Origin: a virus
Direction: 5' to 3' (one strand)
Virus record (IMG/VR): IMGVR_UViG_3300036846_001209
Coordinates: 8,715-72,714 of that record
DNA length: 64,000 bases
Below the pieces are notes generated by a model. It saw nothing but the letters and a program-made list of their open reading frames with translations. It searched no databases and had not been told where the DNA came from. Positions 1 through 64,000 of the stretch are shown in pieces (positions within the stretch are counted from its first letter, which is position 1; every line of letters starts with the position of its first letter). Both the position numbers and the translations under genes were made by a program.

Positions 1-134
1 TCACCTCGCCATGCCGCACCGCGCTCGCTGGCGGCTCGGGGACCTCCTCGCGGGTGAGGATGCGCCCGCCGTCCGCCTTGCAGAAGTCGGTGAGGGTGAT
101 CTCGACGATCGGGACGCTCTTCAGGCGCGCCATC

Positions 135-356
135 TCAGTTCGGCCTTTCGAACTCGGCCTCGTAGAGGTCGAGGCCGCGCTGGGCGGCGGCATCGTCGAT
201 GTTGGCGGCGATCTCGTAGCGGCGCCGGGGTAGCTGCTTGCCGCCCCTCACCTCGCCCCAGACCGTCACCACGAACGGCGTCATGCCCACCGGGCAGTCG
301 AACTTGCCGACATCGACGATCGCCTGCGCCAGGACCTGGGGCTGCTCCATCTGCAT
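135..356 (-). CDS. hypothetical protein
   Basis: 73 aa ORF with GGAGG RBS, downstream of terL. Confidence 0.6.
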   Translation of the reverse strand: MQMEQPQVLAQAIVDVGKFDCPVGMTPFVVTVWGEVRGGKQLPRRRYEIAANIDDAAAQRGLDLYEAEFERPN

Positions 357-430
357 GGCGCCCTCCGGGGGTTGCCGAAGCCCCCCATCCTTGCGGTGTC
401 CTTAACGGTGAGCCGGGGGGGCGCAGCGCG

Positions 431-2224
431 TCAGGTGCCAGGATAGAGGGGCTCCGGCTGCCTCGTATACTGCTTGGCCTCTTCGATCGCGACAAGCCGT
501 TCGGCGGGCAGCGTCAGCATCCCCCGGTCGCGCAGCCAGCGCAGCGCCTGGGAGACGGTGTCGACGAGGTCGTCGTGCGCGCCGTGCGGGAAGGACTCGA
601 CCTGGCGACAGACCTCCTCGGCCCACACCCGGAAAGTCGGCATCCCCGGTAGGGATGGTGCGTAGACGATGCCCTCGCGCACCGGCACCAGCAGCGCCTC
701 GCCGTTCGAATCGCGCATGATGCGCCCGGCGCCGTCGCGCTTCTCCTTGAGCTCGGGGGCGAACAGCGGCACCACCGAGTGCAGGCGGCTGAGCTTGTCG
801 GCGCTCTTCGGGTCGTTCAGTTCCACGCCCCACGGCTCGGTGGCGTAGAGGCGCACCATCTCCTGGCTGACCGAGATGCCCGAGGCCTTGTTCTCGATCA
901 GCAGCAGATCGACCTTCATGCGCTTGCAGGTGTCTGCCGTCGTGGTGACGAGTTCGTGCAGGGCGAGGCGCTTCTGCCAGGCGTGCATCAGCATCACCCG
1001 CGGCGCGGGCTCGTCGTAGGTCCGCTCGCCCATGTAGACCGGCCGCCCGTCGTGGTTGATGTAGCGGCCGGGCACCGCTTCGACGCCGTGGCTCCAGATC
1101 CCCCAGACGGTCAGCGCCGAGTAGTCGTTCTCGGTGCGCTCGGTGTAGGCGGTGTCGAGCGACGCCAGGATGAAGTCCATCGGCGGGTATTGCTCGGCCT
1201 CCCAGGCGTTCCACCAGGCGTACTTGATGACCCCGCCGCCCTTCGGCTTCGGGCTCTGCTCGAGTTGGCCCGCGGCCGCGAACGGGCCCAGCGTCTGCTC
1301 CAGCAGCTTCACCGCCCGGTCGCTGAAGCGCTCGGGCCAGAGCAGCGCGCCCTCGCCGGGGCCGCCGTTCTGGGTGGCGCGCGGGTCCGACCAGCCGATC
1401 GACGTCGTGTAGTAGCGGTCGGCGTCGTAGTGCATCGGCAGGATCAGCGTCTGCCACTCGCCGATCTGCTGCTCCAGCACGTGGCCGGTGAGGTCGTTCT
1501 CGGCGAGGCGCTGCTGGATGATCACGAACGAGCCGGCGTCGAGGTCGTTGAGGCGGGTCGAGGCGGTGGTGTCCCACCAGTCGATCACCTCGGCGATCGC
1601 CGCTTCCGAGAAGGCCTCGTTCGCCGCGTTGGGGTCGTCGATCATAAAGATGTTGCCGCCGAAGCCGGTGGCGGTGCCGCCGATGGAGGTCACCAGCCGC
1701 TCGCCGCCGCGGTCGTTGGCGAAGCGGTGGGCGGTGTTCTCGTCGGTCAGCAGCGCGAAGCGCTTGCCCCAGCGCTGCTGATACCAGCGCGTGTTGATCA
1801 GGCGGCGGTTGCGGAGGCTGAAGCGGAGGCTCAGCTTCTCGGCGTAGGAGCCGTAGACGAACTGGCAGCCCGGCCCGCTGGTCGGCGAGTCGAAGGCCTG
1901 GCACCAGACCCACGACGGGAAGCAGACGCTGCAGAGCGTCGATTTGCCGGACCTGGGCGGGATGTTGATGATCAGCCGGGTGATCTGGCCGTCGACGACC
2001 GCCTCGAGGTGTTCGGCGATCGCCTCCAGCGGCCAGCCGTCGCGGAACGGGGCGGGGTCGATCTGCTTCCAGGCCGACCGGGTGAAGGTGGAGAACGACT
2101 CCTCGCAGTCGTAGGCGTTCATCTCGAGGAGTTGCTGGCTGGGGTCGATCTCCACCCCGGCGTAGTCGATGAGTACACGCTGGCCCATGCGACCAAGCTC
2201 GCTGATCGTGGTCGCCGTGACCAT
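431..2224 (-). CDS. terL: terminase large subunit
   Basis: Walker A-like NIPPRSGKST, GFGG..MIDDP Walker B, nuclease domain SLDTA...DYSA and C-terminal HDDLVDTVSQAL. Confidence 0.95.
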   Translation of the reverse strand: MVTATTISELGRMGQRVLIDYAGVEIDPSQQLLEMNAYDCEESFSTFTRSAWKQIDPAPFRDGWPLEAIAEHLEAVVDGQITRLIINIPPRSGKSTLCSVCFPSWVWCQAFDSPTSGPGCQFVYGSYAEKLSLRFSLRNRRLINTRWYQQRWGKRFALLTDENTAHRFANDRGGERLVTSIGGTATGFGGNIFMIDDPNAANEAFSEAAIAEVIDWWDTTASTRLNDLDAGSFVIIQQRLAENDLTGHVLEQQIGEWQTLILPMHYDADRYYTTSIGWSDPRATQNGGPGEGALLWPERFSDRAVKLLEQTLGPFAAAGQLEQSPKPKGGGVIKYAWWNAWEAEQYPPMDFILASLDTAYTERTENDYSALTVWGIWSHGVEAVPGRYINHDGRPVYMGERTYDEPAPRVMLMHAWQKRLALHELVTTTADTCKRMKVDLLLIENKASGISVSQEMVRLYATEPWGVELNDPKSADKLSRLHSVVPLFAPELKEKRDGAGRIMRDSNGEALLVPVREGIVYAPSLPGMPTFRVWAEEVCRQVESFPHGAHDDLVDTVSQALRWLRDRGMLTLPAERLVAIEEAKQYTRQPEPLYPGT

Positions 2225-2266
2225 CGCCCTCCTGGCGTTCGTCGTCTACGTCGCGCTGGGCCTGCG

Positions 2267-2488
2267 CTAGACCGGCGCGTCGGTGTAGCCGATCACCCCG
2301 TAGCCGGGCAGGATCACCACGAAGGTCGGACCCCAGTCGGTCGGGATCGGGTCGGCGTGGGTGCGGATGCCCACGGGATCCGGCGCGGTCGGCCAGGGCA
2401 GCAGGAGCTCGCGCAGGTAGGCGACGAGCTCGGGGCGCCCCGCCACCTCGATCGTCGGCTTGTCCTTGCCGCGCTCGCGGAACCTCAT
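2267..2488 (-). CDS. hypothetical protein
   Basis: 73 aa ORF, ATGA-coupled to upstream gene. Confidence 0.6.
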   Translation of the reverse strand: MRFRERGKDKPTIEVAGRPELVAYLRELLLPWPTAPDPVGIRTHADPIPTDWGPTFVVILPGYGVIGYTDAPV

Positions 2489-2802
2489 CGGTCGATCGCG
2501 TCGGGCGGCAGGCGCTTGATCGCCGCCAGCACCTCGGAGCGCCAGCGGTCCTGCGCCGTGCCGGTCGCGAAGCTGATGGTGGGCGTGTAGCGGCGCTTGC
2601 CGCGGTCATCGACGAGCGCCTTGCCGTCCTGGCCCACCATCGGGGCGTTGGGCAGGCCCACCGAGAGCTCGCCGTCCTGGCGGCGGAAGACGCTGATCCC
2701 GTGGATGATCAACCCGGATGGGAAGGCGATGTCGACGCGCGCCTTCAGGTACGGGTTGCCCGACACCGGGACGATCTTCGCCACCTGCGCCTGGTCGGTC
2801 AT
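2485..2802 (-). CDS. SpoVG-like nucleic-acid-binding protein
   Basis: LKARVDIAF..GLIIHGISVFRRQDGELSVGLP..Y.P.I.F pattern resembles SpoVG; start chosen at the ATGA overlap (2802). Confidence 0.6.
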   Translation of the reverse strand: MTDQAQVAKIVPVSGNPYLKARVDIAFPSGLIIHGISVFRRQDGELSVGLPNAPMVGQDGKALVDDRGKRRYTPTISFATGTAQDRWRSEVLAAIKRLPPDAIDR

Positions 2803-3062
2803 GGCGTCTCGTCGGCCGGGTAGAGGCTGACCTTGCCGCCGGTCAGGTCGAAGTCCTCCCAGGCCAGCCGCATCGGGATGATCGCGTGCGGCTCCGTCCA
2901 CGGCACCGGGATGCAGGCCAGGACGCCCCAGGCGCGGATCTCATGCACGACCGCGAGCGCGCGCGTGAAGCAGATGCCAGAGCCGTCGCTGGCCGAGGCG
3001 GGCGAGGTCACCTCGACGATGTCGCCGACCGCGAGGGCGGCCTTCTTCTCGTCCTCGGTCAT
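2799..3062 (-). CDS. hypothetical protein
   Basis: ATGA-coupled at both ends. Confidence 0.6.
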   Translation of the reverse strand: MTEDEKKAALAVGDIVEVTSPASASDGSGICFTRALAVVHEIRAWGVLACIPVPWTEPHAIIPMRLAWEDFDLTGGKVSLYPADETP

Positions 3063-3481
3063 GCGTCCCAAGGCCCCTTCGGGCCGCTGCGGTCACGGTC
3101 GAGCTCGTAGTCGACCGTGCGCCGCCAGGAGCGCCGGATGACCTCGGCGCTGGTGCGCGCGACGTCGTCGGGGTCGTACGAGAACAGCGCCGCGCCCATG
3201 CCGACCGCCGTCACCACGCCCAGCAGGGCGTGGGTCGGGATGTCGTCGGGGTGGCCCGAGTCGCCGCGGTGACGCTGCGCCCAGTGCAGGATGCGCTGCA
3301 CCGCCAAGCTCACCGTGGTCTGCACGAGCTCGGCCTCGGTGACGTCCTTCGCCAGGCTCGGGTCGGCGGTCAGCGCCAACTGGCGGCACTCGGCCAGGAA
3401 GGCGTCGGCGCCCGGCTCGGTGCCCTCGGGCTTGAACGAGGTGCGCAGCGGCTCCATCGGCGGCAGTTTCGGGCGGCTCAT
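3059..3481 (-). CDS. hypothetical protein
   Basis: 140 aa ORF, coupled overlaps. Confidence 0.65.
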   Translation of the reverse strand: MSRPKLPPMEPLRTSFKPEGTEPGADAFLAECRQLALTADPSLAKDVTEAELVQTTVSLAVQRILHWAQRHRGDSGHPDDIPTHALLGVVTAVGMGAALFSYDPDDVARTSAEVIRRSWRRTVDYELDRDRSGPKGPWDA

Positions 3482-3714
3482 GCGCCGTCTCCGGTCGGCA
3501 GGAAGGTGGTGTGCTCGTGGTGGCCGAGCATGATCTCGATCGCCGTCTCGGCAGCCTGGGCGGCGTCGGTGATCAGCTTGCGCGGCAGCACCGTGCCGAG
3601 GCCGTCGCGCGCGGGGATCTTCATCACCGCCAGGATCAGGTGCGACTCGACCGTGAACGGATCGGGCGTGTCGCCCACCATCAGCAGGCTCTCTGGCTTC
3701 AGTCGTTCGTCCAT
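3478..3714 (-). CDS. hypothetical protein
   Basis: 78 aa ORF with GAGGAG RBS. Confidence 0.65.
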   Translation of the reverse strand: MDERLKPESLLMVGDTPDPFTVESHLILAVMKIPARDGLGTVLPRKLITDAAQAAETAIEIMLGHHEHTTFLPTGDGA

Positions 3715-3735
3715 CTTCCCGTCTCCTCTTCGGGT

Positions 3736-3753
3736 GTTGACTTATAAGTCAAC
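3736..3753. promoter_or_regulatory. perfect 18-bp AT-rich palindrome GTTGACTTATAAGTCAAC (operator-like)
   Basis: Read directly; lies at a gene boundary in otherwise GC-rich DNA. Confidence 0.55.
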
Positions 3754-3982
3754 TCTTCTGGTCGGCATCCTCCCTGAGCAGCCCCTCGAGGAGGCCGCCG
3801 GTTTCCACCCCCGCTTCGTGCATCGCACGCCGCACCGCCGCCGCGCAGCCGTACAGCTTGGCGCCGAGCAGCCAGCCCAGCGTCAGGTTGAGGTGGTCCC
3901 AGTAGCTGCCGTCATCGGCCGCCACCTCCGCCACCGCCGCCTTGAACAGGCGCCGCATCTGGGTCGGCTCGTCTTCGCGCAT
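3749..3982 (-). CDS. hypothetical protein
   Basis: 77 aa ORF with AGAGGAG upstream; overlaps the 3' end of the upstream ORF. Confidence 0.5.
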   Translation of the reverse strand: MREDEPTQMRRLFKAAVAEVAADDGSYWDHLNLTLGWLLGAKLYGCAAAVRRAMHEAGVETGGLLEGLLREDADQKS

Positions 3983-4514
3983 CTTCCATCTCCTCTTCGC
4001 GCCACGCTTTCAGGTCCGCCAGCGGCCAGAGCTCGCTCTGCGGCATGTACCAGATGTCCTCGCCGTACCGGGTCTGGCGCTTCCACCGGTCGACCGTCAC
4101 CTCGCGCCCCCAGCGCCAGCCGAGTAGCCAGACCACATGGCCGGCGCTCCAGATGCCGAGCAGCCACGGCGAGTCGCCGTGCTTGAGGTCGCGCGGTCTG
4201 AGGATCAGGTCGCCGCCCTGGTTCAGGGTGCCGCGCGTGTAGACGCCGGTGCGGCCGCGCCCGACGTCCGGCGCCGCGAAGTCGCCCAGCGCCCCGTCCC
4301 ACGGCTCGTCGAAGTAGAAGGCCGCCGCCTTCTCGACCACGCAGCCGATCACCTGATTGAAGGCCGCCTGCTTGACGGTGCCGTCGTAGGTGCGGCGGTT
4401 CTCCTCGACGTCCTGCATCTGCCGCGCGCCCGCCTTCGCGTAGGCGTCCACCATCTCGGGCGTCGTCATCGTCACCCGGATCACCCGGTCGGACCGCTCT
4501 GCCACCGTCGCCAC
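3912..4514 (-). CDS. phage protein, possible PD-(D/E)XK-like nuclease fold
   Basis: G..E.A...PDVG...V.TR...DLILRP.D pattern; RBS GAGGAG. Confidence 0.5.
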   Translation of the reverse strand: MATVAERSDRVIRVTMTTPEMVDAYAKAGARQMQDVEENRRTYDGTVKQAAFNQVIGCVVEKAAAFYFDEPWDGALGDFAAPDVGRGRTGVYTRGTLNQGGDLILRPRDLKHGDSPWLLGIWSAGHVVWLLGWRWGREVTVDRWKRQTRYGEDIWYMPQSELWPLADLKAWREEEMEDARRRADPDAAPVQGGGGGGGGR

Positions 4515-4527
4515 CGGCCTCTCCTCT

Positions 4528-5502
4528 TCAGCCGCAGATCAGCCCGCACTCCACGTCGTGCTCGTCCTCGTCGGGACCCTCGGCCAGCGAGGGCGCGTTC
4601 TGGGCGAAGTCGAAGAAGCCCTGGCCGTGCGCCACCTCGGCGAGCTCGGCGACGCCGTACTCGGTCACGAACTGGCCGCCCAGCCCCGTCGCCTTCTGCT
4701 TGGCGAGCGCCTCCGCCGCCACCCACCAGGCCTCCACCCCCGGGTTCTCGCGGATGATGGTGACCTTCTTCTCCCGGCTCTTCAGGAAGCAGAGGTCGCA
4801 GTTGCCCTCGTAGTCGCGAAGCTCGAGGTCGAAGCCCTGCGGATGCACCCGGGTCTGGAAGCTCCTGCCCTCGCCCCACCAGAAGTCCAAGACGTCGCGC
4901 TTGGTGATGCGCCCGTTCGCCAGCGGCATCACCGCCCGGAACGGCTCCTTCGCCGCGTCGTTGCGCGCCAGCGCCTTCAAGACCCGGTGGCCCTCGTCGT
5001 GGCGCAGCCCCACCACGTTCTTCCAGTGCGTCCAGCCCAGGTCCCGCTGCGCGAAGCGCTTCGCCGTCTCCACCTTCAGGGTCATCGAGCAGAACCGCGT
5101 CACCGCGTTCGGCGCGTACTGCTTCATGGCGATCAGCGCCATGAACGGCTCGCCGGCGCGGCTTGCCGAGTTGTAGCCCACCACCGCGTAGCCGACCGGC
5201 TCGACGAGGTAGGCGCGGTCAGGATCGGCATCCAGCCAGGCCGCCAGCGACGGGCGCAGCGCCTCGGTCGGGCGCGGCCGCCACTCCAGCCAGTGGACGC
5301 GGATCCCCCAGCGGCTCTCCACCTCGTGGACGAAGCGCAGCGTCTCCTCGCGCTCCTTCGCCGTGTTGCAGAACTGCACCACGACGTCGGCGGGCAGGTA
5401 GCCGCCCCAGGCGTGGATGATGCGCCAGAGCATGTAAGCACTGGTCCGCCCGCCCGAGAAACTGATCAGCGCCGGGCCCTCGACGCGGAACGGGTCGCTC
5501 AT
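4528..5502 (-). CDS. PAPS-reductase-like PP-loop protein (adenine nucleotide alpha hydrolase fold)
   Basis: ISFSGGRTS PP-loop, FCNTAKE, RFCSMTLK, GLRHDE, GNCDLCFLK. Confidence 0.85.
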   Translation of the reverse strand: MSDPFRVEGPALISFSGGRTSAYMLWRIIHAWGGYLPADVVVQFCNTAKEREETLRFVHEVESRWGIRVHWLEWRPRPTEALRPSLAAWLDADPDRAYLVEPVGYAVVGYNSASRAGEPFMALIAMKQYAPNAVTRFCSMTLKVETAKRFAQRDLGWTHWKNVVGLRHDEGHRVLKALARNDAAKEPFRAVMPLANGRITKRDVLDFWWGEGRSFQTRVHPQGFDLELRDYEGNCDLCFLKSREKKVTIIRENPGVEAWWVAAEALAKQKATGLGGQFVTEYGVAELAEVAHGQGFFDFAQNAPSLAEGPDEDEHDVECGLICG

Positions 5503-7418
5503 AGCCTGCCCTCCGCCCGAAGCTGCGCGAACTCATCATCGACGAGGACGAGGCGCTCGAGGATCCAGCCGATCACCGGCACCGCGAAGGCGTTGCCCAG
5601 CGCCTTGTACCGCGGCCCGTCCGCCGCCGGCTTGCCCCGGTAGGTCACCTGCGTATAGCCGTCGGGGAAGCCCTGTAGCCGCTCGCACTCCGTCGGCGTC
5701 AGGCGGCGCACCGCGCTCGCCGTCGGCGCCGCAGGCGCCAGCACCGCCGTCGTGGTGGCGTTCTCGATCTTCCCAGGCGTGCGGGCGCGCAGCGCCGCCG
5801 CGAGCTCGGTCGGGCTGGCGGTCGACACCGTCTGGTCGGCGCCGTGCAGCGTGAAGCCCTGCGGCGCCGGGGTCACGATGCGGGCGCCGCGGTCGGTGGA
5901 GCGACCCTCCGCGGTCGGGGTGAGGGCGGGCGCGGTGGTGATTTCGCTGGCCCTGAGCGCACTGCCCTGGCCGCCCTCGGGGACGATCGAGAAGGCGATG
6001 GCGGGCGCGCTCGCGCCGGGGGCCAGCGTCGGGGCGGGGCCGCCCGGCTTCGGGTTGGAGCGGTTCTCCGGGTGGCTCAGCTGGGTGGTGTCGAAGGCCA
6101 GCAGCGTCGTCGTGCCCCGCCGCACCCCGCCCGTGGCCGCGAGACTCCCCGCCTGGTCGCCATCGCCGCCCTGCAGCCTGACCTCGTCCCGCCCGTTCGC
6201 CTGAAACGCCACGTAGTCGCGGCTCGAGCCGCCGCTAGCGCTTCTGAGCGCGCTGGCCTGGTCGCCGTCTCGATGGATCTCGGGCTGGGCGCCCTCGGCG
6301 CGGCCGCGCAGCGCGAAGGCGATGGCCGGGATCAGGTTGTTGTCCTGGCCCTGCAGCGTCGGCGCAAACTCCTGCGTCGCCGTGATGCCGCCCGCACGCT
6401 CCGACTGCCCAGGCTTGAAGGCCAGCGCCGGCGTCGGGGCGGACGGGCCGTGCACCTGGGACGGCGCGGCCTCGACCGGCTGGATGTAGCCCGACTCCCA
6501 CTCCTGCTGGCCCCAGCCATGCCCGTGCTTCTTCTCGGTGCCGCCGCTCGCCGGCATCGAGCCCACCACCTGGGGCGGGGCCTGGGTGGCGATCACCGGG
6601 TCCTGGCCCCTGGGCTCGCCCACCCGCTGCACGCCGCGGCCGCTTTGGGTCAGCGCCTGCGCCAGGGGGTGCGAGAGGGTGGGCGCCGGGATCAGGTCGT
6701 CGGCGCGATCGGCGTCGTTGCGATACCCGCTGCTTGTTGCAGAGCTTCCCGCAACTGGACGGGAAGCTCTTTGCCCCGCTTCTCGGCGCGGCGCAGGATC
6801 CCCCGACAAGCTCGCGCGCTCAAAAAGTACCGCGCAGGGACCTCGCCAGTCTCCAAGACGTCCGACAACGAACACACGCGCGCGCCGCTGCGCCAAGCCG
6901 AAGTACTGAGCGTCAAGGGTGGCGTAGGCCCACCCATACCCGATGACGCCCAGCCCCCCAAGAAAGGAACCAAAGTCCCGTCCGCCGTTGCTCGACAGGA
7001 CACCGGGGACGTTCTCCCAAACCAACCACTCGGGGCGCAGTCGGTCAGCCAGCGCAAGGAACTCTCGCGCCAGGTTTCCACGCTCGTCCTGAAGGCCGCC
7101 TCTGAGCCCCGCGACACTGAAGGACTGGCAAGGAGTCCCGCCGACCAAAAGTCGGATTGACCCGGCGCTGGCTGGCCCGTGCTGCGCCGCTGTGATCGTC
7201 CTGAAGTCGCCATGCAGGGGGGTGTCCTCGTAGTGATGCTTGAGGATGGTGCGCGGGAACGCCTCGATCTCCGACATGAAGGCCGGCGTCAGGCGGGCGG
7301 CCAGGGCCGGGGAGGCGGCTATGGCCGCTTCGCACCCCCCGATGCCCGTGCAGACCGTGCCGTAGCGGATGGGACCCGGATTCAGAAAGGGACCCGCCGG
7401 GATGGGACCCAACTTCAT
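5499..7418 (-). CDS. DNA cytosine-5 methyltransferase with greatly expanded variable region
   Basis: Motifs I (CTGIGG), IV (GGTPCQSFS), VI (WENVPG), VIII (QRRARVF), IX (RRLTPTECERLQGFP), X (KALGNAF). Confidence 0.93.
   Translation of the reverse strand: MKLGPIPAGPFLNPGPIRYGTVCTGIGGCEAAIAASPALAARLTPAFMSEIEAFPRTILKHHYEDTPLHGDFRTITAAQHGPASAGSIRLLVGGTPCQSFSVAGLRGGLQDERGNLAREFLALADRLRPEWLVWENVPGVLSSNGGRDFGSFLGGLGVIGYGWAYATLDAQYFGLAQRRARVFVVGRLGDWRGPCAVLFERASLSGDPAPRREAGQRASRPVAGSSATSSGYRNDADRADDLIPAPTLSHPLAQALTQSGRGVQRVGEPRGQDPVIATQAPPQVVGSMPASGGTEKKHGHGWGQQEWESGYIQPVEAAPSQVHGPSAPTPALAFKPGQSERAGGITATQEFAPTLQGQDNNLIPAIAFALRGRAEGAQPEIHRDGDQASALRSASGGSSRDYVAFQANGRDEVRLQGGDGDQAGSLAATGGVRRGTTTLLAFDTTQLSHPENRSNPKPGGPAPTLAPGASAPAIAFSIVPEGGQGSALRASEITTAPALTPTAEGRSTDRGARIVTPAPQGFTLHGADQTVSTASPTELAAALRARTPGKIENATTTAVLAPAAPTASAVRRLTPTECERLQGFPDGYTQVTYRGKPAADGPRYKALGNAFAVPVIGWILERLVLVDDEFAQLRAEGRL
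6692..7213 (-). CDS. overprinted ORF inside the MTase gene (candidate second MTase polypeptide)
   Basis: 173 aa alternate-frame ORF ending SLSDVLETGEVPARYFLSARACRGILRRAEKRGKELP; host-frame codon bias relaxes over the overlap. Confidence 0.7.
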   Translation of the reverse strand: MATSGRSQRRSTGQPAPGQSDFWSAGLLASPSVSRGSEAAFRTSVETWRESSLRWLTDCAPSGWFGRTSPVSCRATADGTLVPFLGGWASSGMGGPTPPLTLSTSAWRSGARVCSLSDVLETGEVPARYFLSARACRGILRRAEKRGKELPVQLREALQQAAGIATTPIAPTT

Positions 7419-7948
7419 ATGCCTAAGCTCCAGTTCGGGGGACCCGGATTCGAGAGGAGGTGTGGGGGGGCGCCGCTCGCCTTCGGCTCGCTACGGGCAA
7501 GTGCGACATATGGACGCGCCCCCCCCGGGGGTCGAGAGGGCTGGGGCATGCGACACGTTGTCGCAGGGGCTTGACACAGTATAGCGCAAGTAACGCGCCA
7601 GTAACGCCGAGTAGTCGTCGAGGCGCTGCCTCGCGAATACTCGAGGTCTACTTGCGCTGTACTGGCCCGCGGCCTGGCGCCGCAGGCGCCTGACCGAGCG
7701 CCGCGGCCTGAGTTGCTGACGCCGAGGCCACGCCCACCATGCGCCGCGAGGCGCGAGGTGTGCAGTGGCCGGACGGTCTGGCTCGAGGGCATGGCGGCGA
7801 CGCTAGGTCCGGCGCCCGACAGCGTCAAGCGGGCTTGGCGCTTCGTCCGTGACCGGACGGATGCGACAAGGCCGCTCGCCGAGGTCATCCGCCACCGGAC
7901 GGCCGGCCGCCGGCGGTCCGAGCTCCCGCCCGCCGAGGCCGAGGCGCT

Positions 7949-8626
7949 TCAGCCGTCCTCGTCGTCGACGAGGCCGCCGAACCCGCCGCGCCGATCCTCG
8001 CCGATTTGCCCGAGGCTGGGCGCCCGGCGCGCCGAGCCGACGCCGTCCGCCAGTACCGCGCCCAGGTCGCTGCCTTGACCAGCTGGCCGCACCTCGCCCT
8101 CGTCGTCCACCTCGACGAGGCCTTGTGACACCGCCGCCTCAAGCAGGCTGCGCAGCGCAGCCCGCTGGGCGTCGTCGAGGAGGCGTGGGTCGACGACATG
8201 GCGCCGCACCTCCGTCACCGTCGCCTCGACCTTCACCGACTTGGGCTGTTCCCCGTACCGGCCCGAGTCCCACTGCCGCAGCAGGCGCAGCCGCGTCTCG
8301 ATCCGCAGGCGGCTCCGGTTCACGTTCTCCGCGTCGAACCGGTAGCCCATCGGCGTCCCATCATCGCGGAGCGCCTCGACGTAGTCGTTGCGGCTGTCGT
8401 CGGCGATCGCCAGACACTCATGGGCCAGAGCGTCCCATCCGAGCGACCGAGCTCCGGCGAGGTCTTCCCCGAACTCGGGATCCTCCGAACCCCAGTGATT
8501 CACCGTCCGAGCCGCCAGCCCATGCGCCCTCGCCGCGACACTCAGAGGTGTGCCGAGACTCAACGCCAGGAGGATATCCCGCCTGATCTCCGCCTCGTTC
8601 ACCCTCCGAGGCCGCGCCATCGACAC
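7949..8626 (-). CDS. terS: terminase small subunit
   Basis: N-terminal HTH followed by AR..G.D.LA.ECLAIADD...V.RSRLRIETRLRLL..W..RYG pattern. Confidence 0.85.
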   Translation of the reverse strand: MSMARPRRVNEAEIRRDILLALSLGTPLSVAARAHGLAARTVNHWGSEDPEFGEDLAGARSLGWDALAHECLAIADDSRNDYVEALRDDGTPMGYRFDAENVNRSRLRIETRLRLLRQWDSGRYGEQPKSVKVEATVTEVRRHVVDPRLLDDAQRAALRSLLEAAVSQGLVEVDDEGEVRPAGQGSDLGAVLADGVGSARRAPSLGQIGEDRRGGFGGLVDDEDG

Positions 8627-8639
8627 CTCCCGCAGTCAG

Positions 8640-9120
8640 ACACAGGCCTGTCTGGCCGTCTACCCTAAGCCACTGATTTCACTGCGGTTAGTCAGGGCAA
8701 GACAGAAAACAGGCACTTCCAAAGACTCTCCCATGTGCGCGCGTGAGTAGGCAATAACTAGACCCCTCGTGAGTCTCGTGGCGCCCCACCCCCGACCCCT
8801 CTGGGAGACTGCTGTCGCACCTCTAGTGCGGGCCTGCGCTGTTACCTGTCTTATATGTCTAGACTGTCTAAAGAGAGAGAGAACAAGGGGTTATGGCTCA
8901 GACGGTCTAGACGACCTAGACGACCTCTGAGTTGCGACGAGGCACGACCGCGGCACGAAGAACGCCGATTAGTCCAACGATCTCAGTCACTTGCTAAGTG
9001 GTGTGCGCTTGGTTGGCGCCCGGCATCGGCTGCGGCTGGGGTCGAGGGCGGGAGGCGACGAGTGGGTAGGACGGATGCGACAACATATGGCACGCGGATG
9101 ACACTCACAGCGGTCAACCG
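8640..9120. other. non-coding control region (candidate origin/packaging site) with AGAC/GTCT repeats and IHF-like sites
   Basis: Lower GC, divergent gene boundary, repeats at 8856-8870 and 8899-8927, WATCARNNNNTTR match at 8666-8678 (-). Confidence 0.55.
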
Positions 9121-9122
9121 AC

Positions 9123-9152
9123 TTGACGGAGGCGTCATAAAACGCCTATGTT
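9123..9152 (+). promoter_or_regulatory. sigma70-like early promoter with internal inverted repeat
   Basis: TTGACG-N18-TATGTT; AGGCGT-N6-ACGCCT in the spacer. Confidence 0.6.
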
Positions 9153-9202
9153 CGGGGTGTTCAGCGGCCTTCGCCGCGCCCACGCCAAGGACTCTCGACC
9201 CC

Positions 9203-9754
9203 ATGACCTACCTGACCCTGCGCTCTCAGGCGCACCACCAGATGATCGAAGCGCAACTGGCGGGCTTCGCCGAGGAAGCCGCCGAGGAAGCCGCCAACGG
9301 CGAGCGCAGCATCGACGGCGCCCGCATCTACGGCAAGGCGATGAACACCATCATCGACTTCCTGGCCGTGCAGCGCGGCCAGCAGGCCTACCCCGTGCGC
9401 ATCGACCTGAGCATCTGCACGCCGGGCATGCGCGCCGACCTCGCCGAGGCAGTCGGCAACATCCACGACTGCGGCGCCCCGACCGAGGAGATCATCGCCA
9501 CCATCACCGACGACGACCACACCGCTTGGCTGCGCCGCCGCGCGCCCGACTACGGGTTCTTCCCCGCCGACCGTCCGGTGGGCGTGCGCGACGCCATCCT
9601 CGCCGCCTACGAGCGTTGCGAGGCGGCGGGCGAGCATCCGGGCGTGCTGGCGACGCTGGCGGCGCTGCTGGCCCAGCAGGGCTGCGAACACTTCGACCCC
9701 GCCGTCACCGACGGTTGGCTGACCCACCTCTGCGATATCGCCATCTTCGGCTGA
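9203..9754 (+). CDS. early hypothetical protein
   Basis: ATG 9203 after AAGGA; GC3-biased codons start here. Confidence 0.7.
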   Translation: MTYLTLRSQAHHQMIEAQLAGFAEEAAEEAANGERSIDGARIYGKAMNTIIDFLAVQRGQQAYPVRIDLSICTPGMRADLAEAVGNIHDCGAPTEEIIATITDDDHTAWLRRRAPDYGFFPADRPVGVRDAILAAYERCEAAGEHPGVLATLAALLAQQGCEHFDPAVTDGWLTHLCDIAIFG

Positions 9755-9858
9755 CCTCTCAGCGGCGGGCGGCATGAGGCGCCGCCCGCTCACTGAGCGG
9801 CCAGACCGTTCCAACCGGGCCAAGGCCCACCACACGCCAACCTGAAGGACTACCGACC

Positions 9859-10305
9859 ATGACCATCACGACCATCGAACGCGCCGTCGCCAAGGCGCTG
9901 CACGCCGACCTCGCCGCCGCCATCAAGGCCTCGACGCACCTCGCTGCGGTCGCCGCCAAGTACGGGCTGATCATCACCCCGACCAACGCCTCGTTCGACG
10001 GCGCGTCGATGACCATCAAGGTCAAGGCCGCCGTGCCGCTGAGCGCGGCGGCGGTGCGCGCCGACCTCGTCCAACTGGCGGCGATGGAAGGCTTCGACGC
10101 CTCTGGGACGTCGAAGGACGGCAAGTACAAGGTCACCGACTACGGGCGCGGCAAGCAGCCCTGGAAGATGGGCCTCGCCGACGGCTCCGAGCCGCAGCGC
10201 TACTGGAAGGCGGACAGCCGCTGGATGCTGCGCGCCTTCCCGCCCGTGAAGGACGACCAGAAGGTCGTCATCACCGAGGTCGACGACCTGATCGCCAAAG
10301 CCTGA
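9859..10305 (+). CDS. early hypothetical protein
   Basis: 148 aa, RBS GAAGGA. Confidence 0.75.
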   Translation: MTITTIERAVAKALHADLAAAIKASTHLAAVAAKYGLIITPTNASFDGASMTIKVKAAVPLSAAAVRADLVQLAAMEGFDASGTSKDGKYKVTDYGRGKQPWKMGLADGSEPQRYWKADSRWMLRAFPPVKDDQKVVITEVDDLIAKA

Positions 10306-10369
10306 GCGCACCCCCGCAACCCCAACCCAAGGCCCCGCGCATCCCGCGCGGGGCGAGGAGATCAAGACC

Positions 10370-10894
10370 ATGTACGACCGCTTTCAACGCGACCGCGCCG
10401 TCATCTGGGTGGCGCAGGATATCGGCGACCACGGGCCTGTGGCGCAGGCGGCGTTCGCCTCGCCGACCGACGCGCTGAACTACGCCGAGGTGCAGATCCG
10501 CCAACTCGGCGGCTGGCCCTGCCACTTCACCATCGCGGGCAAGACGGTGCGCGCGGACGCCTTCCTGACGCGCGACCACGCCTTCAAGTGGCTCTGCGAC
10601 ATGAGCGTCTACGGGCGCGTGGTGCCTGACGCGCAGTGGCGCGGCGTCACGCCCGAGACGCTGGTGCGCCTCGTCGAGGACGGCGACGAGGAGCGCGGCT
10701 ACCCCGACGAGGTCAGCGTGCTGACGCTGGGCCGGTTCTTCGACCTCAACCAGATGCAGGCGGACGAACAGGCGCCCATCGTCGCCTGCCTGAACAGCAG
10801 CCAGGAGTGGGTCGCGGGCGGCGGCGCGGCCCCGATCTGGTGGCTGCACGTGGCGCCTGAGGGCGCGGTCGCCGACGTCGAGGGGGCTGCCTGA
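10370..10894 (+). CDS. early hypothetical protein
   Basis: 174 aa, RBS GAGGAG. Confidence 0.75.
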   Translation: MYDRFQRDRAVIWVAQDIGDHGPVAQAAFASPTDALNYAEVQIRQLGGWPCHFTIAGKTVRADAFLTRDHAFKWLCDMSVYGRVVPDAQWRGVTPETLVRLVEDGDEERGYPDEVSVLTLGRFFDLNQMQADEQAPIVACLNSSQEWVAGGGAAPIWWLHVAPEGAVADVEGAA

Positions 10895-11154
10895 TGCGCC
10901 CCTGCTTCTTCACCTTCTCCGGTGACGACACCTACGCGGGCCTCGCCCACGGCACCACGTGGAACGGCTTCGACAACGTCAGCATCACCCCTGCGGTGCG
11001 CGACCAGATCGTCGCGGACATGGTCGAGGCCGGTTGGGACGACGAGGACTGCGTCGCCGAACTGCGCCGCCAGACGCCCGACGAGGACGGGCTGATCGAT
11101 CTTTCGAACGGCTGGGCGACGCAGTTGCTCGCCGACAATGGGGCGAGGGCGTGA
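10894..11154 (+). CDS. early hypothetical protein
   Basis: TGATG-coupled, acidic 86 aa. Confidence 0.7.
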   Translation: MRPCFFTFSGDDTYAGLAHGTTWNGFDNVSITPAVRDQIVADMVEAGWDDEDCVAELRRQTPDEDGLIDLSNGWATQLLADNGARA

Positions 11155-11405
11155 TGCGCGAACACACCGAGGCCTACGACGCCTGGATGGCGACGGGCGC
11201 GAGCCGGGAGACAAGCCCGGCGATCATGCGCGCGCTCTGGCTGATCTGCGCCGACCCGGCGAGCGCCGAGTTCGTCTGGGAGAACGGGCTGGCCTACGTC
11301 GACGAGGCGTCGACGCACGCCTTCATGGACATGGTCAGCAGCGACGGCACGAAGGATCCGCGCGACTTCGTCTGGGGCGCCGCAGGCGCCGATTGGCAGG
11401 ACTGA
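11154..11405 (+). CDS. early hypothetical protein
   Basis: TGATG-coupled start MREHTEAY. Confidence 0.7.
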   Translation: MREHTEAYDAWMATGASRETSPAIMRALWLICADPASAEFVWENGLAYVDEASTHAFMDMVSSDGTKDPRDFVWGAAGADWQD

Positions 11406-11480
11406 CGTTCGCCGAGAGGGGGCGCGTGACAGGCGCCCCTTCGTACGAGCGCCAGAACTCACCACCGAGGAGATACCCCC

Positions 11481-11663
11481 ATGCCCGCCCAGCTGGACGA
11501 CCAGTTCGTCGTCCTCGCCTACTTCGACAACTCGGACCCCGACGTCTGGGGACCATACCCGAGCCGCGCCGATGCGCTCGACGCGCTGAAGGCGCTCGCC
11601 CCGCGCTATGACGGCGACGACAGCCTGACCGAGATCACCATCCACAAACTGATGAGCCTGTGA
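11481..11663 (+). CDS. early hypothetical protein
   Basis: 60 aa, RBS GAGGAG. Confidence 0.7.
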   Translation: MPAQLDDQFVVLAYFDNSDPDVWGPYPSRADALDALKALAPRYDGDDSLTEITIHKLMSL

Positions 11664-12115
11664 CGATGACCGTGTTCAACGTCTACCGCGCCGAGGGGCG
11701 GCGCCTCTTCCTCGTCTGGCAGGGCGAGGCCGCGCACGCGCCGGGCGCGCAACTGGCCGCCTACGAGGCGCGCCCCGACCTTCGCACCCAACCCCTCTCG
11801 GTCCGCAGCGCGGACCGCGACCCCTACGAGGGCAGCCCGCGCGTGACGATGGAGACGCTGGGAACCAGCGCCTACCGGACCGAGGCCTCGCGCGCGGCGG
11901 TGCGGGGCATCGCTGCGATCCTGGCGATGCTGCCGCTCAACCTGCGCGCCGACGTCGTCGAGGAGGCGTTCGGGGCGGGCCTGCCCGAGGCGTGGGCGGA
12001 CAAGTTCCGCGAGGAGTACGGGAACGAGCCGATGCCCGTGCTGCTGATCGGCGGCGAGATCGCCAGCGACGTCATCGACCTCTACGAGGCGGACGACGCC
12101 CAGGTGACGCCATGA
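11660..12115 (+). CDS. early hypothetical protein
   Basis: 151 aa, coupled. Confidence 0.65.
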   Translation: MTMTVFNVYRAEGRRLFLVWQGEAAHAPGAQLAAYEARPDLRTQPLSVRSADRDPYEGSPRVTMETLGTSAYRTEASRAAVRGIAAILAMLPLNLRADVVEEAFGAGLPEAWADKFREEYGNEPMPVLLIGGEIASDVIDLYEADDAQVTP

Positions 12116-12423
12116 CGAGGCCGCTCGCCCAGCACCTGATCGTCAAGGCCAGCGGCGTCGGCGGCACGGTGTACGCCTGTCCGTTCTGCCGTCACTCGGA
12201 GCGCGCGCCGAGGCATCCACCTGGGCGCGCGCCGAGCGGCCACGGCTGGCGCACCACGGCGCTGCTGACCGGCGCGCTGGTCACGCACATGCGCAGCGTC
12301 CACGCGCCGCTGGTCGCCGCTGCGATCACCCACATGGCCGAGGATCTGAAGGCGCGCGGCGGCTGGCGGGGCGACACCGCCCGCCTCGCGGTGGCGAAGG
12401 CGAAGCGCGAGGCGCCTGCGTGA
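12112..12423 (+). CDS. small protein with possible C2H2-type zinc site
   Basis: YACPFC...HMRSVH; ATGA-coupled. Confidence 0.55.
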   Translation: MTRPLAQHLIVKASGVGGTVYACPFCRHSERAPRHPPGRAPSGHGWRTTALLTGALVTHMRSVHAPLVAAAITHMAEDLKARGGWRGDTARLAVAKAKREAPA

Positions 12424-13265
12424 GGGGGGACCTCGAGGCCGGCCCCCCCGGCCTGGCCGGGGCCGCGCCGACGATCTATCACGGCACGCCGTTCACGCCG
12501 CGCGCGGCGCTCCTAGATATCCTGCCGGGCCGCGCCGCCTTCGTCTCGTTCTACCGGCCCGATGACGTCGACGCCGTGGAACAGGTCTGCGCGCAGATCG
12601 GCTACGACCACGGCGGCGCCTCGTTCTGGTTCGCGGCGATGCGGTTGGGCCAGGAGTGGGACGAGGCTGACCGGCAGGGTTGGTGGCGCGCCTACTATGC
12701 GTGGCTTGAGCCGCGGCTTCAGCCGGGGCGATGGGCGCTGCTGCCCGACAGCCCAGGCGCGCCGAGCCAGATCAACGACGCCCTCCTCTACGATTGGCCG
12801 TTCGGCCCTGCCTACGGCGTCCCGGTCTGGCATATGGACGGGCCGCTACAGAGGCTCGGGCGCCTGTGCGAACGCTACGACAAGGTGGCGCTGGGCTGGA
12901 TCGGAGATCCCAAGAAGGAACAGGTGGGCTGCCCGCGCTATCGTGAGCGGATGGAGGAGATCGACGCCTTCTTCGGCAACCGATGGCACCCCACCCACAT
13001 GTTGCGCGGCATCAAGGTCGCCTTCGACTACCCGTTCGACGGCGCCGACTCGACCAGCCTCGCCCAGAACGGACACCTCTATGACAGCCCCTTCGACGCC
13101 CTCTGGGGCGACCGCTGGCGCGGCCGCCGCGCCTATGCCGACGCCCTGGAGCGCAAGATCGCTCTCAGGCGTCACCGACCAGCTGGTCGCCTTGCACGAC
13201 GATCCGATCATGGACGAGGGGATCCACCTCCACCGCTGGGAGGTGGCGGCTTACTGGATCTCTGA
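12420..13265 (+). CDS. TGT/DpdA-like (base-exchange TIM barrel) protein
   Basis: YDHGGASFW, LLPD, PVWH, HMLRG and FDGADSTS motifs align by eye with the tRNA/DNA-guanine transglycosylase pattern. Confidence 0.6.
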   Translation: MRGDLEAGPPGLAGAAPTIYHGTPFTPRAALLDILPGRAAFVSFYRPDDVDAVEQVCAQIGYDHGGASFWFAAMRLGQEWDEADRQGWWRAYYAWLEPRLQPGRWALLPDSPGAPSQINDALLYDWPFGPAYGVPVWHMDGPLQRLGRLCERYDKVALGWIGDPKKEQVGCPRYRERMEEIDAFFGNRWHPTHMLRGIKVAFDYPFDGADSTSLAQNGHLYDSPFDALWGDRWRGRRAYADALERKIALRRHRPAGRLARRSDHGRGDPPPPLGGGGLLDL

Positions 13266-13500
13266 GCCGTTCCGCGACGGGCGTGCGCTGAAGGCCGGCC
13301 TGCACGATCTGCTGGCGCATCTGCCCGGCCCGGACGGTCTGCTGCCGCCTGAGCTCTGGAGCGCCGAGGCGCTGGCGCTGGCGATCTGCCGCCTGCTGCC
13401 GTGGTGCGTAGCGGTGCGCATCACGCGCGCCGAGGGCTACGAGGTGATCGTCTGGTTGCCGGATACGTCAAACGAGATTGACGACCCTAGTCGGACATGA
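13135..13500 (+). CDS. QueD/PTPS-like T-fold protein (short, divergent)
   Basis: ALH...IHLHRWEV (cf. AAH...HGH) and SAEALALAI...VRITR; overlaps the 3' end of the TGT-like gene. Confidence 0.5.
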   Translation: MPTPWSARSLSGVTDQLVALHDDPIMDEGIHLHRWEVAAYWISEPFRDGRALKAGLHDLLAHLPGPDGLLPPELWSAEALALAICRLLPWCVAVRITRAEGYEVIVWLPDTSNEIDDPSRT

Positions 13501-13534
13501 TCTATAGGACTCCTCACACGCCAGGAGGCATCAA

Positions 13535-13936
13535 GTGACTACCCCAACCCGCGACTTGGACACGGCTTACGCCGAGGCCGCCGCCTTCGACCTGAAGCAG
13601 GCGATGGCGCAACTGGACGCCTACGGGCGCCTGGAGTGGATGGTCGGCAACGCCGATTGGGTGGCGTGCTTCGACGCCGCTCTCGGGCCGCACGGCGTCG
13701 TCTACCATGTCGTGGTGGACTGCGAGAGCGGCGGCTTCACCCAGACGCAGGAGGCGGGCGAGGTCCCGCTGCGCGACGCGCTCACCAAACTGGCGGGCTT
13801 GCCCTACGCCTACGCTTGTCTGTGCGCTGACGCCTGCGACGGCGACAGCCTGCCGTCCAACGAGGACGTCGAGGCCTGCGTCGCCTCCTGGCGCGCGCAT
13901 CTGGAAACCCTGATCGAAGAGGCGGACGCAGCATGA
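13535..13936 (+). CDS. early hypothetical protein
   Basis: GTG start with AGGAGG; TTGACG promoter-like element at 13478. Confidence 0.7.
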   Translation: MTTPTRDLDTAYAEAAAFDLKQAMAQLDAYGRLEWMVGNADWVACFDAALGPHGVVYHVVVDCESGGFTQTQEAGEVPLRDALTKLAGLPYAYACLCADACDGDSLPSNEDVEACVASWRAHLETLIEEADAA

Positions 13937-14223
13937 GCATCACCGCAACCGAGACGCCGACGCAGCGCGCCCAGCGCCTCGCCCGCGAAACCGCCGACGC
14001 CTACTCGTTCGACGCCTACGGCGCGCGCCAGTGGTTCCTGGCCGCCAAGGGCCTCGTCGATCTCGGCTACAGCGACGCCGAGGTCGAGGCGATCCTGCGC
14101 TCCAAGTGGACGCGCTGGGCGCGCGACGCGCACTCGTCCTACGAGGGCAAGGGCCAGTGGGTCATCGACTTCGTGCTGATGCACGAAGGCGAACCCGGCT
14201 ACCTCGTCGGTGACCTCCTGTGA
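13933..14223 (+). CDS. hypothetical phage protein
   Basis: 96 aa, coupled; ILRSKWTRWARD. Confidence 0.7.
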   Translation: MSITATETPTQRAQRLARETADAYSFDAYGARQWFLAAKGLVDLGYSDAEVEAILRSKWTRWARDAHSSYEGKGQWVIDFVLMHEGEPGYLVGDLL

Positions 14224-14405
14224 CGCGCTCCACCTCGCCCAACCTCGCCGGATACGAGGCGCGCCTCGCGAACGGCGGCTTCGGCGGCATGCGCGCTGTC
14301 GCGGCCGCCGCCTTCGTCGCCGCCTTCGAAGCCGACCAGCGGCTCGCCTGGAAGGCCGCGCTCGCCTGGATGGCGGGCGCCCAACCCAAGGAACACACGC
14401 CATGA
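14220..14405 (+). CDS. hypothetical protein
   Basis: 61 aa, coupled at both ends. Confidence 0.55.
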   Translation: MTRSTSPNLAGYEARLANGGFGGMRAVAAAAFVAAFEADQRLAWKAALAWMAGAQPKEHTP

Positions 14406-15037
14406 CCATCGCTGCGCTCTTCGTCGAAACCGACGGCGCCTACTTCAACTGCCCCGGCGTCGAGGCTTGGGACGTCGTCCGTGACGCCCGCCGCTACGCC
14501 GGGCCATACCCGGTCGTCGCGCACCCTCCGTGCCAGCGGTGGGGCCGCTACGCCGCTTCGCACCCCATCACAGGCAAGATCGCCGAGGTGGGCGCGGACG
14601 ACGGCTGCTTCGAAGCCGCGCTCGCCGCGGTGCGCATCTGGGGCGGCGTCATCGAACATCCGGCGCACTCCAAGGCGTGGGCCGAGTTCGGGCTGGTCAA
14701 GCCGTCGCACCACGGCGGCTGGACCGACCCCGACCTCTGGGGCGGCCGCTCCTGCTACGTCGAGCAAGGCCACTACGGTCACTTCAGCCGCAAGGCCACG
14801 TGGCTCTACGCCGTCGCGCCCCAGCTGCCCGACCTCGTCTGGGGGCCTGCCGAACAGCGGCTCCCGGCCTATGCGGTCGAGCGGTACGGCTACGCCAAGG
14901 CGCGCCGCATCGGGGTGATGGCGGCGGTAGGCGGCAAGCACAAGACGCGCATCCGCAACGCCACCCCGCCCGCCTTCCGCGACCTGTTGCTGGCGATCGC
15001 CAGCGGCGCGGCGCGCACCATGTCGGAGGCCGCGTGA
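14402..15037 (+). CDS. atypical C5-cytosine methyltransferase-like protein
   Basis: VVAHPPCQ (motif IV-like), VIEHP (VI-like), QGHYGH..RKATWLY (VIII-like); no canonical FxGxG. Confidence 0.6.
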   Translation: MTIAALFVETDGAYFNCPGVEAWDVVRDARRYAGPYPVVAHPPCQRWGRYAASHPITGKIAEVGADDGCFEAALAAVRIWGGVIEHPAHSKAWAEFGLVKPSHHGGWTDPDLWGGRSCYVEQGHYGHFSRKATWLYAVAPQLPDLVWGPAEQRLPAYAVERYGYAKARRIGVMAAVGGKHKTRIRNATPPAFRDLLLAIASGAARTMSEAA

Positions 15038-15369
15038 TGGGCGCCGAAACCTTCCGCCAGATCGGGCGGGGCGCGACGCACCGCGCCGCCTTCCAGGCCG
15101 CGCGCGATCAGGCGCTCTACGACTACGGGCACCGCGGCTACACCGGCTCGCTCGCCGAGAAGCAGGACTACGTGCTGATCGAGGTCCCGGCGACGTTCGT
15201 CCACGACCCCGAGGTGAAGGGTTGGGCTGGTCCGGTCAGCCGCGAGGCGCAGTACGCCGAGAAACTGATCGACAACGACGATCCGCGCATCTCCTCCAAG
15301 TGGGGGCCTGCGGGCTGCATCCAGATCGCGCTCGGCGAGTGGCTGTTCTTCGGCTGGGCGTCCTCGTGA
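15037..15369 (+). CDS. hypothetical phage protein
   Basis: TGATG-coupled; YGHRGYTGSLAEK...KWGPAGCI...WLFFGWASS. Confidence 0.75.
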   Translation: MGAETFRQIGRGATHRAAFQAARDQALYDYGHRGYTGSLAEKQDYVLIEVPATFVHDPEVKGWAGPVSREAQYAEKLIDNDDPRISSKWGPAGCIQIALGEWLFFGWASS

Positions 15370-15557
15370 TGGAGGATCCCCGCTTCCGCCGCATCGCGCG
15401 GCGCCCCGAACGCGACCACCTGCCGTTCGGGGTCGGCGCCCGCCGCGGCCCGCTGATCAGCCGCCGCGGCTGGCATGTCATCTACTTGGCCTGCTGCTTC
15501 CTTCTGGGGCTGGCGCTGGCCCGCATCCTCGTCGCCCTCATCGGAGCGCACCCATGA
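15369..15557 (+). CDS. small membrane protein
   Basis: Coupled start MEDPRF; hydrophobic C-terminal half. Confidence 0.5.
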   Translation: MEDPRFRRIARRPERDHLPFGVGARRGPLISRRGWHVIYLACCFLLGLALARILVALIGAHP

Positions 15558-15775
15558 AGAAGCCCGCACCCAAACCTGCAGCCGCGCCTGCGACCGCGAA
15601 GCCCGTCGCGTGGCTGATCCGCGAGAGCGGCGGCCAGAACGGTCTGTCGCCGCGCGTCATGTCGGGGCGGATGTTCGTCACCGAGGCCTCCGCGAAGGCG
15701 GCGGCCAAGCGGATGACGACGCGCTTCTGGACGCGCGAGGCCTTCCCGGTGTTCGCGGCGCCGCCCGACGCCTAA
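15554..15775 (+). CDS. hypothetical protein
   Basis: 73 aa, coupled. Confidence 0.55.
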   Translation: MKKPAPKPAAAPATAKPVAWLIRESGGQNGLSPRVMSGRMFVTEASAKAAAKRMTTRFWTREAFPVFAAPPDA

Positions 15776-15784
15776 GACGCGCCC

Positions 15785-16210
15785 GTGCGGACCCTCGAGA
15801 CGTTCAGCGACGCCGACCTCGCGACCGACGCCCAGGTGGACTGCGAGGGCTGCACGATCTGCTGCTGGCACCAGCGCGTGGCGGTGTTCCCCGGCCTCGA
15901 CCCGGTCGAGCTCTACGACGTCGAGGCGATCGGCGGCGAGATCGTCAAACCGGGGGGCGAGAAGCTGGGGCCGATTCTGCTGCTGAAGCAGAAGCCCGAC
16001 GGGTCGTGCATCCATCTCGGCCCCGGCGGCTGCGAGGTCTACGACCATCGCCCGCGCATCTGCCGCTCGTTCGACTGCGGCGGCTGGTTCCGCTCGCAGC
16101 CGCGCCCGGCGCGCCAGCGCATGCTGCGCCAGGATCCCAGCATGCGTCCGCTGATCGAGCGCGGCCGGGTGATCTCGGCGCGGCAGACGGCTGGGCGCGT
16201 CGCGCGTTAA
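15785..16210 (+). CDS. YkgJ-family cysteine-cluster (Zn/Fe) protein
   Basis: CEGCTICC...CIHL...CEVYDHRPRICRSFDC. Confidence 0.8.
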   Translation: MRTLETFSDADLATDAQVDCEGCTICCWHQRVAVFPGLDPVELYDVEAIGGEIVKPGGEKLGPILLLKQKPDGSCIHLGPGGCEVYDHRPRICRSFDCGGWFRSQPRPARQRMLRQDPSMRPLIERGRVISARQTAGRVAR

Positions 16211-16240
16211 GGTGGGGCGCCAACCCCGCTGGAGCTCGCC

Positions 16241-16552
16241 ATGCCCGTCCCCGCCGTCCTCTCCGCAAAGACCCATGCCGCCGTCAACGCCGTCGCCCAG
16301 GCGCGCGCCGAGATGCGCACGCACGACGAGGAGTCGGCTGCGCTGAACGCCGCCGTCGCCGAGGACGTCGCCGACGACAAGATGAACGTCGACGAGGCGA
16401 AAGATCTGCTGGCCGCCTACGGCGTCGCCTACGCGCCGCCGGCCGATGCGCCGAAGTCCAAGGCCAAGCCGCAAGCTGAACTTGAGCTTGAGCCAGAGCC
16501 TGAGCCGGAACCGGAACACCACAAGGGCAAGGGCAAGGCCAAGGCCGACTAG
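16241..16552 (+). CDS. hypothetical protein
   Basis: 103 aa, GGAG RBS, EP-repeat tail. Confidence 0.6.
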   Translation: MPVPAVLSAKTHAAVNAVAQARAEMRTHDEESAALNAAVAEDVADDKMNVDEAKDLLAAYGVAYAPPADAPKSKAKPQAELELEPEPEPEPEHHKGKGKAKAD

Positions 16553-18798
16553 TCGGGCGGCCCGATCTGGTAGCAGCGCACCTGTCGCCCCCCGATGGTG
16601 CGCCGGTTGTCCTTGCCGGGCTTCTTGATGCCCATGCGGGTCAGCGTCTTGGCGAGGTCGGTCTTCATCGCCTGCGTCTGGCGGGCCGGGATGATCTCCA
16701 GCGCATGCTCGAGGATCTCGCCGGGCGTCCACATGCCCGTGTGGTCGGGCATCCACTTCGCCAGCGCGCTCTCCCACGGATGCACCTCGATGCGCTCTTC
16801 CTGCTGGGCGCGGGCGGCAACCTCGTCCTCGCCCTCAAGCCACCAGAGCTCGCCCATGCTGAAGCGGTCGACGGCTTCCGCCCACACCTGGGCGCGGTCG
16901 GCTTTCATGGCGGCGACGTCGATCATCCCGCACACCACCGGCCAGTAGCGGCGCGCGCCGGTCGCGTCTTTCAGATAGCCGCCGCCGAGGATCGGGTTGA
17001 TCGACCCGGCGAACACGCAGACGCGCTTGCGCTCGACGACCATGCGTCCGTAGCTCGGGCGGTAGCGATCCTCCTGGCGCGAGAGGAACTCCTTGGCGAC
17101 CGAGGCTTCGGCGCGCGACAGGCGCTCCATCTCGGCGACCTCGATGACCCACTTGCCGAGGAGGTTCTGCGCCGCGTCCTTGTTGGTAAGATCGCCGCCC
17201 AACTGGTCGGCGAAGTAGGCGTCGTCGTCATCCTTGCCCGAGGGACCGCCCGCCAGGGCGCGCAGCAGGCTCGACTTGCGGATGCCCTGCGGTCCCTCCA
17301 GCACCAGCATGGTGTCGACCTTGCAGCCTGGCCGCAGCGCGCGGGCGACCGCGCTGATCAGGAACTTGCGCCCGACCGCGCGGACATAGGGCGAGTCGTC
17401 GACGCCCGCGTAGCGGATGAGCCATGTGTCGAGCCGCTCGACCCCATCCCAGGCGAGCGTCGTGAGCCAGTCGGTGAGTGGGTTCACGCGCCAGTGCTGC
17501 TGGGCGAGCATGGTGAGCATGTCGAGGACGGCGCCTTTGGTCGTACTCAGTCCGTGGCCGTTCGGGCCTAGCCACCCGGCGAGCGCGACGCCGTCGGAGT
17601 CGCTGACCTCGCGCGGGTAGTCCTGGCGCGGATCGCCCGCGAGGCCGCGCACCATGATCAGCCGGTCGGCCCAGACGTCGTAGTAGAACATGCCCGCTAG
17701 CGCCGGGTGATGCTCAAGCATCTGCTGCAGGTTCCAGGCTTCCTTCGGGCGCAGGTGACCCTTCTCGGTCCAGAGCCACTTGTGTCCCTTCATCCAGGCG
17801 TCGCGCGCGGGCGCGGCGCGCTTGGGCGGCGGATCCTGGGCGGGCGCCTCTGCTGCGGCCGCGGCTGCGGCGCCGCCGCCGCCGTTGACGACCCGGAGCT
17901 TCGGCTTGGTGGCGTCGCGCGGCGGCGCCTTCGACGGCGAGCGCATGCCGTGCTGCAGGTGGCGCTCGACCTTGTCGCTCACCACGGACTCGGTCCAGGG
18001 GTTGTGGGCCTCGCCGTTGCGCATCTGCATCCCGGCGTGGATCAGCGCGGCCTTGGCGTAGCCCTCGCCGATCTCGCCGCCGGCGACCAGCGAGCCGATG
18101 CGCAGCGTGCGATCGCGCAGCGTCACCTCCTGCGTGCCGGGCGGCGCGTGGGCGATGTCCTCGCAGATCGCGTCGAGCGTCGCCTCGCCGTAGGCGGTCG
18201 CCTTGCCCATCGGCTTGGGGCCGGGGGCGATGTTGTGCTGGCCGCCGTTCAGCTGCTTGGCGTGGTGCTGGATGAGTTCCTCGAGCCAGGGCGGCAGATC
18301 GGCGACCGGGGTCAGCACCGGGTCGGTAAGCCACTCGTACTCGCCGATGACCTCGCCGCTGGCGGCGACGAAGAGCGTCGAGGGCGGGGCGACGACGTAG
18401 CCGCCTTCGCCGCGGATATCGAGGCCGGGCAGGAAGTTGGCGCGGTTGCGCACGCCGCCGCGCATCGGCCAGCCGAAGTAGTAGTGGGCGCCGCCGCTGG
18501 GCGTCTTGGCGGCGACGGTGCGCGGCAGCGGCCCGTGCTTGGCGATGAGCTCCTGAAGGCTCGCCATGCCGCCCTTGGCGGTGTCGACGTCGAGGACGAC
18601 GAGGCCGCTGAAGGGTCCGGTGGCGATCGCGAGGTTGGAGCGGCTGGTCGGCGGCCACCAGCGCCGCGTCTGGGCGGCGTCGATGCTGGCGTCTTGGAAG
18701 CCTTTTTCGGTGCGAGGTGTCTTCTGGCCTGGTCGGCAGGGGAACACCCGCCACCCGAGGCTGATCAGTCGCAGCGCTTCGTCACCAAGCGCTGACAT
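16549..18798 (-). CDS. bifunctional primase-polymerase fused to VirE/VapE-family ATPase
   Basis: VFPC..K.P, NLAIATG..LVVLDVD, TPSGGAHYYF, DIRGEGGYVVAPPS; C-terminal PGCKVD..VLEGPQGIRKSS, DATGARRYWPV. Confidence 0.92.
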   Translation of the reverse strand: MSALGDEALRLISLGWRVFPCRPGQKTPRTEKGFQDASIDAAQTRRWWPPTSRSNLAIATGPFSGLVVLDVDTAKGGMASLQELIAKHGPLPRTVAAKTPSGGAHYYFGWPMRGGVRNRANFLPGLDIRGEGGYVVAPPSTLFVAASGEVIGEYEWLTDPVLTPVADLPPWLEELIQHHAKQLNGGQHNIAPGPKPMGKATAYGEATLDAICEDIAHAPPGTQEVTLRDRTLRIGSLVAGGEIGEGYAKAALIHAGMQMRNGEAHNPWTESVVSDKVERHLQHGMRSPSKAPPRDATKPKLRVVNGGGGAAAAAAAEAPAQDPPPKRAAPARDAWMKGHKWLWTEKGHLRPKEAWNLQQMLEHHPALAGMFYYDVWADRLIMVRGLAGDPRQDYPREVSDSDGVALAGWLGPNGHGLSTTKGAVLDMLTMLAQQHWRVNPLTDWLTTLAWDGVERLDTWLIRYAGVDDSPYVRAVGRKFLISAVARALRPGCKVDTMLVLEGPQGIRKSSLLRALAGGPSGKDDDDAYFADQLGGDLTNKDAAQNLLGKWVIEVAEMERLSRAEASVAKEFLSRQEDRYRPSYGRMVVERKRVCVFAGSINPILGGGYLKDATGARRYWPVVCGMIDVAAMKADRAQVWAEAVDRFSMGELWWLEGEDEVAARAQQEERIEVHPWESALAKWMPDHTGMWTPGEILEHALEIIPARQTQAMKTDLAKTLTRMGIKKPGKDNRRTIGGRQVRCYQIGPPD

Positions 18799-18964
18799 CG
18801 ACCCTAAACCGCGGCGGACTGGCTACGCTCGGAGTCGCGCACGCGCTGTCCCTTCCACTGGCGAAAGATCGACCATCCGGCGTCCCTGAACGCGGAGTCA
18901 AGCGGACGGAAGACCGCCGTCCACGGTGTGATCGTCGGCATCCACAGACCCCCCCCCAGGTCAG

Positions 18965-19159
18965 TCAGATCAGGCGCTCGGCCTCGTCCTTCGCCTCGAG
19001 GACGGCGATGATGTCGATCATCAGGGCGATCTGCCGGTCGGCGGCGCGCTGGCTCATGCGCTTGGCGAATACCCGATTTGGGTAGACTCGCTTGCGCAGC
19101 GTCAGTTCGCGCTTGGCTTCGGCGACGAGCTCGGCGGTGGTGAAGCGGACCCGGCCCAT
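18965..19159 (-). CDS. hypothetical phage protein
   Basis: RELTLRKRVYP..V..KRMSQ pattern. Confidence 0.65.
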   Translation of the reverse strand: MGRVRFTTAELVAEAKRELTLRKRVYPNRVFAKRMSQRAADRQIALMIDIIAVLEAKDEAERLI

Positions 19160-19160
19160 C

Positions 19161-19436
19161 TCAGTTCGCCTTCGCCGTTTCTTCGGCCGCATCGTCCAGC
19201 GCCGACAGCGTCAGTGCTTGGTCGTACCGCACCGCTTCCCTGACTTGGTCAGGCGGCGCGCCCGACATCACCAGCGCGATGACGGCGGTGGTGTAGGCGC
19301 TCGCCAGGATCGACAGCGTCGAGTTGACCGGATGGGCGTCGTCCAGCCCGGCGGCCTGCGCGATCAGCAGGATCTGGCGCACGGCGACCACCTCCTCTGG
19401 CCGCACTTCCATGTCGTCGCTCATGGCTTCTTCCAC
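19161..19436 (-). CDS. hypothetical protein
   Basis: 91 aa ORF within operon. Confidence 0.6.
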   Translation of the reverse strand: MEEAMSDDMEVRPEEVVAVRQILLIAQAAGLDDAHPVNSTLSILASAYTTAVIALVMSGAPPDQVREAVRYDQALTLSALDDAAEETAKAN

Positions 19437-19603
19437 GGCGTCAGGTGCCAGCGCAGCGTCATGTTGAGGTCGAGGGCCGCCGCTTCGGCGTCGGCCTCCT
19501 TGTCGAAGACGCCGACCACCACGCCGAGATCCTGGGGGCCAGCGGTCACCTGCCAGCGGTCGCCCAGCGGCTGGAAATCGAACACCGGGTCAGGCGCTGG
19601 CAT
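19421..19603 (-). CDS. hypothetical protein
   Basis: 60 aa ORF within operon. Confidence 0.55.
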   Translation of the reverse strand: MPAPDPVFDFQPLGDRWQVTAGPQDLGVVVGVFDKEADAEAAALDLNMTLRWHLTPWKKP

Positions 19604-20255
19604 CTTCGGCCGCCAGCTTCTCGATCGCGGTGTCGATCAGCAGCTTGAAGTCCTCAAGATCGGTGGCGTCGAGCGGCAACATCGTGGTGGTCGCCTTGGC
19701 GGGCGGGTTCAGCACGAGGAAGAGCGCGTCGTTGATCATCTCGATCGTCACGCGGACGCCGAGGTGGGTGGTGAACCACTCGATGCGGCGACGTCGGGCC
19801 ATGTGGGTATCTCCTCTTGAATGGATGTGGCGCCATGTCCGTTGGTGGACGATGTCGCTGATGGTGCAGGGGTCGACGCCGTAGTCGGCAGCGATGGTGA
19901 TGAGCATCTCGGCGGCTGCGGCACGCGCGCGAATCGCGGGGATATCGGCGGCCTGTAGGATCGTGCCTACCTGCCGGCCCTTGCGGAGCCGATCGACCAT
20001 GTTCTCGGCGTGCGTGCCAGCGAACAGATGGTCGAGGCGGATGCAGGCGGGCGTGTCGCAGTGGTGGCAGATATGCGGGCGATCAGCCGGGATGGCGCCG
20101 CGCCATGCCTTCCAGGCCCAGCGGTGGGCGCGGTCTTTGACGCCCTGAAACTTCAGCGTCCCGTAGCCACGGGTGGCGTAGCCGCTCCAGAGCCAGCAGC
20201 CCCAGCCGTTCGTGTCGAACTCGATGCCCGCCAGGAGCCGCTCCTCAAGGGTCAT
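19590..20255 (-). CDS. HNH endonuclease, in frame with a downstream 70 aa gene (second start at 19802)
   Basis: CWLWSG...GYG...AHR...ICHHCDTPACI..HLFAGTHAENMVD; internal AGAGGAG RBS before 19802. Confidence 0.85.
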   Translation of the reverse strand: MTLEERLLAGIEFDTNGWGCWLWSGYATRGYGTLKFQGVKDRAHRWAWKAWRGAIPADRPHICHHCDTPACIRLDHLFAGTHAENMVDRLRKGRQVGTILQAADIPAIRARAAAAEMLITIAADYGVDPCTISDIVHQRTWRHIHSRGDTHMARRRRIEWFTTHLGVRVTIEMINDALFLVLNPPAKATTTMLPLDATDLEDFKLLIDTAIEKLAAEDASA

Positions 20256-20523
20256 CGACGCTCGTATCCTGATCGGCTAGCGTGAGGTGCTGCTGGCGGG
20301 TTTGATCTCCTCGAGCTGTCGGCGGCCACACTGGCGTGTGATTCGGTCCGGCGCTGGCCGCCACCGGCGGTGCCGGACCGATGCGCCGCCCCACCTCCCA
20401 CCAATGCTGAACGTCGGCGCCCTGAGTGGCGAGCCGCTGCTGCAGGCTCTGGCGGTAGATGATGCGATAGCGCTCGGCGAGGTCGGCCCAATCCTGGCGC
20501 TCTTCAGCCGTCTCCGGGCGCAT
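20245..20523 (-). CDS. hypothetical protein
   Basis: TGATG-coupled start MRPETAEE. Confidence 0.5.
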   Translation of the reverse strand: MRPETAEERQDWADLAERYRIIYRQSLQQRLATQGADVQHWWEVGRRIGPAPPVAASAGPNHTPVWPPTARGDQTRQQHLTLADQDTSVDDP

Positions 20524-21035
20524 CACGGCATCTCGTCGATATCGATCGTCGAGGCGTCGTAGCGGTTGGCTTGGCTGAGCGGCATCTTCAGCGGCACGCC
20601 CCAACGGCGCAGCGCATGTTCGACCTCGTCGAGATCGCGGGCCTTGGCCCAGATGTCGCGCCCGGTGCGCTGACAGGCGTCGCGGAAGTCGCGCTGTTCT
20701 TTGCTCAGGTTCCCGTCGGGCGCCTTGAGCTCGATGTAGTGGGTGACCCCGTCGGGGAAGAGGATCTGGATGTCGGGCCAGCCGCGGCGCACGCCGGCCT
20801 GCTTCATCTTCACCGCGACGGGCGCCGAGAGGCGCACGCCGGTCGCCGAGGCGGTGAAGACGTAGCCGTCGGGCAGCGCCCAGGTCAGCGCCGGGATGAC
20901 ATGGGCGGCCTGGAAGTTGTGTTCGGGCTGGCCGACCTTGCGCACCGCCCGCCGCCGTTTCTTCTGCGGCGGGTCGAAGAAGCCGGGCGTGCCTTGGCCT
21001 GGTCCGCGCCGGTAGGCATAGGGCGGCTTGGTCAA
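20523..21035 (-). CDS. VRR-NUC family nuclease
   Basis: EH.FQ, GVRRGWPDIQI, YIELKAPDGNLSKEQ. Confidence 0.88.
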   Translation of the reverse strand: MTKPPYAYRRGPGQGTPGFFDPPQKKRRRAVRKVGQPEHNFQAAHVIPALTWALPDGYVFTASATGVRLSAPVAVKMKQAGVRRGWPDIQILFPDGVTHYIELKAPDGNLSKEQRDFRDACQRTGRDIWAKARDLDEVEHALRRWGVPLKMPLSQANRYDASTIDIDEMP

Positions 21036-21256
21036 CTGGCGAGGCTCGCGATCTCTTCGTGGCGTTGGGCGATCAGCCGATCCAGCGCCGAGTTGAGTTC
21101 GGCCCAGCGGTCGACGCTCGGCTGCTGCCGACCGTGCCGGTAGCGCGAGATGGTGGCGGAGGCGATGCCCGACTCGTCGGCGAGTTCGTCATCGCGGATG
21201 CGGGCGTGACGCCGACGGTCATCGAAGTCGCGCATCTGGTCAGCAAACGGTTTCAT
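21032..21256 (-). CDS. Cro/XRE-type HTH regulator
   Basis: ELADESGIASATISRYRHGRQQP. Confidence 0.8.
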   Translation of the reverse strand: MKPFADQMRDFDDRRRHARIRDDELADESGIASATISRYRHGRQQPSVDRWAELNSALDRLIAQRHEEIASLAS

Positions 21257-21317
21257 ATGTGCATGCTGCCAGAAAGGTGAGCGACCATCAAGAGTGACGG
21301 ATGCGGCAAGTTGGTTG

Positions 21318-21347
21318 TTGACGCGACTCGGCGTCTCGCCCTAAGTT
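21318..21347 (+). promoter_or_regulatory. sigma70-like promoter at divergent operon boundary
   Basis: TTGACG-N18-TAAGTT, same geometry as 9123-9152. Confidence 0.55.
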
Positions 21348-21383
21348 GCAACCATCGAACACGCCAGAAGTGAGTTGCCCACC

Positions 21384-23499
21384 ATGTCCTCCCAAGACCA
21401 CCGCGATCCCCAGCCGACCTACGCCGCCGCCAAGGCGCGCGTCGAGGCTGGCGACCTGTCCTTCGAAGCGATCGCGGGCATGTGCCACGCGCACGCCCTG
21501 AAGCTGGCCGCCGACAGCGCCCATCTGGACGCCCGTTTCAACCCCGAGAACGATGTGAGGGGCCTGTGAGCCGCACCGAGAATCGTCTGTCCGAAGAGCG
21601 GATGCTGGAGCGCCTGCGGGCGGGCGAGACGGGCTTCGGCCACCGCCCGCTGCCGGACTACGCTGCCGCCGTCATCGCCAAGGTCGAGGCCCTGATGGGT
21701 CCGAAGAAAGAGCCGCCCATGCCCCTGAGCCGCCGCTACACCTACACCTGCAACATGGAGTGGGAAGACCACAACGAGACGGTCACCGCCGTGCTGGACG
21801 ACATCGTCGTCACCTACGGCGTCGAGTGGGCGGAGGCCGCGCCCGGCCCGGTCGACTCCACCGTCGTCGACATCGAGATCGTCTCGATCGACGGCAAGCC
21901 GTGGGCCGACGTCGACGGCGGCTACGGCGGCAAGGCCGATCTCCTCGACACCATCGTGAACCGTCTGGAGATGGATCACGAAGAGCGGATGATCGAAGCG
22001 GCCACCGAAGTGGAGGCCGACGATGGCGACCGATGACACCCGTCCCCGCAAACTGCTGCAGGCCGCCGCCGCTGGCGGCCAGTGGGGCATCGTCTACAAG
22101 AACGCCAAGCGCGACGAGGACGACCTCTGCATGGGGTCGAAGCTGGTGGACGGCTGGGAGGCTATCGCCGCCCAGATCGTCGCCGTGCCAGACATGCTGG
22201 CCGCCCTGCGCGAGGTCGAGAAGGACAGCGACGACTCGAATCTGAGGCGCCTCGCCAGAGCCGCTCTCAGGAAGGCGGGGGCGCTCTGATGGCGCACGCC
22301 GTCCAGCACCCGACCTATGGTGCGCCGCTTCCGACGGGGAGGATCACGCTGACCAACGGCGTGGTCTTCCGCCCGTACAAGGCGGCGCCGCGCCTCACCG
22401 TGCGGTGCAGCGACGACCACCGCATCACCATCATCCCGCAGGCGCTGGGCTGGCTGGCGTTCATCGACCAGCGCCCGGTGATCGACGGCAAGACCGGCGA
22501 GCGGCTGCGCTTTTCCAGCCGCGAGGAGGCCGAGCGCACCACTGCGTCGCTCGCCAAGCAACCGAGGACACCCACGCCATGACCGCCCGGGGGGGCAATC
22601 TTCTGATGGTCGTCAGCGGCCCGCTGCTGATCGACGATGACGTCGTCGCCTGCGAGAGCGTCGACGGCGCGCGCGCCATGCTGGTCGAGGAACTGGCGGT
22701 CACCGCGCAGGCGACCGACACTTGGGGCGACGCCTACGAGCTCGCCGTCGCCGAGGCGCGCGAAGCGCAGCCGCCGACCACCATCCACCTGGGCGGCTTC
22801 GCCCATATCCTCACCTGGGAGCACTGACATGCCCGGCGCGATGACCGGCCCCTGGTGGGCGCCCAGCGACTACGAGGAGCGGCTGTCGATGACCGAGGCG
22901 CAGGAGCGCGCCCTGGAGGCAGCTGAGCTTGAGGAACGCTGCGACGCGCACGAGCGCGACTTCGACCCCGATCTGGATTGGGACGATGGCTGAGCGCTTC
23001 ACCGCCATCCGCGGCGAGGTCTGGGACCAGACCACGATGCCCGCCCGCAAGCTCGACCTCGAGGACGCGCGCATCATGGTCAACATCTGGCGGCGCGAGG
23101 CCGAGGCCTGCCGTCAGGCCGGCGCCCGCGATCACGAACGTACCTGGTCGGATCCGGCGACGACGCTCACCAACGCCATCGAGGCCGCGGTGGTGCAGCG
23201 CAAGATGATGGGCTGGGCATGATGCCGCCTCGCCGCGACTCCTCCTGGCTGGTGATCGTCCTCCTGCTGGCGACCGCCGCCGTCCTTTTCACCGGCCTCC
23301 TAGCCACAATGCTGAGACACACGCCATGACCCGACTATCCTACGACGCGAAGGGCGCCATCGAAGCGGCCGCGCGCGTCATCGAAGACAAACTGGCCGTC
23401 GACAAGCCGAAGGCTCGACAGGTCGCCCAGGCGGCGCTGGAGGCGGCGCTGCCGCACCTGATCAACCTCGCCGCTCCCCACCGCATGGAGAAGCACTAG
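21384..23499 (+). other. run of small coupled hypothetical ORFs (approx. 21384-21569, 21566-22036, 22023-22289, 22289-22582, 22579-22827, 22829-22993, 22986-23222, 23326-23499)
   Basis: Start/stop overlaps and GC3 bias; no recognisable motifs. Confidence 0.6.
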
Positions 23500-23778
23500 A
23501 TGACCGTCGAGGTTGACGAAGCAGAAGTATGGCGCGGCGCCCAAGCCGTCATCTATCTGCTGACCGAGCGTTCGAAGAAGTCGAAGACCCCAGGAACCGC
23601 AGAGTCTTTCGTCGCAAGCTGCGTCGCCATCCTCTGTGCAGCACTCGCGCTGGTGGTCCGCACCTTCATGGACGACGAACACCTGAGCGAGGGGTTCGAA
23701 CTGGCGCACGCCCAACTCGATGACATGGCCGAGTACATGATCGCTCGCCGCCCCTACACGCCTATGGAGAAGCACTAG
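23500..23778 (+). CDS. hypothetical protein bounded by 18-bp direct repeats
   Basis: ATGGAGAAGCACTAGATG at 23485-23502 and 23764-23781. Confidence 0.7.
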   Translation: MTVEVDEAEVWRGAQAVIYLLTERSKKSKTPGTAESFVASCVAILCAALALVVRTFMDDEHLSEGFELAHAQLDDMAEYMIARRPYTPMEKH

Positions 23779-24666
23779 ATGCGCGCGTTCGCATGGAACG
23801 GCGAGAAGATCGCCAAGCCGGGCGCCTATGTCGGCCTGCCGATCGACGTCTACCACGGCGATCCGGTGGTCGGGCGCTTCGTCACCGCCGGGTCGCTGAG
23901 CCGCGCCTCGAGGTCGCTGGCGCACTTCTGGGCCTACTGCCAGTGGAACCCGCAGCACGAGCCGCCCGACATCGACGTCGACGCGCTGCGCTTCGGCAAG
24001 GCCGCGCACCTGCTGGCCTTCGAGCCGGAACTCTTTGATCGCCAGTTTGCGGTCTGCCCCTACGGCGACGACTACCGCCCGAGGGACGCCAAGCAGTGGA
24101 AGGCCGAACTCAGCCCCACCCTCATGCCGCTGCGCCCGCGCGAGCACATCACGCTGCTGCGGATGAGCGACGCGCTTCGCAAGGATCCCGAGGCGCGGGC
24201 GCTGTTCGCGCACGGCCTGCCCGAGATGAGCTTCGTCGCCAAGGACGAGGCGACGGGGATCTGGATGCTGACCCGGCCGGACTTCACGCCGGCCAGCGCC
24301 GGGCGCGGCCTCGCCGACTACAAGACGAGCGCTGACGGCGCCTGGGAAGCCTTCGGGCGGGCGGCGTTCAGCTACGACTACGACCTTCAGGTCGGGCTGG
24401 CGCTTGACGTAGTCGCCGCATCGACAGGAGAGATGCGTCCGACTATGTGGTTCGTTGTGCAAGAAAAGGAGCCGCCCTTCTGCGTCAGCATCCACCGCTG
24501 GGAAGCCGATCAGATCCTCTACGGCAGGCGCCGCGTGCGCGAGCTCCTCGACCGGATCGCCTTCGCGATCGAGAGCGGCGAGTGGCCCGGCTACGGCGCG
24601 GCGCAGTCGCTGCACACTCCGTTCTACGTTCGCCGCAAGATCGAAGAGCAGGAGCAGGCAGTATGA
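23779..24666 (+). CDS. RecE/exonuclease VIII-like PD-(D/E)XK nuclease
   Basis: ALRFGKAAH..LEP, RPDF, DYKTS, FVVQEKEPP, WPGY. Confidence 0.85.
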   Translation: MRAFAWNGEKIAKPGAYVGLPIDVYHGDPVVGRFVTAGSLSRASRSLAHFWAYCQWNPQHEPPDIDVDALRFGKAAHLLAFEPELFDRQFAVCPYGDDYRPRDAKQWKAELSPTLMPLRPREHITLLRMSDALRKDPEARALFAHGLPEMSFVAKDEATGIWMLTRPDFTPASAGRGLADYKTSADGAWEAFGRAAFSYDYDLQVGLALDVVAASTGEMRPTMWFVVQEKEPPFCVSIHRWEADQILYGRRRVRELLDRIAFAIESGEWPGYGAAQSLHTPFYVRRKIEEQEQAV

Positions 24667-24887
24667 AAACGCTCTTCAACTTGGTGGTCGCCGGTATCTT
24701 CGGCCTCATCATGGTCGCGCTGACCGGCGCGACTGGCGGCCTCGCTCTCGTCGTCTTCCTGTTCTTCGCGTGGAAGATCAGCGTGGGCGCGGCGAACGAC
24801 GAAGCCGAGGCCGAAGCCGCGCGCGTCCAGGCCCAGAAAGACGAACTCCTCGAAACCCTCCTCAGAAAGCACCAGCACGATGTCTGA
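24663..24887 (+). CDS. small membrane protein
   Basis: Two hydrophobic stretches; overlaps both neighbours. Confidence 0.6.
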   Translation: MKTLFNLVVAGIFGLIMVALTGATGGLALVVFLFFAWKISVGAANDEAEAEAARVQAQKDELLETLLRKHQHDV

Positions 24888-25980
24888 CACCGCCCAGCCC
24901 GACGCCAAGCCGCAGCTACCCGCCAAGGCGCCGCCGCCCGAGTTCAGGACCGGCGGCAAGCTCGCCGCGCTGATCCCGCAGTCGATCGAAGAGGCGTGGC
25001 GGCTCGCCCAGTACCTCGCCGAGTCCGACCTGGCGCCGCGCGACATGAAGAAGCCCGCGCAGATCATCGTGGCGATCATGGCGGGCGCCGAGGTCGGGCT
25101 GCCGCCGATCCAGGCGATCCAGTCGATCGCGGTGATCAACGGTCGGCCCACCATCTGGGGCGACGGCCTGCTGGCGGTCGTCCTGGCCCGCAAGGTCAAG
25201 GTCGAAGAGTGGATGGAGGGCGAAGGCGACGAGCGCGTCGCCTACTGCGAGGTCACCCGCCCCGACACCGGGCAGGTGGTGGTGCGCTCCTTCAGCGTCG
25301 CGGACGCCAAGGAGGCCAAGCTCTGGATGAAGAAGGGCCAGCAGGGCCAGGACACGCCGTGGGTGACCTACCCGCGCCGCATGCTGCAGATGCGCGCCAG
25401 ATCCTGGGCGATCCGCGACAACTGCGCCGACATCCTGCGCGGCATCCAAGTGCGCGAGGAGGTCGTCGACTACGACACGGGCGCCACGGTGACCAACCCG
25501 GATGAGCGGGCGCCGTCACCCGTCTCGACCTTCCTGGCGACCGACGTGGCGACCGGCGCGGACGCCACCATCGACATCGTCGACGCCTCCTACGAGGAGC
25601 CGGGCGGTGGCGAGGTCCCGGCCGCAACCGAATCCGAAAACCAGCCCGAATCGGCAACCAAACCCGAACCCGAGGCCGAATCGCCAACTGAGGCCGCCGA
25701 ATCACCAAGTGAGGCCCCTGCATCGCCAAGTGAGCCAGAGGTGGTCGAGGTGAAGGCGCAGCCGTCGGGGCTGGCGCCGACGGCGCGCTGGATCGCCCAG
25801 GTCCGCGAGGCGTTCGAAGCGACCAAGACCAAGCCCGAGATGAAGGCGCTGGAGGCGCGCTGGAAGAGCCGGGCGAACATCGACTCGCTGGAGCAACTGC
25901 GCGCCCAGGATCCGCGGCTCGCCGAGTCGCTGGAGCGCGACTACGAGGCGCTCGAGCAGCAGATCCGCGGCGGCAAGTGA
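24880..25980 (+). CDS. RecT-like single-strand annealing protein
   Basis: GAEVGLPPIQAIQSIAVINGRPTIWGD, A.LW.K..PW..YP.RMLQMRAR; adjacent to RecE-like gene. Confidence 0.85.
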   Translation: MSDTAQPDAKPQLPAKAPPPEFRTGGKLAALIPQSIEEAWRLAQYLAESDLAPRDMKKPAQIIVAIMAGAEVGLPPIQAIQSIAVINGRPTIWGDGLLAVVLARKVKVEEWMEGEGDERVAYCEVTRPDTGQVVVRSFSVADAKEAKLWMKKGQQGQDTPWVTYPRRMLQMRARSWAIRDNCADILRGIQVREEVVDYDTGATVTNPDERAPSPVSTFLATDVATGADATIDIVDASYEEPGGGEVPAATESENQPESATKPEPEAESPTEAAESPSEAPASPSEPEVVEVKAQPSGLAPTARWIAQVREAFEATKTKPEMKALEARWKSRANIDSLEQLRAQDPRLAESLERDYEALEQQIRGGK

Positions 25981-26453
25981 TGGTCGCCTTCCGTCAGCTG
26001 GGCCGCGACGACGAGGTGTTCTCGTGGATGGACCGCCACGGCGTCCTCACCCACATCGCCTCGACGCGGCTGCGCGTCTACCTCGCCGGCGCGGATTGGC
26101 CGGTGAGCGACGTCGCGCTGCGCCCCGAGTTCGTGCTGGCCGTCGCCTCGCAGAACGGCCTCGAGGAGCAGCACCTCGACGCCTACCCGCTCACCAAACT
26201 GAACGAGCCAGCGATCATGCTCGACCGCGGCGACGGCACCCACACGGTTGCCGATGGTTCCCACCGCCTGGTCAAGCGCGCGCTGCTGGGGATGCCCAAC
26301 GTGCCGACCTACCTCGTTCCCGAGGCGGTCTGGCGGCGCTTCGCGATCCCCGACATGCCCGAGCATGTGCTGGGCTGGCGCGAGTGGCTCGCCACCGCCA
26401 ACCCCGACGCCGGGCGCTTCCACGATGTCCCACCACCAGGGAGAGCCGGATGA
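25977..26453 (+). CDS. ParB/Srx-like domain protein
   Basis: EPAIM...VADGSHRLVKRALLG...VPTY. Confidence 0.55.
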   Translation: MMVAFRQLGRDDEVFSWMDRHGVLTHIASTRLRVYLAGADWPVSDVALRPEFVLAVASQNGLEEQHLDAYPLTKLNEPAIMLDRGDGTHTVADGSHRLVKRALLGMPNVPTYLVPEAVWRRFAIPDMPEHVLGWREWLATANPDAGRFHDVPPPGRAG

Positions 26454-26914
26454 GGAAGATCCCGCCCGCCGACCAGATCGAGATCGTGCATGCCGAGGAC
26501 CCGCCGCCTTTGCCGCGGGGGCCGCTGCCGGACGAGACGCCGCTCAGCGAGCTCTACCTCACCGGCCGCCCGCGCAGCGTCCTGAAGGCCTATCGCCGGT
26601 TTGAACGTCAGGCGAGCGGCGCTATTGGCGACGATTGGGGCATGCCGGTGATCCTGGCGACGGTCGGCGATCTCAGGCGCGAGAGCGACTACTCGCTGCT
26701 GGCCCAGCAGAACTGCGGTCGCAAGTCCCTGAAGGAGCTCCGCGAGGCCTGCGGCGATGCGTTCCCGCACGACCGGAAACTCTATCCCCAGACGCTGACC
26801 GAGGCGCTCGGCAAGGACAAGGCCGAGATCGTCATCGCCATGCGGTCGGTGGCGGGCAACCTCTACCGGCTCGCCAACCTGATCGAGCAGGCCGGGCGGA
26901 GGGGGTCGCTATGA
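26450..26914 (+). CDS. RNA polymerase alpha-CTD-like protein
   Basis: TPLSELYLTGRPRSVLK...TVGDLRRESDYSLLAQQNCGRKSLKELRE parallels the alpha-CTD signature. Confidence 0.7.
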   Translation: MRKIPPADQIEIVHAEDPPPLPRGPLPDETPLSELYLTGRPRSVLKAYRRFERQASGAIGDDWGMPVILATVGDLRRESDYSLLAQQNCGRKSLKELREACGDAFPHDRKLYPQTLTEALGKDKAEIVIAMRSVAGNLYRLANLIEQAGRRGSL

Positions 26915-27023
26915 TCCTGATCGGCAAGAAGGACGGCTCGCGCTGGTATCTGTGCCCGTGGAGCGGGCGCTGCATCAAACTGCCCGGAGCGAGTGCGCCG
27001 GCCCAACCCCGAGGAGAGAAGTA

Positions 27024-27374
27024 GTGGCCGAGATCAAGACCGCCGAGGACGTCGTGAAAAGCCTCGACGCCCACCGCGACCGACAGCGTCGGGAGCAGAA
27101 GCAGCACGACGCCGCCTACGAGGCCGAGCGCGACCGGCTGGAGGCCTACGAGGACTTGCGCGACGAGGTGATGAGCCTCGTGAAGAACTCGCAGCTTAGC
27201 TACGAGGACATCCACGGTCGCTGCGGGCCGCATCCATCGACGCTGGCGAAGTGGGCCGAGCAGCAGACCAAGTTTCCACGGCTGGGCAAGTTGCAGTCGA
27301 CGGCGCGGATCTGCGGCTACGACATCGGCGTCATCGAAGGGCGCCGCGGCGTCTCCAAGGTGGCGGCCGAGTGA
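27024..27374 (+). CDS. XRE-type HTH protein
   Basis: LSYEDIHGRCGPHPSTLAKW...TKFPRLGKL; GTG start after GAGGAG. Confidence 0.65.
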   Translation: MAEIKTAEDVVKSLDAHRDRQRREQKQHDAAYEAERDRLEAYEDLRDEVMSLVKNSQLSYEDIHGRCGPHPSTLAKWAEQQTKFPRLGKLQSTARICGYDIGVIEGRRGVSKVAAE

Positions 27375-28356
27375 TGCTGCCGATGAAGCCAGCGACGATG
27401 GAAGCGGCCGCCGAGGCCTACCGCAAGCAGGCGCGCTTCAACTATGTCTGCCGGGCGATCGTCGCCGAGGAGATGCAGACCGCCCGCCGGGCGCTGCATG
27501 AGGCCGAGCGCGACCCCTACAACCTGTTCGAGATCGTCGACTATGTCGCCACCAGCATCGCCATCCGGGTGCTGCAGACGGTCTACGAGAACGACCGCGA
27601 GATCGCCGACTTGCATACCCAAATCGAGCGGCTGACCGCGATCGTCACCGAGGGCAGCTACCTCCTGCGGCCGCCGACGATCATCGTCCCGAAGCCATGA
27701 CCGAGCCGCCAACCCACCTCGCAATCTGCAGCCGCACCGGCGGACCGCTGACGTGGCGCTGCCTGGGCGAGCGGCGCGAGGGCGGTGTCTGGTCGGTGGT
27801 GTGCCCCAACTGCAGCCCGCTCGACTGGATCAAGAGGAGAGAACATGCCCAAGCCGAAGCCCTTCCCACCCCCGCTGCCCGAGGGCGTCGCCGAGATCAC
27901 CACCGTGTTCGAAGTGCGCGTGCGCGGCGACATGGACGGCGAGCGGCGGACGCGGTGGACGAATCACCTGCTGACGATGGTGAGCGAGGCGGGCCTTGAG
28001 GGCCTCGTCATCGGCTACCAAGAGGTGAACGGCGAGGAGATGCCATGAAGGCCGCCGAGCGCCGCCGCCGCCTCGAGGCGAAGATCGCCGAGGAGCACAC
28101 CACGCCGCGGTCGGCCTGGTACTGGATGTCGTTCGTGGATCCCGACCGCCCGGCGGGCGACCGCTTTCTGGGCGTCGCGATCGTGTGGGCCGACGGGCCA
28201 GTGACGGCGGTGTCGAAGACCCACGAGCTCGACATCAACCCAGGCGGCGAGGTCGCCATCGTGCGCCTGCCCGAGGCCCCGCCGCTTGGCTACACCGACC
28301 GGCTGCTCGACACCGCGGCCGCACGTATCGCTGGAGGCTATCCCCGTGCATCGTGA
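27374..28356 (+). other. small hypothetical ORFs (27374-27700, 27845-28048, 28045-28356)
   Basis: Coupled starts and RBSs. Confidence 0.55.
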
Positions 28357-29026
28357 ACTGAACGCGGCGATCCGCGACATCCCGCTGCCGCTCAACATGT
28401 TGAGCCTGCCGGTCGACGATCGCGGCTTCCCGGTGCCGTGGTTCGTCTCCTGGGTCGAGGGCAAGCCGGACTTTCGCATCGTGCAGACCGGCAAGCGCGG
28501 CCTCGCCTACAAGCAGGAGCGCTGCTGGATCTGCGGCGGCAAACTCGGCCGGCTGAAGGCCAGCGTCGTCGGCCCGATGTGCGTCGTGAACAAGGTGAGC
28601 TCGGAGCCGCCCTCGCATCCCGAGTGCGCGCGCTACGCGGCGAAGGCCTGCCCGTTCCTCTCGCGCCCGCGCATGCGCCGCAACGAGAAGGACTTGCCCG
28701 ACGCGCGCCAGAACCCTGGCGGCATCGCGCTCGACCGCAACCCCGGCGTCGCCGCCATCTGGTTCAGCCTGCGCATGTCGAAGCCCTTCGCGACCGGCGA
28801 CGGCGGCTACCTGTTCGACCTAGGCCCGGTGGACCGGGTCGAGTGGTACGCCGAGCGCCGCGCGGCGACCTTCGACGAGGTGGTGACCTCGATCGCCACC
28901 GGCCTGCCCGAGCTCAGCCGCCTGGCGCTGGCCGAGGGCCAGGAGGCGGTCGATGCGCTGGGCGAGGCGCTGGTCGCTGCGTCCAGGCTGATTCCACCCG
29001 ACCCGGCGATGGAGGGTGCCGCATGA
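28346..29026 (+). CDS. Cys/His-rich phage protein
   Basis: RGFPVPWFV, CWICG, GPMC, EPPSHPECA, CPFL. Confidence 0.7.
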   Translation: MHRELNAAIRDIPLPLNMLSLPVDDRGFPVPWFVSWVEGKPDFRIVQTGKRGLAYKQERCWICGGKLGRLKASVVGPMCVVNKVSSEPPSHPECARYAAKACPFLSRPRMRRNEKDLPDARQNPGGIALDRNPGVAAIWFSLRMSKPFATGDGGYLFDLGPVDRVEWYAERRAATFDEVVTSIATGLPELSRLALAEGQEAVDALGEALVAASRLIPPDPAMEGAA

Positions 29027-29253
29027 TCGCGCACGGCTGGGCAGTCGAAGAGCGCGGCGAGATCAGCGTCCGCACGGTGCAGGACACGCGGATCGGCGCG
29101 ATGGTGAACTGGCTGGTGGTCAGCGCCGGCATCAGCGTCATGCGCGGCGACTCCGACGAGACGATCAAGAACGCCTTCGATCACTACGCGGCGCTGGCCG
29201 AGGCCAAGCTGGTCAAGGTCACCATCCAAGAGGCCGACCATGACGCAAACTGA
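29023..29253 (+). CDS. hypothetical protein
   Basis: ATGA-coupled, GGAGGG RBS. Confidence 0.55.
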   Translation: MIAHGWAVEERGEISVRTVQDTRIGAMVNWLVVSAGISVMRGDSDETIKNAFDHYAALAEAKLVKVTIQEADHDAN

Positions 29254-29414
29254 AGGCGCGGCGCACCGCCTGCGAATCTTCGTCGAGACGCCGGGCGACT
29301 ACATCCAGCCGCTACTCGCGGCCTATAGTGACGGCAGCAACGCCTATGTGCAGGCGCAGGAGGCCTTCAAGGCGGACCTCCGCGCGCTGCTGCAGGCGCT
29401 AGAGGAGAAGCAAG

Positions 29415-30002
29415 ATGCAAACGGAACAGATCACCGTCGATCGTGAAGAGGCGCGCGAACTCTACCGGAAGTACCGGGAGCACCAGCACTACTCGACGCC
29501 CATCGACCTCGAGATCCAGCGCGTCTACAGCGCGCTCGGGAAGGGCAAGGTCGTCGTCCAGGCGATCGCCTCGATCGCCAAAGCCGGGCTGAACGAGGAC
29601 GGCCTGCCGAAGCTGGCGATCATCCGCGCCGCCGACGATGCGAATGAGCCGATCGAGACGTGCCACCTCTACATGCGCCACGACGGCGGCGCCCGGTTCG
29701 CGACGACGGCCTGGGCGAAGGATCGCAACTGGCGCACCTACGTCGACATGCCGGCCGGCAGCTTCCCTGAGTCCAAGCGCCGCAACCTGCACTTCGGCGC
29801 CCAGGTGCCGCTGGTGCCGATCCACCTGCGCCCCAAGCGCGGGCTGGCGAACTACCACATCCTTTTCGAGGCGATCTGGGCGCCCGTTCCGCCAAAAGAC
29901 CCCCTGCTTCTTCGGCGAATCGGCCGAAGCGATCTATGGGTCGTGTGCGCGGCCTGGGACCTGAGCGAAGTGGAACGTGCCGTTATGGCCGGTCGGCTCT
30001 GA
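29415..30002 (+). CDS. hypothetical phage protein
   Basis: 195 aa, AGAGGAG RBS; YHILFEA.W...DPLLL...AAWDL..E. Confidence 0.75.
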
Positions 30003-30490
30003 TGCCGACCTGTTCAGCCTGCGGCCTCAATAAGACCGAAGCTGAGATGGTCAAAGACGGCGGACGCCGTCACGCGAAGGGCTGGGTCGCTGGCGAGTGC
30101 AAGTCGTGCAAAAGCAGGCGACAGCGAGCGGTCTACGCACGCGATCCCCTGACCCACAAGAACCACGTGATGCGCTCGCGCTACGGCATCGACCTCGCCG
30201 AATACGAGCGTCTCCTGAAGGCGCAGAACGGCGTGTGCGCGATCTGTCGGCAACCTCCCAAACGGGGCGCGCTGCACATCGACCACGACCATGCGACGGG
30301 GCGGGTGCGAGGCCTTCTATGCGCAAGGTGCAACTCGGCGGTCGACTGGTCGATCCGCTATGCCGAGAAGGCGAAGGAGTACATGGCGCGCGTCCTGATC
30401 GTGACATCGGCTGTCAGGACACGACGACCGAACTCGAGTACTTGGGAGCGTCCTGATCGTCGGACTCAGATCCCCCAGCGCTCTTCGTAG
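30002..30490 (+). CDS. endonuclease VII-family (putative homing) endonuclease
   Basis: RYGI..EY..L...QNGVCAIC...[19 protein letters not shown]. Confidence 0.9.
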
Positions 30491-30684
30491 AGCCGCTTGC
30501 GCTCGGCGTAGGCGGCGTTGAAGGTGAGGCCCAGCCGCTCGGCCGCCTCGCGTATCTCGGACATCGTCTTCGCGCCCATCAGCAGGGCGTCGCGTTCTAT
30601 GGGGGTCAACTGGCGTGGCCTCGGCGGCGGTGGCCGCGGCACGAGTGCAGCACGGAAACGGGCGATGCGATAGTCGTCCGGCAC
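30466..30684 (-). CDS. small HTH-like protein
   Basis: 72 aa, [16 protein letters not shown]; GAGGAGG RBS. Confidence 0.5.
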
Positions 30685-30703
30685 CCCCCGCCCCTCCTCG
30701 AGC

Positions 30704-30865
30704 TCAGCGCGCCGTCAGCGCGCCCCAGAAGAACACGATGGCGGCGGCCAGGAAGAAGCCGCGCGCGATGCGCTCCATGAACGGCGGCACCGGCTGCGGG
30801 AAGGTCGCCAGGAACCAGAAGATGAAGCCGAGCACGGTGAGGATGGCGAAGATGATGGTGGGCAT
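30704..30865 (-). CDS. 53 aa two-TM membrane protein (holin- or exclusion-like)
   Basis: MPTIIFAILTVLGFIFWFLATF...ARGFFLAAAIVFFWGALTAR; GGAGG RBS; absent from the ORF track. Confidence 0.7.
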   Translation of the reverse strand: MPTIIFAILTVLGFIFWFLATFPQPVPPFMERIARGFFLAAAIVFFWGALTAR

Positions 30866-30939
30866 GGCTGCCTCCGGGTGATGCTCCCGTCACGCAACTG
30901 GATTACAGAAGGGCGCACCATACTCCAGGGAGAGTCCAG

Positions 30940-31515
30940 ATGGCCGATGCCCCGTTCTATGCCCTCGTCACCCCGATCGATCCGGCGCGCAGCGACGCGC
31001 CTGGCAGGCCGGTAGACCCCGGTTTCGGGCAGAAGCCGCATCCGATCCCGCCGCACATCGGTGGCGGCCCGGTACACCGCCCGTCGACGCCGGGCCAGCC
31101 GGTCGATCCGAACTACGGCGCGGGCCATCCGCTGCCGCCGCACATCGGTGGCGCTCCGGTGGAACCGCCCCCGCATGTCGGCGGCGGCCCCGTGACCCCG
31201 CCCGGTTCGCCGACGCACCCGACCGCGCCGGACGGTGGCACGCCGATGCCGCCGGTCCACTACCCGCCCACCATCTGGCCGCCGGACGGCCCGCAGCCGA
31301 AGGACGGCGACCTCCTGCTGCTCGCCTGGATCCCGGGACACGGCCTCGCCTGGGTGGTGGTCGACACCGACCTGATGCCGTCGAACGAACTGCCCAAGCC
31401 GCCCGCGCATGTCGGTGGTGGGCCCGCCCAGCCGCCGAGTTCCACGAAGCCGCCTCCGACGCCGCCAGGCGCGCCGGCGCAGCCCGTCCAGCCGACGCCC
31501 GCGCCGAAGGCGTAG
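30940..31515 (+). CDS. proline-rich repeat protein
   Basis: Repeated PVDP and P(P/A)H(I/V)GG(G/A)P units. Confidence 0.75.
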   Translation: MADAPFYALVTPIDPARSDAPGRPVDPGFGQKPHPIPPHIGGGPVHRPSTPGQPVDPNYGAGHPLPPHIGGAPVEPPPHVGGGPVTPPGSPTHPTAPDGGTPMPPVHYPPTIWPPDGPQPKDGDLLLLAWIPGHGLAWVVVDTDLMPSNELPKPPAHVGGGPAQPPSSTKPPPTPPGAPAQPVQPTPAPKA

Positions 31516-31562
31516 AGCTTCTCCGCGCGCACCACCCCAGCCGGTGACCGCGCGAGGCAGGG

Positions 31563-31596
31563 AACCCCCGGTGGTCTTCACAGCGCCGGGGGTTTT
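31563..31596 (+). terminator. rho-independent terminator
   Basis: AACCCCCGGTG...CGCCGGGGGTTTT. Confidence 0.75.
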
Positions 31597-31646
31597 CGCG
31601 TGCAAGTTAAGCTTGATCGACCTGACGGATGCGCCCATATTGGTTG

Positions 31647-31778
31647 GCGCTCGGGGCTGGGACATCGACCCTCCCCTTCCTGAACATGCCCCCCAAACCC
31701 TGAAGAAGGGGACCCGGCCTCGAGCGTTGGCACCCCGCCGATGAAGCCCGTCGATAACCCCCTTTCGACGGGCTTTTT
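31647..31778 (+). ncRNA. candidate phage sRNA
   Basis: Promoter TTGATC-N17-CATATT (31613-31641), long G-U-containing stem, terminator hairpin 31744-31778. Confidence 0.6.
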
Positions 31779-31981
31779 CGTGTGTCTGCTTGATGGATGG
31801 GGAAACTGGGTCTGCCGCTTACGGCGGCGCCTATCCACCGCTTAAGCAAAAAAAAGGCGCTGATGCGTCACAAAAGCGGTTGTGGTTTGTCACGAAACGC
31901 TGATAGCGTCCTCAACGCCAAGCTTGACTTGGTGGGGGACTGACGCGGCCCTTTCCGCGTCCCAACAGGGACTACCCACAC

Positions 31982-32323
31982 ATGAAGCATCTCTTTGCGG
32001 CGGCTGCCGCCGTCGCCATGCTCGGCTTCGCCGGTATGGCCGCTGCGGCCACCGCCACCTCGGCGACCGCAGCGAGCGGCGTCGCCAGCGGCACCTTCTC
32101 GGTGGCGGCAGGCCCCGGCACCACGGTCGCGGCCTCGGCCGCCACGAACACCACGCACAGCACCTCTGCGGCGCTGAGCCTGCAACCGGTGTTCTCGACG
32201 ACCGCCGCCAACACGACCACGACCGGCTCGAGCGCGAACGCTTCGTCTTCGAACCAAGCCTCCATCGCTGGCGGCTTCTCGTTCCAGAGCGGCTTCGGCA
32301 CCGCAGCGGCGCTGGCCCACTAA
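31982..32323 (+). CDS. secreted Ala/Ser/Thr-rich protein
   Basis: Sec signal MKHLFAAAAAVAMLGFAGMAAA; mature part has no D, E, K or R. Confidence 0.75.
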   Translation: MKHLFAAAAAVAMLGFAGMAAAATATSATAASGVASGTFSVAAGPGTTVAASAATNTTHSTSAALSLQPVFSTTAANTTTTGSSANASSSNQASIAGGFSFQSGFGTAAALAH

Positions 32324-32385
32324 GTCGATCCGGCCTCAAACCCGCGATGGGAGCCCTCCTCTCGCGGGACCGGGCCGGACACGAA

Positions 32386-32422
32386 GGGAGGCGGCGGGGG
32401 CAACCCGCCGCCTCTTTCTTTC
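32386..32422 (+). terminator. rho-independent terminator
   Basis: GAGGCGGCGGG...CCCGCCGCCTC followed by TTTCTTT. Confidence 0.65.
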
Positions 32423-32444
32423 TCAACCCTGGTGGGGGACACCC

Positions 32445-33428
32445 ATGCAACGACTTCTCGCGACCACTGCGGTCGCGCTCACGATCTTCGGCGGCGCTGC
32501 CCAGGCGCAGCAGACCTCGACCTCCGACGCCGCATCGAACGCCCAGCAGGGCCAGCTTCAAGCCCAGACCCAGTCGCAAGGCGCGCAGACCAACTCCAAC
32601 GGCGCGAACACCAACGGCCCGCAGACCACGACGGTGGGTCCGCAGACCTCGACCAGCAACAGCGCCTCGGGCGCGGTCGCAGGCTCCAACTCGGCGGCGA
32701 ACAACGGCGGCCAGCAGACCACCGTCACCGCGGCCCCGGTGAGCTCGTCGGCGAACGACACCTCGCGCTCTGACTCCGAGTCCAACTCAGCTTCGCTCTC
32801 GCACTCGGTGGCGACCGGCGGCCAGGGCGGCTCGGCGACCTCGTCGGCGCAGGGCGGCTCCTCGACCTCCAACGGCGGCTCGTCCAACGCCGCCGCCAAC
32901 AACCAAGCCTCCAACGCGGGCAACGCCCAGCAGGTGACGCTGAACTCCACCGTGCCTGCGCACACCACGGCGGACGTCAAGACCGTCGCGCAGATCAACG
33001 CGCCCGCGCTGACCACCACGCTGACGGACACCTGCATGGGATCGTCCAGCATGTCGGGGACCGGCATGGGCTGGGGCATCTCGATCGGCTCGACCTGGGA
33101 GGACCGCAACTGCAACCGCCGCCTCTACGCCCGCGAGGTCGCCAGCCTGACCGGCGATCGCGAGGCGGCGCGAGCCGTCCTGTGCGGCGACGAGATGGTG
33201 CGGAAGGCGTTCGAAGAGGTGGGCCGCCCCTGCCCGACGCCGCAGGCGGCCCAAGGCCCGGCCTCGTTCGTGCCGCCGCCGCCGCCGCCGCCGCCGAACC
33301 AGTATCTCTACGCCGCGCCGCCCCCGCCCCCGCCGCCGCCGCCGCCGGAAGGCGCGCAGCAGTCGGCGCCTGGGACGATGCAGCCCATCCCCAACGACTA
33401 TGAAGGGCCAAAGGCGCCTCGGAACTAG
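32445..33428 (+). CDS. secreted S/N/Q/T-rich protein with four-Cys domain and poly-Pro tail
   Basis: Signal peptide ending AQA; DTCMGS...DRNC...VLC...RPC. Confidence 0.8.
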   Translation: MQRLLATTAVALTIFGGAAQAQQTSTSDAASNAQQGQLQAQTQSQGAQTNSNGANTNGPQTTTVGPQTSTSNSASGAVAGSNSAANNGGQQTTVTAAPVSSSANDTSRSDSESNSASLSHSVATGGQGGSATSSAQGGSSTSNGGSSNAAANNQASNAGNAQQVTLNSTVPAHTTADVKTVAQINAPALTTTLTDTCMGSSSMSGTGMGWGISIGSTWEDRNCNRRLYAREVASLTGDREAARAVLCGDEMVRKAFEEVGRPCPTPQAAQGPASFVPPPPPPPPNQYLYAAPPPPPPPPPPEGAQQSAPGTMQPIPNDYEGPKAPRN

Positions 33429-33555
33429 CTTCCCGCCCGTCGATCATCCGGTCCCCCCGATGATCGTCGCCCCAGCGCGGGCTCTGGCTGGCGCGCTCTT
33501 CCCCCTTGATCCTTCGGGGAAGGGCGCGTCGGTTACCGCCAGGGAGGAGATCCCG

Positions 33556-33831
33556 ATGACAGATCCTGTAATCGTTGCCGCCGCCGCGCTGATGCTGATC
33601 CCGTCGCTCGCGCCGGATGTCCGCGTGCCGCCGCTGCACGCCTTCACCGTGCCCGAGGCGGCGGCCGCCTACAGCGCGTTCTGCGAGCGCCCTTTCGAGG
33701 ACGAGCCGAACGCTCACCATGTGCGCCACCTGACTCCTGGGCCGTCCTCCCAGAACCACCTCACCGTCCGCTTGCGCCCGTCGCCAAGGCCGCTGCCGGT
33801 CTACGTCCGACACCATCACCACCACCGATGA
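33556..33831 (+). CDS. hypothetical protein
   Basis: [10 protein letters not shown], hydrophobic N-terminus, His-run C-terminus. Confidence 0.5.
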   Translation: MTDPVIVAAAALMLIPSLAPDVRVPPLHAFTVPEAAAAYSAFCERPFEDEPNAHHVRHLTPGPSSQNHLTVRLRPSPRPLPVYVRHHHHHR

Positions 33832-34549
33832 ACGAGGTCGACCGCGCGCTGCTCGCCGAGGTCGCGGGCGCCCTCGTAGCGTTCGCCATCTTCATCGCCG
33901 CCTACGGGATCGGCCGCTGGATGAAGCGCCGCCACTGGGCGCGGGTGGCGCGCGAGGACGCGGAGTCGGCGGCCAGCTACAAGGGCGCGGACGGACATGA
34001 GTGACCTGACCACGCTGGCGACGCTGAGCCGGGTGCTGGGCCGGGCGAAGCAGCGGTTCAGCGCGGAGATGCGCTGGGACCCGAGCGCGCTACGGGTGCT
34101 TGAGGTGATCCTCGAGGAACTCCACCGCGAGATCGACGGGCCGCCGCCGCCCGAGACGGACTAGACGATGGGCGTGGGCTCGCCTGGCTTGATCAGGCGC
34201 ATCTCGAGGACATAGCCGAGCGGTTCGGCCCTCCACCCGACGCCTAGCAGGCGGGACAGCCGGAACACCGAGATCCAGAAGAGCGCGCTCGGCAGCGAGT
34301 GGCCGACATAGGCGCGCGCGTTGGTGCCGCGCAGGTAGAGCTTCCAGCCCGCGTAGTCGCGGCGCCCGTAGATCCGTCGCCAGTGCGTCATGGTGAGCTC
34401 CAGGGGATTGGCCCCTCCCCGACGGGTCGAACGTCGATTCTCGGGACCAAGGCCCGATGTCCTACCGATTGGACGAGAGAGGGAAAGGGGTCGGTGGGAT
34501 GGCGTCTTGCGGCATCAGGGGGCCTGGGCCACCCCACCTCCCCGTCGGC

Positions 34550-34894
34550 CTATTCGGCCTTCGGCTCTTCGTGGGCCTCTTCGGCCTCTTCCTCGGCCTG
34601 CGGCTCTTCGCGCAGCGCCTGGGCCTGGTCCTCGGACATCGGCTCGGCGACCACCTCTGGCGCGTCGGGTTTCACTTCTTCGTCGGGCATCTCAGTTCTC
34701 CTATCCGCCCAGTGCGGACGACGGGAGCGTAGCAGTAGTAGTGACGAAGTCGAGGGGTCGCCTGCGCGGATGAACTGGATCATGCGGACGAGCCAGCCGT
34801 TGGCCGAGATCTCGTCTGCGGCAGCGCACCGCTCGACATATTCCCAGAGCTCGGGCTTGAGGCGGACGGTCTTCACGATGGTGCTGCGTGGCAT
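34550..34894 (-). CDS. ribbon-helix-helix (Arc-like) regulator, in frame with a short acidic ORF (second start at 34690)
   Basis: KTVRLKPELWEYVERCAAADEISANGWLVRMI; AGGAG before 34690. Confidence 0.6.
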   Translation of the reverse strand: MPRSTIVKTVRLKPELWEYVERCAAADEISANGWLVRMIQFIRAGDPSTSSLLLLRSRRPHWADRRTEMPDEEVKPDAPEVVAEPMSEDQAQALREEPQAEEEAEEAHEEPKAE

Positions 34895-34970
34895 GGCCGT
34901 TGCGGTGTCACCGCCAAGATGTTAAGCCGGTAATACCGCACAACGCGGTGAACTCTCAATAGGAGACGCT

Positions 34971-35363
34971 ATGTCCGAGAGCAGCAACGTCCGGCAGCTG
35001 ATGTCGACAGCGAGCCATCCGATCCCGATGACCGTCACCGAGCTCCTCGCCAACACCGGCAAGCCGCGGCAGTCGAACCGGGCGGCGGTGAAGTACCACA
35101 CGCTGCAGATCTACGAGCGCGATCTGCCGCTGCTGATCGCCACCGACCACGAGGAAGCGGTCGAGGGTTCGATCCGCAGCGACGAAGAGGCGTTCGCCCG
35201 GCGGGTGCGCGAGAACGCCGCGAAGGTGGGCGACACCCAGGTCAGCGAGATGAAGGTCTTCACCATCATCAAGTATGTCCGCGACATCATGGACAAGGAT
35301 CTGAAGATCGGGCGCAAGCAGCGCAAGCGCGGGACCTACGAGTCCCTGCCGGTCATCGAGTAG
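34971..35363 (+). CDS. hypothetical protein
   Basis: 130 aa, AGGAG RBS, divergent from the RHH gene. Confidence 0.75.
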   Translation: MSESSNVRQLMSTASHPIPMTVTELLANTGKPRQSNRAAVKYHTLQIYERDLPLLIATDHEEAVEGSIRSDEEAFARRVRENAAKVGDTQVSEMKVFTIIKYVRDIMDKDLKIGRKQRKRGTYESLPVIE

Positions 35364-35425
35364 GTGCGGGGAGGGAGGGAAGGGCTCTTGGCGCCCGCCC
35401 TCCTTCGCCTTTTCAGGATTCCGAC

Positions 35426-35986
35426 ATGACCACGAAACCCCGCGCCCGCCGACCGCGCCGCACTCGCGACGAGGCCGAGCGCTATGCCGCCCACCTCGTC
35501 CTCGATCTGGGCAAGACCCACAAGCAGGCGATGGCGCGCGCTGGGCTCGACTCCGAGCAGACCGTCAAGACCTCGGTCGCCCGCGAGGAAGGCAGGCGCG
35601 AGATCCTCGCCCTGCAGCAGCTTTCCCTCACCAAGCAGCAGGCCGCCCTGCTGGCGCGCGAGCGCCTCTTCTTCAACCAACTCGTCGTCGACGAAGTCTC
35701 GCGCCGCATCGGCGATATCTGGCTGCCTTCCGAGAAGCAGCGCATCGCCGAGATGGAAGACGCGCTCGCGAACCAATCGAAGGCGCCGCTCACCAACGCC
35801 GAGTACCGGACGCTCCTCGCCGCGCTACACCCCGATTCCAGCGTCGAGCGCCGCACCGAAGCGTTCCACATCGTCACGGATAAGGCGCTGCGCCTGCGCG
35901 GCCTCGACCAAGCCGCGCCGCGCGTCTTGAGCGCACTGCCCACCACCGTCGAGGAACTCCTCGCTCGCAGCCGCAGGCGCGCCTAG
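35426..35986 (+). CDS. hypothetical protein, J-domain-like C-terminus
   Basis: EYRTLLAALHPD...AF motif. Confidence 0.6.
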   Translation: MTTKPRARRPRRTRDEAERYAAHLVLDLGKTHKQAMARAGLDSEQTVKTSVAREEGRREILALQQLSLTKQQAALLARERLFFNQLVVDEVSRRIGDIWLPSEKQRIAEMEDALANQSKAPLTNAEYRTLLAALHPDSSVERRTEAFHIVTDKALRLRGLDQAAPRVLSALPTTVEELLARSRRRA

Positions 35987-36609
35987 GTGTAGGCGAACGA
36001 GCCGCTGCCGAAGTCGCCTGGCGAACCGGCCGCGCCGATCAGCGGATTCGGGTTGCCGCCCTTGCCGCTGAAGATGCCGCCGCCGGGCATCGCGCCGCCG
36101 CCGCTGGTCCCGCCTGGGACGCCCGAGAGGTTGGTGGTGCCGCCCGAGGCGACGCCGCCCGCGCCGCCGACGCCGTTGGTCTGGCCGCCGCCGCCGGGGC
36201 CAGCCACCATGTTGAGCCCGAACGCGCTCGAGGTGATCGTCGAGGCGGTCGAGGTCTGGCCGGGGAAGGCGTTGGCGCCCTGCGCCTGACCACCTGCGCC
36301 GCCCGGCGTCAGCAGCAGCGTCAGGCTGGCGCCCCAGTTGGCCGGCGTCAGCGGGATGGTGCGCATGCAGATCGCCCCGGATCCGCCGCCGCCGCCGACG
36401 TTGCCGCCACCGTTGCCGCCGCCGCCGCCTGGTCCGCCGACCGCGGCGACCAGCTGAGAGGGCCCAACGCCGGTCACCGGGTTGCCCGGCACCGTCTCCG
36501 TGTAGGTCCCCGGCGCGCTTGTGTAGGTGTGCGTCACCGGGGTGAAGCCGCCGCCGGGCGGGCCGCCACCCGGCGCCGTCGACGTCTGCTGCCGGACGGC
36601 GAAGGTCAT
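35983..36609 (-). CDS. glycine-rich virion/tail tip protein
   Basis: GGPGGGGG..GGGGGSGA glycine-rich domain at the end of the late operon. Confidence 0.7.
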   Translation of the reverse strand: MTFAVRQQTSTAPGGGPPGGGFTPVTHTYTSAPGTYTETVPGNPVTGVGPSQLVAAVGGPGGGGGNGGGNVGGGGGSGAICMRTIPLTPANWGASLTLLLTPGGAGGQAQGANAFPGQTSTASTITSSAFGLNMVAGPGGGGQTNGVGGAGGVASGGTTNLSGVPGGTSGGGAMPGGGIFSGKGGNPNPLIGAAGSPGDFGSGSFAYT

Positions 36610-36630
36610 GGGGTAAGCATCTCAGTACGT

Positions 36631-36700
36631 GGTCCGGTGAGGCATGGCGCGGCAAGCCTAGGCGTGGCGCGGCACGGCACGGTAGGACTCGGCATGGCAA
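36631..36700 (+). repeat. degenerate pentanucleotide tandem repeat (GGCRY-like, 14 units)
   Basis: ggtcc ggtga ggcat ggcgc ggcaa gccta ggcgt ggcgc ggcac ggcac ggtag gactc ggcat ggcaa. Confidence 0.75.
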
Positions 36701-36733
36701 GGGGGGGGCGGCTTGGTTTCAGGTCGCCCCCCG

Positions 36734-37642
36734 TCACGCGAAGCCTTTCAGCAACGAGCACAACCACGTGCCGCTGGTCGCGAAGTAGCTCGCCACCAAT
36801 AAATCGACGCTGCCCGCGGGCGTCGACAGCACGCCCGCCGAGCCGCCCACCCAGCGGAAGTTGGACGGCCACATCATGGTGCGCGAGCCCGTGCCGTCCT
36901 GCGCGAGGCGCACGTTCACGGTCTGCCCGTCGATCTGGTTGGAGAACACTGGGGCGGCGCTGACGCTGGCCGACAGGATCACCGAGAAGACGTTGGAGAG
37001 CGAGCAGTCGATCGGCATCGAGGCGGCGGCGAAACTGAGCGTCTGCGTCTGGGTGGCCGCCGAGCCGCCCTGCACCACCAGCTTCGACGTCACGAAGCCG
37101 CCGATCGCGAGGTTGCCGCCGAGTGCGAGCGCACCACCGACGGTGAGGGTGTCGGTGGCGGCGACGTAGGTCAGCCCAGCATCGCCCGCGAGGCCGCCGG
37201 CGGCGTTGAACTGCACCTGACCGGGCAGGCCGCCCGCCGCGGCGGCGATGGTGTTGGCGAGGCGCCCGCCGTTGATCGGGTCGATGACCACGGTGGCGGC
37301 GTTGCCGGGCGGGATGGTTGCGACGCCGCCGCCGCTGGCCGAGCCGAAGCTGACGGCGGGCGCGCCGGCCGGCGAGGCGTTGGCGACGAAGAAGAAGCGG
37401 CCGACCCCGGCTGGGGTCTGGTAGGTGACCGGACTCGCCGGCGTGCCGGTGATCACGAGATTGGCGGCGCCGTACTGCGCCAGGGTGAGCGCGACGGTCC
37501 CCGAGGCGCCCGCGGCGTTCAGCGTGACGAGTCCGCCGAGCGCGGTGTCGATCGCCCCCATGTTGGCGTTCACCGGCCCGTCCCAGATGCCGATGTCGGT
37601 GTTGTTGGCGGGCTGGACGAGTTGGAGGTTCGGCGTCGCCAT
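36734..37642 (-). CDS. tail fibre-like protein
   Basis: MATPNLQLVQP...WDGPVNAN..ID; C-terminal QDGTGSRT..WP...LST..VDLL. Confidence 0.75.
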   Translation of the reverse strand: MATPNLQLVQPANNTDIGIWDGPVNANMGAIDTALGGLVTLNAAGASGTVALTLAQYGAANLVITGTPASPVTYQTPAGVGRFFFVANASPAGAPAVSFGSASGGGVATIPPGNAATVVIDPINGGRLANTIAAAAGGLPGQVQFNAAGGLAGDAGLTYVAATDTLTVGGALALGGNLAIGGFVTSKLVVQGGSAATQTQTLSFAAASMPIDCSLSNVFSVILSASVSAAPVFSNQIDGQTVNVRLAQDGTGSRTMMWPSNFRWVGGSAGVLSTPAGSVDLLVASYFATSGTWLCSLLKGFA

Positions 37643-39510
37643 CAGATCGCCCTTCCTGCCACCGCCAGCGCCTTCGCGACCGTGGTGTCGTCGAGGCCCA
37701 GCAGCGGCTTGGTCGCCGTGCGGCTGGCGCGCCCTTCGCGCTCGGCTCGAGCCATCAGCCGGTCGGTGAGGTCGATCACCTTGCCGCCGTCGGCGTAGCC
37801 CTGCGCAAGCTGAGTGCGCCCTTCGGCCCGCGCCCACTTCTGCTGCCCGTCCTGCATCGCGCCGTCCTCCCAGTTCAGGAAGTCCTGCACGGTGCGCATG
37901 TGCGCCAGGAACGGGTTGGCGGCGATCTGGGTGGGCGAAACGTAGTCGGAGAGCGGCTTGCCCGCGACGGATGGGTCGTCGCGCAGAGCTCGCAGCAGCC
38001 GCGGCCCACCGCCCTCGCCGAGGAAGTGGATGGTGTAGACGTTGCGCGAGGTCAGCGGCATGCCGAGGTTCTTCACTAGGCCAGCCTCGTAGTCGACGTA
38101 GTTGCGCCCCAACTGCGCGGTCAGGTTCTGCCCCTCGTCGGTCTGCCGGTACTGCTTGATCTGGTCGTCGGTCATGCCCGCCGCCTGGCGGGGATAGTCG
38201 CGCTTGTACTGCCCGACCCAGGTGTCGTTGGTCATCTGGTAGGGGCCTTGGGCGGAGGATCCTGGGTTCTTCTGACCGCCCAGACCGCCCTCGTGGTACA
38301 TGATCTGGTTGGCGATGGTGTCGTTGTCGGTATCGCCGACGCCGCCCGCAGGCGGTGCACCTGGGGCGCCCGCCCCTCCCTGATCCTGCTGATCCTGCGC
38401 ATCTTGGGCCGCCTGCTCGGCTGGCGACATCGGCTGCATGCCGCCGAACGTGCCGACCGCTGGCAGGCCTGCGGGCGGGGGCTTGCTGAGCGCCCTGTCG
38501 ATCAGGCCTGGAGCGGCGGGCGCCGCGCCGCCGCCTGGTTGATAAGGCGTCCAACGGTTTGCGGGTGGGTGAGCCTTCGGCATGAGGCCCTCGGCCACAT
38601 GCTCGCCGATCACCGTGCCAGCCCACGGACCGACGAACGGGATGTGCGCACCGACCGCGTGGCCGACGCCAGCGCCGATCGCGCCGCGGACGGCTCGGCC
38701 GACGAGCGGCATCGAGCCGACCTTGCGGATCACGCCCACACCTGCGCGCCCCGCCAGCCCGGCGCCCTTGGCGGCGAGCATCGTCGGGTCGGCCAGTTGG
38801 GCGACGCGCCCGGCCTTGGCGGCGGCGCCGAGGACATCGCCCACCACGCCTGGCGCCTTGGCCGCCAGCCCCTCGCCGCCAATCGGGAGGGTGGCGACCG
38901 TGGCGATGTCGGAGCCGATCGCGAACGGGTCGTGCTTCAGGGTGCGCTTGAAGCCTTCCACGGACCCGTAGCGGTCCGTGTACATCTTGCCGATGGCGTT
39001 GACCGCCTGCTGATGTTGCGCCTGGGCGGCGGCATTGCCCTGGTCGATCAGGCCCGCCTTCGACGCCAAGCCGGTGGCGATCGCCTTTGCGCCGGTCCAG
39101 TCCTCGCCCCAGTGCCAGGGCGCCAGCGGCGCCAGGGTCTGGTGCAGCTGATTGACGAAGCTGGTGGGCGCGTTCGCGAGCGCGCCGTGCGCGACCGAGC
39201 TCCACGACAGGTTTTCCGGCTTCGGCGGTGGCGGTGGCGGCGCACCACTGGGGCGCGGGCCTGGGCGCGGCGGCGGCGCGCGGCGCGGCATCGGCGTGCG
39301 CTCGCCTTTGAGGCGCGGCGGTCCTGGCGGCCGCGCAGGCGGCGGCGCCATCGGGTCGGCGTTGGGCGGCGGCGGACCCATCGCGTCCCAGAGCGGATCG
39401 CTGTCCGAGGCGGTGGCGGGGGCGCCGCCATCCGGCGCGGGCGCAGGCGCGGCCCCAGGATCTGGCGGCGCATCGCCCATCGCATCCCAGAGCGGATCGG
39501 CGTCGGCCAT
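37642..39510 (-). CDS. ejection/internal virion protein with lytic transglycosylase-like domain
   Basis: HEGG...KNPGSSAQGPYQMTNDTW...YTIHFLG.GG...IAANPFL. Confidence 0.75.
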   Translation of the reverse strand: MADADPLWDAMGDAPPDPGAAPAPAPDGGAPATASDSDPLWDAMGPPPPNADPMAPPPARPPGPPRLKGERTPMPRRAPPPRPGPRPSGAPPPPPPKPENLSWSSVAHGALANAPTSFVNQLHQTLAPLAPWHWGEDWTGAKAIATGLASKAGLIDQGNAAAQAQHQQAVNAIGKMYTDRYGSVEGFKRTLKHDPFAIGSDIATVATLPIGGEGLAAKAPGVVGDVLGAAAKAGRVAQLADPTMLAAKGAGLAGRAGVGVIRKVGSMPLVGRAVRGAIGAGVGHAVGAHIPFVGPWAGTVIGEHVAEGLMPKAHPPANRWTPYQPGGGAAPAAPGLIDRALSKPPPAGLPAVGTFGGMQPMSPAEQAAQDAQDQQDQGGAGAPGAPPAGGVGDTDNDTIANQIMYHEGGLGGQKNPGSSAQGPYQMTNDTWVGQYKRDYPRQAAGMTDDQIKQYRQTDEGQNLTAQLGRNYVDYEAGLVKNLGMPLTSRNVYTIHFLGEGGGPRLLRALRDDPSVAGKPLSDYVSPTQIAANPFLAHMRTVQDFLNWEDGAMQDGQQKWARAEGRTQLAQGYADGGKVIDLTDRLMARAEREGRASRTATKPLLGLDDTTVAKALAVAGRAI

Positions 39511-42500
39511 CAGAACCAGTACCGGGCGCTGCCGGTGCCGTAGCCAGCGCGGGTCTGGGTCCCGCGCGTGAGGCCCTGCTCGATGTCACGCCGGCGGTCG
39601 GGGTGCGCCATCAGGATCTCGGCGGCGCTCTGGCCGCCCGCGCCGCGCGTCATCATGCGCGCGAGCGACTTGGCGTCGGCGTCGTACATGCCGCCCGTCT
39701 CGTTCTGGAAGGCCTGCACCACCCCGATGTGGGTGCCGTACTTGGCGACGTAGGCCTGTTCGAACTGCGGGAAGTCGATGCCGCGCTGGGTCTGCGTCAT
39801 CAGGTTGGCGAGGATCTCGTTGGCCGCAGCCTTGTTGGCGGTGCTGCCGCCAGGCAGCACGGAGGCGATGGCTCGAGCCGCATCGTAGGAGTGCTGGTCG
39901 TTGGCGTGCGCCATCGTCTGGGACTGGAGGCTCTGGATCTTCGAGATGATCGCGGCAGGCGCCGTGGCTTGGTTGATATCGGGGTCGTCGCTGCCAGCCA
40001 CCATCCGGTGGAAGGTCTGGTAGAGGTTCAGCAGGTTCTGGCGCTGCTCGTAGCCCTGGCCCATCGCGCCGAGGCCGCCTGCCGGGATCGCGTTGACCGC
40101 CTGCGCGAGGAGCCGCGTCTGCTGCTGGGCGGCGGTCAGGGCGAGCGGATCTCCGTAGGCGGTTTCGGCCTGCTTGGCGTTGGTGGCTTCCTCCCCGGCC
40201 AGTTGCGGGTTCATCCCGATCATCATGCTGTTCTTCATCGCCGCGCCCTGGGCGCCGCTGACGTCGAGCGGCGCGTTCGCCGGGCCGAGCTTGGCGACGG
40301 AGGCGTCGCTGACCGACGATGGTGCGAAGCTGTAGGTGCCGCTCTTGTAGTCGGCATGGACCGGCCCGCGCGCATACCCGGCTGCAGTCGGAGTGTCGGG
40401 CGCCACCGGAGCGTTGGCGCCAGCATGGCCGCCCTGGATGGTCTGCGCGTTCGCGAGTCCTGGCGCGGCCGCGCCGCCGCCGCCGCCAGCCCCCGGCATC
40501 AGGTCGGTGCCATAGCCCCAGTGCGCGTAGTGGCCGCTCGAGGTCATGTGCGTGCGCTGGGAATCGATGCTGCCGTCGGGATTGAAGAGAGCTCCCGGGA
40601 TCTCGGTCATGCCCTGGCGCATAGCTGGCGGCAGCGTCTCGTAGCGGGTCTGGGCGGCGGTCGCCTGCCGTTCGGCGATCTCAGCTTCCTGCTGCTGCTG
40701 GGCCATGTAGGTCTTGCCGTAGGCGCCGAGGCCTTGGCTGAGCGCGAACAGCGGGTGGACGGTGGGCGTCGCGCCGATGGCGCCGATCATCGACAGGAAC
40801 GGCATCAGCCGGTCGCGGTCCCAGTGCGGATGGGCCTGGTCAGGCGCGCCAGCCGCCTCGCCGAGCAGATGCAGCGGCGCGCCGACGATGTCGCGCAGGG
40901 CGCCGCCGAAACCGCCACGACGCCCACCACCGCTCGGGGCGCTCGCAGGTGGAGCACTGTCAGGTGAGGCAGGCGCCGGGGCGGAGGTGTCGGCTGGCGC
41001 GAAGCCAGCGTCGTGGGTCACCGGCCTGACCGTGGGGTCGTCCGTCGGGTCAGGTGGCGGCGGGTCGCCGCCGTCAGCGTAGCCGACCCGCCCGCCGGTC
41101 TTCACCGGCACGCCGAAGAAAGGGAGCGCGAACTTGGCGATGTTGACGAGATCGCTGCCCATGCCGATCGCCGACCCGAGGCCGCCGCCGCCGCCCTGAC
41201 CAGGCGTCGGGGCAGTGACCAGTTTGGGATGCTGGGTTTCGGCGGTCGGGATGTTCAGCCCAGGTCCCTGCGGCTTGTAGGGGTCGTCGTTCTGCGGATT
41301 GGACGGGTCGGACGGACCGCCCATCTGCCGCGCGGCGCGGGCGAAGCCGCCGCGGGCAGCGGCGAGCGTGACGGGCGGCGCGAGGTCGCTGGCATCGACG
41401 AGGCGCGGATCCCGGGACTGGAAGGCCTCGCTCTGGATGACCGGCGCGTCGAGCGCGGGGGACGCGGCGGCGACCGGCGGCCTGCTCGACTGGAAGGCCT
41501 CGCTCTGCATCACCGGCCCCGACTGGAAGGCCTCGCTCGAGATCGGCGGCGCAAGCTGACGGGTCGGCGTCTCAAGCTGGTTCGCGGCCGCGACGTCCTC
41601 GCCGACCGCACGCCGTTGGCTCGGCTCGGTGAGCCAGCGGCCGACGCCACTCGCCTCGTCGCCGAGCCAGTTGCCGAAGCGCTGGAAGATGTTCGGGTTG
41701 TAGGCGCGCATGTTGGCGGGCGCGAAACCGCTTTGCAGATTTGAAACATCGCCGACGTCCATCGGCGTGACCGAGGCGACGTTGCCTGGCAGGCCGGTGG
41801 CGTCCGCGAGGTTCGGCGAGGCCGCGCCGGGCGCCGAAGCGGTCGGGACCTGGCTGGGACTGACGCCAGCGGCCTGCGCGGCCTGCGCGTGATGATGGGC
41901 GAGCGCGATGTGGTGGGCTGCCCGCATCGCATGCTCGATGCCGCTACCCCAGTAACCCTCATCACCGCTGGCCGTCTGCGGGCCGGGGCGGGCGGCGGGC
42001 CCCGCCGCAGCAGGTGCGCCGCCTGGCGTCGGGATCTGCGCGCCCATCGCCGCACCAGCCTCGGCGCCGCGCGCGGGCGCCAGATAGGCGTTCGCGTCGG
42101 TCACGTACTTCGGCGGCGGCGGCTTCCACCCCGGCGGATGCGGGGTCAGCCACGGCTGCCGCTGAAGCATGTTGGCGGCCGAACCCATAGCCGCCAGATC
42201 GTAAGCGCCAGCGGTCTGCGCCGCGTTGGTCGTCGCGCGCTGCATGGCCTGATGGGCGGCGACGTCCGCGTCCACCAGTTGATGGGCGCCGTGGTAGACG
42301 ACGGGCGCGGCCGCCACGCCCATCCGAAGGCCTCGAGCGACGTAGGGCGCGGTGCTGCGGATGGTCTGCACGCCCGGCACGGCGCCAAGCACTGAGCCCC
42401 GCGCGCCCACACCCAGATCGGGGGGCGCGGCGGCGGCGCGCTTGGCAGCCACGACTGCGGGATGTTGCGCCGCAGGCGTATTGAAAAACCTGGGATCGGC

Positions 42501-44171
42501 GTCCGCCGTGAGCGCCGGACCCAGATGGACCGGGGGCCGCTCGTGCGAAAGCGTCGCGACACGGTTGCGCGCTTCCTGTTCCGCGACGTCCCGGCGCCGT
42601 TGTTCAAGAGCAGCGGTCAGCCCGCCGGGCGCGCGCGCGACACGCCCACCATTGGCGAAGGGCACGTCTCCACCTCCATCGTCACCGCCGTGGTGGCCCA
42701 TCAGCTTGTCGAAGACTTCGTGGCCGAAGTGGTAGTCCTTGCTCAGGCCCTCGGCGTCGTCGGCGAAAGAGGCCGCCTCGTGGATGTCGGAGCCCAGGTT
42801 GCTCTGCGACGGCGTCGGCGCCTTGGCGACCTGTAGTTGGCCGACCGGCAGATTGGCGGCCGGGACGTAGCTCGAGCCGCCGTGCGGCGCGGCGCTGGCG
42901 CTGCTGCCGTAGAGGCCGGGGCCGCCCTGGCCCGAGAACGGGCCATACATCTGGGCTTGGGACTCCAGCAGTTGCTGGATGACCATCGGGTTGGTGCCCG
43001 CCGGGTACATGCCCCAGCCAGACATGCCGCTGCCGCCGCCGTCTGCGAACCCGGCGCGGCCGCCGACGGCGCGAGCTCGGCGCTCGGGCTCGTCGCCGTA
43101 GTTGTCGTTGGCCGCCAGCGCGAAGCCGGCCGCGGCGGCGGTCGCCCGGCCATAGTCGACTGTCAGGAAGCCGCTGGGGTGGGTGTGGACGGCTTCGGGG
43201 TGCAGCCGCGCCATCTCCTGGGCGGAGAAGCCGATGCGGGTGGTCGGGTCGCCGCGGTAGCGGAAGCGGTAGATGTTGGCGCCGTCGAAGCCCTTGCCGA
43301 CCGGGATCATGTCCTCCTTGAGGCGCTCGTCGGAGAAGATCGACTGCGGCTGCTGGGCGGTGGTGGTCGAGCCCGAGAGAGCTCCGGTCCCCTCGGCGAT
43401 GTTCGCGAGGAACTGCGCCGTCTGGAACGGGTAGGACTGCTGCTGCAGGAACTGGTTGTAGACCGCGGTCTTGCCCGCCTGCTGGGTCTGCTGCTCGACC
43501 TGGCCCGCCCCGAGTTGGGCCTGGGCGCCCGCCAGCGCGGCGCTCTGCGCTCCCGTCCCGAGTCCGGCCAGCGCCTCGCCGGTCTGCTGCACGGCAGCGC
43601 GGTTCGCCTGCTCGGCGCCCAGGCCGACGCCCTGCTGCTGCTGCGCGGTCGCCAGCGCCTGCTGGTAGGCGTCCGAGAGGATCCCCGAGTAGGTCTGCCC
43701 GGCGGCCAGTTGCTGCTGCCCGGCCAGCACCGCCGCGGCGATGCCCGAGCGGTCGCCGCCATAGGCGCCCGAGGTGATCGCGTTGCCCAGCTGACCGGCC
43801 TGCTGCTGCTGGTTCTGCTGGTTGATCAGCGCCTCGGTCGAGCCGAGTACGCTGGAGACGTACGGGTTGTAGTACTGGTTGATCGCGCCCGCATCGATCG
43901 CCGACGGATTCACCGCCTGGGATCCCGCGAGCGCGAAGCCCGTCGCCGCGCCGAAGTACGGCTGCGCCATGCCGCTGGCGGCGTTGGTATTGGCGACGCC
44001 CGCCTGCTGCGTGCCGGTCAGTGGTGCGACGAACGCCGAGGGGTCGGTCGAGTACTGCTGGAACGGGGTCTGAGCGACGTCCTGGGCGGTCTGGTTAACG
44101 GAGTTATATCGCGCCAATACTTCGGGCGGTATACTTACTTGACTAGTTGAAGTCGAAGTCTTGCCGCCCAT
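39510..44171 (-). CDS. large ejection (DNA pilot-like) protein with internal peptidase S74 chaperone domain
   Basis: MGGK..Q-rich N-terminus (YYNPYV, GAYGGDRS); FSDERLKED...IYRFRY...GFSAQE...HPEAV...VDY. Confidence 0.8.
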   Translation of the reverse strand: MGGKTSTSTSQVSIPPEVLARYNSVNQTAQDVAQTPFQQYSTDPSAFVAPLTGTQQAGVANTNAASGMAQPYFGAATGFALAGSQAVNPSAIDAGAINQYYNPYVSSVLGSTEALINQQNQQQQAGQLGNAITSGAYGGDRSGIAAAVLAGQQQLAAGQTYSGILSDAYQQALATAQQQQGVGLGAEQANRAAVQQTGEALAGLGTGAQSAALAGAQAQLGAGQVEQQTQQAGKTAVYNQFLQQQSYPFQTAQFLANIAEGTGALSGSTTTAQQPQSIFSDERLKEDMIPVGKGFDGANIYRFRYRGDPTTRIGFSAQEMARLHPEAVHTHPSGFLTVDYGRATAAAAGFALAANDNYGDEPERRARAVGGRAGFADGGGSGMSGWGMYPAGTNPMVIQQLLESQAQMYGPFSGQGGPGLYGSSASAAPHGGSSYVPAANLPVGQLQVAKAPTPSQSNLGSDIHEAASFADDAEGLSKDYHFGHEVFDKLMGHHGGDDGGGDVPFANGGRVARAPGGLTAALEQRRRDVAEQEARNRVATLSHERPPVHLGPALTADADPRFFNTPAAQHPAVVAAKRAAAAPPDLGVGARGSVLGAVPGVQTIRSTAPYVARGLRMGVAAAPVVYHGAHQLVDADVAAHQAMQRATTNAAQTAGAYDLAAMGSAANMLQRQPWLTPHPPGWKPPPPKYVTDANAYLAPARGAEAGAAMGAQIPTPGGAPAAAGPAARPGPQTASGDEGYWGSGIEHAMRAAHHIALAHHHAQAAQAAGVSPSQVPTASAPGAASPNLADATGLPGNVASVTPMDVGDVSNLQSGFAPANMRAYNPNIFQRFGNWLGDEASGVGRWLTEPSQRRAVGEDVAAANQLETPTRQLAPPISSEAFQSGPVMQSEAFQSSRPPVAAASPALDAPVIQSEAFQSRDPRLVDASDLAPPVTLAAARGGFARAARQMGGPSDPSNPQNDDPYKPQGPGLNIPTAETQHPKLVTAPTPGQGGGGGLGSAIGMGSDLVNIAKFALPFFGVPVKTGGRVGYADGGDPPPPDPTDDPTVRPVTHDAGFAPADTSAPAPASPDSAPPASAPSGGGRRGGFGGALRDIVGAPLHLLGEAAGAPDQAHPHWDRDRLMPFLSMIGAIGATPTVHPLFALSQGLGAYGKTYMAQQQQEAEIAERQATAAQTRYETLPPAMRQGMTEIPGALFNPDGSIDSQRTHMTSSGHYAHWGYGTDLMPGAGGGGGAAAPGLANAQTIQGGHAGANAPVAPDTPTAAGYARGPVHADYKSGTYSFAPSSVSDASVAKLGPANAPLDVSGAQGAAMKNSMMIGMNPQLAGEEATNAKQAETAYGDPLALTAAQQQTRLLAQAVNAIPAGGLGAMGQGYEQRQNLLNLYQTFHRMVAGSDDPDINQATAPAAIISKIQSLQSQTMAHANDQHSYDAARAIASVLPGGSTANKAAANEILANLMTQTQRGIDFPQFEQAYVAKYGTHIGVVQAFQNETGGMYDADAKSLARMMTRGAGGQSAAEILMAHPDRRRDIEQGLTRGTQTRAGYGTGSARYWF

Positions 44172-44711
44172 CTACGCGGCTCCCGCCTGCGCGCCGCGCG
44201 ACCCGGGCCAATAGATCCAGTAGGCCCCAGCCGGCTTACCCAGGACGCGCTGATAGAGGCGCACCTTAGCCGCCGTGCGGTGATTTGACAGCACCCCGAT
44301 GGAAAGCGGCAGGCCGAGGTTGTCCGCGACGTCCATCGAGAACTCCGCCAGGCGTGCTGCGCGCCCACCACGTGCGCCGCGGAAGGCGGGGTGGACGAAG
44401 ATCGCCCGCTCCTCGATATGCTCGGCGCGGCTGTACCAGACGGTGCCGACGCGCAGCAGCACGGCGCCCTCGAGCGGCCGAGATCCTGGGGCGCCGATGA
44501 CCCCGCAGATGCCCTTGTCGAGGTTCAGCGCCGCCCAGACGTCGCGCAGCACGAGGATCGGGTCGTGGGCCACGAACTCGTTCTCGACGCAGCCCATGAG
44601 CGCGAGCTCCATCACAGAATCTACTTCATCCGGGGTGGCTGTCCGAACATGTGGGCGTTCCACTTTGGTGATTTCGTCATGTTCGCTGGCGAGGTTAAGG
44701 TCATCAGCCAT
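44172..44711 (-). CDS. GNAT-fold acetyltransferase-like protein
   Basis: VRTATPDE...IFVHPAFRG...A..LY; typical position among ejection genes. Confidence 0.75.
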   Translation of the reverse strand: MADDLNLASEHDEITKVERPHVRTATPDEVDSVMELALMGCVENEFVAHDPILVLRDVWAALNLDKGICGVIGAPGSRPLEGAVLLRVGTVWYSRAEHIEERAIFVHPAFRGARGGRAARLAEFSMDVADNLGLPLSIGVLSNHRTAAKVRLYQRVLGKPAGAYWIYWPGSRGAQAGAA

Positions 44712-45231
44712 GCTGATCTCCCACGCCAAACTGCTTGAAATCGTCAACTACAACCCCGAGACGGGCGTGTTCACCGCGAGGGTAGCCAGAGATCGCGTCA
44801 GGGTCGGCGACCGTCTCGGGACACCCCGACCTCGCGGCTATCTCTATTGCATGATCTTTGGGAGGAACTACGCCCTGCATCGGCTGGCGTGGTTCTACAT
44901 GACCGGCAGATGGCCGGTGGGCCAGATCGATCACCGGAACCGCAAGAAGGCCGACAACCGCTGGCGCAACCTGCGTGATGCGACAGGAAGTCAGAACACG
45001 ATCAACTGCATCTTGCCGCCGAATAAAGCAGGCTTCAGAGGCGTCTCGATCCACCCGAGAAGGAACGGTCAGCCGCGATATCACGCCATGCTCGCACGAA
45101 CTTATCTCGGCGCTTTTGACACCGCCGAGGAGGCCTATGCCGCCTACGTCCGCGCTGCCCAGGCTCGTCATGGTGAGTTCGTTGAGCACCTCAGTCCTTC
45201 GCCGGTCCTGGCAGCCCTTTCAGGGTGCTGA
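44710..45231 (+). CDS. HNH homing endonuclease with AP2-like C-terminus, antisense to the late operon
   Basis: YNPETGVF, HRLAWFYMTG.WP..IDHRN..DNRWRNLR, GFRGVS, YLGAFDTAEEA. Confidence 0.9.
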   Translation: MLISHAKLLEIVNYNPETGVFTARVARDRVRVGDRLGTPRPRGYLYCMIFGRNYALHRLAWFYMTGRWPVGQIDHRNRKKADNRWRNLRDATGSQNTINCILPPNKAGFRGVSIHPRRNGQPRYHAMLARTYLGAFDTAEEAYAAYVRAAQARHGEFVEHLSPSPVLAALSGC

Positions 45232-48169
45232 TGTGCTTCGCCCTAGACTTCAGGACGAACTGATCCAGCACCTTGCAGCCGACCTCGGGGTCGCCGTTGC
45301 CCGCGGCGCGGACCTGGGCGGGCGACAGCACATACTCGCCGCCAGCGGCGACGATCGGCACGCCCTCATCGCTGCCGCCATCGGTCGCCCGCCCGCCGCG
45401 GGAGTTCTGCAGCGCCTCGCCGTAGGGACCGGCGCCCTGGCCGTAGGGGCCGCCTGCCTGGCCGTAGGGCGCGCCGCCGAACAGGCGCCGCATCACCCGG
45501 AACCCGGCCTGGGTGTTGCCCTCGCCGTGCGCGCTGACGACGTCCGCGGGCAGCACGTAAGATCCCGACGGCACATGCATGTTGAGATGGTCCGTCCGCC
45601 CACTGACATGCGAGTGGATCGGCCCGACATGCAGGTGGTGGCGGCGGTGGTCGAGGTTGGAGTGGAAGAGCAGCGGGCCGCCGTGAGCGCGCCCAGGCGG
45701 CTCTAGTCCTCCTCCTCCTGATCCGGGTGCTTCGGGAGGTGGCTGATTATCGCCTGGATCTGGTCGAACGACAGGTTGGCGAAGTGCGCGTGCAGCGGGT
45801 CGTCGGCGTCGATCATCACCGCCTGCTCGTGCCTTTTCGATCTCGTTGGCGACTTGGTGTGCGGCTTCTTCATAACTGATGTCCGCCGACGGGCGGCCTC
45901 CGAGGTCGCCATAGAGGCGCTTCTCATAGTACCACAGGACTGCCTGAATATCAGCAGTCGAGATGTCGTGTCCGGCCTTCTTGAGTAACTGTCTCGCCTT
46001 CTCGGTTGTCTTTAGCATGAAGGTCCGGTCGGTGGCGCGGAACGGCTGATCCTCGAGGTTCTCGAAAGCGGCCTTGTGGATGGTGTTGGCGGCCTTCTCG
46101 ATCTCGGCGCGCCGCGGATTGAAGCCGGGGGGATGCTTGAAGCCGCGCTCGGCGTAGGCGTCGCGGTAGGGGACGGTGGCGGCGAGCGCCTCGTCGTCGC
46201 TCATCATGTGCGCGGGCAGGTTCCGGCGTTCGTGGTTGGTGACCAGTTGCTTGAAGCGGTCGAGGCCTTCGCGGGTCGGCTCGGGGATCAGGGTGCCGCG
46301 GTAGCGGTTGAAGGTCCGCGACCACCAGCGGTCCATCGTCAGGTAGCCGTGGGCGCCCATCAGGTTGGCGTAGAACGCGCCCAGCTTCGGGCCGAAGAGC
46401 AGCGCCGCCATCGGCATCTTGGTGTCGGCCTGGTAGGCGGTGGAGAACGGCAGGCCCGCCTTCTTGGCGGCTTTCGCCAGTTCGCCGACGGTCGATTCCT
46501 GCATGAGGTGCTTGCGCATCCCGGCCGGACCCATCGTGTCGAACAGGCGCTGGATGTTGGAGACGTTCTGGTCGACCGAGGCCTGCCGCTGGTGGCCGCG
46601 GGAGGTGGTGAACTGGCCGGTGTTGCGGAAGTTGCCGTAGAGGTCGAGCGCTTGGCGGAAGTTCGGCACCACCTTCTGCCCGTCCGAGGTGACCGCGATC
46701 AGCGACGTCAGCAGGTGCCGCGACTCCTTCGGCGAGATGGTGCGCCCGTCCGGCAGCGTCAGCCCAGGTGCACCGCGCTTGCGGCTGAGCTCGGGGTGGA
46801 TGGCGGCGAAGCGGTCGAGCGCCTTCTTGAACTTGAACGAGTACCAGCCGGCGCCGGACTTCTTCGGGGTCTTGAGCTCGTGGGCGACCTCCTTCGCCAT
46901 CCACGGCGCGATGCGGTCGCCTGCCTCCTCGGAGGTGTCGTGCCGATCGATCATCCCGGCTTCCGCGCGCTGCCGCGCCTCGAGCGCCGCGGCGACGTTG
47001 CGGACGGAGTGCTTCTGGTTGGGGTCGAGGCCCTGTGCCGCGAGCGTATCCTTGCGCTGGCGCAGCGGCAGCGAGGTGCCCCACTCCTCGTTGGTGCCGT
47101 CGATCGGGTTCGGCGTGAAGCGTGGCTCGGTGGGCATCGGGCGCTCGGCGCCAAGCATCGGCCCGCGCGCGGCCCGCATCGCGACGGCGACCGGATTGCG
47201 CTCGGCCATGAAGTCGGCGCCCAGGTTCGGCAGCGGAGCGGCCGCAGGCGGCGCGGGCGCAGGGGCTACAGGCTCGGGCGCGGCTTCCGGCATGGGTAGC
47301 GGCTCGCCAAGCCCGCCGCCCTCCTGGCGCGCTCTGCGGGCCGCGCCGCCCGCGGCGAACAACTGATCCTCGCGTCGGCCGTAGACCGGCCTGTGCGCCA
47401 GCATCACCGGCCCCGACTGCAGCACCCGCTGGGCGCTGACGATCGGCTCCTCGGTCTTGCGGTCGTAGAAGTAGGAGTGCCGCTCGGGGTCCATGCCGAC
47501 CTGAGCCCACTCGGGATCGTTGAGGTGCTGGCGGATCAGTTGGTGGATTGCGGCGGGATCTTGTTTCACCAACTTGCCATGTACCGCCGCGAAGGGCGAC
47601 TTGGCCTCTCCGCTGGCGATCTTCAGCGCCGTCTTCTGGGGCATACCGAACTGAGCATCGGTGATGTGCGCCGCAGGCTCGTAGGAGAGCGGCTTCATGG
47701 TCTTGCGGTCGTGGACGACCGGCGCCCAGACGCCGTGGTTGGTGTAGGCCGGGATGTCCAGCCTGAGCGACACCGGGTGGCCCTCGGGATACTCGTGCAG
47801 TTTGCCGATCCGGTCGTGCTTATTGGACGAGAGCGCCCGCTCCAGATCGGCGCGGCTCGCTAGCGGCGGCGGCTCGGCGTAGGGGCGCACCGGCTTGAAC
47901 GCCCGCACCAGGGCGCCGTAGTCGGCCCCGCCGATCTGACCGGCGGCTAACTGCTTGGCGCCCTCGGTTAGTTGCGGCACTCGCTTGGAGGCCTCGCGCG
48001 GGGTCATCGCCAGCCGGTCGGGCGCGAAACTGCCGCCACCGTCCTGGCGGCTCTGGCGCGCAGCCCGCATCGCGGCGGCGATCGCCTGGTCGCGCGGATG
48101 GCCCGCGTGGATCATCTCGGCGATGTTGCGCCCGACGACAGGCTCCGATGAACCATGCTCAAGGGGCAT
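45191..48169 (-). CDS. multidomain (polyvalent) virion protein with glycosylase-like central domain
   Basis: N-terminal MPL..G.S..NIAEM..GHP..QAIAAA; RLDIPAY domain; GWY...GPKLGAFYANL.G...LTMDRW...QAVLWYYEK domain; C-terminal GRTD..GSYVLPADVVS..GEG. Confidence 0.8.
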   Translation of the reverse strand: MPLEHGSSEPVVGRNIAEMIHAGHPRDQAIAAAMRAARQSRQDGGGSFAPDRLAMTPREASKRVPQLTEGAKQLAAGQIGGADYGALVRAFKPVRPYAEPPPLASRADLERALSSNKHDRIGKLHEYPEGHPVSLRLDIPAYTNHGVWAPVVHDRKTMKPLSYEPAAHITDAQFGMPQKTALKIASGEAKSPFAAVHGKLVKQDPAAIHQLIRQHLNDPEWAQVGMDPERHSYFYDRKTEEPIVSAQRVLQSGPVMLAHRPVYGRREDQLFAAGGAARRARQEGGGLGEPLPMPEAAPEPVAPAPAPPAAAPLPNLGADFMAERNPVAVAMRAARGPMLGAERPMPTEPRFTPNPIDGTNEEWGTSLPLRQRKDTLAAQGLDPNQKHSVRNVAAALEARQRAEAGMIDRHDTSEEAGDRIAPWMAKEVAHELKTPKKSGAGWYSFKFKKALDRFAAIHPELSRKRGAPGLTLPDGRTISPKESRHLLTSLIAVTSDGQKVVPNFRQALDLYGNFRNTGQFTTSRGHQRQASVDQNVSNIQRLFDTMGPAGMRKHLMQESTVGELAKAAKKAGLPFSTAYQADTKMPMAALLFGPKLGAFYANLMGAHGYLTMDRWWSRTFNRYRGTLIPEPTREGLDRFKQLVTNHERRNLPAHMMSDDEALAATVPYRDAYAERGFKHPPGFNPRRAEIEKAANTIHKAAFENLEDQPFRATDRTFMLKTTEKARQLLKKAGHDISTADIQAVLWYYEKRLYGDLGGRPSADISYEEAAHQVANEIEKARAGGDDRRRRPAARALRQPVVRPDPGDNQPPPEAPGSGGGGLEPPGRAHGGPLLFHSNLDHRRHHLHVGPIHSHVSGRTDHLNMHVPSGSYVLPADVVSAHGEGNTQAGFRVMRRLFGGAPYGQAGGPYGQGAGPYGEALQNSRGGRATDGGSDEGVPIVAAGGEYVLSPAQVRAAGNGDPEVGCKVLDQFVLKSRAKHISTLKGLPGPAKD
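45703..45873 (-). CDS. nested out-of-frame small protein (start 45873 or 45816)
   Basis: Strong GC3 bias in this frame while the host frame reads as Arg/Pro-rich linker; internal promoter-like element at 45926-45954. Confidence 0.55.
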   Translation of the reverse strand: MKKPHTKSPTRSKRHEQAVMIDADDPLHAHFANLSFDQIQAIISHLPKHPDQEEED

Positions 48170-48614
48170 AGCTGGCGAGCCTTCCGTTCGAACCAAGGTT
48201 CCTTGCTCGGATGCGCGTGACTAGGACTCGGCGCTCTTCGATCTCCTCGCTCGACAGCGGCCGCCGCTGCCCGCTTTTGGACTTCATCATCCTCGCGACC
48301 GCGATGGCATCCCGCGCTCGATCAGCCTTCACTGTGAGATAGGGCAGGAAGGCCTCAAGGATGTCGGCCGCATGTCGAGCGTGATACGTGCAGGTGTAGA
48401 TCGGCTTGCCTGATCGGGTCAGGCGCCGCTCCGTTCTCACATGGCCGCCGAAGACTTCAGCGAAACGCTCGACCGGCGCCCGATCACACATCGTGACGCT
48501 GATCGTCATCATCACGCTGTTTACGCTCGTGAAGTGGTGCCGGGCACTGATCGAGCCTTCACCGTCGAAGAGGCCAGCGAGGTAGGCGATCATCTCTGCA
48601 TGCGCGAGGGGCAT
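48159..48614 (-). CDS. free-standing LAGLIDADG homing endonuclease
   Basis: AYLAGLFDGEGSI...FGG.V...LPYLTVK. Confidence 0.9.
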   Translation of the reverse strand: MPLAHAEMIAYLAGLFDGEGSISARHHFTSVNSVMMTISVTMCDRAPVERFAEVFGGHVRTERRLTRSGKPIYTCTYHARHAADILEAFLPYLTVKADRARDAIAVARMMKSKSGQRRPLSSEEIEERRVLVTRIRARNLGSNGRLASYAP

Positions 48615-49012
48615 CAGGAGTAGCTCACGGTGACTGTCTGGCCGGCGCCGGGGATCACTACCAGACCGAGACTGACGGGCAGATTCACGAATACCGACCC
48701 GACCGCGTTCGGTATCACATAGATCACCGGGGCTGTCGCGGCGGCGCTGTTGGAGTCGACGATCGCGCCTGGCGCGGTGCCAGCGACGGTGACGTTGACG
48801 AACGCCACCCGGCCGGGTCCCAACTTCTGCAGCAGCGGGCCGCCGCTGACCCCCGGCGCGGTCGCCATCCCGTTCAGCTGCAACAGGGTTTGCCCGAGGT
48901 TGGCGATGTTGACGGCGACGTTCTTGACCGCGGTCAGCAAGTCGCTGAGAGACGCGCCGGCTGGGCCTTGACCATGCCCTGGGTGGCCGCCGCCTGGAGT
49001 TTCGAGGGTCAT
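48614..49012 (-). CDS. virion protein
   Basis: SLSDLLTAVKN...GLVVIPGAGQTVTVSYS; coupled. Confidence 0.65.
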   Translation of the reverse strand: MTLETPGGGHPGHGQGPAGASLSDLLTAVKNVAVNIANLGQTLLQLNGMATAPGVSGGPLLQKLGPGRVAFVNVTVAGTAPGAIVDSNSAAATAPVIYVIPNAVGSVFVNLPVSLGLVVIPGAGQTVTVSYS

Positions 49013-51096
49013 CCGTACCTCCCGGCGGGCTGGCCGCGGTAGCGGATGCGGCCGAGGCGCCAGAACGAGCCGATGTCGGACGACATGATCTGCATGGCGA
49101 AGAGCCGCGCGCGGGCGCGCAGGTTGAACCACGTGGATAGCTGGGTGACGCTGAACGGCCCGATTATCCACGGGATCTGCTCGGGGAAGTCGGCCAGGAA
49201 GAAGGTGATCTGCATGGTGGCGTTCTGCGGCGCGCCGTACTCGCCGTAGCGGAAGTCGGGCCACATCTCGTCGACGAAGGTCTTCATGTCCCCCTCGGAG
49301 AGGGTGAAGTAGCCGGTCTGGAAGGACGCGCTCATCGCCACCCCGTCGGCGTCGTTCGACACCTCGTGCTGGTAGATGAAGCGGCTCGTCGGATCAGCGC
49401 CGATCGGTGCTCCGAGCACGGACTGATCGATCCACGCCGAGCGCGCCAACTGGCCGTAGTCCCACCAGCCCAAGGCGTAGTTGTACTTCAGGAAGGTGCC
49501 GACCTCGCCGTTCGACCCCAAGGTCGGGATGTACCAGGCGATCTCGTTGAAGCGGCTGTTCACCGCAACGCGGATCTTGTCGACGGCGGCCATGTCGACG
49601 TCTTGGAACGCGACGTCCCAGACCGGGCAGGCGAGCGGCTGCACGCCTTCGCTGGTCATCGAGAAGAACTGGGTCGGCCCCATCCAGTAGACGACGCCGT
49701 TGGCCGCCGCGGCCGCCTTCCTCGAGATCAGCCCGCAGCCGGTGGCGACCTCGTTGAAGCCGTAGATGTAGGGCGGCCCGATGTACTGCATCGTCCAGAT
49801 CGCAAGGTCGGTCCACAGCAGCCCTTGCTGCGGCCCCTGGATGCCGCCGACGATCTTGGAGCCGCGCGGCAGACGGAACTTGCCCGCCTGGGAGCCGGTC
49901 GCCGGATTGGGGATCCAGTTATTGAAGTTGGAGACGTCGCACCACCTGACCAGCAGCGGGTCCTGAATCCCGGTGTCGGTCGAGCCCCAGGCGATGACCT
50001 GGCGTTGCGGCATCCCAACGAAAAAGCCGTCGTTCACGGTCGGCGCGTTGGGGATCACCGAGGCCTGCGGCGCGCCCGAGGTCGGGTCCCACTGGTAGAT
50101 CGGCTGGAAGAGGCTGTTGTTGACCGGGCAGCTGAGCAGCACCTGGCCGAAGTTGTCGAGCACCCAGTCCGAGGCGGTGATGAAGGCGCCGGTGGCGGGG
50201 TTGACCGCCTGCCCGCTGCCGCCGAACGGGCCGACGCCGAAACCACCCACGCCGAAGCCGGTGGGCGGCTGGGTCGGGCCGATGCCGAACGAGTAGAGGA
50301 TGCGCGCCGCGCCGCCGTTCACGGTGGCGGTCGCCGCCGAGGTGGCGCTGGCGTTGGCGATGATCGTGAAGCTGTTCGGCCCGAGGATGGTCTGGACGGC
50401 GTAGTTGCCGAAGACGGTGACGCCGCCGACCGGCGTCGCCACCAGCACCGAGTAGTTCTGGCCGGGCGTCAGCCCGTGGTTGGTCAGCCCGACGGTGACC
50501 ACCGGCGAGCCCACGGTGGTGGTGTAGGTGGCGACCGAGCCCGGCGAATCGGTGGTCGCTGCCGGCAGTGGGTTGCCCAGCACGTCGGTGGCGGTGATCT
50601 GGTACTGGGTCGCGTTGATCGCAGTGACCGGGTAGGCGCCGACGAGGTGCAGACCACCGACGCTGATGTTGGTCTGGATGTAGACGGTGTCGAACGAGGT
50701 GACGTTCGGCAGCGTCGGGTCGGTGATGATCACGTTCGGCGAACCGGCGGTGGTCGCGAAGGCGATGGTCGGGTTGGTGGTCGCGGTGGTCGGGGTGATG
50801 TCGCTCACCACGCCGCCGGTGACCACCGCAAGCTGGCTGCGCCCGCCATAGGCCTCGGTGCCGTAGGCGAGGTGCTTGACCGCGTTGGTGTCTTCCCAAC
50901 CCCAGAGCGCCCGCACCTTGGCGGGCGTCGCCGTGGCGAGGTACTTGGCCCAGCCGCCCAGCTTCTGCACCATCGGGCGCTGGTCGTCGTCGTACTGGTA
51001 GCGGATCAGTTGGCTGGCCGAGAGGCCGAACTGGTTGAGCGCCGGGGTCCGATTGACGTTCACACCATCGGCGAGCTCGACGGGCTGGTGGGGCAT
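49009..51096 (-). CDS. tail tubular/nozzle (stabilisation) protein
   Basis: QKLGGW, WVLDNFGQ, DPLLVRWCD, QAGKFRLP.GS, WRLGRIRY; beta-rich. Confidence 0.8.
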   Translation of the reverse strand: MPHQPVELADGVNVNRTPALNQFGLSASQLIRYQYDDDQRPMVQKLGGWAKYLATATPAKVRALWGWEDTNAVKHLAYGTEAYGGRSQLAVVTGGVVSDITPTTATTNPTIAFATTAGSPNVIITDPTLPNVTSFDTVYIQTNISVGGLHLVGAYPVTAINATQYQITATDVLGNPLPAATTDSPGSVATYTTTVGSPVVTVGLTNHGLTPGQNYSVLVATPVGGVTVFGNYAVQTILGPNSFTIIANASATSAATATVNGGAARILYSFGIGPTQPPTGFGVGGFGVGPFGGSGQAVNPATGAFITASDWVLDNFGQVLLSCPVNNSLFQPIYQWDPTSGAPQASVIPNAPTVNDGFFVGMPQRQVIAWGSTDTGIQDPLLVRWCDVSNFNNWIPNPATGSQAGKFRLPRGSKIVGGIQGPQQGLLWTDLAIWTMQYIGPPYIYGFNEVATGCGLISRKAAAAANGVVYWMGPTQFFSMTSEGVQPLACPVWDVAFQDVDMAAVDKIRVAVNSRFNEIAWYIPTLGSNGEVGTFLKYNYALGWWDYGQLARSAWIDQSVLGAPIGADPTSRFIYQHEVSNDADGVAMSASFQTGYFTLSEGDMKTFVDEMWPDFRYGEYGAPQNATMQITFFLADFPEQIPWIIGPFSVTQLSTWFNLRARARLFAMQIMSSDIGSFWRLGRIRYRGQPAGRYG

Positions 51097-51103
51097 CTCG
51101 AGT

Positions 51104-51886
51104 TCATGTCCGCGTCGGGGTGGCGACCGGCGACGGAGCTCGCGATGTCCAGGCGTCGGCTTCGAAGCGCTTGCGGTACTCCTCCTTGTCCACCGCGGCC
51201 AGCAGCGTGCCGTACTGCGTCTCGTAGGAGAGCGCCATCTGCGGGTCGTCGGACTGGCGCCCGAAGTCGCGCTGATAGGCGCTGACGTAGATCATGCACG
51301 CCATCACCAGAAGGTCCGGCAGCCAAGTTGAGATCCACGTGGTCCCGACATTGGCCTGGGCGGCAGTGGCGTAGGTGGTGAGCGACGGCGCGCGCATGGT
51401 GCCGTAGAGCGAGACTGGATAAGCGATATCGGGCGGCGGTCCGAACAGGATCATGTTGCCGGTGAGGCCGCCGGTCGCGAAGTCGCCACCGCCCATCGCG
51501 AACACCGTCGGCGCCCCCGGCGCCGAGTCGCCCGGCCAGCAGACGTTGAGGTAGGGAATCGAGACGGGCAGCACCGACCTCCACCCACTTTTGCCGCCGA
51601 TGTTGATCTCCACCATCTGGATGACCACGAAGTCGGCGGGGGGCACCGACAGCCACTGATAACCCGGCGTCAGCGTGTAGCCGGCGCGGGCCGTCTGCGT
51701 CGCCAGGAGCTCGAGATCGCGTTGAATCCGCTGTTCTGCGTAGTTCAGCATCTGCGGGATCAGCGCGGTGAAGTTTGGGTCGACGCCCTGCAGCACACCG
51801 CTCACCATCTGCGTCTGGTAGGGCGCCAGCAGCGCCACCTGGGTGACAAGGCCGTTGTAGGTGAGGGCGGTCGGGGCGCCAGCCAT
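51104..51886 (-). CDS. head-tail adaptor-like protein
   Basis: LTYNGL..NYAEQRIQRDL...GPPPD.AY...TTWIS..PDLL. Confidence 0.7.
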   Translation of the reverse strand: MAGAPTALTYNGLVTQVALLAPYQTQMVSGVLQGVDPNFTALIPQMLNYAEQRIQRDLELLATQTARAGYTLTPGYQWLSVPPADFVVIQMVEINIGGKSGWRSVLPVSIPYLNVCWPGDSAPGAPTVFAMGGGDFATGGLTGNMILFGPPPDIAYPVSLYGTMRAPSLTTYATAAQANVGTTWISTWLPDLLVMACMIYVSAYQRDFGRQSDDPQMALSYETQYGTLLAAVDKEEYRKRFEADAWTSRAPSPVATPTRT

Positions 51887-51887
51887 C

Positions 51888-52220
51888 TCAGAGGCTCGGG
51901 ATCGGCGCGTCGGGCGGCGCCGTGGGCGGGACCAGCGGGTCTTGCGAGGGGCGGCTGACAAACAGCGGCGCTTGGCCGATGGCCGCCGGCATCTCCACCC
52001 CGTCGAACGGGTTGATCTCGGGCAACGCCGCGCCTGCCGATCCGAAGTAGCCGGGGGCGACGCCGGCATCCTGCTCCAGCGCGCGCATCAGGTTGGAGAA
52101 CGTCGCGTAGGCAAAGGCCACTGAGAGCGCCTGCTGCGGCGCGGTGATGGTGGTGCGCAGGATGTCCAGCGCCTCACGCGCCCGCACGCCCCTGCCGTTC
52201 AGTTCTCGCGGATCGATCAC
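51888..52220 (-). CDS. hypothetical protein (possible fibre chaperone)
   Basis: GTG start coupled to the tailspike stop; AGGAGG RBS. Confidence 0.55.
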   Translation of the reverse strand: MIDPRELNGRGVRAREALDILRTTITAPQQALSVAFAYATFSNLMRALEQDAGVAPGYFGSAGAALPEINPFDGVEMPAAIGQAPLFVSRPSQDPLVPPTAPPDAPIPSL

Positions 52221-55200
52221 ATCGGTCCTCCTGTCGACATCACCCACCAGTGGCCGCCGGGCGCAGCGGCGCTGGCGTTGCCGACCCACTTGAGCCGCAC
52301 GACGGTCTGCTGACCACCCTGGCCGATGTTGATGGTCGGCGTCGGCGCCTTCACCGTCGTCGGGTCCCACTGCACGATCATGCCGCCCGCGATGGTCGAG
52401 CCGGGGGTCAGGAAGAGGTCGATGTCGACGATCAGGCCCGCCCCGAGCGGCACGAGGCCGAGCACGGTGTTGTTCGCCGAGACGGTGCAGTAGACGTTCG
52501 ACTGGCCGAGGTAGGTGATGCCGATGGTGAACGGGGTGCTCGCCGCGGTCACGCCGAACCGCGGCGGCTGCGTATACTGCGCACCACTCTTGTAGGAGAA
52601 CGAGCCGGGAGCGCCCTCCCCAGGGCGGATACCTTGCCCCTGGATGCCGCCCGGCACCGCGTAGGGGTTGTCCATCCGGCTGATCAAGCCGACCTTGCCG
52701 TAGCCGCCAAGCTGGCACTGGTCGAGCGCGCCGACGCCCCAGAACACGTCGAAGTCGATGACCATGTGGGTGAGGCCGCCATCGGCGATGCCGGCGCTCC
52801 AGTAGCCGAAGCCGTCGATCGCGTAGGTCGCCGCGTTCTGCGGGTTGCCGTAGTTGTCGACGATCTCCCAGAGCGGCTGGGTGATCGAGGCGACGCCGGC
52901 CTGCATCTCCTCGCTGGGGATCGCGCCGAGCGTCTGGTTGATCACGTAGACGCCGACGCCGCCCGTGGTGTTGGCGCTCATCGTCTGCGACGCCACCAAG
53001 AGGTTGCCCAGGCCGCTCAGCGCGTAGGTGCCGACGCCGCCGGTGCCGGTGCTGGTCAGGCTGGGGACGATGGTCGCCTGCGCGGTGAGGCCCGCCGGGC
53101 CGCCGGTCACCGGCACGTTGACGGTCTGGCCGACGCCCAGCACGCCGCTCGCCATCGCCGTCACGGTGAGGACGGCGCCGACGGCCCCATGACCATCATC
53201 CACGGTGGCGGTGAACGCCGCCGCGAGGCCGCCGCCGCTGAGCGGCCACGCCGCGGTCATCGCTTCGCTCGCGACAGTCACCGCGGCGCTGTAGTTGTAG
53301 AGGCCGATGCCGCCGGTTGCCCCGCTAAGCTGCGCACCCAGGATGATGTTGGCTGGAACGCCAGCGCCCTGGATCAGTTGGCCGGGGACCAGCGCGCCCG
53401 AGGTGATCGCGGTGACGTTCAACTGCTGGCTGGTGTTCATCGAGCCAGTGAAAGCGCAGTGGCCGCTAAGTTGCGCTGAGCCGCTGACGTTGTAGGTCCC
53501 CGCTCCGCCCGGCGGGCCGCTGATCTGGCTAAGGATGACGCTGCCGGCGTTCACCTTGCCGCCGGTCAGCGGCGAGCCTGGGCGGACAGAACCTGCAGCC
53601 ACCGCCGTCACGGTCAGGATGCTGCCCGGCGTGACGCCGCCCGCGCTGCCGTCGTCCACATAGCCGGTGAACCCGGCGCCCTCGGCGGCGATCTGAGCCG
53701 GCGGGGTGGTCGGCAGGCCCGCGCCGCCGAGATACTGGCCCACCGCCAGGACGCCGCTCGCGACCGCAGTGACGGTCAGCAGGGCGCCGCTGATCGAGCC
53801 GGTGAAGTCCGCACCGATGGCTTGGGAGAACGCCAGCGTGTACTGGCCGACCGCGCCAGCCGCGCCCGAGGTCTGCGCGACGAGGAAGTTGAAGCCGGAA
53901 ACGGAAGCGCCGAGCAAGATCGGGTTGGTGGGCGCGCCGAAGATGTTCGCCGTCGTGCCGCTCGACTGCAAGTACCAGCCGCTGGCGCCGGGGTGCTGGT
54001 TCTGCACCTTGCCCGCCAGCGCCATCGCGATCCCCGAGCCATCGGGGAAGATGCCCTGGCTGGGCAGCATCACCCAATCGCCCGCGTTGAGCGGCTGGGC
54101 GCTCTGCAGCAGGTTGAAGCCCTTCGCGATGGTCGTGCCCCAGCCGCTCGCGTTGCGCTGGAACTGGCCGAAGTGGGTGACCGCGCCCCAGTTCGGCGGC
54201 GCGCCGGCCGAGGCGCGGAATATCTTGTACCAGTTCGCGCCCGCGCGCAGGAAACCCGGCGTAACGGTCAATGTGTTGGCGGTGTTGGACTGGATGGTGC
54301 AGGGGTTGGAGGCCTGCCACACGCCGGGCGCAAGTATCCAGACGCCGCAGCCGGCCCACTGGTTAGGCGTCCAGCCGGGGCTCGGCGTGAACGAGATCAC
54401 CGTCGTCGTGGTCGAGGCGTCGCTCAATATCCAGGGCGGCCCGCCGTCGTCGGCCAGCATCACGGTGGTGTAGTTGTCGAGCGCGTTGGCGCTCCCCACC
54501 GCCGGGTTGTTGACCGCCAGCAGCGTCTGCGGCGTCCAATGCATGTTGGGCGACCAGCCGGGGTAGTAGCCGCCGGTCGTCCAGTTCGTCACGCTGGACT
54601 GGTGGCTGGTGTCGATCATCCCGACCGAGGCTTCGGAGCGGCAGCCGATCACCACGCACGACTCGGTGGCGACCTGGGCGGCGTAGAAGTCGGCGCCGCC
54701 CAGGTGGACCTGGGAGCGCATCGGGACCTGATAGTAGACCTGGGACAGCGTCTCGTTCTCGGTCAGCATCGTGTAGGCGCTGAACGAGCCGCCGAACGCC
54801 CCGACGCCGTAGCGCGGGCAGGCCTGGGTCTGACCGCCGAAGAAGGTGCCGGCGATGGCGTTGGCGCCGCCGAAGGTGAAGCCGTCGTCGCAGCCCTGCA
54901 CCCAGCACCCGAAGAAGAGTTGGGTGTCGCCCTGCGCGGCGCCGCCTTCAGGCGAGACGGCGACACCGCACTTGCTGGTGGCGTAGTTACCGCTGATCGA
55001 CCAGTCGTGCAGCGTGTTGTTCTCGACGTTGAGGCCGGGCGCGCCGGGGGTGTGCGAGAGGCTGACGAGGTAGTTGCTGACGCCACCCAACGACGAGTCG
55101 GCGACAGCGAGGCTTTTGACCGTGCTGAAAGCCAGCGTGTTGAACTTCACCGCTGGGCCGACGTTGGTGGTCGCCGTAGCGTTGCCCTTCCAGATGAGGG

Positions 55201-56455
55201 TGGTGCCGCGCTTGCTGGCGAACAGCAGATCGAGCCCGTCGCCGTTCACGATCAGCATCTGGTTGAGGTACATCACCCCGCGCGGACAGAAGCCGGGGAC
55301 GTTGCGCTGATAGCTGTAGTCGCTCGTGTTCCATATCGGGCCGCCGACGCCGGTCATGGTGGTGAGCGGGACGTTCTGCTTGACGCCAAGATAGAAGTCG
55401 GCGTGGGCGTTGGGGCCGCCGCCGGGCGGACCATCGATCTGCGGGCCGATCACGGTGCCGGGCAACACGCCCGTGAAGGGGTTACCGGGCGGCGGCGGGA
55501 CGAGCGGGCTGATGATCTCGTCGCCGGCCTGCAGCAGCGGCCCGGTGAAGCCGAGGCCGTTCGAGGTCAGGATGACGCCTACAACGTAGCCGTCGAAGGT
55601 GGTGCCCTTGTTGGTCGTGAAGCCGTTGATGCTGCCGGTATTGTGTTTCTGGCCGACCCAGTAGACGTTCGGGTCGGGGTCGAGCGCGGTGACGATGGTC
55701 CCAGGCGCGACGCCGGCGCCGCTGATCACTTGGTTGACCCCGAGGAACCCGGGGCCGGTCAGCCATTGGCTGACATGAACCCGCCCATCGTTCAGCATGG
55801 CGCCGACGAAGGTCGACGGCGGCACTGAGCGCTCGGCCGCGCAGGCGTATATCCACTCCTGCAGGGCGACGAAGTCCCAGTAGGTGCCGACCGGATAAGG
55901 CTGCGCGATCTGCACGCTGCCGGGCCCACCACCGTAGCCGTCGTCGGCGAGGCCCACCCACTGCGGGTTCGCGGCTTGGTCGGCCGCGGTAATCTGCGCC
56001 GGCCCCGAGCCCAGCGTGGTCGGATTGCCGAGGGTGTCGGGCGGCCCCGAGTAAAACCACGCGGCGTTGATGCGCTCGTCGTAGACGCGCCACCAGAACT
56101 GGCCGCTGGCGTCCCTGATCCGGGTGCCGCCGTTGTCGGGCAAGCTCGCCGGGCCGCGCACGAAGATGCCGCCCTTGTAGATGTCATCGAGCAGGATCGA
56201 GGTGACCGAGGGATCGAAGCTGACCGAGCGCAGGGTGGCGTAGTCAGAGATCGAGGGCATGCCGCTGCCGCCGCCGACGATGGGCGGCAGTTTCACCAGG
56301 GCGGCCACGGCGCTGAGCGTGGTGCGCCGGTCGACCCCGGCTTGGTTGATCCAGAGTTGCTCGGGTCCAGCGACGGCGATCGCCGGCGGCAGGTTGGGGA
56401 TGGTCTGAACCGGCAGGCCGGGGACGGTGGTGGTCTGAACCGGGTCACCCATCAC
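52217..56455 (-). CDS. tailspike / receptor-binding protein with beta-helix-like core and tandem repeats
   Basis: 1412 aa; DNGGT.I.DASG..W.R head motif; repeated FTG...LTVTA..SG.L..GQ...GG.G.Y units. Confidence 0.8.
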   Translation of the reverse strand: MMGDPVQTTTVPGLPVQTIPNLPPAIAVAGPEQLWINQAGVDRRTTLSAVAALVKLPPIVGGGSGMPSISDYATLRSVSFDPSVTSILLDDIYKGGIFVRGPASLPDNGGTRIRDASGQFWWRVYDERINAAWFYSGPPDTLGNPTTLGSGPAQITAADQAANPQWVGLADDGYGGGPGSVQIAQPYPVGTYWDFVALQEWIYACAAERSVPPSTFVGAMLNDGRVHVSQWLTGPGFLGVNQVISGAGVAPGTIVTALDPDPNVYWVGQKHNTGSINGFTTNKGTTFDGYVVGVILTSNGLGFTGPLLQAGDEIISPLVPPPPGNPFTGVLPGTVIGPQIDGPPGGGPNAHADFYLGVKQNVPLTTMTGVGGPIWNTSDYSYQRNVPGFCPRGVMYLNQMLIVNGDGLDLLFASKRGTTLIWKGNATATTNVGPAVKFNTLAFSTVKSLAVADSSLGGVSNYLVSLSHTPGAPGLNVENNTLHDWSISGNYATSKCGVAVSPEGGAAQGDTQLFFGCWVQGCDDGFTFGGANAIAGTFFGGQTQACPRYGVGAFGGSFSAYTMLTENETLSQVYYQVPMRSQVHLGGADFYAAQVATESCVVIGCRSEASVGMIDTSHQSSVTNWTTGGYYPGWSPNMHWTPQTLLAVNNPAVGSANALDNYTTVMLADDGGPPWILSDASTTTTVISFTPSPGWTPNQWAGCGVWILAPGVWQASNPCTIQSNTANTLTVTPGFLRAGANWYKIFRASAGAPPNWGAVTHFGQFQRNASGWGTTIAKGFNLLQSAQPLNAGDWVMLPSQGIFPDGSGIAMALAGKVQNQHPGASGWYLQSSGTTANIFGAPTNPILLGASVSGFNFLVAQTSGAAGAVGQYTLAFSQAIGADFTGSISGALLTVTAVASGVLAVGQYLGGAGLPTTPPAQIAAEGAGFTGYVDDGSAGGVTPGSILTVTAVAAGSVRPGSPLTGGKVNAGSVILSQISGPPGGAGTYNVSGSAQLSGHCAFTGSMNTSQQLNVTAITSGALVPGQLIQGAGVPANIILGAQLSGATGGIGLYNYSAAVTVASEAMTAAWPLSGGGLAAAFTATVDDGHGAVGAVLTVTAMASGVLGVGQTVNVPVTGGPAGLTAQATIVPSLTSTGTGGVGTYALSGLGNLLVASQTMSANTTGGVGVYVINQTLGAIPSEEMQAGVASITQPLWEIVDNYGNPQNAATYAIDGFGYWSAGIADGGLTHMVIDFDVFWGVGALDQCQLGGYGKVGLISRMDNPYAVPGGIQGQGIRPGEGAPGSFSYKSGAQYTQPPRFGVTAASTPFTIGITYLGQSNVYCTVSANNTVLGLVPLGAGLIVDIDLFLTPGSTIAGGMIVQWDPTTVKAPTPTINIGQGGQQTVVRLKWVGNASAAAPGGHWWVMSTGGPM

Positions 56456-57363
56456 TGCACGCCCTTCTTCACCTGCGTCTGCGGCAGCCCATCCTGCGGC
56501 AGCGCCGCGTGCGAGCGCGGCAGGCCGACCTGGGCAGTGACGATGGTGGTCTCGGGACCGAGAATCGAGCCGGCCTCGACCGGCGAGTAGCAGCCGTAGG
56601 CGAAGACGGTGGCGGTCACCGGGATGACGCTGAACATGCCGTCGGCAAGCGGGTTCTCGGAGCCCTGCACGGCGATCTGCTGGTTGAGCGCCAGCCCGTG
56701 CGGCGCGCGACAGCTGACCCGGATCAGCGGCGTACCGTCGGCGATGATCGAGCTCACCGGCAGCGGCACGCCGTAGTGGACCGGCACACCATCGGTCTGG
56801 GCCAGGGGCATGACGGCCTCCAGGGCGTAGCCGGGCGGGCGCCCGGTGGGCGTCGGACCCATTAGCACGGCACCCGTCTGCTGCGGAGCGGCCCAGGAGA
56901 GAGGTGGGACCAGCACCATCTGCGCGCCGTCGGTGGTCCCCATCGGCGTCGCATGGTCGACCTCGGCCATGCCAACGAACGTCTCCGCGGGCAGCGTGGT
57001 GAGTCCGGTGGTCGCCATCGGGATGCTAGGCGACTGCGGTAGGCCGGTGATCGGATCGACTGCGCCCGTCGGGACGGCGAGGCCCATCACCGTCGTCGAG
57101 GCGGCGTCGAAGTCCTCGGGCAGCGGTAGTTGGATCGGCACCGGGTCGGCGGGCAGCACGAACGCGCGCTCCTGCTCGTTGGGTACATCCATGCAGCGGT
57201 CGCAGACGAACACCCAAATCGGCAGCAGCGCCGCGCCGCGCCAGGCGTACTGGTTGTGGAGGTTGACGCGGTTGAACCAGAAGCCGCAGCGCTGGCAGAC
57301 GCCGAACGCCTCGGGGCTGGAGGCGTGGGTGCGAGCTCGGCCGGACCTCGAGGCGTACGCCAT
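56452..57363 (-). CDS. structural-operon protein with CxxC...CxxC site
   Basis: AFGVCQRCGF...VCDRCMD.P..Q...ADPVPI. Confidence 0.7.
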   Translation of the reverse strand: MAYASRSGRARTHASSPEAFGVCQRCGFWFNRVNLHNQYAWRGAALLPIWVFVCDRCMDVPNEQERAFVLPADPVPIQLPLPEDFDAASTTVMGLAVPTGAVDPITGLPQSPSIPMATTGLTTLPAETFVGMAEVDHATPMGTTDGAQMVLVPPLSWAAPQQTGAVLMGPTPTGRPPGYALEAVMPLAQTDGVPVHYGVPLPVSSIIADGTPLIRVSCRAPHGLALNQQIAVQGSENPLADGMFSVIPVTATVFAYGCYSPVEAGSILGPETTIVTAQVGLPRSHAALPQDGLPQTQVKKGVQ

Positions 57364-58064
57364 CAGGCCCTCCAGTAGGGCGCCACCATCGGCGAGATGT
57401 AGTACGCCGCCTGCTCGGTGTTGCGGTTGGCGGCGATTTCGAAGGCCTCGTCGGCGAGCGTCTTCAGGCCGCCAGCCATCGCCGGGTTCCAGATCTGGGC
57501 CAGCCGCTGGGCGAGCCCCGTCGCATAGGCCTCGAGAAAGTAGAACGGGATCTCGGGCGTCGCGCCGCCGGCGAGCACCGCGTCCTGAATCTGCCGCACC
57601 CGGTAGTAGCTGACGGTCGGGTAGTTGCCGTCCGGCGTCATGTAGAAGGTCACCTGCGGGGCGAGCAGTTGGTCGTACCAGAAGACGGTGACCGCGCCGC
57701 GCTGCGCCTTGTTCGAATAGCTGGCGTACTCCGTGCGGCTCACCGGCAGGATGATGCGATCGCGGGCGGCGGCGCCCGAGGCGCGGCTGGCGTAGGCGTC
57801 GAGGATGGCGATGGTGTTGGCTGGCACCGAGTAGGTGGCGTTGCCGGGGATCAGGGTGATGGTCTGGAGATCGACGGCCCAGAGGTTGATCCCCACCGCG
57901 CTCCAGCGGCTGTTGATCATGTTGGCCGCGATCCGGGCGCTTTCCATGTGCGACTGGGTGAGCGCGGTGGGGCGCACCCCGGCCATGTGGAAGGCGTAGA
58001 GGGTCAGTTCGCCGACCGTCGGTGCGAAGTTGAAGGTGCCAGAGGTCTGCAGCGGGTTGCCCAT
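57363..58064 (-). CDS. head-tail connector / tail tubular A-like protein
   Basis: TSGTFNF...SAR...WS..GINLW...SRTEY...NK...G. Confidence 0.7.
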   Translation of the reverse strand: MGNPLQTSGTFNFAPTVGELTLYAFHMAGVRPTALTQSHMESARIAANMINSRWSAVGINLWAVDLQTITLIPGNATYSVPANTIAILDAYASRASGAAARDRIILPVSRTEYASYSNKAQRGAVTVFWYDQLLAPQVTFYMTPDGNYPTVSYYRVRQIQDAVLAGGATPEIPFYFLEAYATGLAQRLAQIWNPAMAGGLKTLADEAFEIAANRNTEQAAYYISPMVAPYWRA

Positions 58065-58068
58065 CAGG

Positions 58069-59877
58069 TCATGCCGCGAGGTAGGTGACGTTGATCGAGA
58101 TCGCGTAGGCGGTCGCGCCGGTCGGGAAGTGGGTGGTGGTGAGGGATTGGACCGGGCTAGCAGCGTTCGACTGATTTAAGAAGACGGCTGCAACGCCGCC
58201 GCTGATGCCTACGCTGGCGCTGAGACTGCCGGTCCAGCCAGTGGCGCGGGAGACTTGGACCACGCCGAGCGGCGCGAGGCCGGGAGTTAGCGCCAGTGGC
58301 AGACCCGGTAGTGGTACGACGAGAGCGCCGGCCGAGGTCGTGTAGGTCAGCGTGAAGCCGAGGTTGACCTCCACATGCGTCAGTTTGCCGTTCGCGCTCC
58401 AAGACCCCCTCTGGATCGTGTAGGCCACCGCGAGGTCGCCGACCGTGGTGCCGAAGGTGACGGTGGGCGTGAAGGCGGTCGGCGGGATGATGTCGGTCAG
58501 ATTGGCGGTCGTCAGCGCCGGCATGTCGGACACGTCGAGCTTGCGGAAGGCGGGCGCCGCAGACGCACCCACCGGGCTCGCCCAGAAGCGGTTCTGGTTG
58601 ACCGCAGGCCACACCGGCAACTGCGCGAAGGTGGCGATCTGCGCTTGGTCGATGGTAAGCGCCGTCGTCAGGGCCGCGCCCACGCCCACCGGGCGCGTTT
58701 GGAAGAGCAAGTTGCCTGAGACGTTGTTTGCCCCGGTGAAAGTCTGTGCCTGCCCGAGGATGCGGCTGACCACTTGGATGGCCGCGCCGTCCCAGGCGTC
58801 GTAGTTCACTTGTCCAGCGCTGTCGCCGCTCACTACGGCGGCGGGGGCGGCGTAACTCCCCCGGTACTTCACGAACGAGAAGACCGGCGGGGTGGTGTCG
58901 GAGGAGTACCGCGTGTCGAGGAAGTTGGCCGTCTGCCCATCGCCGATGAGGTAGACGTTGGCTGGCGCGGTGTTGTTGTAGATAGCTGCGTTCGCCCCAG
59001 CGGGCGGGGTGAACGTCGGGCCGACCTTGAGGCTGGGTCCAGTGATCGGTCCTGCCGCGCTCACCGGCCCATAGAAGGTGGCGCTCTGGTCCGCGTTGAG
59101 GGTGAGGGCGGTGGCGATGGCGGCGCCCGCGCCGGTCGGGCGCGTCCGAAAGACGAACGCGCCGCCGACGTTGCCCGGCGAGACGATGCCCACGGCTTCG
59201 CACGCGAAGTCGCCGATGTAGGAGAACGCGCTGCCGTCCCAACCCTGGTAGGCGTTGTAGCCAACCCAGTTGCCAGCAACGACCGGCGTCGGCGCGGTCG
59301 GCGTGCCGCCAGCGTAGGAGTAGGTGGCGTTGGGGAGTACGCCGTAGCCGGTCGCCGCGAAACTCCGACCCGCCGCATCGCCGATGTTGGGCGTCACCAG
59401 TTGCGGCGAGGTCGCCAGCGCCACCGCGCCCGAGCCCGTCGTCCCGTTGGAGAGGTCGGCCGCCGCCGGTTGCGCGGCCAGGAACTGCCCCGTCGTGTCG
59501 AGCCCGATGAGGAAGGTGTGCGGCTGCGGCACGAACGAGAAGACGCCGCCGCGCACCACCTGGGTGGGTGGCCCGATGGTGCCGCCGAAGCCGCCGGGCG
59601 GCGTGCCGGCGAGGTCGGTCCACTGCGGCTGCGCGGTGATCGGCACACCATCCGTGCCGATGCCGTTGACGAAGCGCTGCGGGGCGGGCGCGAGCGACAC
59701 GATACCGCCCAGCGTGCTGATGGTCGGCGGCGGCAGCGGCGACGCCCCATCGATCTGGGCCAGCGTGGCGCGCCGATCCTGGCCGTTCTGGTTGATCCAG
59801 ACCTGATCGGAGGGGCTGACGCTGGCAGCCGGGTCGAGGTCGGGGATGGACTTGAGGGGGAGGGAGCCGTCGGCCAT
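58069..59877 (-). CDS. tail fibre protein
   Basis: Start MADGSLP after AGGAGG; N-terminus similar to the tailspike N-terminus; duplicated WDG...F.TRP.G.GAA..TALT unit. Confidence 0.75.
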   Translation of the reverse strand: MADGSLPLKSIPDLDPAASVSPSDQVWINQNGQDRRATLAQIDGASPLPPPTISTLGGIVSLAPAPQRFVNGIGTDGVPITAQPQWTDLAGTPPGGFGGTIGPPTQVVRGGVFSFVPQPHTFLIGLDTTGQFLAAQPAAADLSNGTTGSGAVALATSPQLVTPNIGDAAGRSFAATGYGVLPNATYSYAGGTPTAPTPVVAGNWVGYNAYQGWDGSAFSYIGDFACEAVGIVSPGNVGGAFVFRTRPTGAGAAIATALTLNADQSATFYGPVSAAGPITGPSLKVGPTFTPPAGANAAIYNNTAPANVYLIGDGQTANFLDTRYSSDTTPPVFSFVKYRGSYAAPAAVVSGDSAGQVNYDAWDGAAIQVVSRILGQAQTFTGANNVSGNLLFQTRPVGVGAALTTALTIDQAQIATFAQLPVWPAVNQNRFWASPVGASAAPAFRKLDVSDMPALTTANLTDIIPPTAFTPTVTFGTTVGDLAVAYTIQRGSWSANGKLTHVEVNLGFTLTYTTSAGALVVPLPGLPLALTPGLAPLGVVQVSRATGWTGSLSASVGISGGVAAVFLNQSNAASPVQSLTTTHFPTGATAYAISINVTYLAA

Positions 59878-59887
59878 CAGGGCCTCC

Positions 59888-60739
59888 TTATCGGCCGAGG
59901 TTCCCCGGCTGGATGAAGGTAGCCAGAACCGAGCCAGCACCCGAGTTCAGCAGCACCCGCGCCCAGAGCGGCGTGTAGGGCCAGGACCCCGAGAGGCTGG
60001 TGGTGGCGCCGACGAAGGTGGCGTCGGTGTCGTTCGTCCAGCCCATCGCCCCAGGCGCGACGGCGCCCGTCAGCGGATCGTCGTAGCTCACCTGCACGGT
60101 GTAGTTCGCGACACCGTTGACGAGGCACTGCTTGGAGATCGCCCCGCCGCTCGCGTAGGGATCGAACATCACCCACGGCGTCGTTCCCGTCGCCGTGGCG
60201 GCCTGGGCGGTGGCGACGAGCGGCGCGCTGCAGGTGATCTGGGTGATGGTGGCGAAGTTCTGCGAGGTGGTGACCGCCGCGCCCGTGCTGACCAGCGTCT
60301 CGCTGATCTGGTTGCCCGCCGCGTCGGTCCCACTGACCGTGAAGCTGTTGGTCCCGGCGGCCTCAGTGTTGGCGATCTGCACCTGCCGCGGCGCATCGAG
60401 CGTGACGACTTGGTTGCCGCGGATGGATGGCACCGGCGACACCGTCTGCGTCGGGTAGACGATCCACGTTCCCGGCGTCGGACCCGGACCCAACACCCGA
60501 GTGTTGGGCGCAAGCCCGGTGGTGTTCAGCCGCATCCCGGCGGCTATCGCGCCCGAGGTCGTCGAGGAGATGCTCAGCACGCCGTTGGTGATGGTGCCAA
60601 CGCCCACCCAGGCGGCGTTATTGGAGCCGCCAGTCGGGACGAGGTTCAGGCTGAAGGTGCCGACCGAGCCGATCGGGATCGGCGCGCCTATGCTCGACAC
60701 GGCGGCGAGCGGCCCGACGCTGACGGTGATCGGCCGCAT
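59888..60739 (-). CDS. virion structural protein
   Basis: MRPITVSVG...FTVSGTD..GN.ISET...NYTVQ.S.DDP. Confidence 0.7.
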   Translation of the reverse strand: MRPITVSVGPLAAVSSIGAPIPIGSVGTFSLNLVPTGGSNNAAWVGVGTITNGVLSISSTTSGAIAAGMRLNTTGLAPNTRVLGPGPTPGTWIVYPTQTVSPVPSIRGNQVVTLDAPRQVQIANTEAAGTNSFTVSGTDAAGNQISETLVSTGAAVTTSQNFATITQITCSAPLVATAQAATATGTTPWVMFDPYASGGAISKQCLVNGVANYTVQVSYDDPLTGAVAPGAMGWTNDTDATFVGATTSLSGSWPYTPLWARVLLNSGAGSVLATFIQPGNLGR

Positions 60740-60752
60740 GGGGCCCTCCCGC

Positions 60753-60953
60753 CTAGTCGCCGCTCATCGTGTGGCGGCCGGACGGCTTCGTGCCGGACTT
60801 CGCCGAGGAGAACGGACGCGAGTCGGCGCCGACGCCGCCGCCACCCTTGCGCGGAGAGCGCCCGCCATTGGCGCGGGCATGTTCGCCCTTGATCTTGTCT
60901 TCCTCGTCCTCGTGCTCGGCGCGCCCGCCGTGGCGCCTGCGGATACCCTTCAT
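60753..60953 (-). CDS. small basic RxxGG-motif protein
   Basis: RRHGGR, RANGGR, RKGGG, PFSSA. Confidence 0.6.
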   Translation of the reverse strand: MKGIRRRHGGRAEHEDEEDKIKGEHARANGGRSPRKGGGGVGADSRPFSSAKSGTKPSGRHTMSGD

Positions 60954-60978
60954 CTGACCCTTGCCTCTTGGTTATGGT

Positions 60979-61524
60979 CTAGCTCGTCGGCGCGTTGAGC
61001 CCCTGGATGTACTCCACGATCGCCAGCATGACGCCAGCGCCGGTGTTGGTCGAGGTGAACACCAACTGCTCGTCGATCTGGCCGCAGTTGATCCAGTTGG
61101 TCAGTTGCGGGGCGGCGGCAGTGCTGATCAGTTCGGTGGCCGGTGCGGTCATGGCGCCGGCCGGGGTGAACGCGATCGGGTTGACGGTGTTGCCGATGCC
61201 AAACGTCACGGCCGCGCCGGTGAAGGCGACCAGCACGATGGAGGCGATCGAGAGGATCATCGACTGCGCCGGGATGACGAGGTCGGGCGACACGAAGACG
61301 CCGGCCGGCTGACCCGGCGAAGCTGCCTGGGTGACGCGCCCCACCTGCACCATCTTGGCGAAGCCGACGTTGCTGAGCCCGCCCGCCATCGCGCCGGCGC
61401 CAGCGAGGTTGGCCGAGCCGTCAGAGCGCTGGATGTTGCCGGCCAGCAGCGGGCCGGAGTCGAGCACGCCGGGCAGAGCCGGGTTGAAGGCCGACTGGAT
61501 TAGCTGACCACCGCGGACGTTCAT
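60979..61524 (-). CDS. virion structural protein
   Basis: Follows capsid gene; IPAQSMILSI...EYIQ. Confidence 0.7.
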   Translation of the reverse strand: MNVRGGQLIQSAFNPALPGVLDSGPLLAGNIQRSDGSANLAGAGAMAGGLSNVGFAKMVQVGRVTQAASPGQPAGVFVSPDLVIPAQSMILSIASIVLVAFTGAAVTFGIGNTVNPIAFTPAGAMTAPATELISTAAAPQLTNWINCGQIDEQLVFTSTNTGAGVMLAIVEYIQGLNAPTS

Positions 61525-61536
61525 GGAGAGTACTCC

Positions 61537-62451
61537 CTAAGACGTCGGGTAGCTCGCCCAGCCAGCCCGCGGGTTGTAGTAAGCAAACGAATAGCGTTCG
61601 TAAGCTTTGACCAGCAGGTTGTCAGTAATAAAGTCGACCTGCATGTCTGTTTCGAACGCGATACGGGTCATGTAGCTCAACCCGTCAATATTCGTCAGCA
61701 GGAACCACGCGAACGGCGAGGTGAGGAAGTCCATCACCATGTAGCCCTCGGGCAGACCGCCCGAGGTCGAGTGGATGGCGTTGACGTCGTTGTCGGCGGT
61801 TCCCGGCCTGAGCTCGGTCTTGATCAGACGCACCATGACCGGCTCGAGTTGAGGCGGTCCGATCAGCTTGCGGGCGCGCGAGAACATGCGCAGCCCGGCC
61901 TGGTCCCTGAAGCCCGTGCGGACGTTGATCATGCCCGCCAGCAGCGAGGCCTCGTTGAGGTCGGCCGGGGTGGAGGCGATGTTGCTGTAGACCCCGCCGT
62001 CGATCGGGTGGTTCGGCGCGAAGAGCGCAACACCGTCGCCGCCGATGGTCGGGTCGTAGACCTGGCCGGTGTTCAGAATATTCGCGCCGTAGAGTTCCTT
62101 GGTTTGCTGGTAACTCTCGACCAGGCCAAGGTTAGATGGATGGAACTGGCTGCGATACAGGTTGTCGTCGATGCTCTTGCGAGTCATCGCGTAGCCCAGC
62201 CCGATCTCCCTGTGTTCCTGATTGAAGGTGAAGCGCTCGCCGGCGGCGTTGTCGAACTGCGTCTGGCCGCCCTCGGTCTTCAGTTGGGCGAGGCCGAGGT
62301 AGCGCATCTCGACGGTGCGCTCGAGCGCCATCTTCGAAGTGTGCCGGGTGAAGACCTTGTCCCACTGGGACGGGATCTGTTCGTACTTGCCCTCGATGCC
62401 GCGCAGGCCCGGAAAGAGCAGCGACTTGATTGCCGCTAGATTGACAGCCAT
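61537..62451 (-). CDS. major capsid protein (Mu gpT-like)
   Basis: L.PGL...G.Y, KTEG, DDNLY, QTKE..GANILN, GGDGVALF..HP, GTADNDVN, YERYSF...NPR. Confidence 0.9.
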   Translation of the reverse strand: MAVNLAAIKSLLFPGLRGIEGKYEQIPSQWDKVFTRHTSKMALERTVEMRYLGLAQLKTEGGQTQFDNAAGERFTFNQEHREIGLGYAMTRKSIDDNLYRSQFHPSNLGLVESYQQTKELYGANILNTGQVYDPTIGGDGVALFAPNHPIDGGVYSNIASTPADLNEASLLAGMINVRTGFRDQAGLRMFSRARKLIGPPQLEPVMVRLIKTELRPGTADNDVNAIHSTSGGLPEGYMVMDFLTSPFAWFLLTNIDGLSYMTRIAFETDMQVDFITDNLLVKAYERYSFAYYNPRAGWASYPTS

Positions 62452-62460
62452 CGCGCGCCC

Positions 62461-63078
62461 CTATGCCTGAGCCGTCAGAGACTTCGTCTCGACGTTGTTG
62501 AAGCCGACGACCGCCCAGTTGTAGGCGCCAGCCTGGGTGCCAGGCCCGGCAGGGGGATCGCTGATGAGGCTGATCACCCGGAAGGGGAGGGTGGCGGTTA
62601 CGGCGCGCGCCACTCCCATGTCGATGAAGGCGCCCGAGCGCCCGTTGGCGGGGTTGCCGGTCCCGTAGCCGAACTGGGCGTTCATGCCGACGTCGGCCTG
62701 CACGAAGCCGACGGAGGCGGAGTTGCCAGCCTGCACCCGGAAGCGCGCCAGCGGGCTGTTGATCACCCAGCAGCGCACCGGCACGGCGGTGTTGACGTCG
62801 GCGGCGGGCCAGTAGCTCGACCAGACCATCCGCTGGATGGCGACCGACATGTACTGGCAGCCCTGGAAGATCCCGGCGAGGATCGCGGCCCCCGGACCTG
62901 GCCCGGTGGTGGCGCCCGCGACGGTGCCGTCGGCCAGCCGGAACACCGGATCGCCCTTGAAGATCGGCGCCGTGGTGGGCGCGATCAGTTCCTGAATCTG
63001 TTCGTAGGTGGGTGAGGCGCCAAGGCCCGACACCTCTTCAAATCCGAACGGCGCATTGACGTTTGGCACGGAAGACAT
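62461..63078 (-). CDS. capsid decoration/cement-like protein
   Basis: NVNAPFGF...IFKGDPV...GIFQGCQY; directly upstream of MCP. Confidence 0.7.
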   Translation of the reverse strand: MSSVPNVNAPFGFEEVSGLGASPTYEQIQELIAPTTAPIFKGDPVFRLADGTVAGATTGPGPGAAILAGIFQGCQYMSVAIQRMVWSSYWPAADVNTAVPVRCWVINSPLARFRVQAGNSASVGFVQADVGMNAQFGYGTGNPANGRSGAFIDMGVARAVTATLPFRVISLISDPPAGPGTQAGAYNWAVVGFNNVETKSLTAQA

Positions 63079-63178
63079 CCCCCTTTTCAGGGTGGAGTCG
63101 TTCCGAGCGCCGGGCTGGTGCGGACTCTAGGGTTGTCTCGACACCCCTCCCCGGGGGGGCGTGTTTAGGACGCGGAAC

Positions 63179-63947
63179 CTACGGCTGCACTTCGGGCGCT
63201 GTCAATCCAGGCTCCTTGCCGAGCATCAGGTCGGCGTAGCAGTGCATCACCTCGATCGCGAGCTCGACCTCACGCTCGGAGTACCACTGCGGGCAGAGCA
63301 CCTCCTTCAGGCGCTCCTCGGAGGCCAGCACGGTCACCGCCGTCGCCTCGCTGACCTTGATCCAACTGACCGCGCGCCGCATCCCGGCGAGCAGCGCCTC
63401 CTGGCTCCTGAACGTCGCCAGCACGTGGATATCGCTGTCGCTCACCCCCAGTACCTCACCCGCTTCACCGCCTCGTCCATCATCTCGGCCCACTCGCGGT
63501 CGAAGTAGAACGCCTCGCCTTCCTGCTTCAGCGGGGCCAGCCCGTCCGCCTTCGGCGCGTTCTTCTTGGCCTCGGCATGCTGCGCCTTGAGCCCGCGGGA
63601 GATCACCGAGCGCAGGAAGTCGGTGCGCGGTTGCGAGCCGCGCATGCGCTCGATCACCGCGAACACCTCGTCGAACACCTTGGCGCGGACCTCTTTCACG
63701 ACTTGCCGATGCGCTCCCGCAGCGTCTGCGCCTGCAGGTCGAGGGCGCGCTTCTGCTGCTCGGTCGGATAGCCGGGCGGAACCTGGGTGCGCTTGTCCTC
63801 CATCGCCCGCTGGGCGGCCTCGTTGAGAGCGCCGCCGAGGTCGTAGCGGCGCGTCAGCCGCTCGGTCTGCAGGCGCACCTCGGCGTCGTGGTAGCCGATG
63901 TTGGCGCGCACCTCGCGCGGGATCGCCTTCAGTTCGACGCCGATCAA
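63179..63947 (-). other. three small hypothetical ORFs (approx. 63179-63445, 63442-63699, 63696-63947 or further upstream)
   Basis: Coupled GTGA overlaps, GC3 bias. Confidence 0.5.
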
Positions 63948-64000
63948 CTTGGCGGCGCGTGGTCCGTCCCTGACCGGCGGCGGATCGAGATGCCTATCGT

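Follow-up and report, generated by a model that had tools for sequence, protein, structure and literature searches.

We consider it probable that the minus-strand gene at 45191..48169 of the window (the whole 64,000-nucleotide stretch of viral DNA analysed here) is a chimeric virion gene, whose polyvalent-protein cargo brings together a domain of predicted glycosylase fold and a conserved small gene, embedded in the +1 frame and translated separately. Comparison among relatives suggests that this embedded gene travels with the glycosylase-like predicted domain.

A small virion protein split by a cargo cassette

The host gene encodes 992 aa from the ATG at 48169, as delimited from the ORF list, start homology and synteny. 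The ORF can also be read from a TTG (45191-48196, 1001 aa), and the ATG is the homologous start, corresponding to the MPLxHGSS start found in relatives. Gene order is that of MW202675, with a virion structural protein, a small protein, the host-gene homologue, an acetyltransferase and internal virion protein D, and the scaffold protein is a member of the podovirus-type internal-virion/ejection gene module. Judging solely by this gene neighbourhood, the large protein would be packaged and ejected together with the DNA.

Both ends of the protein resemble a stand-alone 193-aa protein of MW202675. The N-terminal scaffold segment (48035..48169, minus; residues 10-54 of the 1001-aa reading) is 56% identical to its residues 1-45, matches phrog_2423 (E 3.8e-11) and is present in 53 of the 61 loci found for the family. 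The C-terminal segment (45191..45694, minus; about residues 835-1001) was delimited by similarity to the same protein, whose residues 49-193 are 55% identical to residues 855-1001 of the host ORF, and to the four closest relatives (L083-L086, 72-80% identity in this part). Scaffold-family ORFs measure 122-298 aa in 57 of the 61 loci, most relatives having about 190-225 aa. The four closest relatives reach 913-1261 aa, with both ends in common and different middles. These similarities show the 992-aa gene to be a chimera in which a small internal-virion/ejection-module protein is split by a cargo cassette of ~2.3 kb, the split point of the scaffold lying between its first ~45 and last ~165 residues.

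The cassette contains module A, module B and, directly behind module B, the embedded small gene. Module A (47327..48016, minus; about residues 61-290) was recognised through tblastn matches in Roseobacter phages CRP-207 and CRP-9 and in MW202701; its similarity to phrog_586 and to Pfam Phage_L5_gp82 is weak and below cut-off. Two loci (L012 and L014) carry modules A and B in one and the same protein. Module B (45842..47074, minus; about residues 375-785) has 180 relatives in IMG/VR and, in 67 of the first 82 loci, sits inside ORFs of >1,200 to >2,800 aa. A BFVD search with it returned polyvalent proteins (15 matches at E<=0.001, annotated ART-PolyVal or LPD), and the homology points to phage polyvalent proteins as the origin of the cassette. 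The earlier note had overlooked the scaffold-plus-cargo makeup of the ~990-aa protein. It had also ended the domain at ...QAVLWYYEKRLY; homology goes ~23 residues beyond, to ISYEEAA (about residue 785). At the 3' junction (45695..45702, minus), the cassette gives way at GRAHGGPLLFHSNL to sequence again homologous to L083-L086, as DNA and as protein, and similarity to L083 restarts at most about 10 nt past the TAG stop of the +1 ORF. The stop of the embedded ORF marks the 3' edge of the cassette.

The predicted fold of module B

The domain had previously been likened to the HhH-GPD DNA glycosylase core. This resemblance holds at the level of the predicted fold, while at the level of sequence profiles, and of Foldseek against the PDB, nothing was recovered. 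The AF2 model of module B has a pLDDT of 93.1 and a pTM of 0.89. In a wide VIA-align search with this model, rows 1-23 all belong to one fold class (170-224 residues aligned), with Z from 10.4 to 6.2, the best value thus falling under the caution level of ~13 for helical models. These 23 rows consist of HhH-GPD DNA glycosylases, QNG1/DUF2419 and phage PaMx11 gp46, the last two of which we take to have the HhH-GPD fold in common with the glycosylases; below row 23 come unrelated folds, at Z<=5.9. By its predicted structure, module B belongs to the HhH-GPD DNA-glycosylase fold class. Foldseek of module B against the PDB gave nothing at E<=0.001, and a sequence search of the PDB gave no match. 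The Pfam HhH-GPD profile (PF00730) has no match at E<=10 in the whole 72.7-kb genome, and matches all 14 control genomes; it is not among the families matched at E<=1 by 51 module B members. Aligned with hhalign to E. coli Nth, an alignment of 51 module B sequences (A1) obtained a probability of 0.1.

The hallmark of HhH-GPD proteins is a helix-hairpin-helix, followed by a Gly/Pro-rich loop and a conserved catalytic Asp. Module B (~410 aa, all-alpha) appears, from conservation in A1 and the helices of the AF2 model, to retain an invariant Asp and, ahead of it, a segment resembling a helix-hairpin-helix. The candidate motif, LFGPKLGAFYANLMGAHGYLTMDRWWSRTFNRYRG, lies at 46296..46399 (minus), and its Asp is residue 622 (613 from the ATG; nt 46331-46333). 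Across the 51 sequences, the invariant columns are G233, G237, F239, N242, L243, G245, T251, D253, W255, R258 and R262; the model has helices at 227-232 and 234-243, and another begins directly after D253, an arrangement expected of such a motif. The stretch FGPKLGAFYANLMG...LTMDRWW carries the invariant G233, G237, N242, G245 and D253, the putative correspondence of its Asp to the catalytic Asp of E. coli Nth being one made by eye only.

A conserved small gene in the +1 frame

The embedded small gene (45703..45873, minus) was delimited by its TAG stop (45705-45703), by a switch in GC3 and by homologous +1 peptides. Its ORF, MIDADDPLHAHFANLSFDQIQAIISHLPKHPDQEEED*, occupies 45816-45703 (37 aa, or 56 aa from an additional in-frame ATG at 45873), and the conserved core of the peptide starts at VMID, about 45819. 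The frame switch and the ORF described in the earlier note are thus both present. Over 45832-45689, GC3 is 0.25-0.31 in the host frame and 0.94-0.97 in the +1 frame (96-nt windows), frame 0 regaining the lead from about 45690. Of the 15,123 sliding windows taken through the window's 45 ORFs with high GC3 (49.5 kb), only 26 combine a frame-0 GC3 <=0.35 with another frame at >=0.9, every one of them at 45680-45850; the switch is unique within the window and far beyond chance for this genome. Here the host frame encodes an Arg/Pro/Gly-rich spacer, which must stay open. Three of the four Tyr codons over the overlap are TAT, against 18 TAT versus 129 TAC in five structural genes, and every one of these three TAT codons makes a +1 ATG. 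AF2 predicts two short helices for the +1 peptide (pLDDT 83.6).

A succession of frame 0, +1 and frame 0 is also what two compensating indels would be expected to produce, a danger that the earlier note had itself raised. However, an independent assembly (2,657-nt contig, depth 34, probable source run) agrees base for base with the window over 45300-46300 (0 substitutions, 0 gaps), and over 45703-45930 a contig from a different sample (X3) shows 4 substitutions and is free of gaps. Also, the +1 ORF reaches a stop before frame 0 resumes, and the layout is repeated in >100 unrelated contigs. A sequencing or assembly error as the cause of the frame switch is, for practical purposes, ruled out by the independent assembly and the relatives.

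The alternate-frame ORF is kept in homologues: of 119 distinct relatives, 113 carry a homologous peptide (hhDxxDPL[HWF]...) behind module B, at the corresponding position and in the matching frame. The +1 frame is likewise open for at least 50 codons in 113/119 and the +2 frame in 11/119 (18/119 in an unbounded recount), the open +1 frame being missing in six of the 119. Openness of the +1 frame alone is weak evidence, control positions of the same ORFs being open to this length in 27-86 of about 118 sequences. The +1 stop clusters at codons 65-80 past the W anchor; 51 of 153 loci have the motif D..D[PG][LIMV][HWYF] in +1, and none has it in frame 0 or +2; and, over 111 sequences, mean BLOSUM62 per column is 0.84 in +1, 0.40 in frame 0 and 0.49 in +2. 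The peptide of the window is a distant member of the family (6-29% identity to the others), and a leave-one-out HMM still ranks its +1 fragment first of 1,152 six-frame fragments (E 0.0078, 12.8 bits). A search with the peptide profile found 36 proteins at E<=0.001, of which the 31 with sequence retrieved are 44-184 aa long and all bear the motif; an 89-aa version lies wholly inside an ORF of >2,088 aa in L232.

Change at host third positions drops over the core. In 11 disjoint DNA-aligned pairs they differ at 36/264 sites before the core (13.6%), 31/438 within it (7.1%) and 197/~719 past the stop (27.4%). By codon position (1/2/3), the differences are 3/1/36 before, 41/26/31 within and 81/71/197 after; in these unbiased pairs the +1 periodicity inside the core is not different from flat (p 0.17), and a clearer pattern, obtained in a separate comparison, depends on a peptide-guided alignment and non-independent pairs. 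Lower synonymous change does not by itself tell what is constrained, and an overlapping non-coding element (RNA structure or regulatory site), rather than a second protein, could be its source. We find this extremely improbable, given that amino-acid conservation in +1 is twice that of the other frames, that the 111 sequences hold no +1 stops versus 333 in the +2 frame, that the +1 stop position is consistent and that a mini-fold is confidently predicted from the alignment.

Alternatively, the +1 signal could be a recent relic without present function, left over from the 3' end of a donor gene or from compensating indels. Its stop does lie at a recombination junction, and no close relative of the whole chimera was found in any collection searched. 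However, the peptide family persists behind module B in relatives that range over 43-69% GC and are only 35-62% identical to the window in module B, with frame 0 continuing in all of them, and host third positions are more conserved over the overlap than on either side. Family-wide conservation and the third-position test largely refute this reading, which we regard as very improbable. Module B and the small gene behave as one mobile unit, because the same peptide family stands behind module B family-wide and the cassette of this phage ends at its stop. Among the four scaffold relatives closest to the window, the peptide profile matched no cargo (0/4).

How the small protein would be made is a further question. 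Under the explanation we prefer, a chimeric gene with a separately translated embedded gene, its translation would be independent and begin inside the late mRNA, with ATG 45873 or ATG/GTG 45816-45819 as candidate starts. A programmed +1 (or -2) ribosomal frameshift after module B, yielding a short isoform with a ~40-aa tail beside the full-length protein, is an unlikely alternative. In its favour, the +1 ORF shares the strand of the host gene and begins where frame-0 conservation stops, no start codon or Shine-Dalgarno site is found at a conserved position among relatives, and frameshift isoforms are known from phage structural genes (tail chaperone G/GT). However, all three codon positions vary in the spacer of 8-20 codons that separates the frame-0 YEEA from the +1 motif, and no slippery or stalling site is conserved in it. 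In L229 a +1 stop lies only 7 codons ahead of the motif, followed by GGAGG and an ATG, and L053 has GAGGAGG and then an ATG. Gene callers call the small proteins as separate genes, and three of the 31 retrieved (P0008, P0015 and P0026) have long N-terminal parts unlike the +1 reading of module B.

The earlier note had also given the nested gene a promoter of its own. The sequence in question, CTGATA-N17-TACTAT, is present at 45926..45954 (minus), with a TG one base upstream of the -10 hexamer, and we judge it not significant. It agrees with the consensus at 8/12 positions, under the threshold of a sigma-70 scan (two hexamers, >=9/12 matches, 16-18 nt spacing) that found 0 sites in 44000-49500 versus 0.5 expected from shuffles, and its -10 hexamer is a by-product of the conserved W-Y-Y codons. 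The site is no more than chance, and a gene inside a late operon needs no promoter of its own.

This bears on the full model put forward at the time, in which an injected, DNA-attacking glycosylase toxin is paired with an acidic inhibitor peptide expressed from that internal promoter, and which we consider doubtful. The small gene is directly 3' of the domain and moves with it, and in polymorphic toxin systems immunity genes are placed likewise behind toxin domains. The peptide from ATG 45816 is acidic (pI 4.4), and phages have small acidic inhibitors of uracil-DNA glycosylases, Ugi and p56; the modelled fold class is that of DNA glycosylases. Against this stand not only the promoter, but also the longer small-protein forms, which have a basic N-terminus and extra modules, and the structural matches to QNG1 and to a phage DNA-hypermodification transferase, neither of them a DNA-repair glycosylase. 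Because the matches include such non-repair enzymes, the chemistry of module B need not be that of a repair glycosylase.

Returning to the chimeric gene with its separately translated small protein, the latter may act on or with module B, and might, within the producing cell, keep a domain that processes nucleic acids silent or folded. We tentatively entertain a more specific possibility, that the glycosylase-fold domain and the embedded +1 gene form a portable effector-plus-guardian cassette. In this scenario, the small protein would bind and silence, or chaperone, module B in the producing cell and would stay behind as the unfolded cargo threads out of the virion, so that the enzyme would be active only in the newly infected cell. 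The guardian being written into the linker of the effector's own gene, recombination could never part the two, and the cassette of this phage would for this reason end precisely with the stop codon of the guardian.

Embedded genes hardly ever receive an annotation, and the present one has counterparts behind one type of domain in >100 phage contigs from a wide range of habitats; an entire family of small proteins may therefore have escaped gene callers. The embedded gene is a clean and testable instance of overprinting in phages with double-stranded DNA, with the overlap on a spacer of free sequence, and its product is a candidate partner for the module B domain. The predicted HhH-GPD fold and the invariant Asp give a first structural handle on a widespread domain of injected polyvalent proteins. 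Finally, a small internal virion protein can apparently serve as carrier for inserted cassettes, which bears on enzyme delivery into cells by phages.

Comparison with known systems

Among characterised proteins, the HhH-GPD superfamily (Nth, MutY, AlkA, OGG/AGOG, MagIII), together with QNG1/DUF2419 and phage PaMx11 gp46, provides the 23 best structural matches, with up to 196 of 209 target residues aligned, and module B would share with it a helix-hairpin-helix-like hGxxxANhh segment followed, ~10 residues on, by an invariant Asp at a helix start. Module B differs in having no detectable sequence or profile similarity, in its roughly doubled length, which includes insertions and an N-terminal extension of ~58 residues, and in carrying a Phe at the putative position of Nth Lys120. 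Also, it resides inside virion and polyvalent proteins and not in a repair enzyme.

Like the polyvalent proteins of phages and conjugative elements treated in the main text of Iyer et al., 2017 (PMC5512222), the giant phage proteins that contain relatives of modules A and B are multidomain, with ART, zincin-like HExxH and other domains connected by low-complexity linkers. What differs from that main-text account is that only a two-module piece is present here, inserted into an unrelated small virion protein. The main text uses the words glycosylase, frameshift and overlapping 0 times each, and its supplements may name the domain otherwise; those supplements aside, we found no published description of the module B fold or of the embedded gene.

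At the sequence level, the nearest family is Pfam DUF7178 (PF23802), a name for which we found 0 papers. It gives weak matches in 48 of 51 module B members (best E 4e-05) and is carried by 33-69% of members in the closest ESM-Atlas clusters. The domain of the window scores 16.6 bits, under the curated cut-off of 27, in a match spanning about 65 of 423 residues. Module B is related to DUF7178, yet is no curated member of it.

The embedded gene itself is best compared with lambda Rz1, which lies inside Rz as an embedded same-strand +1 phage gene. In both cases a small gene is wholly contained in a larger one and conserved with it as a pair, and the functional tie of Rz1 to Rz would have its counterpart in the putative partnership with module B. 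The lipobox, the signal peptide and the lysis context of Rz1 are all absent here. Also, the overlapping stretch is an interdomain spacer within a multidomain protein, and the embedded gene goes with one domain type rather than with a whole gene, as a unit that moves among different host proteins.

A scaffold protein and its inserted cargo

Our comparisons show the host gene to be a small scaffold protein carrying inserted cargo between about residues 55 and 833 (residues are numbered on the 1001-aa reading). With tblastn against phage records, three separate parts of the host protein were matched in different phages. The decisive comparison is with a stand-alone 193-aa protein of phage MW202675, encoded in the same gene order, where the genes that come next are those for an acetyltransferase and internal virion protein D. 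Residues 1-45 of this protein align to host residues 10-54 (56% identity) and residues 49-193 to host residues 855-1001 (55% identity). The C-terminal part of the scaffold was found in 61 IMG/VR loci, in 57 of which the protein is 122-298 aa long, in most cases about 185-225 aa, and the N-terminal part is also present in 53 of the 61. The four closest scaffold relatives (L083-L086; 72-80% identity, 913-1261 aa) have both ends in common and differ in their middles which, together with the small stand-alone relatives, again argues for a small protein loaded with cargo. When metagenomes and genome contigs were scanned with residues 701-900, ends of module B were matched, and no contig joined module B to the C-terminal scaffold; the chimera is thus without a close relative among the contigs scanned.

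The cargo consists of module A (about residues 61-290), module B (about residues 375-785) and the embedded +1 ORF. Modules A and B occur in the same order within giant phage ORFs (for instance in loci L012 and L014), and of the first 82 loci 67 contain module B, there within ORFs whose lengths range from over 1,200 to over 2,800 aa and in which HExxH and ART-like stretches are likewise seen. Structure searches in BFVD gave 15 matches at E<=0.001, annotated as ART-PolyVal, LPD or RelA/SpoT proteins. These giant carriers of module-A and module-B relatives correspond to the polyvalent proteins described by Iyer et al., 2017 (PMC5512222).

The virus record is complete, linear, 72.7 kb long and 69% GC, the window being part of it, and the embedded-gene site lies within the minus-strand structural block of the window. 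In order, this block comprises a major head protein (61540-62460), tail-fibre-like proteins, a virion structural protein (49009-51096; phrog_3287), the host gene (45191-48196 from its TTG), a GNAT acetyltransferase (44172-44747), a DNA-ejection protein of 1,553 aa (39510-44171) and a transglycosylase-bearing protein. This gene neighbourhood suggests that the scaffold would be a packaged or ejected protein. The MPLxHGSS start of relatives corresponds to the ATG at 48169, giving a host protein of 992 aa.

Two ORFs of homing-endonuclease type flank the host gene and may have aided the exchange of cargo: a LAGLIDADG ORF (48159-48614, minus strand; phrog_5046, E 1.4e-21) ends 11 nt inside the host-gene start, and an HNH-AP2 ORF (44299-45231, plus strand; phrog_99, E 4.8e-49) overlaps its last 41 nt on the opposite strand. 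Short motifs of the GGR(V/A)xxA(D/E)GG type are repeated in the 1,553-aa ejection protein and, in L083, L085 and L086, also immediately precede the conserved C-terminal part; they could be cleavage or recombination sites. The ejection protein further contains a Peptidase_S74 intramolecular-chaperone domain (residues 280-329; E 2.8e-05, above cut-off), a domain known from tail spikes, for which an ejection protein is an unusual location.

The embedded +1 reading frame

Behind module B, host-frame GC3 falls from about 0.9 to 0.25-0.31 over 45832-45689 (in 96-nt windows) while that of the +1 frame is 0.94-0.97, and frame 0 leads again from about 45690. Among 15,123 sliding windows over 45 high-GC3 ORFs of the whole stretch, 26 combine a frame-0 GC3 of at most 0.35 with at least 0.9 in another frame, and all of them lie at 45680-45850. 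The +1 frame reads ...HEQAVMIDADDPLHAHFANLSFDQIQAIISHLPKHPDQEEED up to a TAG at 45705-45703, with in-frame ATGs at 45816 and 45873 (45703..45873, minus strand). The frame switch and the small ORF described by the earlier note are therefore real features of the sequence. Sequencing error as their cause is rejected, since a contig assembled independently (depth 34) from what is probably the source run shows the identical, gap-free sequence across 45300-46300: the switch is not an assembly artefact, and the compensating indels against which the earlier note had warned are absent. A predicted structure (AF2) of the window's +1 peptide has two short helices (pLDDT 83.6).

In another sample (X3), a contig of low depth spans 45703-45930 gap-free, differing from the window by four substitutions. 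With codons read by eye, those at 45875 and 45890, upstream of the ATG at 45873, are silent in frame 0 and alter +1, that at 45736 alters frame 0 and is silent in +1, and that at 45846 alters both, an anecdotal fit to the pattern of an embedded gene. This contig (X3 record 18, 253 nt, from another soil sample) matches over 228 nt that span exactly the +1 ORF region, and its last 25 letters match nowhere on the window. If these extend past 45703, the X3 phage would have the embedded gene followed by a different downstream sequence.

The +1 peptide family is visible to tblastn at relaxed settings only. The 74-aa +1 ORF found no relative in viral contigs, no candidate emerged from a word-based search of longer proteins, and tblastn of the peptide against the first 82 loci gave nothing at E<=0.01. 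At relaxed settings against 230 loci, the 42-aa peptide has weak matches of the form (V/I)DPxDPL(H/W)...L(S/T)P.ER in many loci, every one of them immediately following module B in the +1 frame of that module. The motif D..D[PG][LIMV][HWYF] is found in the +1 frame of 51 of the 153 loci having the module-B end, versus 0/153 for frames 0 and +2. Across the site, the +1 frame is open for at least 50 codons in 113 of 119 distinct sequences (GC 0.43-0.69) and +2 in 11, and the +1 stop clusters 65-80 codons past the tryptophan of WYYEK. By itself, an open +1 frame is weak support: elsewhere in the same ORFs, 27-86 of some 118 sequences also have it open for at least 50 codons. Aligned, the +1 peptides read ..hhDp.DPLwssl..L..Gm.PeeR...L..fv.sl. 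The switch is also seen in column entropies, which place the greatest variability of the frame-0 motif ADDIGYEEA at frame-0 position 3, and the least variability of the hydrophobic columns of the +1 motif at +1 position 2, which corresponds to frame-0 position 3. The BLOSUM62 score averages 0.84 per aligned column for +1, against 0.40 for frame 0 and 0.49 for +2.

Earlier pair counts, from a peptide-guided alignment of non-independent pairs, had given the +1 pattern (position 3 > 1 > 2). A stricter test used 11 disjoint pairs of 80-97% identity, aligned as DNA. Differences at frame-0 positions 1/2/3 amount to 3/1/36 where the domain ends, 41/26/31 within the final 40 codons of the +1 ORF and 81/71/197 past its stop, so host-frame periodicity is lost exactly over the overlap and restored after it. 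In the overlap, 7.1% of host third positions differ, versus 13.6% before and 27.4% after. A +1 periodicity within the overlap is not significant in these pairs (p 0.17), which fits double constraint or weak selection.

In a leave-one-out profile search, the window's +1 fragment scores best among 1,152 six-frame fragments (E 0.0078, the next being 0.41). Against 1.84 billion representatives, the peptide profile finds 36 proteins at E<=0.001; the 31 that were fetched are 44-184 aa long, some with extra conserved C-terminal modules. One locus (L232) encodes an 89-aa version wholly within an ORF of more than 2,088 aa; among the small proteins that might be free-standing, one (P0006) has relatives that are all nested, and two others (P0008, P0026) have no relatives in viral contigs. 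Our first reading, that the +1 ORF is a fossil of the 3' end of a donor gene, was rejected in view of the family-wide +1 conservation and the constraint on host third positions. By these alignments, the +1 ORF is evidently a conserved element behind module B. The earlier note's nested gene is thus upheld, far more strongly than one genome could show.

Further conserved +1 modules, (F/L)xL(E/Q/D)NLPFDP... and YDPIE.AM...LTRE.ALE.A..FG, were seen in loci L217, L222, L082, L055 and L230 and in proteins P0015 and P0029. In L217 and L222 the NLPFDP module comes after a +1 stop, and may be a second embedded ORF or be reached by readthrough.

Initiation and the cassette edge

No start codon is conserved in position among relatives of the +1 ORF. 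Most have a GTG or ATG 1-3 codons before the motif Asp, in many the host-frame TAT-G codons create ATGs 13-17 codons upstream, and in L229 and L053 an ATG 6-7 codons ahead of the motif Asp is preceded by a GGAGG-type site. Of four Tyr codons close to the end of the domain in the window, three are TAT, a codon seldom used here (18 TAT versus 129 TAC in five structural genes), and all three give rise to a +1 ATG (45927, 45912, 45873). A +1 ribosomal frameshift would instead fuse the peptide to module B, which it follows directly; however, the frame-0 and +1 motifs are separated by a spacer that varies at every position and holds no conserved slippery site, and we consider this route unlikely. 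Independent initiation of the small protein is the favoured reading and would agree with the variable spacer. A promoter of its own, as the earlier note had proposed, did not hold up: the hexamers it named are present but match at 8 of 12 positions, and a promoter scan gave 0 sites where 0.5 were expected.

Homology to L083-L086, in protein and DNA, picks up at GRAHGGPLLFHSNL, at most about 10 nt past the +1 TAG, so that the insert ends with the stop of the embedded gene. Module B and the small gene have moved together. None of the four different cargos of L083-L086 is matched by the peptide profile. Milder GC3 switches (frame 0 0.44-0.5, +1 0.9-0.94) are seen at about codons 536-580 of L085:2698-6507 and 578-610 of L084, behind a distant module B in the former and near the 3' junction of the cargo in the latter, without a peptide-profile match.

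The fold of module B and a possible partner

The AF2 model of module B, built from an alignment of 51 sequences (A1), is all-alpha (pLDDT 93.1, pTM 0.89). Sequence methods say little of it: a profile search of PDB gave 0 hits, the Pfam profile PF00730 matches nowhere in the genome at E<=10, an hhalign comparison between A1 and E. coli Nth is not significant (probability 0.1), and plain pairwise alignment with Nth is uninformative. DUF7178, of which we found no mention in the literature, matches 48 of the 51 members weakly (16.6 bits for the window's domain, cut-off 27). The glycosylase-like domain of the earlier note is supported at the level of fold. Foldseek against PDB returned nothing at E<=0.001, and the exhaustive VIA-align search returned one consistent class in rows 1-23, followed by unrelated folds at Z<=5.9. 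Best are Tm1821 AGOG (Z 10.4; 196/209 residues aligned), NTHL1 (9.9) and QNG1/DUF2419 (9.5); EndoIII (8.9), MagIII, MutY/MUTYH, ROS1, AlkA, Mag1, OGG1 and PaMx11 gp46 (7.4) also lie within these rows. We take QNG1 and PaMx11 gp46 to share the glycosylase fold. Chance can give helical models such Z values, and it is the uniformity of the 23 rows that leads us to assign module B, as modelled, a predicted glycosylase (HhH-GPD) fold.

Because the small protein is tightly linked to module B and is transferred with it, the most economical reading is that it would be a partner of the glycosylase-fold domain, with inhibitor, guardian or chaperone as candidates. The specific effector-plus-inhibitor pair put forward by the earlier note seems to us rather doubtful. 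We found no literature linking polyvalent proteins to glycosylase folds or overlapping genes; in the main text of PMC5512222 the words glycosylase, frameshift and overlapping do not occur, and its supplements may name module B.

A different cargo, that of L086:4252-6990, has a weak, near-threshold DUF7178 match at residues 314-443 (24.4 bits, cut-off 27), and the cargos of L083 and L084 have, by eye, similar WY...TS motifs. A domain from this superfamily may be a constant part of the scaffold's cargo.

Within module B, the segment LFGPKLGAFYANLMGAHGYLTMDRWWSRTFNRYRG contains the residues G233, G237, N242, G245, D253, R258 and R262, invariant in A1. The model has here a hairpin flanked by helices, a helix beginning after the Asp of the segment. 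Judged by eye, this resembles LPGVGRKTANVVL...IAVDTHIFRV of Nth, whose functional residues include Lys120 and Asp138. Module B, filed with the glycosylases by fold and neither a demonstrated family member nor a demonstrated enzyme, possibly keeps the catalytic Asp, and differs from Nth in having Phe at the position of Lys120.
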